Positions 1 through 64,000 are shown, counted from the stretch's first letter. The stretch is 64,000 nt of DNA from an uncultured Gemmataceae bacterium (GCA_963750165.1 CAVVPN010000001.1:416001-480000); one strand, 5' to 3'. Numbers and translations are program-made. Notes: a model not told the origin generated them from the letters alone.

Positions 1-270
1 CCCACACGCCCCCAGCACGACACGGGCCAGGGCCGAGCCGCGCAGGATCGTGCCGTGCTGGTAGTCGTGGTAAATCGTGAACAGGCGGACCAGCACCAGG
101 CCCGTCAGGGCGCTCACGGGTAGGCGGCACCACCAGGGTGTTTCCTGGCAACACAGGCCCAGCAGGCCGATCAGGACTGCCAGGGTAGACCCGAGGTGCC
201 ACCAGCTGCGCCAGCGCACCTCCCGGGCGAACGGCTGGGTCGCCCGGACCAGTTCACTCGCGGTGCGCAT
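1..270 (-). CDS. Fatty acid desaturase (delta12/omega-6-like), 5' part; runs off the window edge
   Basis: Manual translation from the ATG at 270: MRTASELVRATQPFARE...LVRLFTIYHDYQHGTIL, with hydrophobic helices and the first His box HDxxH. Not in the ORF track. Confidence 0.8.
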   Translation of the reverse strand, partial: MRTASELVRATQPFAREVRWRSWWHLGSTLAVLIGLLGLCCQETPWWCRLPVSALTGLVLVRLFTIYHDYQHGTILRGSALARVVLGACG

Positions 271-802
271 GGGCGGACTCCGGGGCGGTAGCGGGTTGCG
301 GGGGCGGCAATGCGGCATTGGTTTCCAGGCTCTCGCACCAACAGCGCAAGGCCTCCAACGCTTCGGCCGCCGCCCGGACGGTGGCCGGCGGCGTCGGCCG
401 GGGGAGGTGGTCCCGGTCCAAGCGGGCGCCCACCCGTACCGCCAACCGATAGGCTTTCTCCAGCAACTGGACTGGAGCCTGGGCCCGGGGGGCGTGTTCG
501 ACGCGGAGGCAGAGCGCGTGCATCGACTGGCACCATGCCGACAACCGCGGCGGGGTGTTCAGCAGCAGTTCCGGCACGTGGGCCGGGCGAAACCGCTTGT
601 TGTACGCCACCAGTTGGCTGCGGAAGGCGTCGTAGGCCTTCTGAATCACCAGCAGGTTCTGCGTGGCGGCCGCGCTTTCCCGCGCCCCGGGCAGGGACAT
701 CCGCAGGTTCTCCCAACGGGCCTCCAGTTCGACCAGCAAGGCCAGCTCCGCGGCCTGAGCGGGCTCCAGGTCGTTGACGGCGGCTTCTCGCATCTCTGGC
801 AT
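254..802 (-). CDS. Hypothetical protein
   Basis: 182-aa ORF with plausible composition, overlapping the desaturase start. Confidence 0.6.
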   Translation of the reverse strand: MPEMREAAVNDLEPAQAAELALLVELEARWENLRMSLPGARESAAATQNLLVIQKAYDAFRSQLVAYNKRFRPAHVPELLLNTPPRLSAWCQSMHALCLRVEHAPRAQAPVQLLEKAYRLAVRVGARLDRDHLPRPTPPATVRAAAEALEALRCWCESLETNAALPPPQPATAPESAHAHRE

Positions 803-1087
803 GAAATCCCTACTTTCTCACGAGGACATCCGGCGTCGCCACTCCCCCGGGTGATCATCGACGGCGAGCGCTTCCCGGCATGACGGCAAAGTGAGAAGCC
901 GGGGAAAAATAACGAGGCTGTGGCAACCCGCCGGCTCACGCACGGCCTTCTGGACGCCGAAGATACCAGCAGTGCGGAAAAAAAACTCGCTCAGGTTGAG
1001 GACACAGCGCCCGTCATTTTGGCGCCCCAGGGTTTTGTGGTAGAATACCCTTTGCCCTCAGAGCCACTCACAACCGGAGGTCCGCCG

Positions 1088-1309
1088 ATGAGCCAACCCC
1101 AACGTATCGTGTCGTGGGTCGTGTACCTGATGACGCTGCACAAACAGCCAGGGGGCATGAACGCCATCTGCGAACAGAGCGAGTGGGACGAGATGGAGCG
1201 GGCCCGGCCCGGCTACCACACCCTCATCCGGGCCGGCATCCTGAACGAGGGCGAGGCAGAGCGGCTGGCGCGGGGCACCTCGGGCGACCCGAAAAGTCGG
1301 CGGCCGTGA
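1088..1309 (+). CDS. Small hypothetical protein
   Basis: GGAGG RBS before the ATG at 1088; MSQPQRIVSWVVY...NEGEAERLARG. Confidence 0.6.
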   Translation: MSQPQRIVSWVVYLMTLHKQPGGMNAICEQSEWDEMERARPGYHTLIRAGILNEGEAERLARGTSGDPKSRRP

Positions 1310-1652
1310 GGCGGAGCCACCCCAGCGTTTCGCCAGGCCCGATCTGCAACCGACGCCGCTTCGGTCTCCTCTACTTTTTCGACACGCTTCCCGGATGGTA
1401 AGTGGTATTGGGCATCGAGAACCGGACCCTGGACTTGATGCACTTCGCCATCTCGCCACTCCCTTTCCCCCGTCCCACGTAAACGCCGCAACTATTTCGC
1501 CGGGGGCCCCCTTTGGCAAGAAGTTGTACGCTGCGGCGAAACGCCCACTGCACGGCAAGGACAATGGGAGGGCAATGGTGCAGTGGCCCCCTCGTCGATG
1601 GTCTGGCGAGGAAGTAACTGTTGGTCCGGCTTGTTCGGTCAGGGTAGCGCGG

Positions 1653-1917
1653 TCAACAATCCCGAGAAGCCAGTGTATAACTCCGCAGCCCCCGCAACTG
1701 CGTCTGTCTCGAAGGCACTTTGACGTTCCAGGCCAGGCCCATCTGGACCAACACCCGGATGACCAGGTAGCTCACGTCCAGCTGCCACCAGCGCAGGCCG
1801 TGGCGGCCCGAGGTCGGGAAGGCGTGGTGCATGTTGTGCCAGCCCTCGCCCAGCGCCAGGAGGCCGAACAAGTAATTGTCACGGCTCTGGTCGTCGCTCT
1901 GGTAAGGCCGAAAGCCC
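1653..1917 (-). pseudogene. C-terminal remnant of a delta9 acyl-CoA-type desaturase
   Basis: GFRPYQSDDQSRDNYLFGLLALGEGWHNMHHAFPTSGRHGLRWWQLD contains the third His box GEGWHNxHH; the N-terminal part is absent. Confidence 0.85.
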
Positions 1918-1977
1918 CTAGCCCGATTTCTACTTTCCCGTCTTTTTCACCGCCGATTGGCGTCCTTACCGCAGAGT

Positions 1978-2166
1978 TTACAGACGGATGCCCCTTTTTT
2001 CTAGTTCCGTCGCGATGCGCTGCCGCGCCTTGTCGGCCCGGGTCCGTTCCAGCTGCAACAGAGAGTCGCGGAGGACCTCTGAAGCCAGGTCGTAGAGGCG
2101 GAGCAGTGAATTGCTGTCGGTGCCGCGGATGGTCCGCAGGTCCAGGGTCAGGGGGTTCAGGCTCAT
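1978..2166 (-). CDS. Small hypothetical protein
   Basis: MSLNPLTLDLRTIRGTDSNSLLRLYD..., coupled to the upstream ORF. Confidence 0.55.
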   Translation of the reverse strand: MSLNPLTLDLRTIRGTDSNSLLRLYDLASEVLRDSLLQLERTRADKARQRIATELEKRGIRL

Positions 2167-2474
2167 GGGGGTGTCGTCTTTCGCCAGGGAATGGATGTGG
2201 TGTCGGGTGAACACCACGGGCGAGCCGCATCGCAGCCACGACAGTGGGTTGAGGCCGGCGGGTCGGCCAACTTGCCACGGTAATCATCCCCGCGGATGCG
2301 GGTGATCCGGACCCGCAGCGTCTCACCGGCCGATTGGGGCACCCCGGTCAAGAGGGTCAGGCGGACGAGGTTCCCGACGCGCAGGCCGCGGATGGCCTCC
2401 CGCAACTCGGCATCCTCGATGCCCTCGCACCGCCGCATCCCCTCAATGTCCTCAATCGCAACCGGGTGGCGCAT
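2163..2474 (-). CDS. Hypothetical protein (SH3/OB-like), probable frameshift near 2240
   Basis: MRHPVAIEDIEGMRR...ETLRVRITRIRGDDYRGKLAD; a plausible C-terminus (VFTRHHIHSL) lies in another frame. Confidence 0.55.
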   Translation of the reverse strand: MRHPVAIEDIEGMRRCEGIEDAELREAIRGLRVGNLVRLTLLTGVPQSAGETLRVRITRIRGDDYRGKLADPPASTHCRGCDAARPWCSPDTTSIPWRKTTPP

Positions 2475-2546
2475 GCGAGCCCCTTGTCTTTTCCAGGGCG
2501 CTGGGGTTTCCGAGCGGAGTAGGCGTTCGCCCCCTCCGCCACAGCG

Positions 2547-2822
2547 TCAATACTGCTTCGTGATCTCCGGCACGGACCAGAGGAGGGTCCCGTTGTCATC
2601 GACCGCCAGGAAAAAGCTGTGGACGAGCCGGACGGAGGCGGCGTCCGGCCCCACAAAAATGTTCACCCGGAAGCGGCCATGCCACAACGGCCGGACCTGC
2701 ACGCGCTGCAGGCCGTCCGGCAGGCCGAGGGCGTGCATGACCTTGGCACCGATGGCAGCGACCTGCTCGCGGCGCCGAGCCGCATCCTGCTCCGTGTGTT
2801 CATCAGGTAGTTTAACCGGCAT
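2547..2822 (-). CDS. Hypothetical protein
   Basis: Only the C-terminal 91 aa of the long ORF look coding (VRPLWHGRFRVNIFVG...HSFFLAVD). Confidence 0.6.
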   Translation of the reverse strand: MPVKLPDEHTEQDAARRREQVAAIGAKVMHALGLPDGLQRVQVRPLWHGRFRVNIFVGPDAASVRLVHSFFLAVDDNGTLLWSVPEITKQY

Positions 2823-2863
2823 TGGGTTCTCTTCGTGGGTGAAAGGGGGAGGGCTGGGATTCG

Positions 2864-3625
2864 TCATGTGAGGTAGTCTTCGAGGTCGTAGCGCGGCAGG
2901 ACGGCCACGAAGGACGTGCCCTGCCCCGTGCCGGAGTCCGCGGCCAACGTCCCCCCGCTCTGCTCGACCAGGAGCTTGACGACGGCGAGGCCGACGCCCA
3001 GGCCGGCCTCTCGGGTCGGGGCCGCCCGGTAGAACAGCTCCAGGGCATCGCCCTGGTCCTCCGCGGGCATGCCGACGCCGTTGTCCGACACCCGAAGCTC
3101 GTACCCCTCGGGCGAGGCCCGCAGCCCCAACCGCACCCACGACCCTTCCTTGGCGGGATCTCGGTATTTCAGGGCGTTGGAGAGCAGGTTGTCCAGGATG
3201 TGCCGCAGCCGGGCCGGGAACCACTCCATATGCTCGGTTTCGAGTTCCAGGACCAGGGCGACCTGCGGCGCCCCCAGAAGGCGCTGCTGCCAGCGGAACA
3301 CCTTCTCCACCAGGGGCCGGATCGCGATGGCGATCACCTGGTCGTGCGCGGGGTGGTAGCCGGGCAACTCCTGCGCGTCGCGCAGCACCCCCGCCAGCTG
3401 GGCCACGGCCACCCCGATCTCTGTCAGTGGCCCGGGGTCGTCGCCGGCCCGCAGCCCGGTGGCGCACAGGGGCAGGATATGCTTCAGGGTTTCCCGCACC
3501 TGCTGCCCGACGAACTGGCTCTGCTTGCGCAACCGGTCCACCTCCAATTCCAGGTCGGCCACGTAGGCCAACAGCCGGCGGCGCTCGACGGCACTGACGT
3601 TCGGTTCTTTGGCGGAGGGTCGCAT
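2864..3625 (-). CDS. Histidine kinase-like ATPase with no sensor domain and a degenerate H box
   Basis: N box NLLSNALKY, G1 VSDNGVGM, G2 GLGVGL, SGTGQGTSF; the H-box region reads FVGQQVRETL. Confidence 0.85.
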   Translation of the reverse strand: MRPSAKEPNVSAVERRRLLAYVADLELEVDRLRKQSQFVGQQVRETLKHILPLCATGLRAGDDPGPLTEIGVAVAQLAGVLRDAQELPGYHPAHDQVIAIAIRPLVEKVFRWQQRLLGAPQVALVLELETEHMEWFPARLRHILDNLLSNALKYRDPAKEGSWVRLGLRASPEGYELRVSDNGVGMPAEDQGDALELFYRAAPTREAGLGVGLAVVKLLVEQSGGTLAADSGTGQGTSFVAVLPRYDLEDYLT

Positions 3626-3676
3626 GGGTGCCTTTCCTCAAAAGCCGGCCGGCGGCGCAGGGCGGTGGCGCCGGGG

Positions 3677-4129
3677 TCACGCCTCGCCGCCAGCGTCCCG
3701 CCACGGATCCTCCCGCTGGGGCCGGTCGAGGTCCAGGGTGTGCCGCCCCGGCCGATTGCCCGCCAGCGCGCGGGCCACGCTGCTCACCAGTTCCTTGGGA
3801 TGGACCGGCAGGACGAGGCAGCTGTGGACGCCCGCGCCCAGCGCCGCCCGCACCAGCGCTTCCCGCGCGGGCGGCACCAGGACGAGCAACGGGGTCTCGG
3901 CCCGGCCCGACTGGCCCCGCAGCCCCCGGCACAGCCCCAGCGTCCGGGACGCGTCCTTGTGGTCGCCGACGACGAGCAGGTTCGCGGACGCGGGCCGCCA
4001 ATCCCAGGCGAGAGAGCCGACGGTGGTCCGGTCGGTCGCCTCAATGTCCCAGCCCGGGAAGGCCTCCTGCAGGGTGACCAGACTTTCCGGGTCGATGTCA
4101 AACGCTACTGCTCTTGGTCGCTCCATCAT
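3677..4129 (-). CDS. Atypical receiver-domain protein
   Basis: AGGAGG RBS before MMERPRAVAFDIDPES; receiver-like pattern ending ALGAGVHSCLVLPV. Confidence 0.65.
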   Translation of the reverse strand: MMERPRAVAFDIDPESLVTLQEAFPGWDIEATDRTTVGSLAWDWRPASANLLVVGDHKDASRTLGLCRGLRGQSGRAETPLLVLVPPAREALVRAALGAGVHSCLVLPVHPKELVSSVARALAGNRPGRHTLDLDRPQREDPWRDAGGEA

Positions 4130-4199
4130 CTTCGTGTCCTCCTGAATATCTGCGGCACGTGAGGGCGGCACCAGGTCGGGCGCCACGCCGTCACCCGGA

Positions 4200-4570
4200 G
4201 AACCGCGGTCCCGGGCTGCCGCCAGCAACCGCTCCAGCGACTTCAGTTCAACCGGCTTGATCAGGTAAAGGTCGAACCCCGCCTCGGCGGCCAGGCGACG
4301 GTGCCGCGCGTCGGCATAACCGGTGACCGCCACCAGCAGCGCCGGCGGAGCCGTTGCCTCGCGCGCAGGCGCCGAGCGACCGCGCAGCCGTCCATGCCCG
4401 GGAGCCCGAGGTCGAGCAGCACGACGGCCGGGCACTCTGCCTGCGCAATGCGCAGGGCTGTCGGGCCGTCGTACGCCACGACCGGGTGGTGGCCCCAGAG
4501 GCACACGAGCATCGCCATCGACGCCACCGTATCGGGTTCGTCGTCCACGATGAGGACGCACAGGGTTGAA
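4200..4570 (-). pseudogene. Single-domain response regulator with a frameshift near 4350 (boundaries approximate)
   Basis: VLIVDDEPD...VVLLDLGLPGMDG in one frame; LVAVTGYAD...GFDLYLIKPV in another. Confidence 0.8.
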
Positions 4571-5226
4571 TTTGCCTGGGCGGGAGGTGGGGTCGTTCCC
4601 GTCCGATGGCTGTCCGGCGGGTTGAACGGACGTGTCAACGTACGGGTGGTCTTTGGGAGACGGGGGCGGAATTTCGCTGTGAAAACGCGCAGAGTGGAAT
4701 CCGGGAACCATGCACTTGGCACAGGCAGAGCCTCCCAAGTGGATGGTCAGATCAATTAGGTGGCGACCCCCAAGAGAGGAAGTCAAATAAGAAAAGTGGC
4801 CATCCGATTTCTTATACCTCCATCTTACCGAAGTGACTGGTAAAAGCAAGGAGAAAGCCGCCGCGGCCGCTCGGCGGGGAACGAACCGGCTGGTGGATGC
4901 CCGGTGCGGAAATGTAAAAATGCTTGTTTTTCTTGATGCGTTCGATAAACTATATTCGATAGATTAAATTGGCTGCTTTTCATTTTGATGCCTTCCTCTT
5001 CCTCAGACACCAACTCCGGACCTGGCGGACATCAACGTGCAGAGCGGGGTTCCCCCCCTTCTCACATGGAGATGTCAGTCTTTGCTTCCCTTCAATCGTT
5101 CCGGCGTGCGCTTCCCTCCATAGGGATTCCACTTCCGGTGAGCCATTAGCTAAGCCCGTTTCCTTCGCCCGGCCCCAGGGCCGTCCACCGTTCCCACTGA
5201 CTTTTCTCTCACTTCAGGAGCCGAAC

Positions 5227-5712
5227 ATGCGCACCGTCCAGCAAGGCGACCAGGTCCAGGTCCATTTCGTGAAACGCTCGCAACGCGGCGAGGTTGTTTC
5301 CTCCCGCGGGCGTGCCCCGCTGGAACTGGAGGTCGGCAAGGAGAACCGCCGCCTGCCCGGCCTCGGCCTTGCCCTCGTGGGGATGAGCGCGGGGCAACAG
5401 GTGGTGGTGAGCGTGCCCGCCCAGCTGGCCTACGGCCCCCCCGGCCCCGCACGGCTCCGCCGGGTGGCACGCTCCCGGTTCACCCAGGACCGCGTCCTGA
5501 CTGTCGGCCGCTGGGTGCGAGTCACCAACCGCAACGGATCCCGCCGCCTGGTCCGCGTCGTGGAGGTCAACGACAACTCCGTCGTCATCGACACCAACCA
5601 CCGCTGGGCCGGGCAAGACGTGATCCTGGAAGTGGAAGTCCTGGCCATCCACACGCCGGCCCCGAGCGGCGCGGCGACCCCGCAAGCCGCCACCGAAGAA
5701 CTGCGGTCGTAA
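5227..5712 (+). CDS. slyD: FKBP-type peptidyl-prolyl isomerase, SlyD-like
   Basis: AGGAG RBS; GDQVQVHF...LPGLGLALVGM...AYG...IDTNHRWAGQDVILEVEV. Confidence 0.85.
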   Translation: MRTVQQGDQVQVHFVKRSQRGEVVSSRGRAPLELEVGKENRRLPGLGLALVGMSAGQQVVVSVPAQLAYGPPGPARLRRVARSRFTQDRVLTVGRWVRVTNRNGSRRLVRVVEVNDNSVVIDTNHRWAGQDVILEVEVLAIHTPAPSGAATPQAATEELRS

Positions 5713-5784
5713 GCCCGAGGGGCGATTACCACCCCAGCCCGACGCCCGAGAAGCCCTTCAACCCCAACGAGAAAGCAGGCCGTC

Positions 5785-6159
5785 ATGGCAGGCCGAGTCC
5801 TGAACCGCCGCGAGTTACGCAAGCAGTCGGACCAAGCCGAGCAGCAGCCCGAGTCCGCCGCCCCGGCAGCCGACGGGCCGGCCGAGGCGCCGCCCGAGAA
5901 GAAGGCCAGGGCGAAGCGGCCCGCGGCCGCGAAAGTGAGAAAGCCGCGCGCCAAGAAGGCGCCGCCCCGGATGCGCGCACGCTGGGGCGTGTTCGACGGG
6001 GCTATGAAGCAGGTCGCAGTCTTCGACTACAACCAACGTCCGGCCGCGGAGGCGAAGGTCGCGGAACTGCTCGGCGCAACAAGGGCACCCACTTTTTGCA
6101 GATCGTCAAGGACGAGATGCCCGAACCCGAACTGGCGGCGGCTCTCGCAGATTGAGTAA
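5785..6159 (+). CDS. Basic hypothetical protein, probable frameshift near 6078
   Basis: MAGRVLNRRELRKQ...WGVFDGAMKQVAVFDY; the tail KGTHFLQIVKDEM is in a shifted frame. Confidence 0.65.
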   Translation: MAGRVLNRRELRKQSDQAEQQPESAAPAADGPAEAPPEKKARAKRPAAAKVRKPRAKKAPPRMRARWGVFDGAMKQVAVFDYNQRPAAEAKVAELLGATRAPTFCRSSRTRCPNPNWRRLSQIE

Positions 6160-6290
6160 CCGATTGTGCGCGCGTGGCGCACTGAACTTCCGAACGTCCC
6201 CGCCGCGTGTGGCGGAGCTTTTCTGTCCGTCCCGTTGATCGGCCTTGCTCCTCCGGGGGAGTGAGCGGCCTCTTTTTCTGGAGCCAGCAG

Positions 6291-6632
6291 ATGGGTAAGA
6301 AACTGTACGTCGGCAACCTGACCTACGGTGTCACCGACAGCGCCCTGGAGGCGATGTTCGCGGCGCACGGCACGGTGCAATCGGCGCAGGTCATCATGGA
6401 CCGTGAGACCGGCCGCTCCAAGGGATTCGGCTTCGTCGAGATGGGCTCCGACCAGGAAGCCCAGGCGGCCATCCAGGTCCTGAACGGCAAGGAGGTGGAC
6501 GGCCGCGCCCTGACCGTCAACGAGGCCAAGCCGCGCGAGGACCGTGGCGGGGGCGGAGGCCGTGGCGGCTACGGCGGCGGCGGCGGCCGCAGTGGTGGCG
6601 GCTACGGCGGCGGGGGCGGGCGCCGTTACTAA
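6291..6632 (+). CDS. RRM RNA-binding protein with Gly-rich tail (Rbp-type)
   Basis: RNP2 KLYVGNL and RNP1 KGFGFVEM; GGGGRGGY tail. Confidence 0.95.
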   Translation: MGKKLYVGNLTYGVTDSALEAMFAAHGTVQSAQVIMDRETGRSKGFGFVEMGSDQEAQAAIQVLNGKEVDGRALTVNEAKPREDRGGGGGRGGYGGGGGRSGGGYGGGGGRRY

Positions 6633-6927
6633 CCGCCCCTCGTCGGCCGCGGCCGCACTGCCAACGGCTACCGGGACGGCAGGATGCCGCCCCTCCCCCG
6701 TTTGGTGGGTGTCAGGCCGGCAGTTTGTGTAAACGGTTGCGTGAGTCACCCGGCGGCGTTTCTACCGGCACGGAAGTAAAGGATCGACGGTGAAGATGCA
6801 GGAACTGGTGACCTGCGGGGCCCTGTCGCTGCCGTGGACGCCTACGGTTGCTCGGCCCCTGTTGACGTGGATGCAATGTCCGCACAGAGTTCCGCTTCCT
6901 TGACCGGCTTGGCCAGGAACCGGACCG

Positions 6928-7494
6928 CTAGCGGATGGCCTTCTCAATCAGCCCGTTGTCGAGTCCGTATTTGAACACAGATTTAACGCGCGTGATGGCG
7001 TTGCCGAGCCGAACCGGTCCCCAGCGCTCTGCCATCGTGGCGCGGAGTCGCTCGAAGTCGTCGGCCACCAGGTCGTCCACCGACCGGCACTTGCCGAAGG
7101 CGGCGACAAGCAGATTGGTCGTGTCCTTGTATTCCTGGTACATGCGAGCGCCCAACTCGCCCGAAGTCCGCTTGTGATGCTTGACGGTCAGGAAGCGGTT
7201 GCACAAGTCGGCGATGGTCAGTCCGTCATCCTTGACGCGCGGGGTCCGGCCCGCTTGAAGGTCATCGACTTCGGACTTGTACTTCTCCAGGGCGTCCTTC
7301 CAGGTTTCGCCTTCGAGTTGCACGACCTGGCCGTTTTCCGACCGGCCCCAGCGCCCGAAGTGGTGAATCGTGCCTCGAATCTTCTTCGACCAGCAGCCGA
7401 GCGGGTGGGGGTAGAGGAGAAATTCGAGGTACGGCTTCTTGGGCCGCTCGGCGGGTTTACGGTGGCGGGGCTTTCGAGTAGAATTGTTGGACAT
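6928..7494 (-). pseudogene. Tyrosine integrase, N-terminal part only (catalytic domain lost)
   Basis: Colinear with the 11356-14493 integrase (WSKKIRG..HFG, WGPVRLGNAITRVKSVFKY) but stops before the catalytic Arg. Confidence 0.85.
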
Positions 7495-7649
7495 GGCGCT
7501 ACCTCCATCTTCAAGGGTTCAGGTGGCGTCGCCCCGCTGGCTGCTATCCAGCGGGGGCAACTTTACTACCCTTGTATTGTGGCGGTAGTAAAGGACGGAA
7601 GTGCAACCGTGTATGAATTTGTCAGAAGTTGTTGTAGCAGTTCGCTTTA

Positions 7650-7736
7650 GGAGAGGTGCCGGAGCGGCCGATCGGGCCGGTCTCGAAAACCGGTGTGGTG
7701 GCAACATCACCGAGGGTTCGAATCCCTCCCTCTCCG
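7650..7736 (+). tRNA. tRNA-Ser(CGA), CCA not encoded
   Basis: Acceptor stem GGAGAGG/CCTCTCC, anticodon arm CCGGT-CT CGA AA-ACCGG, long variable arm, GGTTCGAATCC T-loop. Confidence 0.97.
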
Positions 7737-7743
7737 CTTTATC

Positions 7744-7769
7744 GGCAGATAGGTTTTGACCTATCTGCC
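7744..7769 (+). terminator. Hairpin after tRNA-Ser
   Basis: GGCAGATAGG-ttttga-CCTATCTGCC followed by a T-rich tract. Confidence 0.6.
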
Positions 7770-7823
7770 TATTTTCTTGCGCTTGTGTCGTTTATCCATT
7801 TCATGCCGAAAGCCGAAGCCGCT

Positions 7824-7874
7824 GATTTCTCGGATTTTCTTGTCGGATTTTATCGGATTTCTTGTCGGATTTCG
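7824..7874. repeat. Short direct repeats TCGGATTT (x4), probable integrase arm-type sites
   Basis: TCGGATTT recurs at 11-14 bp spacing, about 90 bp downstream of tRNA-Ser. Confidence 0.5.
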
Positions 7875-8001
7875 TGCCATACAGGGCTTTTCCGATAAGG
7901 AGTCCAACCCCCATAATGATTGCGTGAATGTGGCCTTCGAGATCAACTCGCTGGTGGGTCTTTTGAGGTTCGCGGGCCGGTGCTGGGTTGGAGTGAGTTC
8001 A

Positions 8002-8164
8002 ATGGCGAAGAGCATCCTTGCCTGGAGCGAAAGTGCGCAGCAGTTCTACCGGGAGATCGGCAAGAGGCTACATGGGAAGCCACCCAGGTTCTACCTCGGA
8101 GACGACGAGAAGAAAGCGCTCGCAAACGCCGCCCGGTTGGAGGCGCTGTGGGATGCAGTCGAGG
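8002..8164 (+). pseudogene. Probable N-terminal fragment of an integrase
   Basis: MAKSILAWSESAQQFYREIGK...RFYLGDDEKKA looks like an arm-binding domain and ends abruptly at the duplicated block. Confidence 0.5.
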
Positions 8165-8806
8165 TTCGTCAAGAGCCGTTTCAAGCGGCTGCGCCAGGAG
8201 GACGGCACCTGGGAGGCCGACTTCCGGGCGCTGCCCAAGCCGATCACGCAATCCGAGACGCACTACCTGGGCCTGCTCGTCGCCCAGCCGGACGGCTCCC
8301 TCCTGGCTGAGAGCCACGTCGAGGGCAGGCCCAGCGTCAACGATCTCGCCTCCCTGCTGGCCCATGCCATGCGCCGCCCGCTGACCGGAGGTGCCCACCG
8401 GCCCCGGCGCATCCACGTCCGGGGCCACCACCAGTGGCGAGAGCTTTTCCCGCACCTGGCCGAACTCGGCATCGAGGTCGCCGTGCAGAAGGAACTGTCC
8501 CAGGTACAGGAACCCTACGAGGCCCACTTGCGGCGGTTGCGAGAGTCCCACCATGTCGGCATGGTCAAGCCGACCGAGGCCCAGGCCGGCGTCGAGAAAA
8601 TGTTCCCGGCCATCGCCCGCTGGGTGGGGGGCTACGGCCAAATCGAGATCGGCGACCAGGAAATGTTCGGCTTCGTGGTGCGGGCGCTCGACTACGGTGG
8701 GCTGGTCTTCGAGGACGACAAGCCCGACACGCTGGCCGAGGCGATGGTGGCGCTGGAGAAGGGGCTAACCGAGTATTTCGAGCGTGAAGGGATCGAGATT
8801 GAGTAG
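8165..8806 (+). pseudogene. 5'-truncated paralog of the hypothetical gene at 51183-51869
   Basis: Near-identical translation from FVKSRFKRLRQE onward; the native start is missing. Confidence 0.75.
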
Positions 8807-8824
8807 TCGCTGGGAGTGGCATTA

Positions 8825-9655
8825 TCACGACGACCGGCCCGAAGCATCCTTCCGCCTCCTCAGCGTGGCGTGTACGGCATCCCACAAATCCCGGCGTGCC
8901 TCCAGAGCCGTCACCGCCGCCTCTTCCGCTCCTTGCCAGCGAGCATCATCGCCGCCGCACAGCGACACCACAAGCCTGACTGCCATCGGGCCATGCTCGC
9001 CCTCGTCCAGCCCGATGTGGCGGCGCAGGTAGTAACGGAAGTCCTCCAACCCGCCGTCCGCCTCTACGTTCAACTCGTCCACGATCCGCTGGAACAGGGC
9101 TGGCAGCAGGTCTTCCCTGCCGAACGTGAACGCCGAGGCCAGGGACCAGATGCTTCCCCGCTCGATCAAGTCGAACGTCTGGCGCACGAAGCGCTCGACG
9201 CAGCCGGGCACGCCGACCGCTGCGAGAGCGGCAGGGACGGAACTTCCTTTGCGGATTTCACCAAGAAAATTCTCGATTGTGCCGGTGTCGGCTCCGCAGC
9301 GGGTCATCGCCCGCAAGTAGAGTCCAAAATGGCTGAGGTAGCCGCCCTGACCGTCCTCGTCGCTCTCCTCGGCCAGCACGATCTCGTTGATGAAGCGGGT
9401 GGCCTGGGGATCGGGGGCGGGCAACCACGGCACACCGACGCAGCACAGGCGGGCCTGCAACGCCTTCAGCAGCGACATGAAGTCCCACACGGCGAAGACG
9501 TGGTGTTTCATGAAGAGGCGCAGCGCCACCAAGCTGTTGATCTCCCGGTAGACGGGGTGGCCCAGGAGGGCTTCCTTCAAGGGCGTGAGCCGTCGCCGCA
9601 GTCGCTGCAGCCGGGCCGTTTCGTGCGTGTCCATCTCGATCCCTTCGTTTTCCAT
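8825..9655 (-). CDS. DUF3050 heme-oxygenase-like fold protein
   Basis: [54 protein letters not shown]. Confidence 0.9.
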
Positions 9656-9843
9656 GCAGTATTCCTATCCTCGGCGCACGATCTCGCCCACCAGGATGCC
9701 CCGAACGGCTAGACTACCGCCTGCGGCAAGGAGCGAGAGCAACGGTGCGCTCTAGCGAAGGAGCAGGCCGGACAGTTCAATGAATAGAAGAGCGCCGACT
9801 GGTCTTCTCGATCTCGTCCCCTTCGCCAGCGAGGAGCGACATC

Positions 9844-10281
9844 ATGAAACCTGGGTCCAGGGACCACCGCCACCGCCTGCTCATTAGTGGCGACGAACTG
9901 CGGGAACTGAAGCAGCACACCGGAGCAATGGCCGAAGCCTTCGGGCTGGACCGCAAGATCGAGAACTACAAGGGCACCCGGCCCCTCACGCTCTACCGCT
10001 GGGATTTGGACTGCCTGATGGACGTGATCGACCTCGCCCTCCGGGACGAGCGGGACTACCCGGATCGTTCTGCCCCCGGCTACCTGGCCCTCAAGCGCCT
10101 GGGCGAGCGGCTGCGCCAGGAGTACGACGCCGTGTACGGCCACGAGAAGGCGTCGTCGGTCAGCAAAGCGACAGCCTTCGGCGAGCCTCTTGTTGGCAAC
10201 GGCAAGCGTGGCAGACATCTTGGCGTCGCGTTTGCGCGTGCTGGTCCGGCAAGGCTGGGTCCGACTCCCGGGTATTTGTGA
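9844..10281 (+). CDS. Hypothetical protein; 3' end probably scrambled
   Basis: GAGGAG RBS; the first ~100 aa look like real protein. Confidence 0.6.
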   Translation: MKPGSRDHRHRLLISGDELRELKQHTGAMAEAFGLDRKIENYKGTRPLTLYRWDLDCLMDVIDLALRDERDYPDRSAPGYLALKRLGERLRQEYDAVYGHEKASSVSKATAFGEPLVGNGKRGRHLGVAFARAGPARLGPTPGYL

Positions 10282-10317
10282 AGATCAACAGGAGCAAGAA
10301 GAACAGTAGCGCAAACG

Positions 10318-10421
10318 ACCGTCCGAACAATCCGAAGTGTCCATTACCAGCAAATCAACTGGAAAAACTTCGGACGGTAGCGCCTGGCCACCGTCCGAAG
10401 CCCACATGGTCAACCGTCCGT
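10318..10421. repeat. Iteron-like ACCGTCCG(AA) repeats, three direct and one inverted
   Basis: Copies at 10318, 10390 and 10413; inverted TTCGGACGGT at 10369. Confidence 0.5.
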
Positions 10422-10439
10422 GAGTGCGTCGCACCAGGA

Positions 10440-10640
10440 TCGATCAAAAGCTTACCCTCTGCAACCTCGGGCAGCTGGATCGCCACGTAGGCGTGCCAGC
10501 CGTTGCCGGAATCGACCTGGACCCCGGCCGCGACGCCGGCTTCCTGGAGGTGCCCCAGGACGGCCTGGAGCACGGCCTGAGCCTCTTGACGTTCGGCATC
10601 CGTGGCGGGCGCGTTCGCCGGCCGAACCGGGTCCACTCAG
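10440..10640 (-). pseudogene. Fragment of an AEP/RepB-like primase
   Basis: DPVRP...VQVDSGNGWHAY matches the SGxGxH motif of primase-polymerases; very short. Confidence 0.55.
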
Positions 10641-10693
10641 TTGGTCGCGCCGCCGCCGGGCCGCGAGTGTGGTCGGTCTTCATCCTGGCGGGC

Positions 10694-11033
10694 TCAATCC
10701 GGGTAGTAGTCTTTTCCCGCCTTCGGCCGGCGGCGGACGATGCGTCTGACAGTAGCGACAGAACTCCGCTTCGCCACGAACACAGCCAGCGCTTCGGGCA
10801 GGATGACCCAGCGGGGTTTGCTGCACTTAGTTGTGGCGGTTATTGATGGCTTCCAGTTGGTTGGCCATGATCCATCCTCTCGCCTTGACAGGGCTGATGC
10901 GGAGCGCCTTCGCGACCTCGGGCACGGTAAAAGCTGGGCGTCGTTTACGTCTACGCCGACGTGAAGGCGGCGTAGGGGGAACTTCATTCGACCTGGCCTT
11001 TACGGTCAGCGCGGTGGTGTTCTGGTTGTTCAT
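10694..11033 (-). CDS. Excisionase-like HTH protein (frameshift near 10840)
   Basis: FTVPEVAKALRISPVKARGWIMANQLEAIN, continuing in a shifted frame as KPRWVILPEALAVF. Confidence 0.7.
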
Positions 11034-11180
11034 GCGACTTTCCGGTGCTGAACGAATTGAGTTGGTGGCGTTCGTCAAACTCTACCCGGCTTGCCGCGTC
11101 TACCTGAAGTCTTCCCGCGGAAAAATCCCCAGCTTTTTCCGCGGCGTTCGATCAATTACGGCATTCTGGAGCAGTTGAAG

Positions 11181-11228
11181 AACTTTCAGATTGTGGGTAA
11201 CTTTCAGATTATGGGAAACCTTCAGATT
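11181..11228. repeat. 18-bp-period direct repeat AACTTTCAGATT(G/A)TGGG, about 2.7 copies
   Basis: Units start at 11181, 11199 and 11217, between the integrase stop and the xis gene. Confidence 0.7.
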
Positions 11229-12697
11229 AACGATGCAGACACCATGGACCATCCACTTCCGGCCTGCGTCGCCGAACGGGTCGAGTTGCAGTCGTCGTGA
11301 TGGAGATGTGGTGGAGGTGCTGCGGCAGGAAAACAACAGGCGCCTCGATGCTACTCTACTCCTCCTCGCCCGCGTTCTGCTTAGACTTGGCAGTAGCCAG
11401 CGGCGTCGAGAACAGCCAAGCGTGAACGTGGTCTGCCACGGCCTTCAGCCGGACGTCGCTGATCGTCTCGCGGTAGGCGGTGGCCATGTGGGGCGACTCG
11501 TGCCCCATGATGAAATCGATGGCCGGCTGATCTTTCGACTCATCGGCCACGGTACGGAAGACGTGTCGCAGGGTGTAGAACCCGAGCCCGGCCCTGCCGT
11601 GGATGCCCAGTTGGCGGAGCAGCTTGCCGAACTCCTTCGCCAGCGTGTGGTCGGTGCTGTCCTTCGCCCACGGCAACCCGTACCTGGTGATGAACACCAG
11701 GCCCGCGTTGGCCTCGTCTTTGGGCCGGGGGCGTTTGGCCAGGGACTCTCTCAGGGCGGCGACCGTCTCGGGCCAGAGGTGGCAACGGCGGGGGATGCCC
11801 GTTTTCGGCCTCGGGTAGTCGATCCACCCGGATTCCACGTTGACCACCCGCAGCGGCAGCGTGCCCACGTCGGCGTTACCGTAGCCAGCGTTGACGCCGA
11901 GCAGGATCATAGCGCGGAGGTGGACCGTCGCGGCGCCCAGCAGTTTGTTGATTTCTTCAGTCGTGAACAGCTTCGGCCCCTTCCGGGCCCGGTCGATCCG
12001 CACCACTTTCCGCGACGGCCGCTTGAACGCCTGCCCGTAGCGCACCGGGCGGTCAACGAGCCCGTTGTCCGAGGCGTACTTCAGGACGACCCGGATACGC
12101 TGGATGACGTTGCCCAGAGTCACCGGCCCCCACTTCTTGGCCAGCTTCGCGCGGAGCTTCTCGAAGTCCTCGGGGTCCAGGTCTTCCACCAGGCGTGTCT
12201 TGGTGAAGTGGCTCACCAGCAGATCTGTGGCCGCTTTGTAGTCGTCCCAGGTGCGATGGGTGAGTTCGCCCGCGTCCCGGGCGTTCTCCTTGGCCTCCAA
12301 AAACTGGTTGACCAACTCCTTGATGGTGATGCCCTCCGTCGCCTCCCGCGGCTTCCGGCCGGTGTGCAAGGCGTCCTTTTGCTTCAGGTACTTCTCCAGG
12401 GCGCCGTCAGGGTCGGCCCACTTGCCGAAGTAGTGCAACTTGCCCCGAATCTTCTTGGCCCAATAGCCGGCGGCGTGCGCGAACAGGGGGAAGTCGGGGG
12501 AGGGCTTGGCGGGCTTGTCCCCGGCGGCCTGGGCGGCGGGACGAGGCTTGTCCACGGCGGCGCCTTTCAGAAACTGCTCGAACTCCAGGAGGGCGCCTTC
12601 GTGGTCGTCCCAACGGCCGAAGTAATACATCTTCCCCTTGATCTTCTTGGCCCAGCGCCCCGTGTCGTGGGCGAACAATGGGAAGTCGGGGTAAGGC

Positions 12698-14425
12698 GGG
12701 TGTACGACATGGTTTGAGTCAGACAGCCGCTGAGTAGCGTCGCTGCCCAGTTGCTGTTCTTTGCCGACGTTCCCAGAACTCGGTGAGGGGGTCGGTCGCG
12801 CTCAGGGTATCCGCCCGCAGTTGCAGGATCGCTTCCGCACCGCGCCCCGACCAGAACTTCTCCGTGCCTTTGACGCGCTGGTTGATCCGCTTGATGGTCG
12901 ATTCGATGTGGCTCGAGGTGATCGGTAGCCCCTGTTGGCGATACACCGCGTAGCGCATGCGCCCCTGCTGATTCCGCAAGAAGCTCAGAGCGTCGGCCAC
13001 CCGCTGCCGGGGGCTCGTCTCCGCTTCCCCCGGCTCGGGAAGCCCCACCGCGGCTTGCCGCTCGGCCAGGGCGCCAAGGACCGGCTCGATCTGCCCCGCC
13101 CACACCTGGCCGATCCACGCCGTGTACGCCGCCCAGCCCACCGCGAACGACCGGCCCGCCAGGGCGGCCGTGAAGACGTACGTCAAGGCGTGGATGAAAT
13201 CGACGACGGGCGTGAAGCTCGCGAAGTGCCGCTCCCAGATGCCCCAGTTGGTGTGCGAGCCGTCCGCCACGAAGGCCCGCCGCTCGGCCCCGTAGAAGCC
13301 CCGCGCCCAGGCGGCCTGCGCCAGCAGTTCGCCGAAGGGCTGCGCCTCCCGGGCGGTCGCCACCACGCTGCGCTGTTCCAGGGCCGGCGCCGTACCGGCC
13401 GCGGCCGCGGCGGCCGGGGTCGGCGGCGCCGTCACGTCCGCCTCCGTCACGCCGGCCGAGCCTTTGATCTCCCGCACCAGCTTGAGGATGCGCAGCGGAT
13501 CCACGAAGTGCGCGGGCAGTTCGGGGCACGGGTCCACGGCACCGGCCGTGCTGGTCATGGTCGCCAGCAAGCCCACCTTGTCCGCGCGCCAATGGCTCAC
13601 GGGCGTGGCGGGTGCCGCGGGAGCCGCCGCCGGGGTGGCCTGGCGGTCGAGGATCTGCAAGCGGCCGCCGTCGCACTGCACCACGGCCAGGGCTGGCGCG
13701 GCCACCCCGGGCGGCACGCCCTTGCGCTGGGGGAGCGGCAAACCCAGGTAGTCCGCGACGGCGGCGTCGCGCTCGGCGCAGCGCTCCTGGCCGATGCCTT
13801 GCGTGAGGCGCTCCACTTGCTTGGTGGGCACGTCGAGGTCGGCCAGGTGCCGCAAGGCCTGGCTGCCCTGGGCGAAGGAGGGGTGGTGCGTGCCCGCGTA
13901 GATCACGCGCCGCAGGACCGCCGGGGAGTACTGGCTCAGGTCAAGGCCCAGCCGCCGGGACTGAGGGAAAAAAAGACCGCCGGCAGCGCGGGCAGTAGCG
14001 GTGGGGTTCGAGCCATTGGGTGTGGCCGGCACGGGTCTGAACGACCCGCGGTTCGGGGTCGGCGGCCGCGGTCGGCTGTTGGCAGGACGGGCACACCTGG
14101 TCCGGGTCCGGCACCGATTGGGCCGCTTGCTGTTGTAGGGCCTGATCGAGGAGCTGGCGCGACACGGCCTGGCCGATCTGCACCGCCAGTTCTTCCAGGT
14201 CGCTGAACTGGGTTCCCCATTCCGGTCCCTGGGGGCCGTACACCCGATCCACGAAATGCTTGGCCACGCCCTGAATCAAATGGCGTAATTCAGCTACTTG
14301 TTTGGTAGCAATGGACTCGGCGGCCATCCCTGGCTCCTTTCAGGAGTTGCGGCCTTTGGTGAGTCGAACTTCCACTGCCAGTGTACACCAGGCGGCTGGC
14401 GGCTTGCAAACCATGTCGTACACCC
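12698..14425 (-). mobile_element. Insertion sequence, ISKra4/ISLre2-like (Mutator-related), 1728 bp
   Basis: Perfect 19-bp IRs GGGTGTACGACATGGTTTG; 9-bp target duplication GGGTAAGGC at 12689-12697 and 14426-14434. Confidence 0.92.
12719..14327 (-). CDS. DDE transposase in two overlapping ORFs, joined at a T7-CCC slippery site near 13970
   Basis: OrfA with CPSC/CPRC zinc motif ends ..RRSFFP; OrfB has CDGG, VADGS, VDFIHA and SSHIES motifs. Confidence 0.85.
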
Positions 14426-14670
14426 GGGTAAGGCTTGCTCGGCTTGGTGGACTTGCCGCCCTGTGCTGTCGTGGTAGAATGATCGCTGGACATGGTGACC
14501 TGCTCCTTAACCTGACGGGACGCGGTGTTTGGGCCGATGTGCTAGCATCAGATCGGCCAACTTTTCCGAGTTAAGGTGTAGGAAAATGGGTGTCAAGTGT
14601 AGTAGGGGTGTAACACCCGAGAGAGGATGAGGCAAAGAAATCGACGCAAACCAAACTAACTAAACTACTT

Positions 14671-14744
<74 letters not shown>

Positions 14745-14819
14745 CTACAATGCAAAGAGCCGCAGGTCTTGGACTTGCGGCTCTTCTCTTTGTTGGGACA
14801 ATCGCCGTTTCCCCACGAT

Positions 14820-14960
14820 TTGGGGATAATTTGGGGATAATCGCCGGGTGGCGTTGAGGCCGCGTTGGGGGCGGTGGCCGGCTTCCTGGATTTCATTGTC
14901 TGGACATTATGGTCGTTCGGACAGTCCGGCGGTGGCAGCTTGGGGATTTTTGGGGATAAA
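14820..14960. repeat. TTGGGGATAAT tandem arm-type sites (left arm)
   Basis: Pairs at 14820-14841 and (degenerate) 14940-14960; the same pair occurs at 20936-20957 and 48054-48075. Confidence 0.75.
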
Positions 14961-15451
14961 CGACTGGTCATCGGTCATGGGACTTCCTGCCCTTCTGCTT
15001 CGGCGCCTGCTCGTCCAGTTGTTTGGTGAAAGACTGATCTCTCTTCGGGCGTTCCCTCGGCGTGCCGTCCGGATGACGGTGGAAGGCGTCCTCCTGCTCA
15101 GGGGCTGGGCCGAGCAGTTGCCCTAGGCGTGGCCGCACCTCGGGGCGGAACTGGACCTGGGCGTTCGGGGGCGGGTTGCACGACATCTAACCGTTGGTGG
15201 TGGATTATGCCCATGAAGCCCAAACCGACGATTCCAATCCGCACCATTGGCGTATCCTCTTGTTATTTATAGTATTGTGATTTTCTACAGATTCCACAGA
15301 CAGCATGAATTCGTGCCGTTTTCGGTGGTTTTCAAGCCATTCTTGTCGCTATTCTTGTCGCTATTCGGGGCCGTTTTTCAGGGCTATGGCGTCAAAAAAC
15401 GCGCCGTTCAATGGCTATTATGCGAGGTCGGGCTGGGGATGGCCGCACGAG

Positions 15452-15562
15452 TCAGACTTCGTTCAGCCGGGCGAACTCGCCGGCGGTCTCCATCGCCACG
15501 CAGTTGTTCGTCCAGGCCGCTGCCACCTCGTCGGTGAAGTAGCCGAGGAAGCGACGCCTCCC
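15452..15562 (-). pseudogene. AP2-domain remnant (tail of an HNH-AP2 type protein)
   Basis: Manual translation GRRRFLGYFTDEVAAAWTNNCVAMETAGEFARLNEV*. Confidence 0.6.
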
Positions 15563-15620
15563 CTCTCAAGGAATCGACGCTCGCCAGCAACTCTTCTCTG
15601 GCAATCTATACCAATTCTCC

Positions 15621-15705
15621 CGTTGTACCGCGTTGTACCGAAAATCCGGTTGACAACGGTTTGAGCGTCGCGTACTATTGGGTCGTGGTACAACACGGTA
15701 CAACA
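15621..15705 (+). promoter_or_regulatory. Sigma70-type promoter bracketed by inverted tandem operators
   Basis: TTGACA (15650) - 17 bp - TACTAT (15673); CGTTGTACCG x2 upstream and GGTACAACA x2 downstream. Confidence 0.8.
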
Positions 15706-15748
15706 TCTGGACCGGCCACACCCCTTTTCCCAGCCAGAGGAATGCAAC

Positions 15749-18031
15749 ATGGCAAACACGAATCGCGCAACCCTGAGTCGGGACCAGGCTCGTAAGAGCT
15801 ACTGCATCAAGTTTCGTCACCCGCGCCGCTTCACGGGCGATGGCAAGCCGGGCCTTGCAGTCCGGCGTGGCCTCGGCACCGACAACGAGGCCGAGGCCCA
15901 GCACCTCGTGGGCCAGATGAATCAGATCTTGGCGGACGAGTCCCTGTGGACGCCAACCGCCCGCGACGCGGCAAGCAAGCGTTTCCATCCGCGGATCGTC
16001 GAGGCATTCTATGACGGCCTCGGAGCTACTGCGCTCGACCCCCTCCAGGCTCGCGATCACGCTCTCCGGCTCCCTGGACTTGACGAAGGTTACAAGCGGA
16101 TGCTTCTCCTCGGTCCGAACGGGGCGGGCAAGACTACGCTCCTCCGCCAAATCCTCGGCACCAACCCTGAGACCGAACGCTTCCCCGCGACCTCGGCCAA
16201 CCGCACGACGACAGCGAAGGTCGAAGTGATCCTCGCTCCGGGCAAATACCAGGCCGTCGCCACGTTCCTCCAGCGAGACGAGGTTCGGCAGTACGTCGAG
16301 GAATGCGTCATTGAGGCCGCCCTTTCCCATCTCAGTGACGGCAGCCCCGACGAGGTGGCCCGTCGCTTGCTCGAACACCGCGACCAGAGGTTCCGCCTCA
16401 GCCACATCCTGGGGACGCTCCCGACCAAAACCTCGAAGTTCGTGAAGAGCTTCGATACTCCTGATGGGGACCGCACCCGACGCAAGGAAGCAGCTGCGGA
16501 GGAAGCCGACCCGCTCACCGAGGACGAACGCGAGGCGATGCGGAAAACTCTCCGGCGGTACATCGAGCGCATTCAGGCGATGACCGACGAGTGGCGAATG
16601 CGCACCAAGGAGACTGACGAAGAAATCGAGTCCGAAGAGATCAAGCAGCGGTTCGAGGAGCAACTTCCCAGCGAGACAGATTTCTCGCCGCTGATCGACG
16701 ACATCTGCGACGAGATCGCCCGGCGGTTTTCGCAGGTTTCGGGCGGCCAGACGGAATTCGACAAGGGCAAGTGGCCGACGCTCTGGCAGTTCTCGACCAG
16801 CGAGCGTGATGAGTTCATGAAGGTCATCAACCTGTTCACAGGGAACCACGAACGGCATTTTGGCCGCCTGCTGACTCCGCTCGTCGAGGGAATTCGTGTC
16901 GCCGGCCCGTTCCGTCCGCACTGGCGAGAAGGAAACGAAGTACCCCGCCTCGTCCTGATCGACGGCGAGGGGCTCGGCCACAAGGTCGAAGCGATCGCCA
17001 GCGTGCCCACGTCGGTTTCCCGGCGGTTTCGGGATGTCGATGTCATCCTGCTGGTCGATTCCGCCCGGCAGCCAATGCAGGCCGCTCCTTCCGTTGCCGT
17101 GAAGACCATCGCCGCTGCTGGCTACGAATCCAAACTGATGCTCTGCTTCACCCACCTCGATCTGGTTGAGGGGGACAACCTGCCTGACGATCAGGCGAAG
17201 ATGAACCACGTCCTCTACGCCCTAACGAACCTTCTCGACAAGGTGGGGCAGGACATCGACCGGGTCACGGAGGATGCGCTCGAACGGGTGCTGGAAGGCC
17301 GGGTCTTCTTTGCGGCTCACCTCAACAAGAAGGAGCTTCCCGACGAGGACGCCGTCACCCGGACCCACCTGAACAACATGCTGGACGCCATCGAAGCGAT
17401 CGAACAGCCCGACCCGACCGACGTTGAGCTTTTCTACGATGAGTTCAAGCTCCCTTTGGGACTTCGCGCGGCCCTGACGAGCTTCCACCAGACGTGGCGG
17501 GCGATTCTGGGTCTTGAGACCCAGCCGAACATTCCGAAGGAGCATTGGGCGCGGATCAAGGCTCTCACGCGGTATGTTGGCTTCCTCGGCAAGGATGAGT
17601 ATCAGCATCTGGAGCCTGCCGCCGATCTCGTGAAACGCCTGATCCAGCATTTAAGTCGTTACCTCGACCGACCTCTGCGCTGGGATCCGCCGAGTGCCGA
17701 CGAGCAGGTCAAACTGGCGGCCATCGCGCGGGTCAAGAACTTGGTACACACTGGGCTCCTCGACCTGGCCCGTGACTTGCTGATCGTCCAGCGGTCCACC
17801 GACTGGCAGGCCGCCTATGGCCTTTCCGGCACAGGCTCCACGGTCAAGCGTGCCCACGCGATTCGGTCCTTCTTCGAGGCATCCGCGCCGGTTCCTGATA
17901 ATCTCGACGGCATCGACGGTAAGGATTTCTCGCACATGATCAAGGACCTAGTCGGCGAGGCGGTCAAGGAAGTTGGTGGCCGTGTCGTCCAGTCACTGGA
18001 GGACGAGGAGAAGATGGCGGGCTCCTTGTAA
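15749..18031 (+). CDS. 760-aa protein: integrase-arm-like N-terminal DNA-binding domain fused to a dynamin-like P-loop GTPase
   Basis: N-terminal YCIKFRHP..GKPGLAVRRGLGTDNEAEA; G1 GPNGAGKT, G2 RTTT, G3 DGEG, G4 THLD; long helical insert and helical C-terminus. Confidence 0.8.
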   Translation: MANTNRATLSRDQARKSYCIKFRHPRRFTGDGKPGLAVRRGLGTDNEAEAQHLVGQMNQILADESLWTPTARDAASKRFHPRIVEAFYDGLGATALDPLQARDHALRLPGLDEGYKRMLLLGPNGAGKTTLLRQILGTNPETERFPATSANRTTTAKVEVILAPGKYQAVATFLQRDEVRQYVEECVIEAALSHLSDGSPDEVARRLLEHRDQRFRLSHILGTLPTKTSKFVKSFDTPDGDRTRRKEAAAEEADPLTEDEREAMRKTLRRYIERIQAMTDEWRMRTKETDEEIESEEIKQRFEEQLPSETDFSPLIDDICDEIARRFSQVSGGQTEFDKGKWPTLWQFSTSERDEFMKVINLFTGNHERHFGRLLTPLVEGIRVAGPFRPHWREGNEVPRLVLIDGEGLGHKVEAIASVPTSVSRRFRDVDVILLVDSARQPMQAAPSVAVKTIAAAGYESKLMLCFTHLDLVEGDNLPDDQAKMNHVLYALTNLLDKVGQDIDRVTEDALERVLEGRVFFAAHLNKKELPDEDAVTRTHLNNMLDAIEAIEQPDPTDVELFYDEFKLPLGLRAALTSFHQTWRAILGLETQPNIPKEHWARIKALTRYVGFLGKDEYQHLEPAADLVKRLIQHLSRYLDRPLRWDPPSADEQVKLAAIARVKNLVHTGLLDLARDLLIVQRSTDWQAAYGLSGTGSTVKRAHAIRSFFEASAPVPDNLDGIDGKDFSHMIKDLVGEAVKEVGGRVVQSLEDEEKMAGSL

Positions 18032-18140
18032 AAAGCAGGGGGGCGTTTGTCTTCGGCCGCTGAGGGCTGACTCGAAGGTAAACAGCAAATCCGCATGCCC
18101 CAGCCAGCAATGGCTGGGGCCTATCCGTTTCGATGGGTTA

Positions 18141-19289
18141 TTACCACGGCACGAAATAAGATCAAATCAATTCTACCGGGGCAGCGTACCGAGTCCACGG
18201 ATGTAGAAAGTAACTTATCACATGATCCGGCACCCGAACCAAGCGTTTCATGAAGTCCAACAACCGGCCCTGCAACGTCGGCCGGTCGGGCGGCAGGCCC
18301 GCCTCGTTCACCGTACCCTTCATGTCGTTGTTCAAATACTCCACTGGGTTCAACTCCGGCGAATACGCCGGCAGATAAAACACCTCGATCTGGTCCCGGT
18401 GCGCCTCCACCCAGGCCTGTACCGCCGGCGTCTTGTGGGCTTGCAGCCGATCCGCGATCAGCAGCATCTTCCGCGTCGCCCCTGCGATCAGCTTGGTCAA
18501 GAACATCAGGAACACCGCCGCGTCGAGCGCGCCCTGGTAAGTCATGAACCGTACCGTCCCCTCGTTGCTGATGGCCGAAATCTGGTTGACCCGGAGGTGG
18601 GGCTTAGGCACCTCCATCGTCGCGCGTGCTCCGAGGCGGGCGTAGCCGTAACCGGGGTGGTGATCGGCCGCCACGCCGACCTCATCGGTCCACAGAATTT
18701 CCGCCTGCTCGCGCTCAGCCTGGGCTTCGATGGCGGGGTAGGTTTCCAGCAACCACTCCTCGACCGCGTCGGGATCCTGCTGCCGCGCGTGCCGGCTCGG
18801 TTTCTTGGAGGTGTAACCCCAGCGGCGCAAGTACGCGCCGACGGTGCGCTCGGCCAGGTCGATGCCGAACTCCTGGCGGATCAGGTCGCGCACGGCGCGG
18901 CGCGTCCACAAGGCGTGCGGGATGCCCACTTCCTCCGGGGAGTGCAGGTCGATGCACGCCCGGATGCGCTCGGCCTGCGGGTCGGACAAGTAGCGCCCGG
19001 AACCGAGCGGCCGGCCGCTGCGACCGCCGGGCAGGGCAGACAGGCCGTCGGCGACGTAGGCCGTCCACCAGCGACTGATGGTTTCGTGGCAGACGCCCAG
19101 GAGTTCGGCGAGATCCAACTCGGAGTAGCCCAACTCGATCCCCCGTAAGGCGCGCAGACGCAGCACCTGGAGGGCTTCATCCGACAACTGGCGGGCGTCA
19201 GGTAACTGGATGGACATGAGCAGTCTCCGTCTCGGAGTGTCGCGGTTATTCTCCCAACGGACTTTTGAGCAACTTTCATGCCGTGGTAA
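18141..19289 (-). mobile_element. IS630-family element
   Basis: IRs TTACCACGGCA(C/T)GAAA; TA duplicated at 18139-40 and 19290-91. Confidence 0.93.
18162..19217 (-). CDS. IS630-family transposase
   Basis: HTH, WTDE, IADRLQAH, LPAYSPELNPVE. Confidence 0.95.
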   Translation of the reverse strand: MSIQLPDARQLSDEALQVLRLRALRGIELGYSELDLAELLGVCHETISRWWTAYVADGLSALPGGRSGRPLGSGRYLSDPQAERIRACIDLHSPEEVGIPHALWTRRAVRDLIRQEFGIDLAERTVGAYLRRWGYTSKKPSRHARQQDPDAVEEWLLETYPAIEAQAEREQAEILWTDEVGVAADHHPGYGYARLGARATMEVPKPHLRVNQISAISNEGTVRFMTYQGALDAAVFLMFLTKLIAGATRKMLLIADRLQAHKTPAVQAWVEAHRDQIEVFYLPAYSPELNPVEYLNNDMKGTVNEAGLPPDRPTLQGRLLDFMKRLVRVPDHVISYFLHPWTRYAAPVELI

Positions 19290-19291
19290 TA

Positions 19292-19566
19292 TCTTGAAAC
19301 GATTGGACCGTTTGGAGGCCATGCTCGTCACCCTCGTCGAGCGCCAGACGGTGCGGGAGTGGTATACGACTGAACAGTTCGCTCAACTCGTGGGCAAAGC
19401 CGAGTTCACGGTCAGGGAGTGGTGCCGGCACGGCCGCATCTCCGCGGAGAAGCGGAACTCGGGCCGGGGGGCCCATCCGACCTGGGTGATTTCCCACGGG
19501 GAATACCTCCGCTGGCAGAGGGAGGGTTTACTGCCCGCCACTGGACGAGGAATGGCTTCTGTGTGA
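19292..19566 (+). CDS. Excisionase/HTH protein; 5' end abuts the IS630
   Basis: WYTTEQFAQLVGKAEFTVREWCRHGRISAEK; convergent with the integrase. Confidence 0.8.
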
Positions 19567-19604
19567 TCATCGTCGCAACACAACCACCCCTCGTCCAGTG
19601 ACGG

Positions 19605-20921
19605 TCAGGCAAACACCCCCATCATCGCCTGGTGCTTCACGTCCGGGTACAAATGGCGGTAGCGCCGCCGCTGCTCCTCGGTGCAGTGGCCCACCAGTTC
19701 GTCAATGATGCGCTGGTCCACGCCCTTGCTCGCCAGCGCCGAGATGAACGAATGCCGGAAGACGTGCCAGCCCTTGAGCACGCTCCACTGGGAGAGCCTG
19801 AGTCCCCGCTGGAAGTAATTGTGTGCTTCCCGCGGCAAGATCTCCTTGCCGTCATCCTTGCAGAAGAGCGTTTTGCCCCTGGCCCGGACCGACAGCCAGG
19901 CCGCGAGCACTTCCTTGAGAAACGGCGTCACCGGTACCCGGCGAGTCGTTAGCTTGCGCTTGTCACGCTTCTTCTCGCGAATCGTCACCACGTCGGCAGC
20001 CAGGTCCACGTCGGAGGGCAGCGCCCGCACGACCTCCGACCGCCTGGCGCCGGTGTAAGCGGCGAAGACGAACATCGGGTACACCCAGGGACTGACCGGC
20101 CGGGCCTTCACCCACTCCAGCAACCGACTGACCTCCTCGGGCCGCAGGTATACCGAATCCCAGACCGTCTCCGGCTCGTCGCCAGCGGCGATGCGCCGCT
20201 CGGCCTCCTCCCAGGTCATGAAGGGCAGGCTTTCTTCGACCTTGGCGTAGTCAAGCCCGCCGCCGGGAAACTCCTCGGCCAGGTTCAGCTGTCGCCGGGC
20301 CCAGTTCCAGGCCGTGCGCAGCGAGATGATCTCCTTCTTAATCGTGGCCGACGACGGGTGGCGTTTCGGCCGTTCGGGTGCCTCGACCGGCTTGGGCGGC
20401 GCGTTCTTGCGGACGTATTTCCGTTTCGGCTTGGCCAGAGCCGCCTTCTCCCGCCGTTTGCGGCGGTACGCCTCGGGGTCGATCCACTCCCCGGCGCGCT
20501 TGTCCACGTAGCGCTGCAGGTCGGGCCGGCTCACCAACGGGATGACGCTACCGGCGCCGAGGATGCGCTCCAGGTGGTCGAAATGTAGCCGAATGCCATC
20601 GAGCGTCGTCTGCTCCAGCTTCTTCTCCTGCGACTTGAAATACGCCACCCGCAGTTCGGCGAGCGTCAACTCTTTCCGCTCGGCCGCGACGGCTGCCATC
20701 TGCTCCGGCGGCTTGCCGCGGTGGAACATGAAGTCCTCGATCGGGCAGCCGGCAGGGATGTCGAGCAAATTCCGCTTGAGCAGGCGCAGCAATTCCTCAG
20801 TCGAAACTTTGTAGACCGCCGCATCAGCGGCGCTCACCTCGCCGACGGAGAAGGCCCGCTTCTCATTCTTCCAGTAGAAAAGCACCCGCCAGCTGCCGTT
20901 TCGATTTTCGATCGAGGCCAT
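19605..20921 (-). CDS. Tyrosine integrase (intact)
   Basis: TGARRSE, EKKR, WHVFRHSF, VGH and RYRH catalytic motifs; start lies next to the att arm repeats. Confidence 0.93.
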   Translation of the reverse strand: MASIENRNGSWRVLFYWKNEKRAFSVGEVSAADAAVYKVSTEELLRLLKRNLLDIPAGCPIEDFMFHRGKPPEQMAAVAAERKELTLAELRVAYFKSQEKKLEQTTLDGIRLHFDHLERILGAGSVIPLVSRPDLQRYVDKRAGEWIDPEAYRRKRREKAALAKPKRKYVRKNAPPKPVEAPERPKRHPSSATIKKEIISLRTAWNWARRQLNLAEEFPGGGLDYAKVEESLPFMTWEEAERRIAAGDEPETVWDSVYLRPEEVSRLLEWVKARPVSPWVYPMFVFAAYTGARRSEVVRALPSDVDLAADVVTIREKKRDKRKLTTRRVPVTPFLKEVLAAWLSVRARGKTLFCKDDGKEILPREAHNYFQRGLRLSQWSVLKGWHVFRHSFISALASKGVDQRIIDELVGHCTEEQRRRYRHLYPDVKHQAMMGVFA

Positions 20922-20935
20922 GCCGCACCTGGGTC

Positions 20936-21095
20936 TTGGGGATAATTTGGGGATAATGTTGGTCAACGCGACCGCTATACGATTCTATCGTATTGAACGC
21001 TGCAAACGGCGCAAAGTTCTGAAAAAATTGGAATTGCGATGCGAATGCAACGCTGCTGAAATGCTGCAAAAGTCGTCGAGCCCTGGACTGTCGAT
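20936..21095. other. Internal att arm with 11-bp core GGACTGTCGAT (21085-21095)
   Basis: Homologous to 48054-48214 (arm pair, TCAACGCGA, GCGAATGCAAC, CCTGGACTGTCGAT) but not followed by the tRNA 3' half. Confidence 0.8.
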
Positions 21096-21387
21096 GAGGT
21101 GGGGCTTTCTTAAGACCGTCCCGATAAGACTCTTAAAATAAAAGACTTATGGCCGCGTTATGCCGACTAAAGCAAATGGCGTGCCAGCGATCCAAGCCAA
21201 AGGGCAGAGCACCGGATAATTTGCCTGGTAGCGTCAGTAATTCTCAGCCCATCACAGACCTCGTTGACTCATGCTGCGGCGGCGTGTCGGACCTCCGCGC
21301 GCTGGGCCCTTCGGCTTGCGCGCGCAGGTGGTTGGGACCGAAGCAGGTTAGTGGTTGCAGATACAGATAGGCATAATGTGGCTTGGC

Positions 21388-21519
21388 GGTGCGGCGGCCG
21401 CGCGCGAGGAGTGCCCCGAGGAGCAACCGGGCGAAGCGGGCGGCGCAGCGCGGGTCGAGCAGAGCCGCCAGGCGGAGAAACCAGTGGCCAAGCGGGGGTG
21501 TTGGTTGCGAGGATGTCAT
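21388..21519 (-). pseudogene. N-terminal transposase remnant (IS701/IS4-like)
   Basis: MTSSQP..WFLRLAALLDPRCAARFARLLLGALLARGRRT, then an abrupt end. Confidence 0.55.
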
Positions 21520-21797
21520 GGGCCGGTCCCTTTGCGTCACGACGACAGTGTGGTAACCGTCATCGTGGCCGGGGGGCCGGCCTTTGGCCACTCGCTACCG
21601 GACAACCCTCAACACATAAGGACTTCACGGAAAGTACAGAGATAGATCAAAGGTGTAAAAACACCTGAAAAAACGGCCCACGTTCTCCGCGTCTTCTTTG
21701 TTCGCCCCGGGTGAGCAATCACCCGGGGCGACCCGGTCTGATTTCTGAACCAACACAACGCGGCAGCAGCCACTCCAAAGCCGGGCGGCGTTTACAC

Positions 21798-22517
21798 CTA
21801 GCCCAAGTCGTAGACAATGCCAGCGTTGCGGAATCTTGGCGTGTGCAACAGGGCTTGCACGGCATAAGGCGCCGGTTCCGTCAACAGGGGAATGTTGCCG
21901 TCATCTGCCAGCACCTGCTCGCGCAACGTCCCGGTCAGTCCCGCGACCTCATTGGTGTGGACGGAGACGGCGAAGAACGCATCCTCCGTCGCACTCAAGG
22001 GACCGAACTGATGGTAAATCGTGCCGTTGAAGCGCAACTGAAAGAGCCGGTCGGGCGCGAGCCGCACTACATGGAGTTCGCGGAAGAACGCATAGGGGTC
22101 CTCGCGGGCTTGCTGCGGACTGCACAGGCTGAATTTGAGTTGGCAACCCTTGCCGCCGGTGATGCCCGCAATCACCCGATGACCGGCGTGGCGATGGAAG
22201 ACCAATTCGCGTTTGCCTACGCCGAACGTGTACACTGCGGTGGCATCCTGCCGGGCAAAGTCGGTCGGCCCAATGCGGGCGCTGGGTTCGTGGAACTCCT
22301 CGACAAACTCGGGATGCCGGCGCTGTTGTTCTAGGGCATTCGCTAAGAGATATTGGCCCGACCCGGAGGGCAGCCGGCCAAGCACGTTCACTTCAATCGG
22401 CACCGAGTCTTGGCCGGTTGCAATCCGCAGGGCGTTTTGCTGGAAATGTTCGACGCCCTTGGCGCGAACGGGGAGGGAGTCGGCATTCGCCAACCATTTG
22501 CTGTCCTCATAAATCAT
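21798..22517 (-). CDS. Hypothetical protein (possible cupin-like fold)
   Basis: 239-aa ORF with RBS; FHRHAGHR and YHQF motifs. Confidence 0.7.
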   Translation of the reverse strand: MIYEDSKWLANADSLPVRAKGVEHFQQNALRIATGQDSVPIEVNVLGRLPSGSGQYLLANALEQQRRHPEFVEEFHEPSARIGPTDFARQDATAVYTFGVGKRELVFHRHAGHRVIAGITGGKGCQLKFSLCSPQQAREDPYAFFRELHVVRLAPDRLFQLRFNGTIYHQFGPLSATEDAFFAVSVHTNEVAGLTGTLREQVLADDGNIPLLTEPAPYAVQALLHTPRFRNAGIVYDLG

Positions 22518-22831
22518 GATATTCCTCTCTTCAGATTTTCACTTGGGTGAAGGCGTTCGCGCCAAGTGCGACGCTGGAAAGTTAGACGGCAACTATTGCG
22601 GTCCCAGTCACTTTCGGCGACGCTTCGTCTCACCTACTGATGGATGTCATGGCGCCGTTTGTGACAGCAATACAGCGAAAAATGGGCCATGCAGAGGTTT
22701 TTCTGATTTCTCTACATGGCCCAGATTTCCGATTTTGGTGTCAGTTTTGAAATATCCGAGCGGGTGTCAGAAACCCCAAACCGACATCAATGAATCAACA
22801 CGCCCCGAATTTCTGTTTCGTTGAGCTTTCA

Positions 22832-23569
22832 TCAATCCACGGGGACTTTCACTTGCCAAGTCAGGCCGGTGTTCGTATCTCGGATAACGAGTGTTGCCGT
22901 TCCCGTGCCGCGATTGCTTGGACTGGTGTTCGCCAACTCGCTGTTCAGAGCGCCGACGGGGTCATTATTGGTATCTGACGCTGAGAGGGATTGGCCATTA
23001 ATGCTAAGGATCGTGTCGCCTGGTTCCAGGCCTAATGATTCTGCTTGGGAGCCTTGCGGCACCGATTGGACAGCCACACCATCATCACTCGGAGCAAATC
23101 CACCACCCAAGGGCGAAAATGCTGGTTTCACCGTGTTGGGGCGAACTCCCTTCGGCTGAACCACATTTGGACGCACCTTGTTCGGCTGAACCGGTTGCGG
23201 CTTGACCCCGTTCGGGCGGACCCCATTCGGCCTCACCGTGTTTGGGCGAACCCCATTCGGCCGCACCGCCTGCGGCCGCACCGCCTGCGGCCGCACCGCC
23301 TGCGGCCGCACCGCCTGCGGCCGCACCGCCTGCGGCCGCACCGCCTGCGGCCGCACCGCCTGCGGCCGCACCGCCTGCGGCCGCACCGCCTGCGGCCGCA
23401 CCGCCTGCGGCCGCACCGCCTGCGGCCGCACCGTCGCCGGCCGCACCGAAGTCGTCCGAACTCCGTGCTGGGCCGCTTCCGTCTCCAGGGAAGTCAACAA
23501 GCTACCCCCGCCGAGGAGGAAACAAAAAATCGCGTCCTTCCAAAAACCGCTAAATTTGATGGACAACAT
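22832..23569 (-). CDS. Secreted pentapeptide-repeat (VRPQA) protein with C-terminal PDZ domain
   Basis: Signal-peptide-like N-terminus; about 23 VxPxx units; GVAVQSVPQGSQAESLGLEPGDTILSING PDZ signature. Confidence 0.75.
   Translation of the reverse strand: MLSIKFSGFWKDAIFCFLLGGGSLLTSLETEAAQHGVRTTSVRPATVRPQAVRPQAVRPQAVRPQAVRPQAVRPQAVRPQAVRPQAVRPQAVRPQAVRPQAVRPNGVRPNTVRPNGVRPNGVKPQPVQPNKVRPNVVQPKGVRPNTVKPAFSPLGGGFAPSDDGVAVQSVPQGSQAESLGLEPGDTILSINGQSLSASDTNNDPVGALNSELANTSPSNRGTGTATLVIRDTNTGLTWQVKVPVD
23259..23423. repeat. 15-bp perfect tandem repeat GGCCGCACCGCCTGC x11
   Basis: Counted directly; degenerate units on both flanks. Confidence 0.97.
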
Positions 23570-23858
23570 AATGTTTTTCCTTTTCGACAGTTGAGCAAGT
23601 AAAGGCAATGAGACTGCCGCCTCTCACTACCTCCTGCAAGGCTAATGTTTGTTGTGTTGTTTGTCCCACACCTCGCGGTTGCATCAGCGAAACGCCAGCG
23701 TTCAGGTGCCCGGACGTCAGGGTCGTGGGCACGGCCCACGCCTCCAGTTGCCCCAGCGCCGGTTGACACCCCCGTTAACCGGCCCCCGGTGGGTGGTACA
23801 ATCCTGCGCCTACCAACAGGAGCCGGGAGGTAAATCCCGGCCCCGCGCTGGGGTCGCC

Positions 23859-24383
23859 TTACTGGTCCTCGTCCACCGGCGTGCTACCGGTGTCCACGTC
23901 ACCCTGGGGGAACCAGAAGATCACCCAGACGTTCAGGTTGTCGTTTCGGTACGCGAACCCGAACATGATGCCGCCGAGCTGTGGCTCCGCGGCGACGGGC
24001 TCGGCCATCGCGACCTGGACCGGGTGGTCGTCGAGATCGACTGTCACTGGGTGGCCGGGGCGGTGGAACTCGAAGGAGTCCGCCTTCTTCTTGCCTTTGG
24101 CCCCCTTGCGGAGGACCTTGGTGGACACGGCCTTACCCTTCGGATGGTCCACGTGCAGGCGGCCGCTGATCTTCTTGTTCTTCACATGCACGTGGGCCCG
24201 GTGCCCGGAGCTGTGTGAATGCAGCAGGTGCCGGCCGTTGCCCTTGCTGGCCAGGTTGATCAGGTTGGGACCGTGGTGGCTGTGAGCGCCGCCCTGCACC
24301 GCCTTCGAGCCGTCGGCCGGGCTCAACGCCAGCACCAGGCTCAACGCCACCGTACTACCGATCCCAAAAATCGCCTTCGTCAT
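23859..24383 (-). CDS. Secreted His/Lys-rich hypothetical protein
   Basis: GAGGAG RBS; signal peptide MTKAIFGIGSTVALSLVLALSPADG. Confidence 0.65.
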   Translation of the reverse strand: MTKAIFGIGSTVALSLVLALSPADGSKAVQGGAHSHHGPNLINLASKGNGRHLLHSHSSGHRAHVHVKNKKISGRLHVDHPKGKAVSTKVLRKGAKGKKKADSFEFHRPGHPVTVDLDDHPVQVAMAEPVAAEPQLGGIMFGFAYRNDNLNVWVIFWFPQGDVDTGSTPVDEDQ

Positions 24384-24546
24384 GAGAAACTCCTCGTCGG
24401 CAGAAAAGTTGAAAGCCCGCGCCGCTCGTCTGCCTGCCGGGCGGGGGCCTTTCTCCCCACACTCAAAAGGACGCACTGGTAAAAATTTGTTACAGGAAAA
24501 AATCGTGACAGTGCCGCCGTTGCCCAAGCTCACCCTCCTTTGTCGA

Positions 24547-24860
24547 TCACTTGTTGGTCGGGTTCACTGGCCGTCTTCTTGGGCTGTAGGGGTGCGGGGT
24601 CGCCCTGACAGATGAAGGCGCCGAAGAAAAACGGCGACTCAAACGATCGGTGGTCGTCGGGTTTCGTCGCCAACCCCTGAAGACCACGACGAATGTTCGT
24701 GCGCCAGACGCGAGGTGTTCGATCCTGGAGGGGGTGAGCCACTCCCGTTTCAATGGGTCGATGATGGCGTCGCCGGTGCTGCGCTGGGCATTGCTGAGGG
24801 CGAAATCACGGTCCATCCTGTTGGTCAGAGATTATCGAAGAAGTGGTTCATCAGACAATC
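24547..24860 (-). pseudogene. Orphan C-terminal tail of a CHAT protein (diverged copy of about 27790-28100)
   Basis: MDRDFALSNAQRSTGDAII...FFFGAFICQGDP versus MDRDLALSDAQRCTRDATI...FYWGAFICQGDP. Confidence 0.85.
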
Positions 24861-25011
24861 AAGCGGCAGGCCAATTGCTGTTCTTTGCCCAACAAGTTCG
24901 GCGGTTCGTCGAACGGGCCCAACTGGTTCGCCAATCAGCGGAAAAAACTCGACCGTCTGCCCATTGCGCAGACTTACCTTGGTTCTGAACTGCAAACGCA
25001 ACAGAAAATGC

Positions 25012-27744
25012 TCAGGGCCGAGACAGAATCGGGTAACGGGTCAGGACGCCCTTGGCGATGGCCTGGAGCAAGCGTTCGGTTTCCGCCAGCCCCGGATCGT
25101 TGATGCGGGTGCGAACCTGCTGGCTTGCTGCCAAGTGATTCACCGCCGTCGCAAGCAATTCGCGCACTTCGGTAGGTGGATGATCGTTGCAGAAATTAGC
25201 CCGGCCCAGCTGTTGGGCCGCGCAGAAGGCAAGTTTCGGCGAGCAGGAAGTGGCCGAGGCCGATTCCCCAGGCGTAGTCGCACGCAGGGTCGGCGGCGGC
25301 AATCAACGGTGGCTGTGACTTGGGAACAGTTTTCAGGGCCGTCCGTGCGTCGCGCTCGGCGGCGGCAGCGTCACCTTCCTCCAGCGCCACGGACGCGCGC
25401 AGCAACAGCAAGTCGATGTGGATGATCCCGAAGCCTCCCTCCCGGGCAAGCCGAAGTCCCTCGTCGGCGGCGTGCCGCGCTTCCCGCAGGCAACGGACTG
25501 TCTCGGGGCCGGCCGGCCCGTCAGCCTTTCGACGGGCGTCGGCGAGAGCGATGCTACCGCCCTCCCACGCCACCCAGCACAGTACCTCCCGGGCATCCCG
25601 CGCCACCGCCCACTCCTGGGCCTCGTGTTGCAATATGCGCGCAGTCGAGAACTCGCCGCGGACGCGGGCCAGGCCAGCAAGCAGCAGATTGCAGCGCGGC
25701 AGATAATGGTGCTGTTCGCCGAAAATATGCCGCAGGACCACCTTGTTCGCCTCGGTCAGTTGCGCCGCTTCTTGATCGCGGCCGAGTCGTGCCAGCAGCC
25801 AGGCATGGTGGACGCCGCGCAAACGGTACAGCGGTCGCTCCTGGTGTTCGTCAAGGTGTTGCCAACGCAGGGCCGTCGCAAAGTCGGCCAGCGCCGCGGA
25901 GGTCTCGCCACGCAATGCCCGCGCGTAGCCGCGGTAGGCATAACTGTCCTTGCGCTCGAAGGCGTAAGAAGCACGTTCGGCCAGGCGGACGGCTTCCTCG
26001 GCGGCGGCCAGGCCCTCCGTCAGCCGGCCTGCCGCGAGCAGCAGGTCCGTCAAGTTTTGATTACAAATCGACGCATTTTTCCAACTGCCCTCGGCCAATC
26101 GCATGGCGAGATTGCGCTTGTAGCAGCTTGCGGCGGCTTCGAGGCGGCCAACCTCCGAGAGGTAGAGCGCATAATCGTTGAGGAAGAAGCCGTGTTCGTG
26201 CGGCCGGAGTTGCTCCGGCAGCGGCGCTGCCTCCGCGGAACGGCCATCGACGAAAGCCCTGCAGATCCGTTCGCCCCGTTCGTAGGCTCCCAAACGGCGC
26301 CCCAGGTTCTCGTAGGCGCCGATCTGATACGAATACATCTCCCAGGCCGCGTCAGCGCAACCGGCCGCCAGCGTGTGGTAGACGATCTCTTCCAGCAGGT
26401 CCAGGGTATGAGCGTCCGAAGGATGCGTTCCTCGGCCAGGCAGTCCACCGAGCGATAGGATCAACCCCTCACGGGCGGCGTCGTGGCCAAGGCGGGCCGC
26501 TTCTTCATCCAGGTGTTTGAGAAAGCCATCGCGCACGGCCGGGTGAACCGTGTAGGTGGCGTCAACCACGCCGGAGAAGGCTGCGGGCCGAGCGACGGCG
26601 GAATCATGCGGCTGGTGTCGCGCGCGTGGCCCAAGCGCCGTCGCCTCCAACAACCGCATCCCCACCAGTTTGTCCATCCGCGCGCACACGTCGGGGAACG
26701 ACAGCGCTGCCAGTTCGGGACCGGAGAGTTTGTCCTTGCCCGGCCCGGTGAAGACCAATGTCAGGAGTTCAGCATCGACGCCCAGCCGGAAGAGGCAAAC
26801 CCGCTCCAGCAAAGCGAGGGCGGCGCGGTCCGTCCGCTCCAGCGCTTCGCAGTAGCGCTGGGCCACGCGCTCGAACCGGGCCGTTTGCTCGGCCACAGCG
26901 CGCAGCCGGTCGCCCGGAACAGCTGTCTCTTCGCCGCGCACTTCCGGCACAGCCCAGTCGCTGGTCACTCCAGTGTCGCCGGCCTCGAAGTGGGCAAGGT
27001 AGCCCCCGGCCAGATCCACCGTCAGGGCGTGGCGGCCGCAGTGGTGCGCCAGGCGTGCCAGTTCGGCGTCGGTCCCCTGGACACCGCGCTGCCGCAGCAG
27101 GGCAATGCAGGCCTCCTCGCTGATGTGCTCGACGGCGATCTCGCGGTAATTCAGGCCGGGACGATCGCGCAGGTCGTCGAGGGCGAAACGAGTCGTGAGC
27201 AGGACGGCGGCCTCTCCGAGCCTGCCCTCGGCGGCGCGAAGGATGAAGCTACGCAGTCTGCCGTCCGCAATGAGCCCGAACGGCGCTCCGCGTAACCCGT
27301 CCTCCTGCACTTTCTCCAGACCGTCGAGGACCAGCAGGCACGGACCGGCGTAGTCGAGCAGACGTACCACTTGCTCGTATGACGGTTGCGTCGTCTCGAC
27401 CCGGTTGACGCGGTCCGTTAGCCAAGCGGCCAGTTGGCTGAAGAAGCCGTCCGGCGTCGGCGCGTCGTAGAAGGAAAAGACGAAGAGCCGGCGCGGCCGC
27501 GGCAGGGTCTCCTGTTTGCGCACGCCGAGTTCCACGGGTAGCACCCCCGGCAACACGCGTAGGAAGCGCTCCACGACAGCGGTCTTGCCGGCGCCGCCGA
27601 TGCCGACGAGGGCACAGACCCCCTTGCCAATCTTCTGCCACCAATCGGCCAGGTGCGCAACTCGGGCCGATCCTGCCAGTCGCGGGCACGCAGCAGGGGG
27701 TGGGCGAAATGGAAGAGCTGTTTCTTCGGAGTTCGATCAGTCAT
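25012..27744 (-). CDS. STAND/NB-ARC-like NTPase with TPR repeats (frameshifts near 27655 and about 25215)
   Basis: Reconstructed Walker A ALVGIGGAGKT, Walker B CLLVLDGLE, LLTTR sensor, GRHALTV, then TPR helices. Confidence 0.85.
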
Positions 27745-27789
27745 GGGACACCTTTTCAGGGAACGCCGCGAAGACCCCCTGACGGCTTG

Positions 27790-28870
27790 TCAGGGAAAGA
27801 GAGGTTTTTCAACGACCGCCTTGACCGCAGGCAATGGCGATGGGTCGCCCTGACAGATGAAGGCACCCCAGTAAAACGGCGCTGCAAACGGTCGGTGGTC
27901 GTCGGCTTTCGCCGCCAGTTCCTGAAGGCCACGACGGCTGTCCAAATTGCCAGAGGCGAGGCGTTCGATCTTGGCGGGGGTGAGCCACTCCTGTTTCAGT
28001 TGACCGATGGTGGCATCGCGGGTACATCGCTGCGCATCGCTGAGGGCGAGGTCGCGATCCATGCGACGGTTGAGCAGGTTGTCGTAGAAGCGGTCCATAA
28101 GGAAGGCGGTTGCCAGGTCGGGCACCTTCCACAGGCTCATCACCAGCGTCTTCGCTCCGGCGACGATGAAGGCTCGCCGCAGGCCGAAAACACCTTCCCC
28201 GGCATGGACCGCGCCCAGACCGGTGTCGCAGGCGGACAGCACGACCAACTCGGTGTCGAGCAAGTCGAGGCCGGAGACGTCCTCGGCGGTCAGCAGGCCG
28301 TCCTCGGCGTCCGGAGGCAGAGGATCACCCCTGAGGAAGGTGTTGGCTCCGGCCAGGGCCAGGCCGGAACGCAGCATCGGGTTTTCCATCCCCGGACCGG
28401 CGAGACGCCCGAAACCGCCGTCCTGTCCGCCGAGGAGTTCCAGGTTGCGGAAGTCGCGATTGGGGTCGCGCGTCTGATCCGGAAGGAAGAAACCGTGGGT
28501 GGCGAGATGCATGACACGCGGTGATCGATACGCCTTGAGCCGACCTTCCAAGGCGGCGCCAGCCAGCAGCGGTTCGACGCCGAGTCGTCGGGCAATCTGC
28601 TCGCCTTCAATGCGTGTTCCGGGGAGACGGTGGAAGTGGAACCGGTTGCTGCCCAGGTCGCGCGAGAGGCGACCGGCAGGGGCGCCGTTGGAACGACGAT
28701 CGGGGTGGGCCTGGCGACTGGTACCGTCTGGCGGCGACCAAACAGCCGGCTCCAGAACCCTCGCCGTGGTGCTGGTTCGGCACCCTGCGGATGTTCGGTT
28801 CGAGCGGACTCGGATTCCAAACGGAGGTCAAAATCCGGATCAGTGACGACCGATGGTTCAGCAGGTTGCC
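27790..28870 (-). pseudogene. CHAT protease domain with intact dyad, 5'-truncated and frameshifted
   Basis: DPDFDL, RLPGTRIE, MHLATHG, LVVLSACDTG, SLWKVPD, YWGAF. Confidence 0.85.
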
Positions 28871-29101
28871 GTCCGGACGGGGATTGAAAGGGCAGCACGT
28901 CGTGGCCGACACTCACATAGTGGATGTCCGCAAATTCAATCGGGCGGCTCGAAGCGCGTCCTCACTCGACTCCCCTCCACTAACCTCCGGTAGAACTCCA
29001 ACAGCAATCCCGCCGTGCCTCGTCCGGCTCCGGCCATAACGCCATCACCACTGCCCGCGCTCCCGCTAGCACGAAAGCCCGCGGCACGCCCACAGCAGTT
29101 A

Positions 29102-30290
29102 TTACCTCGGCAACTAACATCGTCACGTTACTCCGGCTGCCGCATATTGCGTCATCGGGTGCCTGAAGTAACTCATGATCCGTCCGGGGAGGCCGGTCAA
29201 GTGCTCCATGAATTCCTCCAGCTTGGTGCGCAACTCCTGCCGGTCCCTGGGCAACCCGCGCGCGTAGACGTTCCCCTTCAGGTCGTTGTTCAGGTACTCC
29301 ACCGGGTTCCGCTCCGGCGTCTTGACCGGCAGCGTGAACAACTCGATCTGCTCCTCATGCGCCCAGACCCAGTCCTGCACCGCCGCCGCCAGGTGCGCCG
29401 GCAGCGGGTCCACGATCAGGAACACCTTCCGCGCCGAAGCGGCCACCAACCGCTCCAGGAACCCCAGGAACAGCGCCGCGTTCATCATGGCCGTGTACAC
29501 CTGGAAGTGCAACTCCCCGTCGTTGGTCACGGTGGACAGCAGGTTGACCCGGGCCTTGTCCCCCGACACCGGCAACTCCGGCGTCTGCCCCACGCGCGCG
29601 TAGCCGCGCCCCGGGTGGTCGTTGCCGCTCAGGCCCGTCTCGTCCCCCCAGTGGATCTCCGCGCCCTCCCGGGCGGCCCGGGCCTCGATCTCCGGGTAGG
29701 TGCTGTCCAACCACTCGCGGACCTCGTCGGCGTCCTGGCCGCGGGCGTGCCGCCCGGGCCGCTTGCTGGTGTAGCCCCAGCGCCGCAGGTACTCCCCGAC
29801 CGTGCGCACTGGCACCCAGCGGCCGTACTCCCGCGCGATCAGGTCGCGGACGGCGCGGCGCGTCCAGAGCGGGGCGGCGATGTCGAGTTGCTCGGGGCTG
29901 TGGTGGTCGATCAGGTCTTGCAGGTGGCGGGCCTGGGCGTCGTCGAGCACCCGGCCCGAGCCCGTGGGTCGGCCGGTGCGGTCGCCGGGCAGGGCGTCCC
30001 GGCCGCCGGTGCGGTAGGCGCTCCACCAGCGGCAGACGGTCTCGCGGGCCACGCCGAGGGCGTCGGCGATGGTGGTTTGGGGCAGGCCCATGCTGCAGGC
30101 GCGGACAGCGCGCAGGCGGAACGCCTTCAGGGTCTCGTCGGACAGCTGGCGCGTGTTGGGGATGGAGATGGCCATGATGCTTGCTCCTCCCGCTGGCGCG
30201 GGAATGGCGAAAGTCACCCCCTGATAGTATTGTAGGCGACACCCGAGGTCTGGACCGCGAAGCTGGTGACAATGTTAGACGCCGGGGTAA
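29102..30290 (-). mobile_element. IS630-family element (second, diverged)
   Basis: Imperfect 19-bp IRs TTACC(T/C)CGGC..CTAACAT; TA duplicated at 29100-01 and 30291-92. Confidence 0.9.
29123..30175 (-). CDS. IS630-family transposase
   Basis: [22 protein letters not shown]. Confidence 0.93.
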
Positions 30291-30652
30291 TACATCGACC
30301 CACCTCACCTCCACCTGCAGATCCGCCGACAGCACGACCACTTTCGTCTGTCTCAGGTCGAGCCCGATCACATCCCACGCCGTCAACCGGCCTTCCGCAG
30401 CGTCCCGGTTAGCGCCTGCCAGGGCGACCCTACCCCTCTCGGCGCCGGCTGAGCTGACTCTGACCTCCCGGTTTCCACTGTAATTGATCCGTCCCCGGTG
30501 CGTCTTTCCATCACAGTGGATGAAGAGCGTCACTGCCCGAAACCTGTTATGCCCCGCGATTCAAGGAGTCCACATGACCACGAACATGCCACTGCTGAAC
30601 AGGTCCGAGTTTCTGGAGTGCCTGGGTCTCGATGGATCACCTCGAAGGGCCA

Positions 30653-31962
30653 TCACGCCGGCCGGGCGCTGACGTGGGGCACGGGGATCACCAGGATGCG
30701 CCGGTCCCTTTCTGGGGCCGGCCCTTTCTTCGCGACCAGAATTTCCATACCCCGCACCGGTGTCCTGCGCCCCGCGTCAGCGTCCTCCGAGACAAGCCCA
30801 ATCAGTTCCATCCAGTGGAGCCACTCCAACGGCGTTCGTCTCACATCCTGTGCGGACCAGTGAATCAGGAGGCGTTCGGTCCCTGCGGGGGGTGTCAGCC
30901 GGAAGACCAGGCCACAGCGCTGCCCTGCCCGGTACAGGTTTTCCGGTTCATTTGGCTTCGGCAAGCCGACCTGCACATTGCCGGAGGAATCAAGGACCAG
31001 CACCGTGAGGTAGCCATCGACGGAGGCCAGAGCTTCGACTTTCACCAAGTCACCCGTCGTCGCCGGCTCCGGCCGGCCTTCTTTCACGAGAGGACGGAAT
31101 GTCGTAGGTTCGTCGGCACGGGCGACCGCGATGGCGGCCTGCAATTTCACCGGCACTAGCATGTCCGAGTTACTGTTCAGCACGTGCTCCGTGAGCGCCT
31201 GCCAGCGCACCTCGCGGAGCTGGGTGAGGAAAGTGGGAAGGTCGGCACGTCGCTGGGGATCGGGCTCCAGGCCACTGGAGATGACCTGGCGCAGTTCTTC
31301 GGGAAGAGACGGCCAGTTGGCGTGCTCGGCCGGCGGGGCGTGTTCTCGGGGGCGTGTACCCGTCACCAGGTGCAGCAAAGTGGCGGCCAGCGAAAAGACA
31401 TCCGATTTGGGCGACGCACCGCCGTGGTAGACCTCCGGGGCGATGTAGCCCCTCGTTCCGGCGCCCGGCCTGCCTGATCCACGGCAATGGCGATGCCAAA
31501 ATCGGCGAGAACCGCCTCGTCGGTGTCCACGTTCAACAAGATGTTGTCGGGCTTGATGTCCCGGTGCAGCATGCCCTGAGCATGGACATCGAACAGGGCA
31601 TCGGCCACGCCGGCCGCATAGCGGGCGGCCTGGGCCCATGGCATGGGCCGCCCAGGAGATGTCAGTTTTGCCAGGCAGCCGCCCGAAAGATAGTCCATGA
31701 CCAGAAAGCAGTTCGTGACGCCATCCTTGAGATAGTGAACCTCCACACGGTTGCGGTGCCTGGGAAGCTGGGCTAACCTCTGCGCTTCCTCGATCAATCG
31801 CCGGACCTCGCGCTCGCTGAAGCTCACCTTGTGAAGAACCTTGATGGCACGGAACACCTTCATCTTCACATCCAGAGCCTTCCAGACCTGGCCAAAGGCG
31901 CCGCCGCCGAGGTTGTCGAGAAACTCGAAGCCGTCGAGTTTCGGTTTGTTCGCGAGAGTCAT
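30653..31962 (-). CDS. Ser/Thr kinase with C-terminal DUF4384-like domain (frameshift near 31460)
   Basis: GGGAFG, AIK, HRDIKPDN, DFG, GTRGYIAPE, SDVFSL; then GDLVKVE..DGYLTVL..LTPPAGTERL. Confidence 0.9.
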
Positions 31963-32018
31963 GTCATGTCTCCGGAATTATGGAAAGTGGCGAGGAGTCG
32001 CCCTGGCAAGATCCCGAT

Positions 32019-35000
32019 TTACGTCGGAAATCGGAACCGATGCCTCCTTTGCCGGTAACGGGCCAGCAAGCCCCACAAATACCCGGGAGCCGGCAGAGCG
32101 GCCGGATCGCCGAACAGGGTCAAGGGTGCCCAGAACAAGGGAAAAGTACCAACGGCAATGGCCTCGCGCTGAGCCAACGCAAGGGCCGTTGGCAGTTCGT
32201 GCAGCAGGAGGTGACGGTAGAAGGACCACATGAGCGGCACCGTCTCCTCGTCGGCTAAGGGCCACAGACCCCCCAGCACCGAACGCACCCCAGCGCCGAT
32301 CAACCCCGTGACCTGGCCGAACATCCCCAGTCCCTCCAATGCCCCAACTTCTCCCGAGTGACAGGCGCTGAGCGTAACCAGTGCCAGACCTTGGACCGGT
32401 TCTTCCAACCATTCGAGGGCGTGAATGACTTCTCCCGATGGCAAGAGAAGTTCAGCCGCCAGCGGGTGTGCGCTGGGGGAGTCGGCGTGGCAGGCGAAGT
32501 GAACCACGCGGGCTCGAGCCAGCCAGCGGCGCAGTCGGGGACGGTCGAGAGTCTCCGACTGCAAGATCCGGCCACGCAGAAACGCAGCCGCCACCCCTTC
32601 GGCTTCTCGACTCGCACCGAGGAGCTTATTGGGAGTTACGATTGATGTCACCATAGTGATGACTTGGCCCTTCTCGCTCCTGCTGAGATCATGGGGAGGC
32701 CACAAATTCTTGAGCCGATCTCGGAGATCTTTGATTTGCTGTACTTGTTCCAGACGCTGGTTCTCATTCGTGTCTGCGACCATCTTCCCGTTACGGTCAA
32801 AAATGCGGAAGTGAAGCACGTTTTTTACGCTGGCCACAATGATCAGGTTCTTGCCCTCAGTTGGGATATCCTTTTCTTCATTCGGCGCGAACATCAAATG
32901 CAGATTACGCTCCATATTGGAGCTTTCGGCCACGGCGATCACCGAACGCCAGGCGCCCCGGCACTGCCGACGTTTACGGTGCTGGTGAACGAATAGCGAT
33001 CCACTAAAGGTGGTGACCACCGCAACTGATTCGATCAGGTAACGCCCCGCCAATCGCAGCGCGTGCAAGGGCACGCCGTGGAGGTCTCCCTCGGGTACCC
33101 ACAAAAGGGAACCCGGAGAACCCGAGAGGTCGGCGATGGTCGCGGCAAGCGCCGCTCCCAGGGGACCTCGGCCGAGTGCTTCCAAATGGCCGTCGAATTC
33201 CGCTCGTCGGCGCGGCCCCAGGTCGACGCGATCTTGGTAGTCGTTTATTTGATTGCGGACGCAGTTGCGCAGCCCGTTCAGCTGCGAGCGCACCTCCTCC
33301 GCCGACCCGGGTGCGAAATGCACGCAAGCGCGGGCATTTCTACTGACAGCGAGCGCGTAGACACCCTCCTCAGCCAGAACCGGTGCGAAATAGCGCGTAG
33401 CCGGGTGCAGTAGCCGCTGAAGATCGTCCAGATCGACCACCGCGGGCAGCAAGCCGCTCACGGGTCGTTCCCGGTCGATCAGGTGACGCTCGAATAGTCG
33501 ATCTCGTTCGGCGAGCAATTCTCCCTTGCGGGTTTCAAGCCAGACCCGGCGTTGTTCCGGCAAGTGGGTTCCGAGTTCACCATGGACTGCTGTTAGTTCA
33601 CACATCAGTCGGGCCACCTCCGGACGGGTCATCAAAGAGTCCTGAGTGCTTGCGGAGCCGAGCAACTCGAGAAGCAGCCGGCCACGCTCGCGCTCCTGCC
33701 AGCGAAACACGGCAGCCGCATCCCCTCGGCGACAGGCCGCGAGTAGGAGGTGGCGTAACACACTGACCCGTTGCCGGCGGTAGCCTTCGACAATGCCGAT
33801 CGATTCCGGCAGACGCGCCGCTTGTTGCTCAGTGAGCTCAACCACCTCCTCGAATAACCTCCGCGCCAGGCCCTCGTCACCCTCCACAGAGGCGGCCAGG
33901 TGGCCCTGAGCTTGGAGTGACCTTGCCAGCACCTCGGGCAGGCGCAAGGACCGTCCCAGCGTCTCCGCCTGTCGCAACCAGGACCGGGCCTCGTCAGCCG
34001 TAGCCGTCAACAGCCCCAGCGCGAGGCTCAGGCGGGCGCGCCGTTCGGGTCCTTCTGCCTCCTGAAGGGCCGCGGCGTAGAGCTCCAATGCGCGGGCGGT
34101 ATCGCCCTGGTTGGCCGCGAGTTGGGCTTGTAGTTCAACCGATGCATCGGCCACCTCGCCCCCCTTGATCAGGAGACGCACCATTTGAAAAAGGGGTTGG
34201 AGTTCATCGGGCAATTGCGCGGGTGACAAACGGGAGAGAAATTGGTCGGCCTCGTTGCGAACGGAGCGGTGCTGGCCCAGGTCGAGCAATACGAGAATCC
34301 GACGCAGGGCAGCTTCCTGTACCTGGAATGGCAGGCCGTATGACTGGACTTGCTGGTAGTGCTTCAGAGCATCCCCCAGATGCCCGCGGAGATGATCGAT
34401 CCGCCCGAGTTGTAAGAAGGCATCCGCCCGAACCGGATCGAGGACCGCTCCCCGGCAGCGTTCCACGGCGCGCAGCCAGCAAGCCCGGGCTCGACCAAGG
34501 TCGCCTGCTCGGTCCCAGGCGCGCCCCTCCTCACAATCGAGCAGCGCCAATTTTTCATGTTGCTCTGCTTCCTCCAGACGAATCCGGCAGCGGTGTAACT
34601 CCTCAGTCAGCACTGAAACATCGCCTACCATCAGACGCACTCGCGAGGCACGCAATAGCAGTTCGGGGGCGGCGGCGAATCCATGTTGCGGCACCTCGGC
34701 CAGAAGTTGCCTTGCCTCCGCGGGCCGACGGCTGCGCGCATAGGCCTCGGCCAGCAGCAAGCGCACGCGGCAACTGAGGTCGGACGAAACAGACCCGCAA
34801 TAGGGCAACAGAGGCTCCAAGAATTCGGCGCTCTGGCGCGGTCGGCCAGCCAGAAGGGCGACCGGAGCGGAGACAAAGGCAGCCCGAAAGGGTGGCGACT
34901 TGTCTGGGAAACGGGGATCGAGAGGGGTATTGGCGGCCTCATTGCGATAGTCGGAGGCCCGGCCCTCCGCGCCGGCAATGTCCCAGGCATCCAGGGCGGA

Positions 35001-35042
35001 CTGGATGCCGCGTTCGTGTGCGCGCATGGCAGAGGGGGTCAT
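32019..35042 (-). CDS. TPR-CHAT caspase-like protease with intact catalytic dyad and a ~98-aa in-frame insert
   Basis: TPR helices; WVPEGDLHGVPLHAL, VVHFACH, LVTLSACHSG, GLWPLAD, FWAPL. Confidence 0.92.
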   Translation of the reverse strand: MTPSAMRAHERGIQSALDAWDIAGAEGRASDYRNEAANTPLDPRFPDKSPPFRAAFVSAPVALLAGRPRQSAEFLEPLLPYCGSVSSDLSCRVRLLLAEAYARSRRPAEARQLLAEVPQHGFAAAPELLLRASRVRLMVGDVSVLTEELHRCRIRLEEAEQHEKLALLDCEEGRAWDRAGDLGRARACWLRAVERCRGAVLDPVRADAFLQLGRIDHLRGHLGDALKHYQQVQSYGLPFQVQEAALRRILVLLDLGQHRSVRNEADQFLSRLSPAQLPDELQPLFQMVRLLIKGGEVADASVELQAQLAANQGDTARALELYAAALQEAEGPERRARLSLALGLLTATADEARSWLRQAETLGRSLRLPEVLARSLQAQGHLAASVEGDEGLARRLFEEVVELTEQQAARLPESIGIVEGYRRQRVSVLRHLLLAACRRGDAAAVFRWQERERGRLLLELLGSASTQDSLMTRPEVARLMCELTAVHGELGTHLPEQRRVWLETRKGELLAERDRLFERHLIDRERPVSGLLPAVVDLDDLQRLLHPATRYFAPVLAEEGVYALAVSRNARACVHFAPGSAEEVRSQLNGLRNCVRNQINDYQDRVDLGPRRRAEFDGHLEALGRGPLGAALAATIADLSGSPGSLLWVPEGDLHGVPLHALRLAGRYLIESVAVVTTFSGSLFVHQHRKRRQCRGAWRSVIAVAESSNMERNLHLMFAPNEEKDIPTEGKNLIIVASVKNVLHFRIFDRNGKMVADTNENQRLEQVQQIKDLRDRLKNLWPPHDLSRSEKGQVITMVTSIVTPNKLLGASREAEGVAAAFLRGRILQSETLDRPRLRRWLARARVVHFACHADSPSAHPLAAELLLPSGEVIHALEWLEEPVQGLALVTLSACHSGEVGALEGLGMFGQVTGLIGAGVRSVLGGLWPLADEETVPLMWSFYRHLLLHELPTALALAQREAIAVGTFPLFWAPLTLFGDPAALPAPGYLWGLLARYRQRRHRFRFPT

Positions 35043-35737
35043 GGCAAACTTTCCTCCGCCCGTGCCGGCTCGCTGGCCCGGTCACGCAGCGCCAGAAAGA
35101 AGATCAGTCTGAACAGAGTAATGAGTATGCTGGCGACCGTCGAGTGCAAGAGAATCCATCGCTCGTAAGGTGCCAGGACTGCGTCCATTTGGTCATCACC
35201 GACGGCCGGGTTGTCGGCAACCTCCAGCAAAGTGAAAATGGGAACGCACTTAATGCCCAGCCAACTCACCAGGGTAAGCAACTCCACCACCGCGAGGGCT
35301 ACCGCTGTGCCGCCGAGTTGCCTGCGCAGCCGCAACAGGCTGACAGTGAACCAGAGACTGTACCCGATATCCGCGATCAACAACAACAGTGAGAGCAGGC
35401 CCACGATTAGCTCCAGATCGCTGCCCTTCGGGGGGTTGGCCAGGTAGATCAACTTTTTTAGGGAAATTGTGATCCAATAGCCCAGGCTGCTCCGGTACAG
35501 TGACTTGCTGCTGGTTGCCTGGCTCAAATGGAGCCACGTCAACAGGACCACGACTCCTGGCGCGATGGTGGCTGCATCCAGGAGCCCGTGCATCGTCAAA
35601 CCGGCTTGTGGCCGCCCCTGGAGCCACTCGATTGCGAACGAAGCGGCTGACAAACCTCCGGTGAGCAGTGTCGCCAGCGCGCCCCAGAGCAGGAGGCGGG
35701 CCAAAGATGGGGAGGGAACAAACGGTTGCGTGATCAT
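35039..35737 (-). CDS. Polytopic membrane protein
   Basis: Five to six hydrophobic segments; start and stop overlap both neighbours. Confidence 0.75.
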   Translation of the reverse strand: MITQPFVPSPSLARLLLWGALATLLTGGLSAASFAIEWLQGRPQAGLTMHGLLDAATIAPGVVVLLTWLHLSQATSSKSLYRSSLGYWITISLKKLIYLANPPKGSDLELIVGLLSLLLLIADIGYSLWFTVSLLRLRRQLGGTAVALAVVELLTLVSWLGIKCVPIFTLLEVADNPAVGDDQMDAVLAPYERWILLHSTVASILITLFRLIFFLALRDRASEPARAEESLP

Positions 35738-37853
35738 TCCTTGGGCTCCTTGTCAGAGATAAGAGCATCTACCCGGCGGGCCAGGCGCGGATCAAGGCGG
35801 AAGGCTTCGTCCAGGCTGCGGCGCGCACCGCGGTAATCGGAGATTTCACCGAGCAACAACCCGCGCTCAAAGTGTGCCAGCGCGTCCTTCGGATCAATCT
35901 TGATGACCTGCTCGAGGTCGCTCAGGCAACCGGGGCAATCACCATGGCGCTGGCGGACCATGGCGCGCAGCCACCAGCCTTCCTTGCTCGCAGGAACCAG
36001 TCGCACCAGCGCTTCGACATCGGTCCGGGCGAGGTCGAAGCGGCCACGGCGGATCATGATCCGGGCTCGCCGCGCCAGGAAAGTCTCACTTTTCGGGTCC
36101 CGGCGGTCGGGATCTCCGTGAAGGACGGCGGCGCACTCGGCAAGCTCCTTTTCGGCCCCGTCGAGACTCCACCATTGCACCACTGCGAGACTCCCTTTTC
36201 CGTCCCCTGCTGCTACCAGAGCGTGGCGTCCATCAGGGGCCTGGGACAAGGCCAAGGGCTTCTCCGGTGCGACGCGACAGGATCGCAACTTCGCGCCGCT
36301 GCCGGTATCATAAAGTGTCACCCAACCCGCATCATCCAATGCGGCCAACCACGGCCCCTGCGGAGCGAAGCGGAGCGTGTGAATCTTGTGCGGGGCGTCG
36401 AGAAATCGCCCCTCGGTTGCCGGGGTGCCTGGCTGGAGCTGCCACAACTGGATTCCTTTGGCACTGCCGACCGCAAGCGTCCGGCCGTCGGGAGAAAATG
36501 CAAGGGGGGCGGCCTTCACACCGACGCTCAAGGTGTCGAACTGGTAGCGCGTCGGGCCCCACACGGTCAGCAGCCACAACGAGCTGCAAAGGAGTAATCC
36601 GAGTACCGCGAGCGCCCCCCGATCCGCAACGTCCAGCGCAGCCGGCGCGTGTCGGACAACCGACCGCGGAACAGCACGCCCGCCAGCAAGACGGCGAGCA
36701 GGAATGTCGTCGCCCAACGAAGTTCGGGGAATACTGGGACTGGCAGGAGGTTCCACAGTAAAACCTCCTGCTCGGATGTCGCCACCGCGAGTGTTTGCCC
36801 GTCCGGGGAGATGGCCATCGAGTGCAAAGGGGTCACTCCCTCGTCGAGATCGGCTTCCTTTTTGAGACTACCCGTGATGACACGCCACCGGGTCAGGCGA
36901 TGACTGCGCTCCTGAACCTCGTTGCCCAACACTATCTCGATCGGGTCGCCGGCGACGATCAGTTCGCCGGTCGGCGTGAAAGCGAGGGCGCGGACGCCGA
37001 CGATATCGTATTTGGAACCGCCAGCCACGATCTCCTTGTCCTCCAATTTCCAGACCTGGAGCCAACCCCCGGGGCCGCCGTCCTGCGGATAGCCGCCCCC
37101 CGCCACCAGCACCTTGCCCGCCGCATCAAAAGCCAGCGCGCGGACGGGACCGGGATGTTCTCCCAGGCCCCCCGCTAACTGCACGGTGCCGGTCCTCCAC
37201 ACCTGGACAGTGGATCCCAGGCCCGCAGCCAACCACTCGCCGTCGGGGCTGATCGCCAGGCACAACGGCGGGTCACTGCGACCGTGTTCCAGTACGCCGA
37301 TCAATTCAACAGGGGCGAAGGTGCCGCGATCTTGCGGTAAAGATGCCGGATCAAACCGGTCGAACGGCGACTCGACAAGGGGAGGGGTTTCCGCCGGTGG
37401 TGTGGGGACCGCAGCGTACTCTGCCAGAGTGGCAACCGTGGCCGAGTACAAACTCCAGCCAGTCAGCGAAGCAAGGAGCCCAACCATGATCCAGCTACCC
37501 ACGCCGCCCGAGCGGATCGGGGGACTGGGCTTTGTTTGTGGGGATGGTGGCGCAGTGGGACTTCCAGAGGCGGACTCGAACGGCGGCTCAGGCTCAGGGA
37601 CCGGTTGCGCGGAACTCTCTGGCAGGGATGGGCCGATGGGCTCTTGGTCACTCGTTTCCTCTTGCGGGTCCTGAACTTCCAGGGGATGGCAACTCTCGAG
37701 ATTCACCACAGCTGCACAATGGGGACAGGTTACGACCTGGTCTGCCAACTCGGTCACGAAAACCGGGATCGCACAAGCGGGACAGGGGATTGATCGCGTC
37801 GTGGGCATATCGTGGAACTCCGGAACATCAGGGTTGGGGTTCTCACCGTTCAT
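35734..37853 (-). CDS. Zn-ribbon / TM / WD40 / TPR protein (two ORFs, probable frameshift near 36600)
   Basis: CPAC..CPHC; TM segments; LAISPDG and LAFSPDG WD40 blades; C-terminal TPRs. Confidence 0.8.
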
Positions 37854-39037
37854 TATCTATCTGCGGCCATCAATTTTTGCGCGACCTGTTTGGCATTTTG
37901 ATTGGTGTTGAGTTGGCAAACCAGGACCCGTTCCGACAGGGTCAGTTTCCGTGGCATGTTCTGTTCGATGTTCGCCAACCACTGGCGCCGTTCCTGCTGC
38001 GTTGGTTTGCGAAATTCATCTTCCTGAGCAGGCTGACCGGCGACGTCCTGGAGGCTCTTCGGGGAGGAGAGAGCGAGATGGTAATATCCAGATCTCAACG
38101 TCGAGTGGAAGTCGTGATGCCAGTCGAGTTGAAAGTGCAGTTGCCTCCGCATTTGGCCGGCTTCGGTGACGACGTCTCCTCCAAGAGCAGCCAGCCCCCG
38201 GGTCACATCCCCGCGTTGACCGGCCTGTGAGCCGGGCGGAGCTTCCGGGATCACCGGCCTGGCACCCACCTGGGGAACCGGCCCGATTCTGGGTTCTTCA
38301 GCGGGGGGCGGTACGAGTTGCATGTTGCGCAGGCGCCGTGCGATTTCGGGCTGGTCTTCTTGCAGGGCCCTGGCGATGAGCCCAAGTTGAAGCTTCTTGG
38401 CCAGTTTCGGGAATCCTGCCTCAGTGATTTCCTGGAGGTCCTTGATGAGGTCCGCCGGGTCGGGAGGCGTCTTCCAGGACTTTGCTTGCCATTGGGCAGC
38501 GTCTTCGGTCGCGAGCACCCCACGCCACAGACGGCGCGATCTCGCCGGCAGCACCTCGGCGCTCTCCTGAAGGAGGGAACCGACGGCCAGCACTTTCTTT
38601 AAGCTGGTCAACCCGTCCAACTGTTCTTCGTGGACGAGTCCCGCCAGCAGCTTGCTCCGTTGTCTGCCGTTGTCAGGAAGGTTGAAGAGAATTTGACGTC
38701 GGGACAACAGTGCTCGTTCTGTCCCGGCGGTGGGCACGCCCTCCACCCTGCTGATCAAGCGGGTGACGGGCATCTTGCCGAAAGCAACTTTCGAGGTAAT
38801 TCCGCCGAGAGACGGGCGCAGAGTAACCCGGAGGTTTCCCGGAGGGAAGTTAGGCCGAGGCCGCCCGGCACCGGGACCCGGGTTGACGTGGATCCCGGCA
38901 CCCCGATTAAACCGCACCCCGGCACCGAACGGTGGTTTGGGGAGAGGCACAGGCCTGCGGAAGATCCGCGACCAGTCCGCGCCACCAACCATGCCGACAC
39001 ACACCAACAATGCAACAACGGCGGTCCATTTCTTCAT
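37853..39037 (-). CDS. Secreted Pro-rich hypothetical protein
   Basis: Signal peptide MKKWTAVVALLVCVGMVGG; coupled to the downstream gene. Confidence 0.75.
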   Translation of the reverse strand: MKKWTAVVALLVCVGMVGGADWSRIFRRPVPLPKPPFGAGVRFNRGAGIHVNPGPGAGRPRPNFPPGNLRVTLRPSLGGITSKVAFGKMPVTRLISRVEGVPTAGTERALLSRRQILFNLPDNGRQRSKLLAGLVHEEQLDGLTSLKKVLAVGSLLQESAEVLPARSRRLWRGVLATEDAAQWQAKSWKTPPDPADLIKDLQEITEAGFPKLAKKLQLGLIARALQEDQPEIARRLRNMQLVPPPAEEPRIGPVPQVGARPVIPEAPPGSQAGQRGDVTRGLAALGGDVVTEAGQMRRQLHFQLDWHHDFHSTLRSGYYHLALSSPKSLQDVAGQPAQEDEFRKPTQQERRQWLANIEQNMPRKLTLSERVLVCQLNTNQNAKQVAQKLMAADR

Positions 39038-39167
39038 GAGCGTTTCTCCTCATCCCATCATGGAAGGCGATTCTGTTACGTGTAACCACAGCCGGAGGGC
39101 ACACTTTTCCGTCGCTTACGCTGGCGAATTGTATACCCACTTTAGGTCCCCTGATTCTGCACCCGCG

Positions 39168-42100
39168 TTACCCCAACCCATAAAGGGTCAGGGCTCCCCA
39201 TACCGTTGGGTCAGCGTGCGTTGTCCGCGAATGCAATTGGGCAGCGCGAAGCGCATCCCTGCTCGACTGCCCCTCCACTAACCTCCGGTAGAACTCCCCT
39301 AGCAACTCCCTCCGGGCCTCGTCCGGCACCGGCCACGACGCCGTCACCACTGCCCGCGCCCCGGCCACCACGAAGGCCCGCGGCAAGCCCACCGCGCCCA
39401 CCTCGGCCCCCGGTTCCTCCACCGGCAGGCTTGCGGACAGCACGACCACCTCGGTCTGCCCCAGTGCGATGGCGGTGACATCCCACGCCGTCAACCGTCC
39501 TTCCGAGGCGTCCTGGTTCGCGTTCGCCAGGGCCAGGCCTATTCGGCTCAACGGATTCTCCCACGCCGCCGGTCTCACCGTTGCCGGTGCCGTCTCCTTC
39601 GGGGGGACGGTTTCGCTCGCCGCCTCTCCCACGGCGAAAGCGTGCGTCGCCAGATGCAGAACGCGCGGCGCACCGCACTCCACCAACCGCGACTTCGCCG
39701 CCTCTCCGTCCACCCAGGCGCGCACGCCGAGCACCTTGGCGATTTGCTCGGCCTCCGCGCGCGTCCCGGGCAGGGCAGTGAAACGCAGCCGCGCGACGGC
39801 ACTGGGGCACTGGTTCGGAACTCGATCAGACTGATAAAAGCCAAGCTTAATCAGGCGCAGAACCGCTGTCCACAGCCGACTCCACAATTTTCTCCCCGAT
39901 TGCTGCAATGGCTCAACCGCGTCGTGCCGCTGTGGCGTCACCGGGCCGAAATCCGCAGCGCCAATGACCACGGCCGCCCCAGCTTCCCCCTCCGCCGGCA
40001 CCGTCCGTAGCAGGTCGCGGCCGGTATACACCTGGCTAATCGTGTAACGGTCGATGAGATAGCCGCCGTCCTCCGTCGGCAGGAGGTTGAAGGGCACGCG
40101 GTGCAGTTCGCTGTCGGGTGCCAGCACCAACCTTTGACAGCCGTCCAGGGCCGGTATCAGCCTGTCAAAGACCACAGAGCGCAGGGCCGAACCCTGCACT
40201 CGCAGAGCCGCCGTGCGCTCCGGTCCCGCCACGCTGGTCAACACACGGCGGTAGTCGGTCACCAGACGGTCGATGATCTCCGCCGAACCGAGGTCGATCA
40301 GCCGCACTGCATCGGGACGACCTGCCGGCAGCACGAACGCCAGGTAACGGGCCGGCGGCCGCGGTGCCTCGGCCTGCGTGAACAGTGTCCGGAAGTCCCA
40401 ATCCGGCGAGCGGACGAACTCGACCAAGACGCTCCCCTCCGGCAGAGCTGCCGCAACCGTCCGCCGGTCTGCAGTCCGCAGCCGCCGCCCAACGGCCAAC
40501 TCCGGCACCCGTTCGGCCAACTCCGCCTCCAGACTTTCCGCTCGTGTTTCCCAGTCCTCCAGCAAGCGCTGGTGCGTCACCTGACCTTCCGCCCCCGGAC
40601 CATTGCGGCGCCGAACCAACGCTTGGCGACGCAGCCAGTACAGGCTGCGTCAGCCGCTCCGCCTGGGCCGGGTGCTTCGCCTCCATCACTGTTTTGCGAC
40701 AGGCCGACAGCAACTCGACCCAAAGCGACTTGCGCCGCAGCACCACGTCGAAAACCTTGCCCGCCGCCTCAGGCGTGTCGGCCAGGCGCCGCGCGACCAG
40801 CGACAGGTACGTCTCGTAACGGATGTTCAGACCCTGCCCGCAGCTGGCTCGCGATTTACCGGAGTGCAGGGCCAACAGAGAAGGCAATAAGGCGTCGTCG
40901 AGGGCGGCCAACTGCTCCAACAGCGTCACCGCTTCCGCCTCCCGTCCCGTGGTCGCACACAGTCCCGCAAGCAGGTGCAAACTGACGGCGAAATCCGGAT
41001 GCTCTTGCCCCATCGCCGTCCGCTCCAGACGCAATGTCTGCCGCAGCAGTGGTTCCGCCGTCGCGATCTGCCCCTGGCTGAGGGAGACCTGGGCCAGCCC
41101 CTTCAACAGCGGCGCGTGCAGCCGACCCTCTTCGGGAGCCGACCGCCGCACCATCTGCAGCGCCTCCCGGTAGGTTGCCTCCGCCGCCCGGAAATCGCGC
41201 CGTGTCCACTCGTGGTCGCCACGCAGCTGCAGCGCGCCCGCCAGAACCGGGTGATCCTCCGGACACAGCCGCCGCAGCACCTCCAGGTGCTGCCGGACGT
41301 ACGGCTCGGCCGCCCGCCCGTCGCCGTAATTGACGTACAGATCGGCCAGGACGCGCAAACCGTCGGCGTACTCGATGTGATCCTTGCCCAAGGCCTTGCG
41401 CAGGATCGCCAAGGCCTGCTGGCAGTGGGCCTCGGCCTCCTGCCGCCGGTCCAGCGTCCATTTCAGCCCCGCCAGTTCGGTCAGCCAGCGGGCCAGGACC
41501 GGCTGGTTCGGGCCGTGGGCCGCCTGGAGGATGTCCAACGCCTGTTGGTACAACGGCTCCGCCCGCTCGTACCGTTCTGTGGCATGGTACAGTCTGGCCA
41601 GCGCGATCAGGTAGAACGCCGTGTCTGGGTGGTCGTCTCCGCGTAGTGCCTGGATCACTTCAACGGCCTGGCGGAGCAACGGCTCAGCCTGCGCCGGCTC
41701 TCCCAGTGCGTGGTATGTTAGCGCCAGGTTCATGTGGTCGGCGGCATGGAGGGGGTGGCCTTCGCCCGGCGTGGTCTGGGCGGCTTCCAGCACGTGGCGC
41801 AACAACGGTTCAGCCGCCAGGTGGTCGCCGACGGCAGCGTACAGTCGGGCGAGGTCGCTCGTTATTGGTATCAGGGGAGCTTCGTTACCCCTGAAAACCT
41901 TGCGGCCCAACTCCAGCGTCCTCCGCAACCCCGCCTCCGCCCGCTCGAAGTTGCCCCGGTCCTGGTAGACAAGGGCCTGCGTCCACGTGCTGCGGACGTA
42001 GCCGAGCGACTCCTCGCCTCCAACGGCGCGGAACACCTCCACAGCCTGATGGGACAGCGACTCGGCCTCGTCGAGCCGGCCCGCGAGGCGACACCACTCT

Positions 42101-44036
42101 GCCAGGGATTGCAAACTTTCGGCGAACTCAACCGAGGTCTCCCCTGGATCGGACCGACGAATCTCCAGCGCCTTGCGAAGATACTGCTCCGCCGTCGTCA
42201 GGTCGCCGACCTGCTGGTGGAGAATGCCAAGGTCGGTGCAACTCTCCGCGACAGCGGGATGGTGCTCACACTCCATCTCAACGCGCAGGGTCAGGACCTG
42301 GCGAAAGCGCACTTCGGCTGCCTGCAGGTTGCCCACGGCAAGGTAGAAATTCGCCAGGTCGCGCAGAGCACGAGCGAACTCGGCGCTACGTTCGCCGCGC
42401 TGACGCTCGAGATTGACCACCTGGCTAAACAGCGATTCCGCTGTGGTCGTGTCACCCAAATCCTGATACATGCTGGCCTGATAACGCAACCACTCGATCC
42501 GTTCTGGATGCGTCTCACCGCGCGCCTGAAGAAGGAGTTCGCCGAGTTCGCGGGCCAGCGGTTCCGCCTGGTGCAACTTACCTGTCTCCATGTACAGGAC
42601 AATCAATTGGCGCAATGCGTGCCGGTAGGTTGATTGTTCCTCCGGCGCCGCCGCGACGCAAGCGGCCTGTGCCTGCCGGTACAGCCCTTCGGCCTCCGCG
42701 TTTTCGCCGGCGTCCCGGTAGGCCTGGCCCAGGGCGCCCAGGGCAGCGGCCAGCAGACCGGGATGTCCCTCACTATCGGCCCTGGCTCGTTCCACGGCCT
42801 CGAAGGCAAGGGAGCGGGCCGACGCGAAGTCCTGGCGGTTGAGCAACACTTCACTCAAACCCAGCAACACGGGGACTACGTCGGCAGCGACGGCGTCGGG
42901 GGAGTTGACGACGATGTCCTGGGCCTGGTGCAGCAGCGGTTCGGCCTCGGCATGTCGGTTCTGCGCCACAGGTTAATGGCCAACCGGACCAAGGAAGTGC
43001 TCAGTGAAGGTGACGACCCGAACCATTCGCGATCCAGATCGACGGCCTGGCGAAAGAGCGGTTCAGCCTCTGCGCACTTACCGCCTTCCTGTAGAACGGC
43101 AGCCAGCGTCTGCAGACTATCGCTGAAATAGATGTGCTTCTCGCCCAGGGCGCGGCGGGTGATCTCCAGGGCGCGACGGGCAATGGGCTCAGCTGCGGCT
43201 GCAGTTTCAGGATCCTGCTGGCAGCGCACCAGGGCCAGCGTTTCGAGGCTGCTAGCGTAATCGGCGTGGTACTCGCCCAGAAGGCGGGCGCGGATGTCAA
43301 CGCTGCGCGCGGCGAGTCGTTCGGCTGCAGCCAAATCGCCCCGGTCCAGGGCGAACCCGGCCAGAGCGTTCAGGCTACGGGCGAATTCCGGGTGCTCTTC
43401 GCCCAGCGTCGTTCGGAAGATGTCCCTTGAGCGGAGGAGTAGCCGTTCCCCCTCGGCAAGACGGCCGCGCGCCAGGGCGATACGTGCGAGGATGGCCAAA
43501 CTGCGAGCGAAGTCGGGGTGCTCCTCGCCCAGGGCTCGCTGGCGGATTTCCAGCGCTCGCCGGCTCAGGGCTTCGGCTTCGCCCCACCGGCCCAACAGGT
43601 CGTACAGGGTTCCGAGATCATGTAGTGTGCTAGCGCAGTGAAGGTGTTCGTCGCCCAGTGTGCGGCGGCGGATGTCAAGGACTCGCTGGAAGAGGGTCTC
43701 GGCCTGCTTGCACTTGCCCATCGCCTGGCACAACCGACCCAGGTCGTTGAGGGCGGCGGCGTACTCGGGATGGTCCTTACCCTGAGTCGCACTGCGGATG
43801 TTGAGGGCCTCCAAACAGAGCGGCTCGGCCTGGCTGTGCTGGCCCAGTTCGCGGTTGGCTTCGGCTAACTGGCTCAGCATGTCGGCAAGTTGTGGCGAGC
43901 CTTCGCCGTACTCCAAACGGGCCTGTCCGCAAGCCTGTTGGGCCAGGAGAAGGGCCTGGGCGTAGCGGCCCTGCCGTAGTAGGTCCGTAACCTGTTCGTT
44001 CAAGTTGTGTATCATCTTGTCAGCCAGGATGGTCAT
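39168..44036 (-). CDS. Giant TPR (42-aa repeat)-CHAT protein of about 1600 aa, frameshifts near 42970 and 40630; catalytic Cys absent
   Basis: Many LGxxHPxxAxxL repeats; LAPDSELHRVPF, LPGTRAE, LHLATH, VVVLSASL, WGAL. Confidence 0.88.
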
Positions 44037-44176
44037 TTGCGCCTCCTCAATGGGTGCGTTTCAGCGCGCGAACTGGAGGACGTGCTCTCGGCACCAAAGA
44101 GACGGACAAAGGACTGACATGTTACAAAGAAATGTTCGACGTGGCGAAAAAGGATAAGGAAGCCGCGAGCAGGCGT

Positions 44177-44392
44177 TCAGGTTACGGGCCCTTCGCCCTT
44201 TTCCGGCGGCGGGGTCGGTCGGCCGAAGGAAAACAGGCGCAGGAAACGGTGCCAGAGGCTGGGCTTCTTGCAGGAGACGGGCTGACCACCAAGCCAGCGC
44301 CCGAGGTCGTCGGCCAATGCGGAGGCGCTCGGATAGCGTCGGGTGGGATCTTTTTCCAGGCACTTCAGACAGATGCTGTCCAGGTCAAGCGG
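44177..44392 (-). pseudogene. Orphan C-terminal tail of a Ser/Thr kinase
   Basis: Manual translation [39 protein letters not shown]... (subdomain XI); not in the ORF track. Confidence 0.85.
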
Positions 44393-44593
44393 TGTGCATG
44401 GATATGCGAATGTTCCGAAGAAAAGACAGGGTCCGATCTGGGATCAAAACTGGACAAACTTCCTTGTCGGCTGACGGGTCCGGCGGTTATCATACCAGGG
44501 TGCGATGACTTCGAGATGCGAAGCGGTAGAGATTTTCTACCGTAACATCTGTCCCCCAATGAGTTCTTTACAGCAGAGAACCGGGAAACCGAA

Positions 44594-45193
44594 ATGGCGA
44601 ACCTCGATCAGCACCAATTGCTGCCACTGCTCCACCAGGCGTTGGCCGGGGATGCCTGCGCCTGGAACGACTTCTTCGGACATATTCGCAGGTATGTGGC
44701 CGCCGAGGTCCACAAGGCGCTCGGGTCGAACGGCGACTGGCCCCTCGACCATTCCAACCTGATCCAGAGCACTCTGCGGCGGGTCTGGGAGCGGATCGGC
44801 AAACAGTTCGCCGGTGGTGCCGAGGAAGCGACGCTCCGCCGCTTCCTCGCCTGGGTGAGCACAATCGTAAGCAACCGCGTCCATGATGAATGGCGGAGGA
44901 TCCGAATCGTCGCCGGGGGCGATGCCGTGGACGACATCCCCCAGCCAAGCCGGAGCGGATCCGCGGCCAGGCGCGACCGCATCGCCGCAGAGTTGGCCGG
45001 GGCCCTGGCTGAACTCCCGGAGCGGCAGCGCCAGGTCGTCGAACTGTTCTGGTTCGAGGGGCTGTCGGACGTCGCCATCGGCGCCCGTCTGGGATGCCAA
45101 CCGCGGACGGCCAGCGTCATGCGCTGCCGAGCACTCCGCACCCTGCGAAACCCGAGGCTCCAGGCTCTACTGGAGGAAATTCATGACAGTTGA
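44594..45193 (+). CDS. ECF sigma factor
   Basis: GDACAWNDFF, LIQSTL, FLAWVSTIVSNRVHD (sigma2); LPERQRQVVELFWFEGLS..IGARLG (sigma4). Confidence 0.92.
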   Translation: MANLDQHQLLPLLHQALAGDACAWNDFFGHIRRYVAAEVHKALGSNGDWPLDHSNLIQSTLRRVWERIGKQFAGGAEEATLRRFLAWVSTIVSNRVHDEWRRIRIVAGGDAVDDIPQPSRSGSAARRDRIAAELAGALAELPERQRQVVELFWFEGLSDVAIGARLGCQPRTASVMRCRALRTLRNPRLQALLEEIHDS

Positions 45194-46856
45194 CGAAGAA
45201 CTGGCCGCCTGGGGGGAACCTCCCGTGAGTCCCGACGAAGAGCCTCTCCTGGCTTTCCTTGACCACTTCCTGGAAAAAAGGGCGCGCGGCGAACTTATTG
45301 ACGTGGAGGAATTGGTCACGGTGTTCCCGGGTCTGCCGCCGGAAGGCCCCGCCCTGGCCCGCACGGCGACGGGACTCGAAGAACTCGTAGCCAGCGTCCT
45401 GGACCACTCATCCGTCCAGCATGGCAGGAACGCTCCGCCGGACGCGCCGACCGAACTCTTCGAGCAGCCCACTCTTCCCGAGGGATTTCCGGGTCCAGCG
45501 CCGGCCGGCTTCCGAGTCCGGGCCTGCATCGGAGAGGGCTGCTTCAGCAAGGTCTGGCTGGCCGACCATCAGCGCCTCGGTATTCCCGTGGCGCTGAAGG
45601 CCCTGCACCTAGGCGCCACAGAAGAGACGCGGGCACTAGCGCTTGGTGTGCTGCAGAGCGAGGCGCGGGCCCTTGCCCGGCTCAACCATCCCAACATCGT
45701 CCGCGTCTATGGCCTGGAGCAGGTTGAGGGCGAACACTACCTTGTCCTACAGTTTGTGGACGGTGGTTCACTTCAGGCCCGCTTGACGAAAGACGGTCCG
45801 CTGGGCTGGGAGACTGCGGCACGCTACCTCGCCGATGTCGGCGAAGCTCTAATCCACGTGCATGCTGCCGGAGTCGTGCATCGCGACATCAAGCCAGCTA
45901 ACATCCTGTGGGACTCCTTGCAGGACGAGGCGTTGCTAACCGATTTTGGCCTGGCGACACGGCTCACAGAGACAAAAGAGGCAGCGGGAACGCCATTGTA
46001 CATGGCCCCAGAGGCATTCGCCGGACGCAGCACCCCGGCGAGTGAGGTGTACGGTCTGGCAGCCACCTTATTCGCCCTGGTGACCGGTCAGGTGCCGTTC
46101 CCGGCCATGACGCGACGCGAACTGTTAGAGCGCATTCAGCACGGTCTGCCCGATCGCGAGCCGCTGTTCGCAGGCGTTCCCGAAGCGCTGGAACGTCTCA
46201 TCCGCGCCGGCCTCGCGGCAGCGCCCGAGCGCCGTCCTGAGTTGCCCTTGTTTGTGGAAACTTTGCGTGGCGCGTTGAACCAACTCCTGGCCGACTCGCT
46301 CCTGCTGCCGACCGCCGGAACGACCATGCCAGCCGCGGTTGACCTGCGTCTGCGAGTTTCCCGACTGGACAGCCGCGGCGGCTGGACCCAGGTGGCCTCG
46401 ACCCATCCTGAGCCCGCTGGACTTACACGCGACATGACCAAGGTGCCGCCCAAGCCGGAATACGTCGGCGTACGGACTGGCGACCGGGTTCGTGTCGAAG
46501 TTCTGACCAACCGCGATGGTTTCGTGACCGTATTCAACGTCGGGCCAACGGGTCAGTTGAATCTACTTCACCCCGACCCCGACGCATCTGCGGCCGTGCA
46601 GGCGAACCGGAACCTGCAGGTTCTCGACGTGGCCCTGACGCCACCGGCAGGCCGCGAGCGATTGTTTGCCGTCTGGAGCCAGGCGCCGCTGCCACTGTCG
46701 CTCGCCGATCTGGTGCATCTGACCCAAGGCAGCGTGCCGGTGTCGGCGTGCTACCGGTCCACCCGCAACATGGAACGCGTGCAGGCATCAGTTCAGCAAT
46801 TACATCGGGAGGATTGGCAAGCAACGGTGCTTGAATTAGACCACCGAGATTGTTGA
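45183..46856 (+). CDS. Ser/Thr kinase with N-terminal extension and C-terminal DUF4384-like domain
   Basis: GEGCFS, VALK, HRDIKPAN, DFG, GTPLYMAPE; GDRVRVEV..DGFVTVFNVGPTG.LNLLHP..LTPPAGRERL; overlaps the sigma stop codon. Confidence 0.92.
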   Translation: MTVDEELAAWGEPPVSPDEEPLLAFLDHFLEKRARGELIDVEELVTVFPGLPPEGPALARTATGLEELVASVLDHSSVQHGRNAPPDAPTELFEQPTLPEGFPGPAPAGFRVRACIGEGCFSKVWLADHQRLGIPVALKALHLGATEETRALALGVLQSEARALARLNHPNIVRVYGLEQVEGEHYLVLQFVDGGSLQARLTKDGPLGWETAARYLADVGEALIHVHAAGVVHRDIKPANILWDSLQDEALLTDFGLATRLTETKEAAGTPLYMAPEAFAGRSTPASEVYGLAATLFALVTGQVPFPAMTRRELLERIQHGLPDREPLFAGVPEALERLIRAGLAAAPERRPELPLFVETLRGALNQLLADSLLLPTAGTTMPAAVDLRLRVSRLDSRGGWTQVASTHPEPAGLTRDMTKVPPKPEYVGVRTGDRVRVEVLTNRDGFVTVFNVGPTGQLNLLHPDPDASAAVQANRNLQVLDVALTPPAGRERLFAVWSQAPLPLSLADLVHLTQGSVPVSACYRSTRNMERVQASVQQLHREDWQATVLELDHRDC

Positions 46857-46894
46857 TTGCAAGGGCTCGACTTGGCTGGCTTGATGCCGTGCAG

Positions 46895-47000
46895 TCCATA
46901 TCAAGCGAGCCGCAACATGGTGCGCGTCAAGCAATCGGTGCAGCAGTTGCCGGCTGAGGATTGGCAGGTTGTGGTGCTGGAGCTGGAGCATCATGGGTAG
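46895..47000 (+). pseudogene. Orphan paralogous tail of the DUF4384-like domain
   Basis: YQASRNMVRVKQSVQQLPAEDWQVVVLELEHHG* versus YRSTRNMERVQASVQQLHREDWQATVLELDHRDC*. Confidence 0.8.
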
Positions 47001-47055
47001 CGATCCGCGACCAGTGCGAGGAACTAAACTATCCAATATCCAGTAGAGACTTCCC

Positions 47056-48006
47056 ATGCACGAAAATGACGTTTTAACAAAGCTCGACATGCTCAACCAA
47101 ACAACGGTGGAACTGTATGAGCAAGGTCAAATTCAGCAAGCGTTTGCAATTGCCCGCCAGAAGTTGCAATTGGCGCAAACGTATTTAGGACCCAACAATC
47201 TCCGTACCGTTGCCAGCCTCGACAACCTTGGGGAAATGCTACAGTCCATGGGCGAACTGGCGGAAGCGCGGACCTACTTCGAGCGGTCCTTGGCCATCAC
47301 GGAAATGGTGCTTGGCCCCGAGCATCCCCACACCGCCGTCAGGCTTAACAACCTAGGTAATTTACTGCATGAAATGGACGAATTGGCGGGAGCGCTGCCC
47401 TGCCACGAGCGCGCCTTGACGATCTTGGAGAAGGTGCATGGCCCAGAGCATCCCGATACTGCCACCAGCCTCAACAGCCTGGGTTTATTGCTGCGAAACA
47501 TGGGTGACTTGGTGGGAGCGCAGGCCCACCTCGAACGTGCCCTGGCCATCAGGGAGAAGGTGCTGGGCCCTGAACATCCCAGAACCGCCACCAGTTTCAA
47601 CAGCCTGGGTGAATTGTTACGTGACATGGGCGACCTTGCGGGAGCGCAGGCCTACCTCGAACGTGCCCTGGCCATCAGGGAGAAGGTGCTGGGCCCCGAG
47701 CATTTCGAGACCGCCATCAGCCTCAACAACCTAGGCGCCCTGCTGCAGGCCATGGGCGACCTGCCAGGAGCGCGGGTCCACCTTGAGGTGGCGTTGACGA
47801 TCAGGGAGGAGATGCTGGGTCCCGAGCATCCCTCCACCGCGGCCACCTTGAACAACCTGGGTGAACTATTAAATGACATGGACGACCTGGCGGGAGCGCG
47901 GCTCTACTACGAGCGTGCCTTGATTATTTGTGAGAAAGTGCTGGGCCCTGAGCATTCAGATAACGCCACCTGTCTCAGCAATCTGGGCGGCCTTATGGGA
48001 GGCTGA
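47056..48006 (+). CDS. TPR (42-aa repeat) protein, probably 3'-truncated
   Basis: About seven LGPEHPxTAxSLNNLG repeats, ending mid-repeat about 50 bp before the att arm. Confidence 0.85.
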   Translation: MHENDVLTKLDMLNQTTVELYEQGQIQQAFAIARQKLQLAQTYLGPNNLRTVASLDNLGEMLQSMGELAEARTYFERSLAITEMVLGPEHPHTAVRLNNLGNLLHEMDELAGALPCHERALTILEKVHGPEHPDTATSLNSLGLLLRNMGDLVGAQAHLERALAIREKVLGPEHPRTATSFNSLGELLRDMGDLAGAQAYLERALAIREKVLGPEHFETAISLNNLGALLQAMGDLPGARVHLEVALTIREEMLGPEHPSTAATLNNLGELLNDMDDLAGARLYYERALIICEKVLGPEHSDNATCLSNLGGLMGG

Positions 48007-48053
48007 ATTTGCGGGGCTTCGATTTGCGACACTAGCGATCCGGTAGTCGCCAC

Positions 48054-48251
<198 letters not shown>

Positions 48252-48448
48252 GTAAGTGCAAGAGCCGCAAGTAGTTGCGGCTCTTGCCGTTTTTACACTT
48301 CGTCGCAACCGAGTGGATTTCACAGGATTTCACAGAAACGGGGCGAAACAGGCCAACTCTCGTACTGCGTGCGAGGGGGACTTCAGGCCCGTTGTCGGGC
48401 AACTGGCGGTCGCTGACCTTGACGCACCGGCACCCCAGCAGCGCAACG

Positions 48449-48475
48449 AAAAGGCCACCGTTCGGTGGCCTTTTG
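48449..48475 (-). terminator. Intrinsic terminator after the integrase
   Basis: AAAAGGCCACCG-tt-CGGTGGCCTTTT. Confidence 0.7.
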
Positions 48476-48497
48476 CACGCCCTTCTTCAGCCACGGC

Positions 48498-49904
48498 TTA
48501 CCCGGTGTTCGACTCCCGCATCGCCTCGGTCGCCTGCGCCGTTTCCAGCTTGGTGACGAGCCTCCGGGCCAGTGACCAGTCTTTCGCCGCCGTCGCCGCA
48601 AGCAACTGCTGCTCCAGGCGGTCGGTGGCCGACTCGACGTAGCCGTACCGCCGAGCCACGTCGAGGAGCAGGCTCGCCACGATCCGCCAGAAGGTTCGGT
48701 TGCTCCGGTGCCGCAGTTCCTCGTCCTCCTCCGTGACGTAGGAAGTCATCATCACCGCCTCGCCAACCCTGGCATCCTCGGCCACTCGCCGGTTGATGTC
48801 CTCGCCCCGGCGTGCCTGCTGCAACATCGTCTTGCGGAAGTGGTGGACGTAGGGCCGCCCGTTCGGGCTGCCCTCGGACCACTCCTTCACCCTGCGGTAG
48901 AACCAGTCGGCGAAGTTCTCCGGGTCGAACTCCCGGCGAATCTTCTTGAGCGTCCCCGCTCGGTCCTGGTGTACACGCTGAATCTGGTCACTGTAGGCGG
49001 CGAAGACGAACGGGCTGTCGGTCCTTGCGGCCAGAAGTTCTCGATGCACGCTATCCGGGACGCGGAACCAGCGCTTCACCCCATTCTTGCCGACGATCTC
49101 GAAGTGGACCTCCCGCCCGACGATGCGCTGGGCTTCCCACGTCAGGCTCGCAATCTCGCTCTTGCGGCAGCCTGACCATAGGAAGACCTTCGCCGCCAAG
49201 GGGCCGACGCCGACGCCCGACCAGGACGTTTGCAAGTGGTCCAGAAGGGACAGCAGTTCCTCGCCCGTGAACCGGCGCTTGGGCTTTTGCAGGCCGTCGA
49301 TCCAGGTGAACTGGCTCCACGGGTTCGACGTGAGCAGCTTCTTCTCCCCGACGACGCCCCGGACGCATTTCCTCCCTGCGTTGCGGTTGGCCCGCTCGAA
49401 CGCCGCCAGCAGCGACCGGCTCCACTTCAGCACGGTGTTCGGACTCAGGCACTCGGTCGTTTCCTGCTTCCGGGGGTAATCCCGCCGCCAGTTCTTTTTC
49501 AACCGCAGCGCCTCCCGTTGGAACCGCTCACACTCGTCTGGCGTGGCGAGGGTGACGGGCTTCAGCCCGGTGATCTGCCGGAAGGCGGCGATGGCGTCCA
49601 GGCAGTCCTCCAGCGTCTTTTCCGCCCGCCTCCGGGCCGAGGGGTCGGTCTTCTTCTGGTAGTGCCGGCGCTGGATTTCCTCGAAGTCCTCGTCCGACAG
49701 CACCGTCTCTCCCAGGTCGGGCCGCTTGCCCCCGTTCCTGAGCATGTTCTCCACCACACGAACGGCGTCGTCCCGGTCTGCCGTGCCGGTGCTTTTGCTC
49801 GTGACCAGGCCAGGCCAGAAGGCGTACCAGGAGGCACGAGTTCCGGTTGGCGGGTGGAGGGTGACCGAAACGGGCGTGCCGTCCACCAGCACGGTTATCT
49901 TCAC
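48498..49904 (-). CDS. Tyrosine integrase of a further element next to the tRNA-Asp fragment
   Basis: N-terminal arm-like SWYAFW..KSTGTAD; SGCRKSE, GKNG, HHFRKT, TSY motifs. Confidence 0.88.
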   Translation of the reverse strand: MKITVLVDGTPVSVTLHPPTGTRASWYAFWPGLVTSKSTGTADRDDAVRVVENMLRNGGKRPDLGETVLSDEDFEEIQRRHYQKKTDPSARRRAEKTLEDCLDAIAAFRQITGLKPVTLATPDECERFQREALRLKKNWRRDYPRKQETTECLSPNTVLKWSRSLLAAFERANRNAGRKCVRGVVGEKKLLTSNPWSQFTWIDGLQKPKRRFTGEELLSLLDHLQTSWSGVGVGPLAAKVFLWSGCRKSEIASLTWEAQRIVGREVHFEIVGKNGVKRWFRVPDSVHRELLAARTDSPFVFAAYSDQIQRVHQDRAGTLKKIRREFDPENFADWFYRRVKEWSEGSPNGRPYVHHFRKTMLQQARRGEDINRRVAEDARVGEAVMMTSYVTEEDEELRHRSNRTFWRIVASLLLDVARRYGYVESATDRLEQQLLAATAAKDWSLARRLVTKLETAQATEAMRESNTG

Positions 49905-49969
49905 CGTTCGCTGCTTCGGTTTGCGGGGCCTGGGTCGTTACTCTTGAAGCCAGGTCGTGTTGCCGAATT

Positions 49970-50698
49970 CTAGTTGCGGGTCAAGCGCCTCTTCCGTGGC
50001 CGTGCCTCGATCCACGGCTCGATCTTCGACCGGAAGAACTTCCAGTACGTCCCGTGGCCGGTGCCAGGGACGATGCAGTGCGCCGGGATTTCGCCGGCAA
50101 GCGCCATCTGTGAAATCCGCTTCACCGTCAGGCCCAACTTTTCGGCGACGTACACCGTGTCCACGATGTCGGACGGGGGTGGGTCGAGACGGTCGGCGAT
50201 CCGGCGAACGTCTGCTGCGACCGACGCCAAGGGAGCGGCCAGAAGCCCGGCGAGTGCCTTTGCCGTTGCATGGGCCTCGTCGTCCAGTGGGCCGAACCTC
50301 GTGAGGAAGTGCTGCGTCACGAGCAATATCGCCCGGTCAATGGCAGCGTGACGGTCGAGTGCGGAGCGACGAATCTCGGCGGCAATCGCCTGCAATTCTG
50401 GCGAACGGTCCAACAGGGCTTGGGCAGTGGCCTCGTGAGGCGGCGACTGCCCGCCGCCCTTGAACCCGACGATGCCAACGAACTCCAGCACATCGCCAGC
50501 AGCCAGAACATGCTGGACGCCAACTGCTTCCCCGTTGACGAACGGCAAGGCGAAGTAGGGAATGTTGAAGGCGCTCTTCACCGAGGAGCGGACGCTCTCG
50601 ACCGTTGCGCCTGCGACCATGAAGAGGTCGTCGTTCGCTCCGTGAATCACCTTCACAGCATCCAGATCAGTCAGTAGGTGTTGAAGGAGTGGGACCAT
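49970..50698 (-). CDS. Ubiquitin-like (ThiS/MoaD-fold) domain fused to an excisionase-type HTH
   Basis: VKVIHGAN..VAGATV..FNIP..FVNGEAV...LAAGDVLEFV...GFKGG; C-terminal VDTVYVAEKLGLTVKRISQMALAGEIP...WKFFRSKIEPWI. Confidence 0.75.
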   Translation of the reverse strand: MVPLLQHLLTDLDAVKVIHGANDDLFMVAGATVESVRSSVKSAFNIPYFALPFVNGEAVGVQHVLAAGDVLEFVGIVGFKGGGQSPPHEATAQALLDRSPELQAIAAEIRRSALDRHAAIDRAILLVTQHFLTRFGPLDDEAHATAKALAGLLAAPLASVAADVRRIADRLDPPPSDIVDTVYVAEKLGLTVKRISQMALAGEIPAHCIVPGTGHGTYWKFFRSKIEPWIEARPRKRRLTRN

Positions 50699-51182
50699 TT
50701 CCAGACAACCTCCCATCCACGCCGTCCAGCGTGGTGATCGAGATTGCCTGGTCGGTTTCGGGCCGTCGTCCGTCTGAGGTGGGAAAGCTGAGAGCGATGT
50801 GTGAAGCGGCCACAAGAAAACGTCCCGGTGATGAAGATACTACCACGATTTGTGTGAGTTGTAAATCACGGCAGGCGAGAGGCCCGCTTTTCTCGTCGAT
50901 CTTGGAACAAGTGCTTGTACTGGTAAGGCGCTTTTGTCGGCTTCGGCTCCTTGGCCGTCGCCGGCACGAGGTTGTGTTGGCGCACAGCTACTTCGTCCTT
51001 TTCTTGAGAACCTGACTCCTGAGCCGTGGTGGGGCTGTCGAGCAGGTGCGGTGGAGAGGGGGCAGCCTCGACACGCTCTCGTCGTCGATGATTCATTCCA
51101 GACCATCGTACCCGTGTTTTTCGAGAACTGTAAGCTGTCAGATGAAGATTCGTTGTCGAGCGAGGACCGAGAGGGAGCGACC

Positions 51183-51869
51183 GTGGCACGAGAAGAGGAA
51201 AAGCTGAAGCTGGGCAAGGGCGCTGCCTTCGTCAAGAGCCGCTTCAAGCGTCTGCGCCAGGAGGGCGAAACCTGGGAAGCTGACTTCCGGGCCTTGCCCA
51301 AGCCGATCACGCAGAGCCAGACGCACTACCTCGGCCTGGTCGTCACCCAGCCAGACGGCCCCCTCCTGGCCGATTCCCACGTCGAGGGCAGGCCCAGCGT
51401 CAACGACCTCGCCATGCTGCTGGCCCACGCCATGCGCCGCCCGCTGACCGGGAAATCACACCGGCCCCGGCGCATCCACGTCCGGGGGCACCACCAATGG
51501 CGAGAGCTATTCCCGCACCTGGCGGAAATCGGCATCGAGGTCGCCGTGCAGAAAGAACTGCCCCAGGTCCAGGAAGCCTACGAGGCCCACCTGCGGCGGC
51601 TGCGAGAGGCCCACCGTGTCGGCATGGTCAAACCCACCAGGGAGCAGGCCGGCGTCGAGAAGATGTTCCCGGCCATCGCCATGTGGGTCCGGGCCTACGG
51701 CCATGTCGAGATCGGCGATCAGGAGATGTTTGGATTCGTCGTGCGGGCGCTGGACTACGGCGGCATGATCTTCGAGGACGACAAGCCCGACACGCTGGCC
51801 GAGGCGATGGCGGCGCTGGAGAAGGGGTTGACGGAGTATTTCGAGCGTGAAGGAATTGAGATCGAGTAG
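51183..51869 (+). CDS. Hypothetical protein (full-length copy of 8165-8806)
   Basis: GGGAG RBS, GTG start; conserved with its paralog. Confidence 0.8.
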   Translation: MAREEEKLKLGKGAAFVKSRFKRLRQEGETWEADFRALPKPITQSQTHYLGLVVTQPDGPLLADSHVEGRPSVNDLAMLLAHAMRRPLTGKSHRPRRIHVRGHHQWRELFPHLAEIGIEVAVQKELPQVQEAYEAHLRRLREAHRVGMVKPTREQAGVEKMFPAIAMWVRAYGHVEIGDQEMFGFVVRALDYGGMIFEDDKPDTLAEAMAALEKGLTEYFEREGIEIE

Positions 51870-51896
51870 TCGCTGGGGAGCGGCATTTTCTAACGA

Positions 51897-52514
51897 CTAC
51901 CGGCCTGGACCATCCTTTAGCCGCTTCAGCCTGGCATGTACGCCGTCCCACAAGTCCCGACGTGCCTCCAGGGCCGTCACTGCCGCCTCTTCTGCTTCCT
52001 GCCAACGAGCCTCGTCGTTACCACACAAGGACATGACGAGCCTGACCGCCATCGGGCCATGCTCGCCCTCGTCCAGCCCGATGTGACGGCGCAGATAGTA
52101 ACGGACGCCGGCCAGCGGGTCATGATGTGTCAGGCGGGCCTCGGCCATGGCACAACAGGCAAGGTCTTCGTCGGTGATGGCGGCAAGCACCGACAGGGGC
52201 CATGATCGGTGCGCCGGGTTGCAACCCGCCGTCTTGCCGCCGAACTCTCGGTGGACCTGCGCCGTGGCTTCCGGGGCCGGCACACCAGCCGCTACGAGGG
52301 CGAGCGCCCGTGCGCTGACCGGGCCGGTGTCGAACGCCCCCTCCCGCCACCAGTGCAGGTAGCGCTCCAGGATGTTCGCCGGGGCGAAGTAGCCGCAATC
52401 GAGCAGGCTCTCGGCCAGCCGCACGGCCATGCGAATCGGCCCGCCGTTCCGGTCGCCGGCAGCCAGCCCGACCAGCACTCCTTGACACCGATCTGCTGCG
52501 GCCGCCTCGGTCAT
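51897..52514 (-). pseudogene. Chimera: ADP-ribosylglycohydrolase N-terminus fused in frame to a DUF3050 C-terminus
   Basis: DRCQGVLVGLAAGD..AGCNPAHR..ARLTHHDPLA, then [16 protein letters not shown]; junction near 52106. Confidence 0.8.
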
Positions 52515-52550
52515 CGCCCCTGCTCCCGGCCCACTCGAAACCCTGTTCCC

Positions 52551-53462
52551 TTACGCTTCGGCAGGCCAGTGGTCCCGCAGAGCCTTGTAGAAATCGTCCA
52601 CGTCGGCGTGTTCAGGCAGCCCGGCGACCTGGGCATCGCCGAGTTCCACAATCAGCCAGTCCCCACCCCGTCGCTGTGCCACGTCCATCGTGAAGAAGCG
52701 ACTCCGCACGCCCTCGGCCAGTGTTGCGAACCGCTCCACGGGCGGCACCGAACCCTGGTAGTTCGCCCCCTCCCAATACGGCGTCCAGAAGACCAACTGG
52801 CCGTCGAGGAAGAACAGCCGGAACTCCTTGGTCAGCGGCATCCCGCTCTTGGGGTGCCGCCCCAGGGGCTCGAACTCGATGAATTCCCGGAAGACCAGCC
52901 CTTCGCTGAGGTCGTCGCCCTGTAGCTCCAGAAAGCGGCGCACAACTCGCTCCACCGAAGCACGGTCGGACGCAGACGGGATGAAGCACGCCTCGGCCCA
53001 CTCGTGCTTCCTCGACTTGACGAAATCCTTCACCACGACCGGGGCTGACCCGAACGGGCGCAATAGCTCCATGATCTCGTCCGTCGAAACGTCGCCTGTT
53101 GTCTTGATCCAGACCGACCGGGGCGTGTGCGGCTCGATGACCGAGTACGATTCGGGTAGGTAATGGCAGTGCCGATAGGCAGTGGGGTGGTTGAGGAGCC
53201 GCAACCCTTTGGCTGCCAACGCCTCGTACATGAGCCGATATTGCTCCGGTGTCAGCGTCCAGCCCCGATAGACGCCGAGGCCGGGGTCGGGTTGCGGCAG
53301 CACCCGGCGCACCGCCTTCGCCGGGTCGTTGTCATGGGCCAGCGCATCGTGATCGACCAAGGTGAACGGAATACCCAGGCGTTCGGCAGCAGCGGCCTCG
53401 GCCTGGTACGCCTCGTCGGGCTGCCGGGGATTCAACGGGTCGGAACAGAACACGGGCTTCAT
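52551..53462 (-). CDS. ATP-grasp domain protein (R2K/DUF4343-like)
   Basis: YRGW, VKDFVKSRKHEW, GLVFREF, EFRLF, FFTMDVA, IVELGDAQVAG. Confidence 0.85.
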   Translation of the reverse strand: MKPVFCSDPLNPRQPDEAYQAEAAAAERLGIPFTLVDHDALAHDNDPAKAVRRVLPQPDPGLGVYRGWTLTPEQYRLMYEALAAKGLRLLNHPTAYRHCHYLPESYSVIEPHTPRSVWIKTTGDVSTDEIMELLRPFGSAPVVVKDFVKSRKHEWAEACFIPSASDRASVERVVRRFLELQGDDLSEGLVFREFIEFEPLGRHPKSGMPLTKEFRLFFLDGQLVFWTPYWEGANYQGSVPPVERFATLAEGVRSRFFTMDVAQRRGGDWLIVELGDAQVAGLPEHADVDDFYKALRDHWPAEA

Positions 53463-53623
53463 GGTACACAGCACGCTTCATAGATTGCGGACATGGCGGA
53501 CGATCCGCTCGTCCACCCGATAGCCAACCGCCTCCCAAAAGTTCATGTAGACAAAGGAAAAGCGACAGGCTGCAACGCCATCGTAGACCCACATCAGAAT
53601 ACTATTCACTGGCGGTCAACAAC

Positions 53624-53654
53624 GACGCCCCCGGACTCTTCATCCGGGGGCGTC
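53624..53654 (-). terminator. GC-rich hairpin, probable terminator
   Basis: GACGCCCCCGGA-7 nt-TCCGGGGGCGTC. Confidence 0.7.
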
Positions 53655-53665
53655 TGCATGAATAG

Positions 53666-53836
53666 CACGGCTGGCAGGCGGCAAAGCGAATCAGGAAGAG
53701 AGGAGTCTTGCACCTTGCGGTCTGCTTCTTGAACCAATGAACTGTGCGCCTTGACGCTCAGGATCGGCAAGAAGGTTCACCTTACAAGGGTGGATTGGGG
53801 TTCCTCCCTCTTCACCTTACCAACGAGCCAGCCGTG
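53666..53836 (-). ncRNA. Candidate structured RNA downstream of the DIP1984-like gene
   Basis: Perfect 10-bp closing stem, nested second stem, internal GUAAGGUGAA x2 and CAAG x4, then a terminator hairpin. Confidence 0.5.
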
Positions 53837-53840
53837 TGGC

Positions 53841-54314
53841 TCAAGAGGCCAGTTCCAGGATGCGACCGTCAACCTCGATCTTGTGGACGTGGTTGAACTG
53901 GTCCAGCTTGTCCTGCAACTGGTCGATCTCGTTTTCCAGGCGGACCACCAGGGCGTCCACGTCGGCCTTCTTCAAGGCGGCGACGTAGGTGACTTCCGTG
54001 GTGGACGGGTAGACGGCGGGCTGAGGGCCGTGCCGGGTGTTGACACCGGCAAGGAACTGCGCCGTGGCCTTCTTCTCGGCGAGGTCGTAGATGTCCCGCT
54101 GCGCTTCCCGGTTGGCGTCGTTGATGGCCGTCTTGAGGCTCACCAGCGCCCCGACCAGTTCCTCACGAGTCTTCATCAGGGCCGGGACGTTGACCTGATC
54201 GGCCTGGCCTTCGGGCACGCTGTTGTACGCCAGGATGTCGGCCTGGACCTTCGCCAGCCGACCCGTCAGCCGGTTCTTGATCTTGAGTGCCTTGCCGAGC
54301 GTGATTTCTGCCAT
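53841..54314 (-). CDS. DIP1984/DUF6847-like coiled-coil protein
   Basis: ITLGKALKIKNRL...NSVPEG...LKTAINDAN...IDQLQDKLDQFNH. Confidence 0.75.
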   Translation of the reverse strand: MAEITLGKALKIKNRLTGRLAKVQADILAYNSVPEGQADQVNVPALMKTREELVGALVSLKTAINDANREAQRDIYDLAEKKATAQFLAGVNTRHGPQPAVYPSTTEVTYVAALKKADVDALVVRLENEIDQLQDKLDQFNHVHKIEVDGRILELAS

Positions 54315-54468
54315 CGGTGCCTCCTCTCTGCTCAATGCAACACCTTCACAGACGCCCGGCGCATCGAGCAGGTTCGCAGGGGACTTCGGGCACAGGCACG
54401 GCGACCCACCGCCACGTCTCGGCTAGAATGACGCCCGAAGGCGCTCAACACATGACGAGGACCGGCCC

Positions 54469-55206
54469 ATGCCTGAAACTGCCGTCGAAATCCGTGCTGC
54501 CGTCGAGCAACGGTTCGCTGCCGTCGCCACCTCTCCCGGCCAGGAGAAGAAGTTTCCGGTCGGCCCCGGCAGCGCCAAAAAGCTGGACTTCGACCCCATG
54601 GAGATCGACGCCCTGCCGGCCTCCGTGACCGATTCCTTCTGCGGCGTCGGCAACCCGCTCGGCCTGGGCGAAGCCCTGCCAGGGCAGACCGTCCTCGACC
54701 TGGGCAGCGGGGCGGGCCTGGACAGCTTGCTCGCCGCCGAAAGGGTTGGGCCGAGCGGCAAGGTTATCGGCGTCGATCTGTGCCCGGAGATGGTCGAGAA
54801 GGCCAGCCGCAACGCCTTGTTCATGGGTCTACACAACGCCGAGTTCGTGAATGCCGGGATCGAGAAGCTGCCGCTGCCGAACGGGGCGGTGGACGTGGTG
54901 ACCTCCAACGGTGTCTTCAACCTCTGCCCGGACAAGCCGGGCGTGCTGGCCGAAGCCTTCCGGGTGCTGCGGCCCGGCGCACGGCTCCAGATGGCCGACA
55001 TCCTGCTGCACGACGACGTGAGGCCGGAGGAAGTGGCGCAGAGAGGCGAGTGGTCCGACTGAATCGCCGGGGCCGTGTGGGGGCGGTCGCTCCTGCAAAT
55101 GCTGGGCGAGGCCGGGTTTGCCGAGGGCCGCATCCACGGCTGGACCGGCTACCACTCGTCGTCCTGCACCGAGGGAGCGCTCATCACGGCCCGGAAACCG
55201 GCGTGA
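54469..55206 (+). CDS. ArsM-like SAM methyltransferase with in-frame TGA at 55060 (probable selenocysteine)
   Basis: FCGVGNP, VLDLGSGAGLD, SNGVFNL; WSD*IAGA aligns with the WxxCIAGA motif; the frame continues 47 codons; hairpin after the UGA. Confidence 0.85.
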
Positions 55207-55231
55207 GCGAAGCGGGAAAAAGGGGAGTATC

Positions 55232-55322
55232 ATGCAACTCAAGACCGTGAAAATCGAGAAGCCCGACGACGCCAACATCATCCTCGACCAGACGCACTTT
55301 ATAAAGTCGGTCGAGGACATCA
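55232..55322 (+). pseudogene. N-terminal fragment of an adenosine-specific kinase (DUF355-like)
   Basis: GGGGAG RBS; MQLKTVKIEKPDDANIILDQTHFIKSVEDI, then an abrupt end. Confidence 0.7.
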
Positions 55323-56051
55323 CCCCATCTGTTCGCTGCGGAAGATGCGTTCCGACTCCTTGATCGTCAACAACCCCCGAATGCCCCAGCGCTTGAGGAC
55401 GTGCCAGATGGCCGACAACTGACCGAGGATGCCCAGCCGTTTTTTGAACTCCTTCGTCCACTTCGGAATCAGGTTGGACTTGTCTACGGCCACGACATCG
55501 ACCAGGCCCACTCGCTGCGCCAGATGCTTCCAGCCATCCATCGTCTCTGGATACTCTTCCTCGATCTCGGCAAGGCGGCGTTTCAGCGGCTCCGGGGCGG
55601 TGTCCTTCCAGCACAGGTCATGGAAGCCGACGTATCCGCCCGACTTAACCACCCGCACCATCTCTTTTAGCGCCGTCTCCTTGTCCAGTAGGCAGATCGT
55701 GCATTCGGAGATCGCCACGTCGAACGTGTCGGCGTCGAAGGGCAGGTGGTGAGCATCCCCTTGCTGGAATACCACCTGGAGATGTCTTTCCTCGGCCTTT
55801 TGCTGCGCCCGCCGCACCATCGCCTCTGAGGAATCCACGCCGACTCCCTGGCAATGAAACGTCTCAACCAGGAAGCAGAGGGGTTCTCCGGTGCCCGATG
55901 CCACGTCCAGAACTCGTGACGTACTTCCAACATGGCAGAGTTCGGCCAGTTCTCTGGTAGTGTTCAGACCGCCAGGGTGCAGGACTTCCTCGCCCAAATC
56001 GAGCGTTTCGATCAGGTTCTCCAGCGACGGGGCGTTCCTGTCTGGCGTCAT
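55320..56051 (-). CDS. Class I SAM methyltransferase, 3' end probably clipped
   Basis: LHPGG, VLDVASGTG, GDAHHLPF..FDV. Confidence 0.85.
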   Translation of the reverse strand: MTPDRNAPSLENLIETLDLGEEVLHPGGLNTTRELAELCHVGSTSRVLDVASGTGEPLCFLVETFHCQGVGVDSSEAMVRRAQQKAEERHLQVVFQQGDAHHLPFDADTFDVAISECTICLLDKETALKEMVRVVKSGGYVGFHDLCWKDTAPEPLKRRLAEIEEEYPETMDGWKHLAQRVGLVDVVAVDKSNLIPKWTKEFKKRLGILGQLSAIWHVLKRWGIRGLLTIKESERIFRSEQMG

Positions 56052-56219
56052 GAATCCTGTCCTTGGCGATGGCACGGTGAATCAGCGTGCGCTCCCAGCC
56101 TGGATCGAGTGCTGTCCCGCCGATAAAATGACCGCTGTTTCACCGGCAGGTCGTGGAGCGCCGCTGCTTTTACCCTACACGCTGATTGGCGATCTGGCGA
56201 ACGTGGTCGAGCGCCGGCG

Positions 56220-56681
56220 ATGATAGTCCTGTTTCTCCACGGCTGGCAGTCGGTCCCTGGTGGCGTCAAACCGACGTTCCTGGGGGCGCACGGCCACGAG
56301 GTCGTCAAACCGAAGCTGCCGGATGAAGACTTCAACGAGGCGGTCAGGATCGCCCAGTCCGAGTTCGACAAACACCAGCCGCAGGTGGTTGTCGGATCGT
56401 CGAGGGGCGGTGCCGTGGCGATGAACATCAACAGCGGCGAGGCGAAACTCGTCCTGCTCTGCCCGGCCTGGAAGAAATGGGGGACGGCCAGAACGGTCAA
56501 ACCCGGCACGGTGATCCTGCACAGCCGGGCGGACGCCGTAGTTCCCTTCGCTGACTCCGAAGAACTGGTCAGGAACAGTGGGCTGCCAGCCTCGGCGCTG
56601 GTCGAGGTCGGCGACGATCACCGGCTCGCCGACCCGGAGCCACTTGCGGCGATGGTGAAGGCGTGCGTTGGAGAGGAGTAG
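56220..56681 (+). CDS. Small alpha/beta hydrolase
   Basis: FLHGW, GSSRGG nucleophile elbow, D..VP, DHRL. Confidence 0.88.
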
Positions 56682-56725
56682 CAGAACTCTCCAAACAAGA
56701 ACGTGACGAACGAAAGGCCATCCTG

Positions 56726-57163
56726 ATGTCTCGGAAAAAGGTGTCTCGCAACGATCCTTGTCCTTGTGGGAGCGGCAAGAAGTACAAGCATTGCTGCTAC
56801 GGCAAGGGCGTCGAGGATGACCTGGGCCTGCGGTCGGGACGGCAGCAGCCGCAGTACCCCATCGGCACGGTGGCGATGTACGGCCCCGACGACAAGACCA
56901 CCACCAAGATCGCCGCTGCGGTGATCCTCCATGACGGTGCCGAGGCGATCATGCAGCGGTGGGTGGCGACGGACGTGACGACCAACCCGAAAGTGCAGCA
57001 GGAGTTGAAGGACTTCTTCCTCCAGCACGGGGTCAAGCAGGTGGCGATGAGCCAGGGGAACATGGGCTGCCCGCATGAGGAGGGCGAGGACTTTCCCCAC
57101 GGCGAGGATTGCCCGGTTTGCCCCTTCTGGAAGGGCAAACAGGGTAGCAACAGAAAGGATTGA
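56726..57163 (+). CDS. SEC-C motif protein
   Basis: [18 protein letters not shown]-terminal GCPHEEG..CPVCPFW. Confidence 0.85.
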
Positions 57164-57166
57164 CCA

Positions 57167-57580
57167 ATGGCAAAACAACGAAAAGCCTGGACGTTTAACC
57201 CTGGCAAGAAGCCCAAGACGGCCTTGCCCGGCACGCTCAAGGACGAAGTGGACAACAAGGCCAGGGAACTGATCGAAACGGTCCTCAAGCCCAAGCACGT
57301 CCAACCGTCGCCCACGGGCCACCAGTTGAACTACGTCACCGACATCACGACCAAGTGGCTCGGATCGAAGTGCTACTTCGTTTCGATCTACGCCTGCCCT
57401 GGCCCGAACGCCATCGCCCCCACTTTCGAGACGAAGTTCGCCCGCCTGGAGTGCGTCGGCAACGCCAAGTTCGCCCTGTCGTTCATGCGCCACACCGGCC
57501 AGTGGGTCGAACTGTACGATGGCCTTTCCTTGGATGAGTGCCTGAAGGCGATTCAGGATGATCCCTGGTTCGTGCCGTGA
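57167..57580 (+). CDS. Hypothetical protein
   Basis: Operonic ORF with good codon usage. Confidence 0.7.
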   Translation: MAKQRKAWTFNPGKKPKTALPGTLKDEVDNKARELIETVLKPKHVQPSPTGHQLNYVTDITTKWLGSKCYFVSIYACPGPNAIAPTFETKFARLECVGNAKFALSFMRHTGQWVELYDGLSLDECLKAIQDDPWFVP

Positions 57581-57629
57581 GTGTCTGACAGAACTGAGCC
57601 GGTCAACCAACAAACGATGGAGCTTTCAC

Positions 57630-57956
57630 ATGAGCGTACCTGACGAAGTGCGGCGTGACGCTGAGAAGACGGGTGAGCTTGTCCGCAAGAAGCTAATGGA
57701 AATGATGGATTTGCAGGCCGACATCGACGCCCTGTTGCGAGACAAGCATCCCACACCGTTCGGGTCGAAGAGCTGGCAGTACGCCGACATCGAATCCTTG
57801 CAGCGGCTTGTGGCGATGACGGCGATCCAGTTCATCCTTTTCGAGCCAGTGGAGAGGGTAAAGGGCAACGAGGAAGTCAATCTTGCTGCGGGAAAGTTGG
57901 TGTCGCTGCTTTCGGAGCAATTGAAAACGCTCAAGACGAAGAAATCCGATTGGTGA
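57630..57956 (+). CDS. Hypothetical protein
   Basis: GGAG RBS; helical 108-aa ORF. Confidence 0.6.
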   Translation: MSVPDEVRRDAEKTGELVRKKLMEMMDLQADIDALLRDKHPTPFGSKSWQYADIESLQRLVAMTAIQFILFEPVERVKGNEEVNLAAGKLVSLLSEQLKTLKTKKSDW

Positions 57957-57961
57957 AGTCT

Positions 57962-58150
57962 ATGGACCAGATGACCGTCGAGAAGCTGGAAGTGAAGATC
58001 GAGGAAGCCTTCGCCGAGATCATCGTGAAGATGGGCCTCAAGAAGCTGCCGCTCCTGCCGGCCCGCCATACCATGCACGTGATGGCGAAGGCTGCCGTGA
58101 CGGTCTACGAGGCGGCGGTGGAGAATCAGCGACGAGAGGAAGACCAATGA
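57962..58150 (+). CDS. Small hypothetical protein
   Basis: ATGA overlap with the cupin gene. Confidence 0.6.
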   Translation: MDQMTVEKLEVKIEEAFAEIIVKMGLKKLPLLPARHTMHVMAKAAVTVYEAAVENQRREEDQ

Positions 58151-58632
58151 GCATGGCGCATCAACCAACCCTGCGACAACTCGGCGAAGGCCGCACCGTT
58201 GCCGTCGTCGGCGATGTGTACCGCTTCCTGGCGACCGGCGAGGACACGAACGGCAAGTACGCCGTGTGGGAAGCCATCGTACCTCCGGGCGGCGGTCCAC
58301 CCCCACACGTCCACAGCCGGGAGGAAGAGGGGTTCTACATCCTCGAAGGCGAGATCACACTCCAGGTCGGCGACAAGCGCCTCGTGGCGAGCGCCGGGAT
58401 GTTCGCCAACATGCCGGTCGGAACGCCTCACTCCTTCAAGAACGAGAGCGGCAAACCGGCCAAAATGCTCATTTCTGTAGCGCCTGCGGGGCTGGACAAG
58501 ATGTTCTTCGAGTTCGGCGTGCCGCTGCCCGAAGGTTCAACGACGGCCCTGCCGCCCACGAAAGAGGAAATCGAGAAACTGCTGGCAGTCGCACCGAGGT
58601 ACGGGATCGAGATCAGGCTGCCGCAGTCATGA
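58147..58632 (+). CDS. Cupin (quercetinase-like)
   Basis: PPPHVHSREEEGFYILEG; PVGTPHSFKN. Confidence 0.9.
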   Translation: MSMAHQPTLRQLGEGRTVAVVGDVYRFLATGEDTNGKYAVWEAIVPPGGGPPPHVHSREEEGFYILEGEITLQVGDKRLVASAGMFANMPVGTPHSFKNESGKPAKMLISVAPAGLDKMFFEFGVPLPEGSTTALPPTKEEIEKLLAVAPRYGIEIRLPQS

Positions 58633-59043
58633 GCCTGCTCGGTGAACGGGCCGGGCGAGAAAGTAAACCAACGCCCCAACAGGCACGGCCCCTGGCCCCT
58701 CCAAGGCCGTCCACCACCAGGGCATCCCCGCTGCCAGATCGACGCCCGTGAAGACAATGCCGAGCAGTGCGAGGCACACACCAAAGAACCGCACCAGAGG
58801 ACGGTAGCGATCCAGATCAGACGCCATCACCAGGCAAAGAGCGCCGAACAAGGCATAGAAGGCCGAGAGGGAGCGGGCCAGGTACTCCACAATGGGGCCG
58901 GTTGGCATCTCGCCCAGCCCCAGCCAGCGATGCGTAGCGGCCATCCACGACCACGGCATAACCACGGGGACCAGGGCGAACAGGCTGCCGATGCCCAGGA
59001 GATAGCGAAAGAGGATCACCAACGCCTTGTCGGATTTCGTCAT
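58627..59043 (-). CDS. Small membrane protein
   Basis: Four hydrophobic segments. Confidence 0.75.
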   Translation of the reverse strand: MTKSDKALVILFRYLLGIGSLFALVPVVMPWSWMAATHRWLGLGEMPTGPIVEYLARSLSAFYALFGALCLVMASDLDRYRPLVRFFGVCLALLGIVFTGVDLAAGMPWWWTALEGPGAVPVGALVYFLARPVHRAGS

Positions 59044-59144
59044 CGCCCGTTACTCCTGGCCGTCTTCAAGCTGCGTCCTCGGTCTGCCCACACCGCTAGA
59101 ATATTGGCTGGTTGACCGACGAAAAATGTCGATGAGAGTCATCA

Positions 59145-59480
59145 ATGGCCTTCAGCGAAGCCCCGGCCGGGCGCATCCGGCAACGCCTGGCCCGGCGCAA
59201 GAACGTCGAGGAGAAGAAGATGTTCGGCGGCGTCGGCTTCCTGCTCAACGGCAACCTGCTCGTGGGCGTGTGGAAGGACTCCCTCTGCGTGCGGCTTGGC
59301 CAGGACCAGGCTGAGGAGGCGCTACCTGAGCCGCACGTCAAGGAGTTTGACATCACCGGCAGGCCGATGAAGGGCTGGGTGCTGGTCGAGGCGGAAGGCG
59401 TCGAGGACGATGACCAGTTGAAGGGCTGGATTCAGCGGGCCGTGAAGTTCATGACGGCGTTGCCGGCGAAGGAGAAGTAA
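59145..59480 (+). CDS. TfoX N-terminal domain protein
   Basis: EKKMFGGVGFLLNGN...GRPMKGWV. Confidence 0.9.
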   Translation: MAFSEAPAGRIRQRLARRKNVEEKKMFGGVGFLLNGNLLVGVWKDSLCVRLGQDQAEEALPEPHVKEFDITGRPMKGWVLVEAEGVEDDDQLKGWIQRAVKFMTALPAKEK

Positions 59481-59510
59481 TCGTGCGTCGTCGGCATACG
59501 GAGGGAAGCG

Positions 59511-59798
59511 ATGCTCTTCATGGTGATCGAGAGGTTCCGGGATCACGACGGGGCAGCCGTCTACCGGCGCTTTCGGGAGAAAGGACGCCTGTTGCCCGAA
59601 GGGTTGAAGTACGTCGATAGTTGGGTGGAAGTGAGCGGCAACCGCTGTTTCCAGTTGATGGAGTGCGACGATGAGCAGTTGTTTCAGCAGTGGGTCGCCC
59701 GTTGGAATGACCTGGTGGACTTCGAGATCGTCCCTGTTTGTACCTCCAGGGAGGCAGCAGCCGGCCACGAAAAGGGAACCCAGGGAGGCGGTGGTTGA
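59511..59798 (+). CDS. DUF3303-like protein
   Basis: MLFMVIERF...GRLLPEGL...CFQLME...WNDLVDFEIVPV. Confidence 0.8.
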   Translation: MLFMVIERFRDHDGAAVYRRFREKGRLLPEGLKYVDSWVEVSGNRCFQLMECDDEQLFQQWVARWNDLVDFEIVPVCTSREAAAGHEKGTQGGGG

Positions 59799-59905
59799 GT
59801 TCCAGAACGTCGTGCCGGCCAAGCAGGAATCTGGTGATACCACCACCGGCGTCCGCTTCAAGCCGTCACCCGATTCAACAAAGGGTCGCAACTGAGGAAC
59901 GAAGC

Positions 59906-60383
59906 ATGAGCCGCAATCCCATCATCAACACCCGGCCCCAAGGCCGCACCATCGCCGTCGTCGGTGACGTGTACCGATTCCTGGCGACCGGCGACGACAC
60001 CAACGGCAAGTACGCCCTGTTTGAAGCGCTCGTGGGGCCGGGCGGCGCCACCCCCGCACGTCCACAGCCGGGAGGAGGAAGGGTTCTACATCCTCGAAGG
60101 CGAGATCACGTTCACGATCAACGGCGAGCGGGTCGTGGCGACGGCGGGGATGTTCGCCAACATGCCGGTCGGCACCCCGCATAGCTTCAAGAATGAAAGC
60201 AACAAACCGGCGAAGATGCTGATCTCGGTCGCACCGGCTGGCCTGGAGAAGATGTTCATGGAGGTCGGTGTCCCGCTTGCCGAAGGAGCGACTACGGCGT
60301 TTCCTCCGACCAAGGAAGAGATCGAGAAATTGCTGGCGATTGCGCCGAGCTACGGCATCGAGATCAGGCTACCCGGACATTGA
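59906..60383 (+). CDS. Cupin paralog of 58147-58632 (frameshift near 60045)
   Basis: The same motifs, split over two frames. Confidence 0.8.
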
Positions 60384-60397
60384 GAGAGGACACGACC

Positions 60398-60715
60398 ATG
60401 ACCACCGCCTACACCCACATCCTTGATCTCGCCAAGGAAGCCGAGCCGCCTGCGGACGGCATCTTGAGCCGCACCGTCTTCCAGGACGAGCGGATCAAGG
60501 CCGTGGTCTTCGGCTTCGGCCAGGGCCAGGAGCTTTCCGAACACACGGCGGCGAAGCCGGCCATGCTGTACTTCGTGAAGGGCGAGGCCGGCGTCGGCCT
60601 GGGCGAGGACGTGCAGGAGGCTCAGGCCGGCACCTGGGTCCACATGCCCGCCAACCTGAAGCACTCGATCAAGGCGAAGACGCCGGTGGTCATGCTGCTG
60701 GTGTTGTTGAAATGA
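60398..60715 (+). CDS. Cupin domain protein
   Basis: GQELSEHTA; HMPANLKHSI. Confidence 0.85.
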   Translation: MTTAYTHILDLAKEAEPPADGILSRTVFQDERIKAVVFGFGQGQELSEHTAAKPAMLYFVKGEAGVGLGEDVQEAQAGTWVHMPANLKHSIKAKTPVVMLLVLLK

Positions 60716-60728
60716 GGTTCATCCCGAA

Positions 60729-61122
60729 ATGGCAAAGGCACAGAACATCGACGGCTACAACTCACAGTTCCCCGCTGACGTTCAGGCCGTTCTTCAGGAA
60801 GTACGGGAAACGATCCGCCAGGTTGCCCCCGAAGCGAAGGAAACCATCAGTTACCAGATGCCCGCCTTCAGGCAGCACGGGATTCTGGTCTACTTCGCGG
60901 CGTGGAAGCAGCACATCGGGATGTACCCGCCGATCTCTGGAGACAAAGCTCTGGAGACAGCCCTCGCACGGTATGCTGGGCCGAAGGGCAATCTCCAGTT
61001 TCCACTCGACGAGCCGATGCCCCCTCGACCTGATCGAGCGCATCGTAAAGCTGCGAGTCAAGCAGGACTCAGCGAAAGCGGCGGCACGGGGCAGGAAGCG
61101 GCAGGTCGGCCAGAAAGACTGA
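60729..61122 (+). CDS. DUF1801/YdhG-like protein (frameshift near 61020)
   Basis: APEAKETISYQMPAF, FAAWKQHIG, KGNLQFP, then PLDLIERIVK in a shifted frame. Confidence 0.85.
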
Positions 61123-61150
61123 TTGACAAGTCGGGAGGTTCCGATATAAT
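61123..61150 (+). promoter_or_regulatory. Consensus sigma70 promoter of the ArsR gene
   Basis: TTGACA - 16 bp - TATAAT, with a TCGG..CCGA dyad in the spacer. Confidence 0.7.
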
Positions 61151-61169
61151 TGAGTATCGGAGGCACACG

Positions 61170-61493
61170 ATGACCACCAAGACGAAATCGCCGCTACCCG
61201 CCCTCACCGACCTGGAGGCTCTGGAACAGGCGGCGGAATGCCTCAAGACGCTGGCCCACCCGCACCGCCTGCGCATGGTCCAGATGCTCCTGCGGGGCCG
61301 CTACACGGTCGGCGAACTGGCCGAGGCGTGCGGCATCCCCAGCCACATGGCCTCCGAACACCTGCGCCTCATGCAGCGCTGCGGCTTCCTGACCAGCGAG
61401 AAGGACGGGCGTAACGTGTACTACCAGATCGCCGAACCCCACCTGGCGAACATCATGGCCTGCATCGAGGCCCGGTTCGACTGCAAGCGGTGA
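61170..61493 (+). CDS. ArsR/SmtB family regulator
   Basis: LKTLAHPHRLRMV...TVGELA...SEHLRLM...DGRNVYY. Confidence 0.92.
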   Translation: MTTKTKSPLPALTDLEALEQAAECLKTLAHPHRLRMVQMLLRGRYTVGELAEACGIPSHMASEHLRLMQRCGFLTSEKDGRNVYYQIAEPHLANIMACIEARFDCKR

Positions 61494-61563
61494 TTTTTTC
61501 TAGGACAGCAAAGCCGGCTAGACAGCTAACCTGGGTTTGGGTTACGCTTTAGCGCCCCAACCC

Positions 61564-61661
61564 GGCTTTGATACGTAATGTAATTTCGTCCCGCGGTTGG
61601 TCCCGTTCGTCACGGAACGTTACCGAGGCGTACCGCGAAAAACGAGTTGCGTAGCAAAGCC
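61564..61661. mobile_element. 98-bp MITE inside the IS leader
   Basis: 15-bp IRs GGCTTTG(A/C)TACG(T/C)AA; 9-bp duplication CCCCAACCC; the empty site is visible in the second IS copy near 63342. Confidence 0.85.
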
Positions 61662-61681
61662 CCCCAACCCAGGAGCTTGCC

Positions 61682-63277
61682 ATGGCCAGGAAGGCGCCCC
61701 GCCCCGAACCCACCTTCACCCAACACCTGGACGCCTTGTACCAGGACTGCCCCGCCTGCCACCGACGGATGTGGTCCGACTACCGGAACGACCGCACCGT
61801 CGTCACCCTGCTGGGCCTGACACGGCTGGTGCTCCACATCCGCCGCTGCCACACCGCCGACTGCCCACGCCACCTGCAGCCCTACCGGCCCGAGGCCGAG
61901 GGCCGCCACGCCCTGCCCCAGCACGAGTTCGGCCTGGACGTCATCGCCCACCTCGGCGCCCTCCGCTACGCCGAGCACCGCTCCGTCCCCGAGATCCACC
62001 AGCACCTGGTCGCCCGGGGCCTGGCCATCGCCGAGCGGACGGTCACCAACCTCCTGGAGCGCTACGACGAACTGCTGGCCGTCACCCTGACCGACGCCGG
62101 CCGCCTGCGCGGGTTGCTGGCCGCGCAGGGCCGCGTCATCCTGGCCATCGACGGCCTGCAGCCCGACGTCGGCCACGAGGTGCTCTGGGTGTTGCGCGAC
62201 TGCCTCTCCGGCACCGTCCTGCTGCGCGCAGCCTGTTGTCCAGCCGGCAGCAGGACCTGGCCGAACTCATCGGCCAGGTGCGCGACGGCCTGGCGGTGCC
62301 GATCACCGGGGTGGTCTCCGACGGCCAGCACTCCATCCGCAAGGCCGTGGCCGAAGCCTTGCCCGGCGTGCCGCACCAACTCTGCCACTTCCACTACCTC
62401 CGCGAAGCCGCCCGGCCCATCTACGAGGCCGACCGCCACGCCAAGAAGGAACTCAAGAAGCGCGTCCGCGGCGTGCGGCCCCTCGAGCGCCAGGTGGAGG
62501 GCCGCACCGACCCCGAGGCCCAGGCCATCCAGGGGTACTGCGACGCGGTCCGCAGTGCCGTGACCGACGACGGCCGGCCGCCCCTGGAAGCGTCCGGGCT
62601 GAAACTCCACGACCGCCTGAGCGCCGTGGTGGCCAGCCTGGACGGGGTGGCCGAAAAAGGGGCTCCCGAAAGAACTCGTCCGGCTGAGGCTGCTGCTCGT
62701 GGCGGCGTTGGCGGCCACGGCGCCGCTGTGGCCCCCGGTGCGCGTGGCCTTCGCCTGGGTCTGGCAGGCGGCGCACCTGCTGGGCGAACACGGCCCCGGG
62801 GTGGCCCCAGCCGTGCGGCAGCGCCTGGGTGGTCTGCTCGGGGCGATGACCCGCCACCGCGGGCTGGTCGGGGCGCTGGCGAGCGGGGTCGAGCACTTCG
62901 TGAAGGTCACCCGGAGCTACTGGCCGGGGCTGTTCCACTGCTACGCCGTCGCGGACCTACCGCGGACGAACAACGACCTGGAGCAGTTCTTCGGCAGCCA
63001 TCGCTACCACGAGCGCCGGGCCAGCGGCCGCACGGGGGCGTCCCCGAGTCTGGTGCTCCGTGGGGAGGCCCGCGTGTTGGCGGCCGCGGCGACCCGGCAG
63101 CACGTCTACACAGCGGAAGAGTTGGCGGAGGCAGACCCGGTCAGGCAGGCGGAACTCCGCCAACACCTGGAGTCCCGCCGCCGCCGCCGAGTCAACCGCA
63201 CACGGTTCCGTCGCAATCCCCGGGCGTTCCTCCAACAGTTGGAGGAAAAACTGCTCCAGCCGGCTTTGCTGTCCTAG
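61682..63277 (+). CDS. Transposase with frameshifts near 62225 (probable lesion) and at GAAAAAGGGG near 62655 (possibly programmed)
   Basis: CPAC, AIDGLQPD, VVSDG, HQLCHFHYLRE, LPRTNNDLEQFF. Confidence 0.8.
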
Positions 63278-63285
63278 ATTTTTTT

Positions 63286-64000
63286 CTAGGACAGCAAAGT
63301 CGGCTGGACAGTTAACCTGGCTTTTGGATACGCTTTAGCGTTCCCAACCCAGGAGCTTGCCATGGCCAGGAAGGTGTCCCGTCCCGAACCGACCCACCTC
63401 GAGCATTTGCAGGTGCTGTACCAGCATTGCCCCGACTGCCAGCAGCCGATGTGGGCCGACTACTGCAACCGCCGGACGGTCGCCACACTCCTGGGCCTGA
63501 CGCGGCTTGTGCTCCACGTCCGCCGCTGCCACCACGCCGACTGCCCACGCTACCTGCAGCCCTACCGCCCCGAGGCCGAGGGCCGCCACGCTCTGCCCCA
63601 GCACGAGTTCGGCCTGGACGTCATCGCCCAGGTCGGTGCCCTGCGCTACGCCGAACACCGCTCCGTCCCCGAAATCCACCAGCACCTGGTCGCCCGGGGC
63701 CTGGCCATCGCCGAGCGCACCGCCACTAACCTCCTGGAGCGCTACGACGAGTTGCTGGCCGTCACCCTGACCGACGCCGGCCGCCTGCACGGCCTGCTCG
63801 CCGCGCAGGGCCGAGTCCTCCTGGCCATCGACGGCCTGCAGCCCGACGTCGGCCACGAAGTGCTCTGGGTGTTGCGCGACTGCCTGTCCGGCACCGTCCT
63901 GCTGGCCCGCAGCCTGTTGTCCAGCCGGCAGCAGGACCTGGCGGCCCTGCTCGGCCAGGTGCGCGACGGCCTGGCGGTGCCGATCACGGGCGTGGTCTCC
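63286..64000 (+). mobile_element. Second, diverged copy of the same IS; runs off the window edge
   Basis: Starts CTAGGACAGCAAAGTCGG; transposase ATG at 63362, colinear with the first copy. Confidence 0.9.

Follow-up and report, generated by a model that had tools for sequence, protein, structure and literature searches.

The GTPase locus and its mobile element

The window, that is, the whole 64-kb stretch of DNA from an uncultured Gemmataceae bacterium that was analyzed, carries an integrative element in a tRNA-Asp gene, and the gene under study sits in this element. It encodes a protein of 760 aa (positions 15749..18031, plus strand, ATG start) with an N-terminal head, a predicted dynamin-superfamily GTPase domain and a helical C-terminal part. 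The insertion target, tRNA-Asp (GTC), was located by ARAGORN at 14671..14745 on the plus strand. The junctions of the element were sought as the longest words common to positions 14650-14900 and 20850-21500. This comparison revealed an 11-bp core, GGACTGTCGAT, which lies in the anticodon arm of the tRNA (14700..14710) and recurs at 21085..21095, and the two copies are the likely left and right junctions of a 6.4-kb element. A tandem of two TTGGGGATAAT copies is found at 14820..14841, with the identical 22-mer again at 20936-20957. These pairs are likely to be the arm-type sites of the element's own integrase, distinct from the GTTGTACC sites described below.

An IS630-type transposase ORF (18162..19331, minus strand; DDE_3 with E = 7e-33, and HTH_33), which is apparently whole, has been inserted between the GTPase gene and the xis-int genes. 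The latter are an excisionase-like HTH_17 ORF (19210..19566, plus strand; E = 9.8e-6, just under the cut-off) and the tyrosine integrase of the element (19605..20966, minus strand), whose true start is probably the ATG at 20921. The original prediction had called the GTPase gene the only intact cargo. This holds in the sense that it is the sole non-mobility cargo within the 6.4-kb element, but not to the letter, given the apparently whole transposase ORF and the HTH_17 ORF. Positions 48202..48252 (plus strand) repeat 51 bp of the 3′ half of tRNA-Asp with one mismatch. This copy suggests that a larger composite insertion of 33.5 kb begins with the 6.4-kb element and has its far junction here.

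The GTPase gene is preceded by a sigma-70-type promoter, TTGACA-17 nt-TACTAT (15650..15678, plus strand), which agrees with the consensus at 10 of the 12 positions. Two direct copies of CGTTGTACCG stand upstream of it on the plus strand (15621-15630 and 15631-15640, cores at 15622 and 15632), with 10 nt from the end of the pair to the −35 box. Two copies of GGTACAACA, that is, GTTGTACC on the minus strand, stand downstream (15687-15695 and 15697-15705). This second pair starts 8 nt past the −10 box and thus covers the expected transcript start. Together, the pairs constitute an 18-nt inverted repeat, 94% complementary, with its arms 47 nt apart, in agreement with the original prediction. The core GTTGTACC occurs five times in the window against 0.61 expected, a count not attained in any of 100 shuffles; apart from one copy at 41547, all of them are at this promoter.

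Predicted fold of the GTPase body and of its head

The whole protein was modeled with a pLDDT of 84.6 and a pTM of 0.84. In the model, the GTPase domain extends over residues 110-555 (16076..17413, plus strand) and carries three nucleotide-binding motifs, all on the plus strand. The G1 motif or P-loop, GPNGAGKTT (residues 122-130, 16112..16138), follows the pattern GxxGxGKTT, and G122, G125, G127, K128, T129, and T130 are invariant in 30 sequences. The G3 motif, DGEG (residues 405-408, 16961..16972), is at the end of strand 401-405, with D405 and G408 invariant in the same comparison. The G4-like motif, THLD (residues 468-471, 17150..17161), is at the end of strand 463-468; T468 and H469 are invariant and D471 is found in at least 90% of the 30 sequences. 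In comparison with the G4 consensus of described dynamins, [NT]KxD, the Thr and Asp are kept and the Lys is replaced by the invariant His (THxD). Inside the domain, approximately 200 residues (176-378) form an insert for which the solved dynamin-like chains offer no equivalent.

The C-terminal part (residues 556-760, 17414..18028, plus strand) is filled by predicted helices from residue 565 to 760 and can be aligned with the helices that form the trunk in BDLP and IniA. In detail, 331 residues of the BDLP chain 2j69_A are aligned over residues 112-737 of the model and 331 of IniA (6j72) over residues 113-744, with rmsd values of 6.5-8.2. A hydrophobic or membrane segment was not seen (best 19-residue Kyte-Doolittle mean, 1.07). 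The absence of a hydrophobic paddle or membrane segment and the insert in the G domain distinguish the protein from the solved dynamin-like proteins.

The best Foldseek matches of the model are dynamin-like, namely SynDLP (E = 3.4e-7), DynA, MxB, BDLP, and IniA. Dynamin-like or related GTPases fill the top 10 rows and nearly all places down to rank 47. The top 1000 matches were re-scored with VIA-align, which gave Z scores of 18.5 for Fzo1, 18.3 for MFN2, 17.5 for DynA, 17.4 for SynDLP, 16.9 for IniA, and 16.7 for BDLP, with 220-331 residues aligned. For comparison, a small ribosomal GTPase scored 14.1 over 163 residues, against 16.5-18.5 over 220-274 residues of the GTPase domain for the dynamin-like chains. 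Pfam Dynamin_N (PF00350) did not match the window protein at E = 0.1 and appeared below threshold in three relatives (P0200, P0172, and P0236; E = 9e-4 to 1e-2). Searches of the whole protein against Pfam, NCBIfam, PADLOC, and PDB sequences returned sub-threshold NTPase matches only, centered on the P-loop. The predicted fold supports the assignment of the body to the large GTPases of the dynamin superfamily, in agreement with the original prediction.

The head (residues 1-100, 15749..16048, plus strand) is predicted to consist of strands 8-11, 18-28, and 34-41, a helix at 47-62 and two more helices. The three-stranded antiparallel sheet and the helix that follows it appear both in the whole model and when the head is folded alone. 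The motifs FRHP and RRGLGT-D/N-x-x-EA, from which the head had been likened to integrase arm-binding domains, are present and conserved in the family, as are G1, G3, and the G4-like motif. The predicted shape supports this likeness, since the N-domain of lambda Int, Tn916 Int, and the AP2 domains also have a three-stranded sheet on a helix. The head aligns to the arm domain of lambda Int (1z1b_A) with Z = 4.2 and rmsd 2.3 over 51 residues (18% identity), and to other solved arm or AP2 domains with Z of 3.7 (2wcc), 4.2 (7wq5), and 3.7 (6sy0). However, enolase N-domains outrank lambda Int (Z = 5-6.5), and the arm and AP2 scores are in the range of common small folds.

Kinship of the head with the arm domains of integrases is weak. 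Foldseek of the head model against PDB and BFVD gave nothing at E = 0.001 or better; among the weak BFVD rows, integrases are found at ranks 14, 26, and 42. Out of 65 heads, none matched the Pfam arm-binding families at E up to 1, a search in which 16 families were hit. DUF6538 matched 20 of them under the cut-off (best E = 0.0019) and the integrase family phrog_1 matched five, also below threshold. In five gene-carrying proteobacterial genomes, DUF6538 gave nothing above the cut-off. A profile of the 65 heads found no PDB sequence at E up to 10. Compared by hhalign with four integrase N-termini, the profile reached E = 0.0024 at best, with a probability of 12%; it gave nothing with either window integrase or with the L053 integrase, and with L081, an integrase of the same genome, it matched over 27 columns only. 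The motif R-x-LGT-D-x-x-EA is common to the head and the N-terminus of the 403-aa integrase of the same genome, and only two proteins with L081-like integrase N-termini were found. The arm-like shape of the head is retained from the original prediction at the level of the model, and its homology to the integrase domains stays weak.

Conserved operator and distribution of the family

The protein belongs to an unnamed family of more than 2,400 clusters (~40% identity over the full length), with members in at least a dozen phyla and at least 334 loci in genomes. Within this family the head is dispensable and swappable, as judged from the sequences, since the GTPase body occurs without it and with a HEPN head. 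Approximately 33 of 150 listed representatives begin near residue 100 (seven were inspected by eye), and one relative (P0246) has a Swt1-type HEPN head instead (HEPN_Swt1, E = 8.3e-28).

The repeats of the window promoter recur upstream of homologs. A full layout was defined as exactly two forward and two reverse GTTGTTCC sites, with at most one mismatch, within 150 nt upstream of the gene. It surrounds the promoter in 55 of 77 genome loci, 23 of 40 metagenome loci and 14 of 15 viral-contig loci, and at least one site is found upstream in 76 of the 77 genome loci. Similar repeats upstream of homologs, a point which the original prediction had left to be looked up, are thus common. The site density is 24.4 per kb upstream, compared with 0.885 per kb elsewhere in the loci. 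The geometry is equally conserved among the 55 genome loci with the full layout: the spacing within each pair is 10-11 nt in 54 of them, the gap between the inner sites ranges from 32 to 53 nt (mode 44), TTGAC stands 6-10 nt past the second site in 49, and complete −35 and −10 boxes are present in 39. In these 39 loci the downstream pair starts 0-15 nt past the −10 box (mode 7). Two loci scored as site-free carry four GTGTTCC sites at equivalent positions.

The paired sites are missing from all six head-less copies with upstream DNA (L026, L127, L129, L141, L147, and L148). The exact tandem pattern occurs three times in the 9.6-Mb genome of the window, two of them at the window promoter, and 10 times in five other genomes, nine of them at the promoter of the homolog; pooled over the six genomes, this makes 11 out of 13 such sites at the promoter of the gene itself. 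The extra tandem sites away from the promoter are one in the window genome and one in genome G347. These comparisons support the repeats as an operator that has been conserved together with the GTPase gene across phyla.

Three other explanations of the repeats were considered and ruled out. Arm sites of the element's integrase do not fit, as the sites accompany the GTPase gene in integrase-free loci and that enzyme has TTGGGGATAAT pairs of its own at either end of the element. An RNA hairpin formed by the inverted pairs is ruled out because the upstream pair precedes the −35 box and so is not transcribed. A dispersed repeat or MITE is contradicted by the exact tandems, which are nearly unique per genome, and by the frequency of single sites elsewhere (0.885 per kb against a chance estimate of ~0.76 per kb).

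The distribution of the gene is sporadic. It was not found in 300 other genomes of the phylum or in 40 relatives, is present on 11 plasmids, and had no match among 50,697 phage records. Among cultured Proteobacteria, copies occur in Solimonas aquatica DSM 25927, Mizugakiibacter sediminis skMP5, and Rubellimicrobium mesophilum DSM 19309, as well as on plasmids of Caballeronia and Azospirillum. No conserved partner gene was found: an all-against-all comparison of 4,295 flank ORFs gave no neighbor cluster in more than six of the 77 loci. The large clusters of flank ORFs are shadow ORFs inside the GTPase gene. The Pfam names of the two nearest ORFs on either side were sorted by hand, and an RM, TA, Abi, CBASS, Pycsar, McrBC, GmrSD, integrase, or transposase gene is nearby in at least 27 of 66 loci; 39 of the 66 have no recognizable defence or mobility gene among these four ORFs. 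As to defence islands, which the original prediction had suggested checking, defence or mobility neighbors are found in part of the loci. Some of the neighboring genes are plain housekeeping genes.

PADLOC gave 11 hits to the window protein at E up to 1, with no match above the cut-offs beyond the P-loop. A description of the family was not found in the literature searched, nor was any binding, repression, GTPase, or phage experiment on a family member. Looking up the site motif there yielded nothing but primers and unrelated hits.

Probable self-repression, possible function, and relation to known systems

The position of the sites by itself fits a repressor or an activator alike. Since the sites are absent from the natural head-less copies, self-regulation is the best reading, and self-repression through the head, as originally predicted, is well supported by comparison among homologs. 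We infer that the head is the binding part, that its binding represses the promoter and that an oligomer bridges the two pairs.

The preferred explanation, to which a probability of roughly 0.55 is given, is that the locus is a self-contained, horizontally moving cassette, repressed by its own head, whose GTPase serves as a conflict module. The cassette would combine a single gene with its sigma-70 promoter and four operator sites. The product would be a large, soluble dynamin-superfamily GTPase, nearest in kind to mitofusins and BDLP, whose N-terminus forms a small, sequence-specific DNA-binding head. This head would read GTTGTWCC, and each tandem pair would carry two heads in head-to-tail order, separated by one turn of the helix. 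The two pairs would point towards each other from either side of the −35 and −10 boxes, with the downstream pair over the transcript start, so that an oligomer on both could silence the gene from which it is made and limit the protein to a low, fixed level regardless of the host. The working part would be the GTPase body, most likely a stand-alone conflict module, directed against phages or mobile elements, that travels with integrative elements, plasmids, and defence islands. What the computation shows is the fold, the family, the layout of operator and promoter, its loss in head-less copies and the near-unique genomic sites; the defence role and the mode of action of the GTPase are the least certain parts. 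A defence role is plausible in view of the defence-island and mobile-element neighbors, the sporadic distribution, and the HEPN-headed variant.

The same architecture and self-regulation could also belong to a GTPase that serves the mobile element or the cell, for instance by repairing or remodelling membranes, as DynA does, by acting on DNA or the replisome, or by maintaining the element; for the E. coli dynamin homolog CrfC, handling of DNA or of the replisome has reportedly been proposed. Such a role is considered unlikely. The 39 loci without defence or mobility neighbors, the 11 plasmids, the PADLOC matches that stop at the P-loop, and the fact that the solved relatives are membrane-remodelling machines are in its favor, but the low Kyte-Doolittle maximum, the highly scattered occurrence (none in 300 and none in 40 genomes), the HEPN-headed variant and the frequent RM, TA, Abi, CBASS, and McrBC neighbors speak against it. 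It is improbable that the four sites are something other than a self-repression operator, that is, that they mediate positive feedback or are bound by another factor of the host or the element. Such readings would agree with the upstream pair, which stands where class I/II activators sit, and with the weak tie of the head to known DNA binders. On the contrary, the downstream pair, covering the start site, is in the position of a repressor, and the promoter is already near consensus, so an activator is not needed. Moreover, no other protein accompanies the sites over a dozen phyla, and none of the six head-less copies has them in pairs.

DNA-binding heads on NTPases are a common sensor layout in defence proteins, and the original prediction had proposed a DNA-sensing GTPase. 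A head that senses invading DNA bearing such repeats and switches the GTPase on is very improbable, and this part of the prediction is not supported. The single extra tandem sites in the window genome and in G347 would suit it, but the head is dispensable and swappable, as seen in the representatives that start near residue 100, and the exact tandem sites of the six genomes are almost confined to the gene's own promoter. Invaders could also shed a fixed 8-mer with little difficulty, which would make it ill-suited to sensing. It is likewise very improbable that the protein is an ABC- or SMC-type ATPase and that its likeness to dynamins is an artefact of the model. The ABC-like P-loop, the labels EcfA2 or ABC ATPase given to relatives by some sources, and the best sequence hits (ABC_tran, AAA_23, mad3, LmuB, and PtuA, near or below the cut-offs) speak for it. 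However, most of these hits span just 20-50 residues around the P-loop: those of ABC_tran, the NCBIfam ABC models and the PDB sequences are confined to residues ~111-165, and those of AAA_23 (119-305), AAA_16, and mad3 (117-298), which enter the insert, stay under the cut-offs. Furthermore, no ABC or SMC chain is among the fold matches listed by Foldseek and VIA-align, where the dynamin-like chains score 16-18 with VIA-align, and DxxG and T-H-x-D stand at strand ends, as G3 and G4 do.

A wider form of the preferred reading can be put forward tentatively, in which the family is a widespread single-gene immune module, with a dynamin-type mechano-GTPase as its own transcription factor, an amplifying loop, a host-independent unit, and a clade-specific switch. 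In this loop, the resting oligomers would clamp both site pairs and hold the promoter shut; once the GTPase is recruited to assemble on an invader structure or on the membrane, the operator would empty and the promoter fire. A host-independent unit of promoter, operator, and gene would explain its function from Planctomycetes to Proteobacteria, Actinomycetes, and Cyanobacteria. The window clade might represent a switch in specificity, as its four sites are all GTTGTACC and strand 2 reads IKF instead of the VIF found in most of the family.

Among known systems, the large GTPase domain is alike in BDLP, DynA, SynDLP, IniA, Fzo1, and MFN1/2 (Z = 16.5-18.5 over 220-331 residues), and the helical part that follows aligns with the trunk of BDLP and IniA (rmsd 6.5-8.2). 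To our knowledge, no described dynamin has an N-terminal DNA-binding head or a private operator, and neither feature was found for dynamins in the literature searched. In lambda, the P′ arm sites are tandem direct repeats one helical turn apart, and the TTGGGGATAAT pairs, the likely arm-type sites of the element's integrase, and the operator share this arrangement. The differences are that the arm domains sit on a recombinase and the head on a GTPase, and that arm sites flank the att core and those of the family a promoter.

Similarly to the window family, the dynamin-superfamily GTPases of Eleos (LeoA/LeoBC), a two-gene dynamin-like anti-phage system, adjoin defence systems, and P-loop mutants of Eleos lose defence (Millman et al., preprint, 10.1101/2022.05.11.491447). 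Eleos consists of two adjacent dynamin-like genes, whereas the window gene has no conserved neighbor, and the accessible part of that report describes no DNA-binding head or operator (10.1101/2022.05.11.491447). The PADLOC Leo models were not among the 11 hits to the window protein at E up to 1. According to the accessible part of Kaur et al. (2020, PMC7159879), the DO-GTPase/GAP1 systems are predicted conflict systems of TRAFAC-class GTPases with variable N-terminal additions, a GAP1 partner gene and often two paralogous GTPases with zinc ribbons. The window family differs from them in its dynamin-like fold and in having neither partner nor zinc ribbon; no GAP1-type partner was seen among the neighbor clusters (none in more than six of 77 loci) or the Pfam families listed for the protein.

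Tight repression close to the promoter of a possibly costly defence gene is also a feature of the systems controlled by WYL/BrxR or CapW, in which a separate repressor protein keeps the gene low. In the window family, the repressor domain would be fused to the effector, so that the level of the effector, and perhaps its assembly state, would be read at its own promoter.

Antiviral defence is a known role of dynamin-like GTPases in bacteria and animals, and all described bacterial ones, as far as we know, lack a DNA-binding part. The present family, with thousands of members, would combine effector and repressor in one chain with a small and precisely defined operator. It is a candidate for a new one-gene defence system and could provide, in nature, a transcriptional readout of how a dynamin is assembled or which nucleotide state it is in. 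Even if its role proves to be ordinary, the work names and delimits a large family of "hypothetical proteins," now mislabelled by pipelines as ABC or EcfA ATPases. The compact pair of promoter and operator, which would have been kept working over a dozen or more phyla, may also be of interest for broad-host-range gene control.

Operators and promoter of the GTPase gene

The GTPase ORF (15749-18031, + strand, 760 residues) is preceded by the promoter TTGACA-17-TACTAT (15650-15678), matching 10 of the 12 consensus positions. Two direct copies of CGTTGTACCG lie upstream of it (15621-15640) and two copies of GGTACAACA downstream (15687-15705). The near-consensus promoter is therefore flanked on each side by a pair of the 8-bp site, the two pairs facing inward, and all features of the original prediction (ORF, promoter and flanking repeats) were located. 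The core GTTGTACC is found five times in the 64 kb versus 0.61 expected, four of the five copies being at this promoter, and five or more copies were reached in none of 100 shuffles.

The conservation of the operators with the GTPase gene is the main result. Among the 80 genome loci, a start codon was assigned in 77, all but L018, L026 and L034, which had no N-terminal match; L043 has 10 upstream bases, and the counts refer to the remaining 76 loci and the window, that is, 77. Sites were defined as GTTGTTCC with one mismatch or none in the 150 nt ahead of the start. Exactly two forward followed by two reverse sites were found in 55 of the 77 loci and at least one site in 76, with a density of 24.4 per kb upstream versus 0.885 per kb elsewhere in the loci. 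Spacing within each pair is 10 or 11 nt in 54 of the 55 loci with this 2+2 layout, and the inner gap between the pairs is 32-53 nt (mode 44). TTGAC follows the second site by 6-10 nt in 49 of the 55, and the full TTGACn-15 to 19-TAnnnT is found in 39, with 0-15 nt (mode 7) between its end and the first reverse site. The same layout is shared by 23 of 40 distinct metagenome loci (at least one site in 37) and by 14 of 15 distinct IMG/VR loci, so the similar repeats that the original prediction looked for upstream of homologs do exist.

Most exceptions to the layout are variants and not absences. For instance, L102 and L107 carry four GTGTTCC sites at equivalent places, L073, L143 and L145 have degenerate sites, and L042 has a complete set farther upstream of the called start; no sites were found upstream in L103 and L066. 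In L107 and in L025, whose 2.7-kb contig was assigned by binning to a Nitrosopumilaceae archaeon, the four sites all point the same way, and thus the geometry is not absolutely fixed. The window's own four sites all differ from the family by one base, having A instead of T at core position 6, a change seen in 8 of the 220 sites of the 55 loci, four of these eight being the window's.

In the window's 9.6-Mb genome, where the GTPase gene is single-copy, the exact tandem pattern has three occurrences: two at the GTPase promoter and one, at C11:2166788, before an unrelated gene. Five other genomes (3.1-7.4 Mb) contain ten, nine of which were assigned to the homolog's promoter against the homolog contig ranges; with the pattern reversed as a control, the counts were 0 and 1. 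The third GTTGTACC pair of the window's genome (G000:C11:2166788-2166806, locus L087 1489-1507, spacer 3) is about 25 nt ahead of an opposite-strand gene starting with a signal-peptide-like stretch, and may be due to chance (about 0.05 expected by our own estimate) or represent a second target.

A predicted dynamin fold with an exchangeable head

The family search scored 8,000 candidates and retained 2,434 clusters at E <= 0.001, mostly of 745-775 residues with about 40% identity over 97-99% of their length; the 50%-identity library gave 1,107 representatives at E <= 0.001 and 367 at E <= 1e-30. Members are unnamed or misleadingly named at source, and the labels 'EcfA2', 'ABC-type dipeptide transport ATPase', 'GTPase Era', 'SAR1 family' and 'SRP receptor beta' are likely mislabels based on the P-loop only. 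Sequence libraries searched with the whole protein recovered only the P-loop, with ABC_tran, RsgA, AAA_23, mad3, LmuB and others all below cut-off. Pfam Dynamin_N did not match the window's GTPase and matched three relatives, all below threshold.

The AlphaFold2 model (30-sequence alignment; pLDDT 84.6, pTM 0.84) shows a GTPase of dynamin type that carries a small head of sheet and helix. Its best Foldseek PDB matches are all dynamin-like (SynDLP at E 3.4e-7, DynA, MxB, BDLP, IniA and Fzo1), and VIA-align gave Z values of 18.5 for Fzo1, 18.3 for MFN2, 17.5 for DynA, 17.4 for SynDLP, 16.9 for IniA and 16.7 for BDLP, the last aligned by 331 residues over 112-737. Residues G122, G125, G127, K128, T129, T130, T154, D405, G408, H411, T468 and H469 are kept across the 30 aligned sequences and D471 in at least 90% of them. 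In the model, DxxG closes strand 401-405 and T-H-x-D closes strand 463-468, which are the G3 and G4 places. On account of these matches and motif positions, the body is by predicted fold a dynamin-superfamily GTPase, in agreement with the original prediction. It departs from dynamins in three respects: the G4 Lys is replaced by His, about 200 residues (176-378) are inserted within the G domain, and there is no hydrophobic segment (best 19-residue hydropathy mean 1.07).

The head (residues 1-100) is modeled as strands 8-11, 18-28 and 34-41, a helix at 47-62 and two more helices, with the same fold in the whole model and when folded alone (pLDDT 79.2). Its predicted shape is that of integrase arm-binding and AP2 domains. 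Among 48,161 chains, VIA-align placed it on lambda Int with Z 4.2 (rmsd 2.3, 51 residues, 18% identity), on the lambda Int NMR complex with P'2 DNA with Z 3.7 and on two AP2-DNA complexes with Z 3.7-4.2, all outranked by enolase N-domains (Z 5-6.5). Foldseek of the head against PDB and BFVD gave no match at E <= 0.001. Pfam DUF6538, an N-terminal domain of integrases, was touched by 20 of 65 heads (best E 0.0019, under cut-off) and phrog_1 'integrase' by five. In the window's own genome, DUF6538 matches best at residues 56-86 of a tyrosine recombinase of 403 aa (Phage_integrase E 3.1e-21). A stretch of 27 columns pairs NRALGTDDEREA of this recombinase with RRGLGTDNEAEA of the head at 37% identity, with an hhalign E of 0.0024 and a probability of 12%; hhalign against three other integrase N-termini gave nothing. 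Since this evidence for kinship is thin, the head is called arm-like in shape and motif and not a shown member of the arm domains: the resemblance originally predicted stands for shape and motif, whereas the low Z, the sub-cut-off DUF6538 scores and the Foldseek result do not extend it to membership.

Natural head-less forms exist: of the 150 representatives listed, about 33 start near query residue 95-113, and the seven sequences read open with Met a few residues ahead of the conserved 'R-D-x-x-L-P-L-P'. Upstream DNA is available for six head-less copies, namely L026, L127, L129, L141 and, on Rhodococcus plasmids, L147 and L148. Over the 200-700 nt ahead of the gene, all six lack paired sites; single stray sites lie at -278, -178 and -489. 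In L147 and L148 the gene ends a run of small genes and is not behind its own promoter. The operator-promoter unit thus accompanies the gene from phylum to phylum, disappears along with the head and is close to unique within each genome. In P0246, a relative of 934 aa, a Swt1-type HEPN domain replaces the head (E 8.3e-28). N-terminal extensions of 158 residues in L129 and of 57 residues, starting 'MALEIFIDESGYTGE', in L141 showed no Pfam match at E 1e-5. The cassette of L149 (Azospirillum sp. TSH58 plasmid, NZ_CP022368.1; 5557-5647 and 5659-5937) has taken in a second gene: its operator-promoter unit, with two forward and three reverse exact GTTGTTCC, is followed by a small DUF4258 gene and then by the GTPase gene.

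The element and its probable island

After tRNA-Asp (14671-14745) come the cassette, an IS630-type transposase, an excisionase-like ORF and a tyrosine integrase (19605-20966). An 11-bp core of the tRNA anticodon arm is repeated at 21085. The 22-bp double TTGGGGATAAT, near both ends of the element (14820 and 20936), is likely the integrase's own arm site, unlike GTTGTACC. The 3' half of tRNA-Asp (14697-14747) is copied at 48202-48252 (51 bp, one mismatch), 33.5 kb downstream, and CHAT-TPR, WD40, TPR_10/12 and Ser/Thr kinase genes lie in between. Because this copy bounds the 33.5 kb with those genes inside, the stretch looks like a composite tRNA-borne island, of which the small element forms the first 6.4 kb.

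Within it, ORF 22832-23608 (- strand) contains a tandem array (23129-23488; 15-bp period, at least 15 copies) encoding pentapeptide repeats (AVRPQ and variants); its 258-aa product combines a hydrophobic stretch at the N-terminus with a PDZ domain at the C-terminus. On the opposite flank of the tRNA, a second integrase ORF (11356-12678, - strand) has an internal 108-nt duplication (12398-12505 and 12590-12697, 76% identity) which doubles the N-terminal motif 'GRWAKKI(K/R)GK..YFG(R/K)W.D', that is, an arm-like head, and 18-bp tandem repeats lie directly beyond its stop (11181-11216). Between this integrase, the first along the window, and tRNA-Asp, an ISKra4-family transposase ORF (12719-14032, - strand; below the curated cut-off at E 1.2e-40) and a DUF6431-like ORF (13941-14327, - strand) form a second layer of mobile DNA.

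Distribution, proposed self-control and possible role

The GTPase gene has at least 334 occurrences in 185,579 species genomes, and the record titles of the 80 retained loci name at least a dozen phyla; it is also on 11 of 72,556 plasmids and on 18 IMG/VR contigs. It was found in none of 50,697 phage records, 300 other genomes of the phylum or 40 closer relatives. There is no conserved neighbor, the largest real flank cluster occurring in 6 of 77 loci. A Pfam scan of the two nearest ORFs of at least 90 aa per side (230 ORFs, 66 loci), crudely called as the longest non-overlapping ones, placed a neighbor of defense or mobility kind in at least 27 of the 66 loci, by our own sorting of Pfam names and with no background rate. 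These include RM methylases and nucleases, McrBC, GmrSD, Mrr, AbiEi/Eii, ParE/Phd, HepT, SMODS with S_4TM, Pycsar-type TIR, Schlafen-AlbA, SNF2-PLD helicases, integrases and transposases. The other 39 loci have no such neighbor among the ORFs scanned, and some neighbors are plain metabolic genes.

The heads of one oligomer would bind each pair on one helix face. Center to center, about five turns separate the inner sites (mode 52 bp; 55 in the window), which would allow both pairs to be held at once. As the downstream pair covers the start site, head binding would repress the gene's own promoter; more speculatively, the GTP-driven assembly state of the body may feed back on this repression.

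Among known systems, bacterial dynamin-like proteins share the fold class predicted for the body. Eleos is likewise a dynamin-like defense but consists of two genes, and its models did not match the GTPase protein. The DO-GTPase/GAP1 systems follow a partner logic unlike the partnerless GTPase gene, and integrase arm domains resemble the head in shape and site geometry only. Neither this family nor any dynamin that binds DNA was found described in the literature covered.

The main rival explanation for the gene is a function in membrane or element housekeeping. At somewhat under even odds, the GTPase would be a stand-alone conflict module, a role that fits its sporadic, mobile and island-borne distribution, its swappable head, HEPN included, and its tight self-control.
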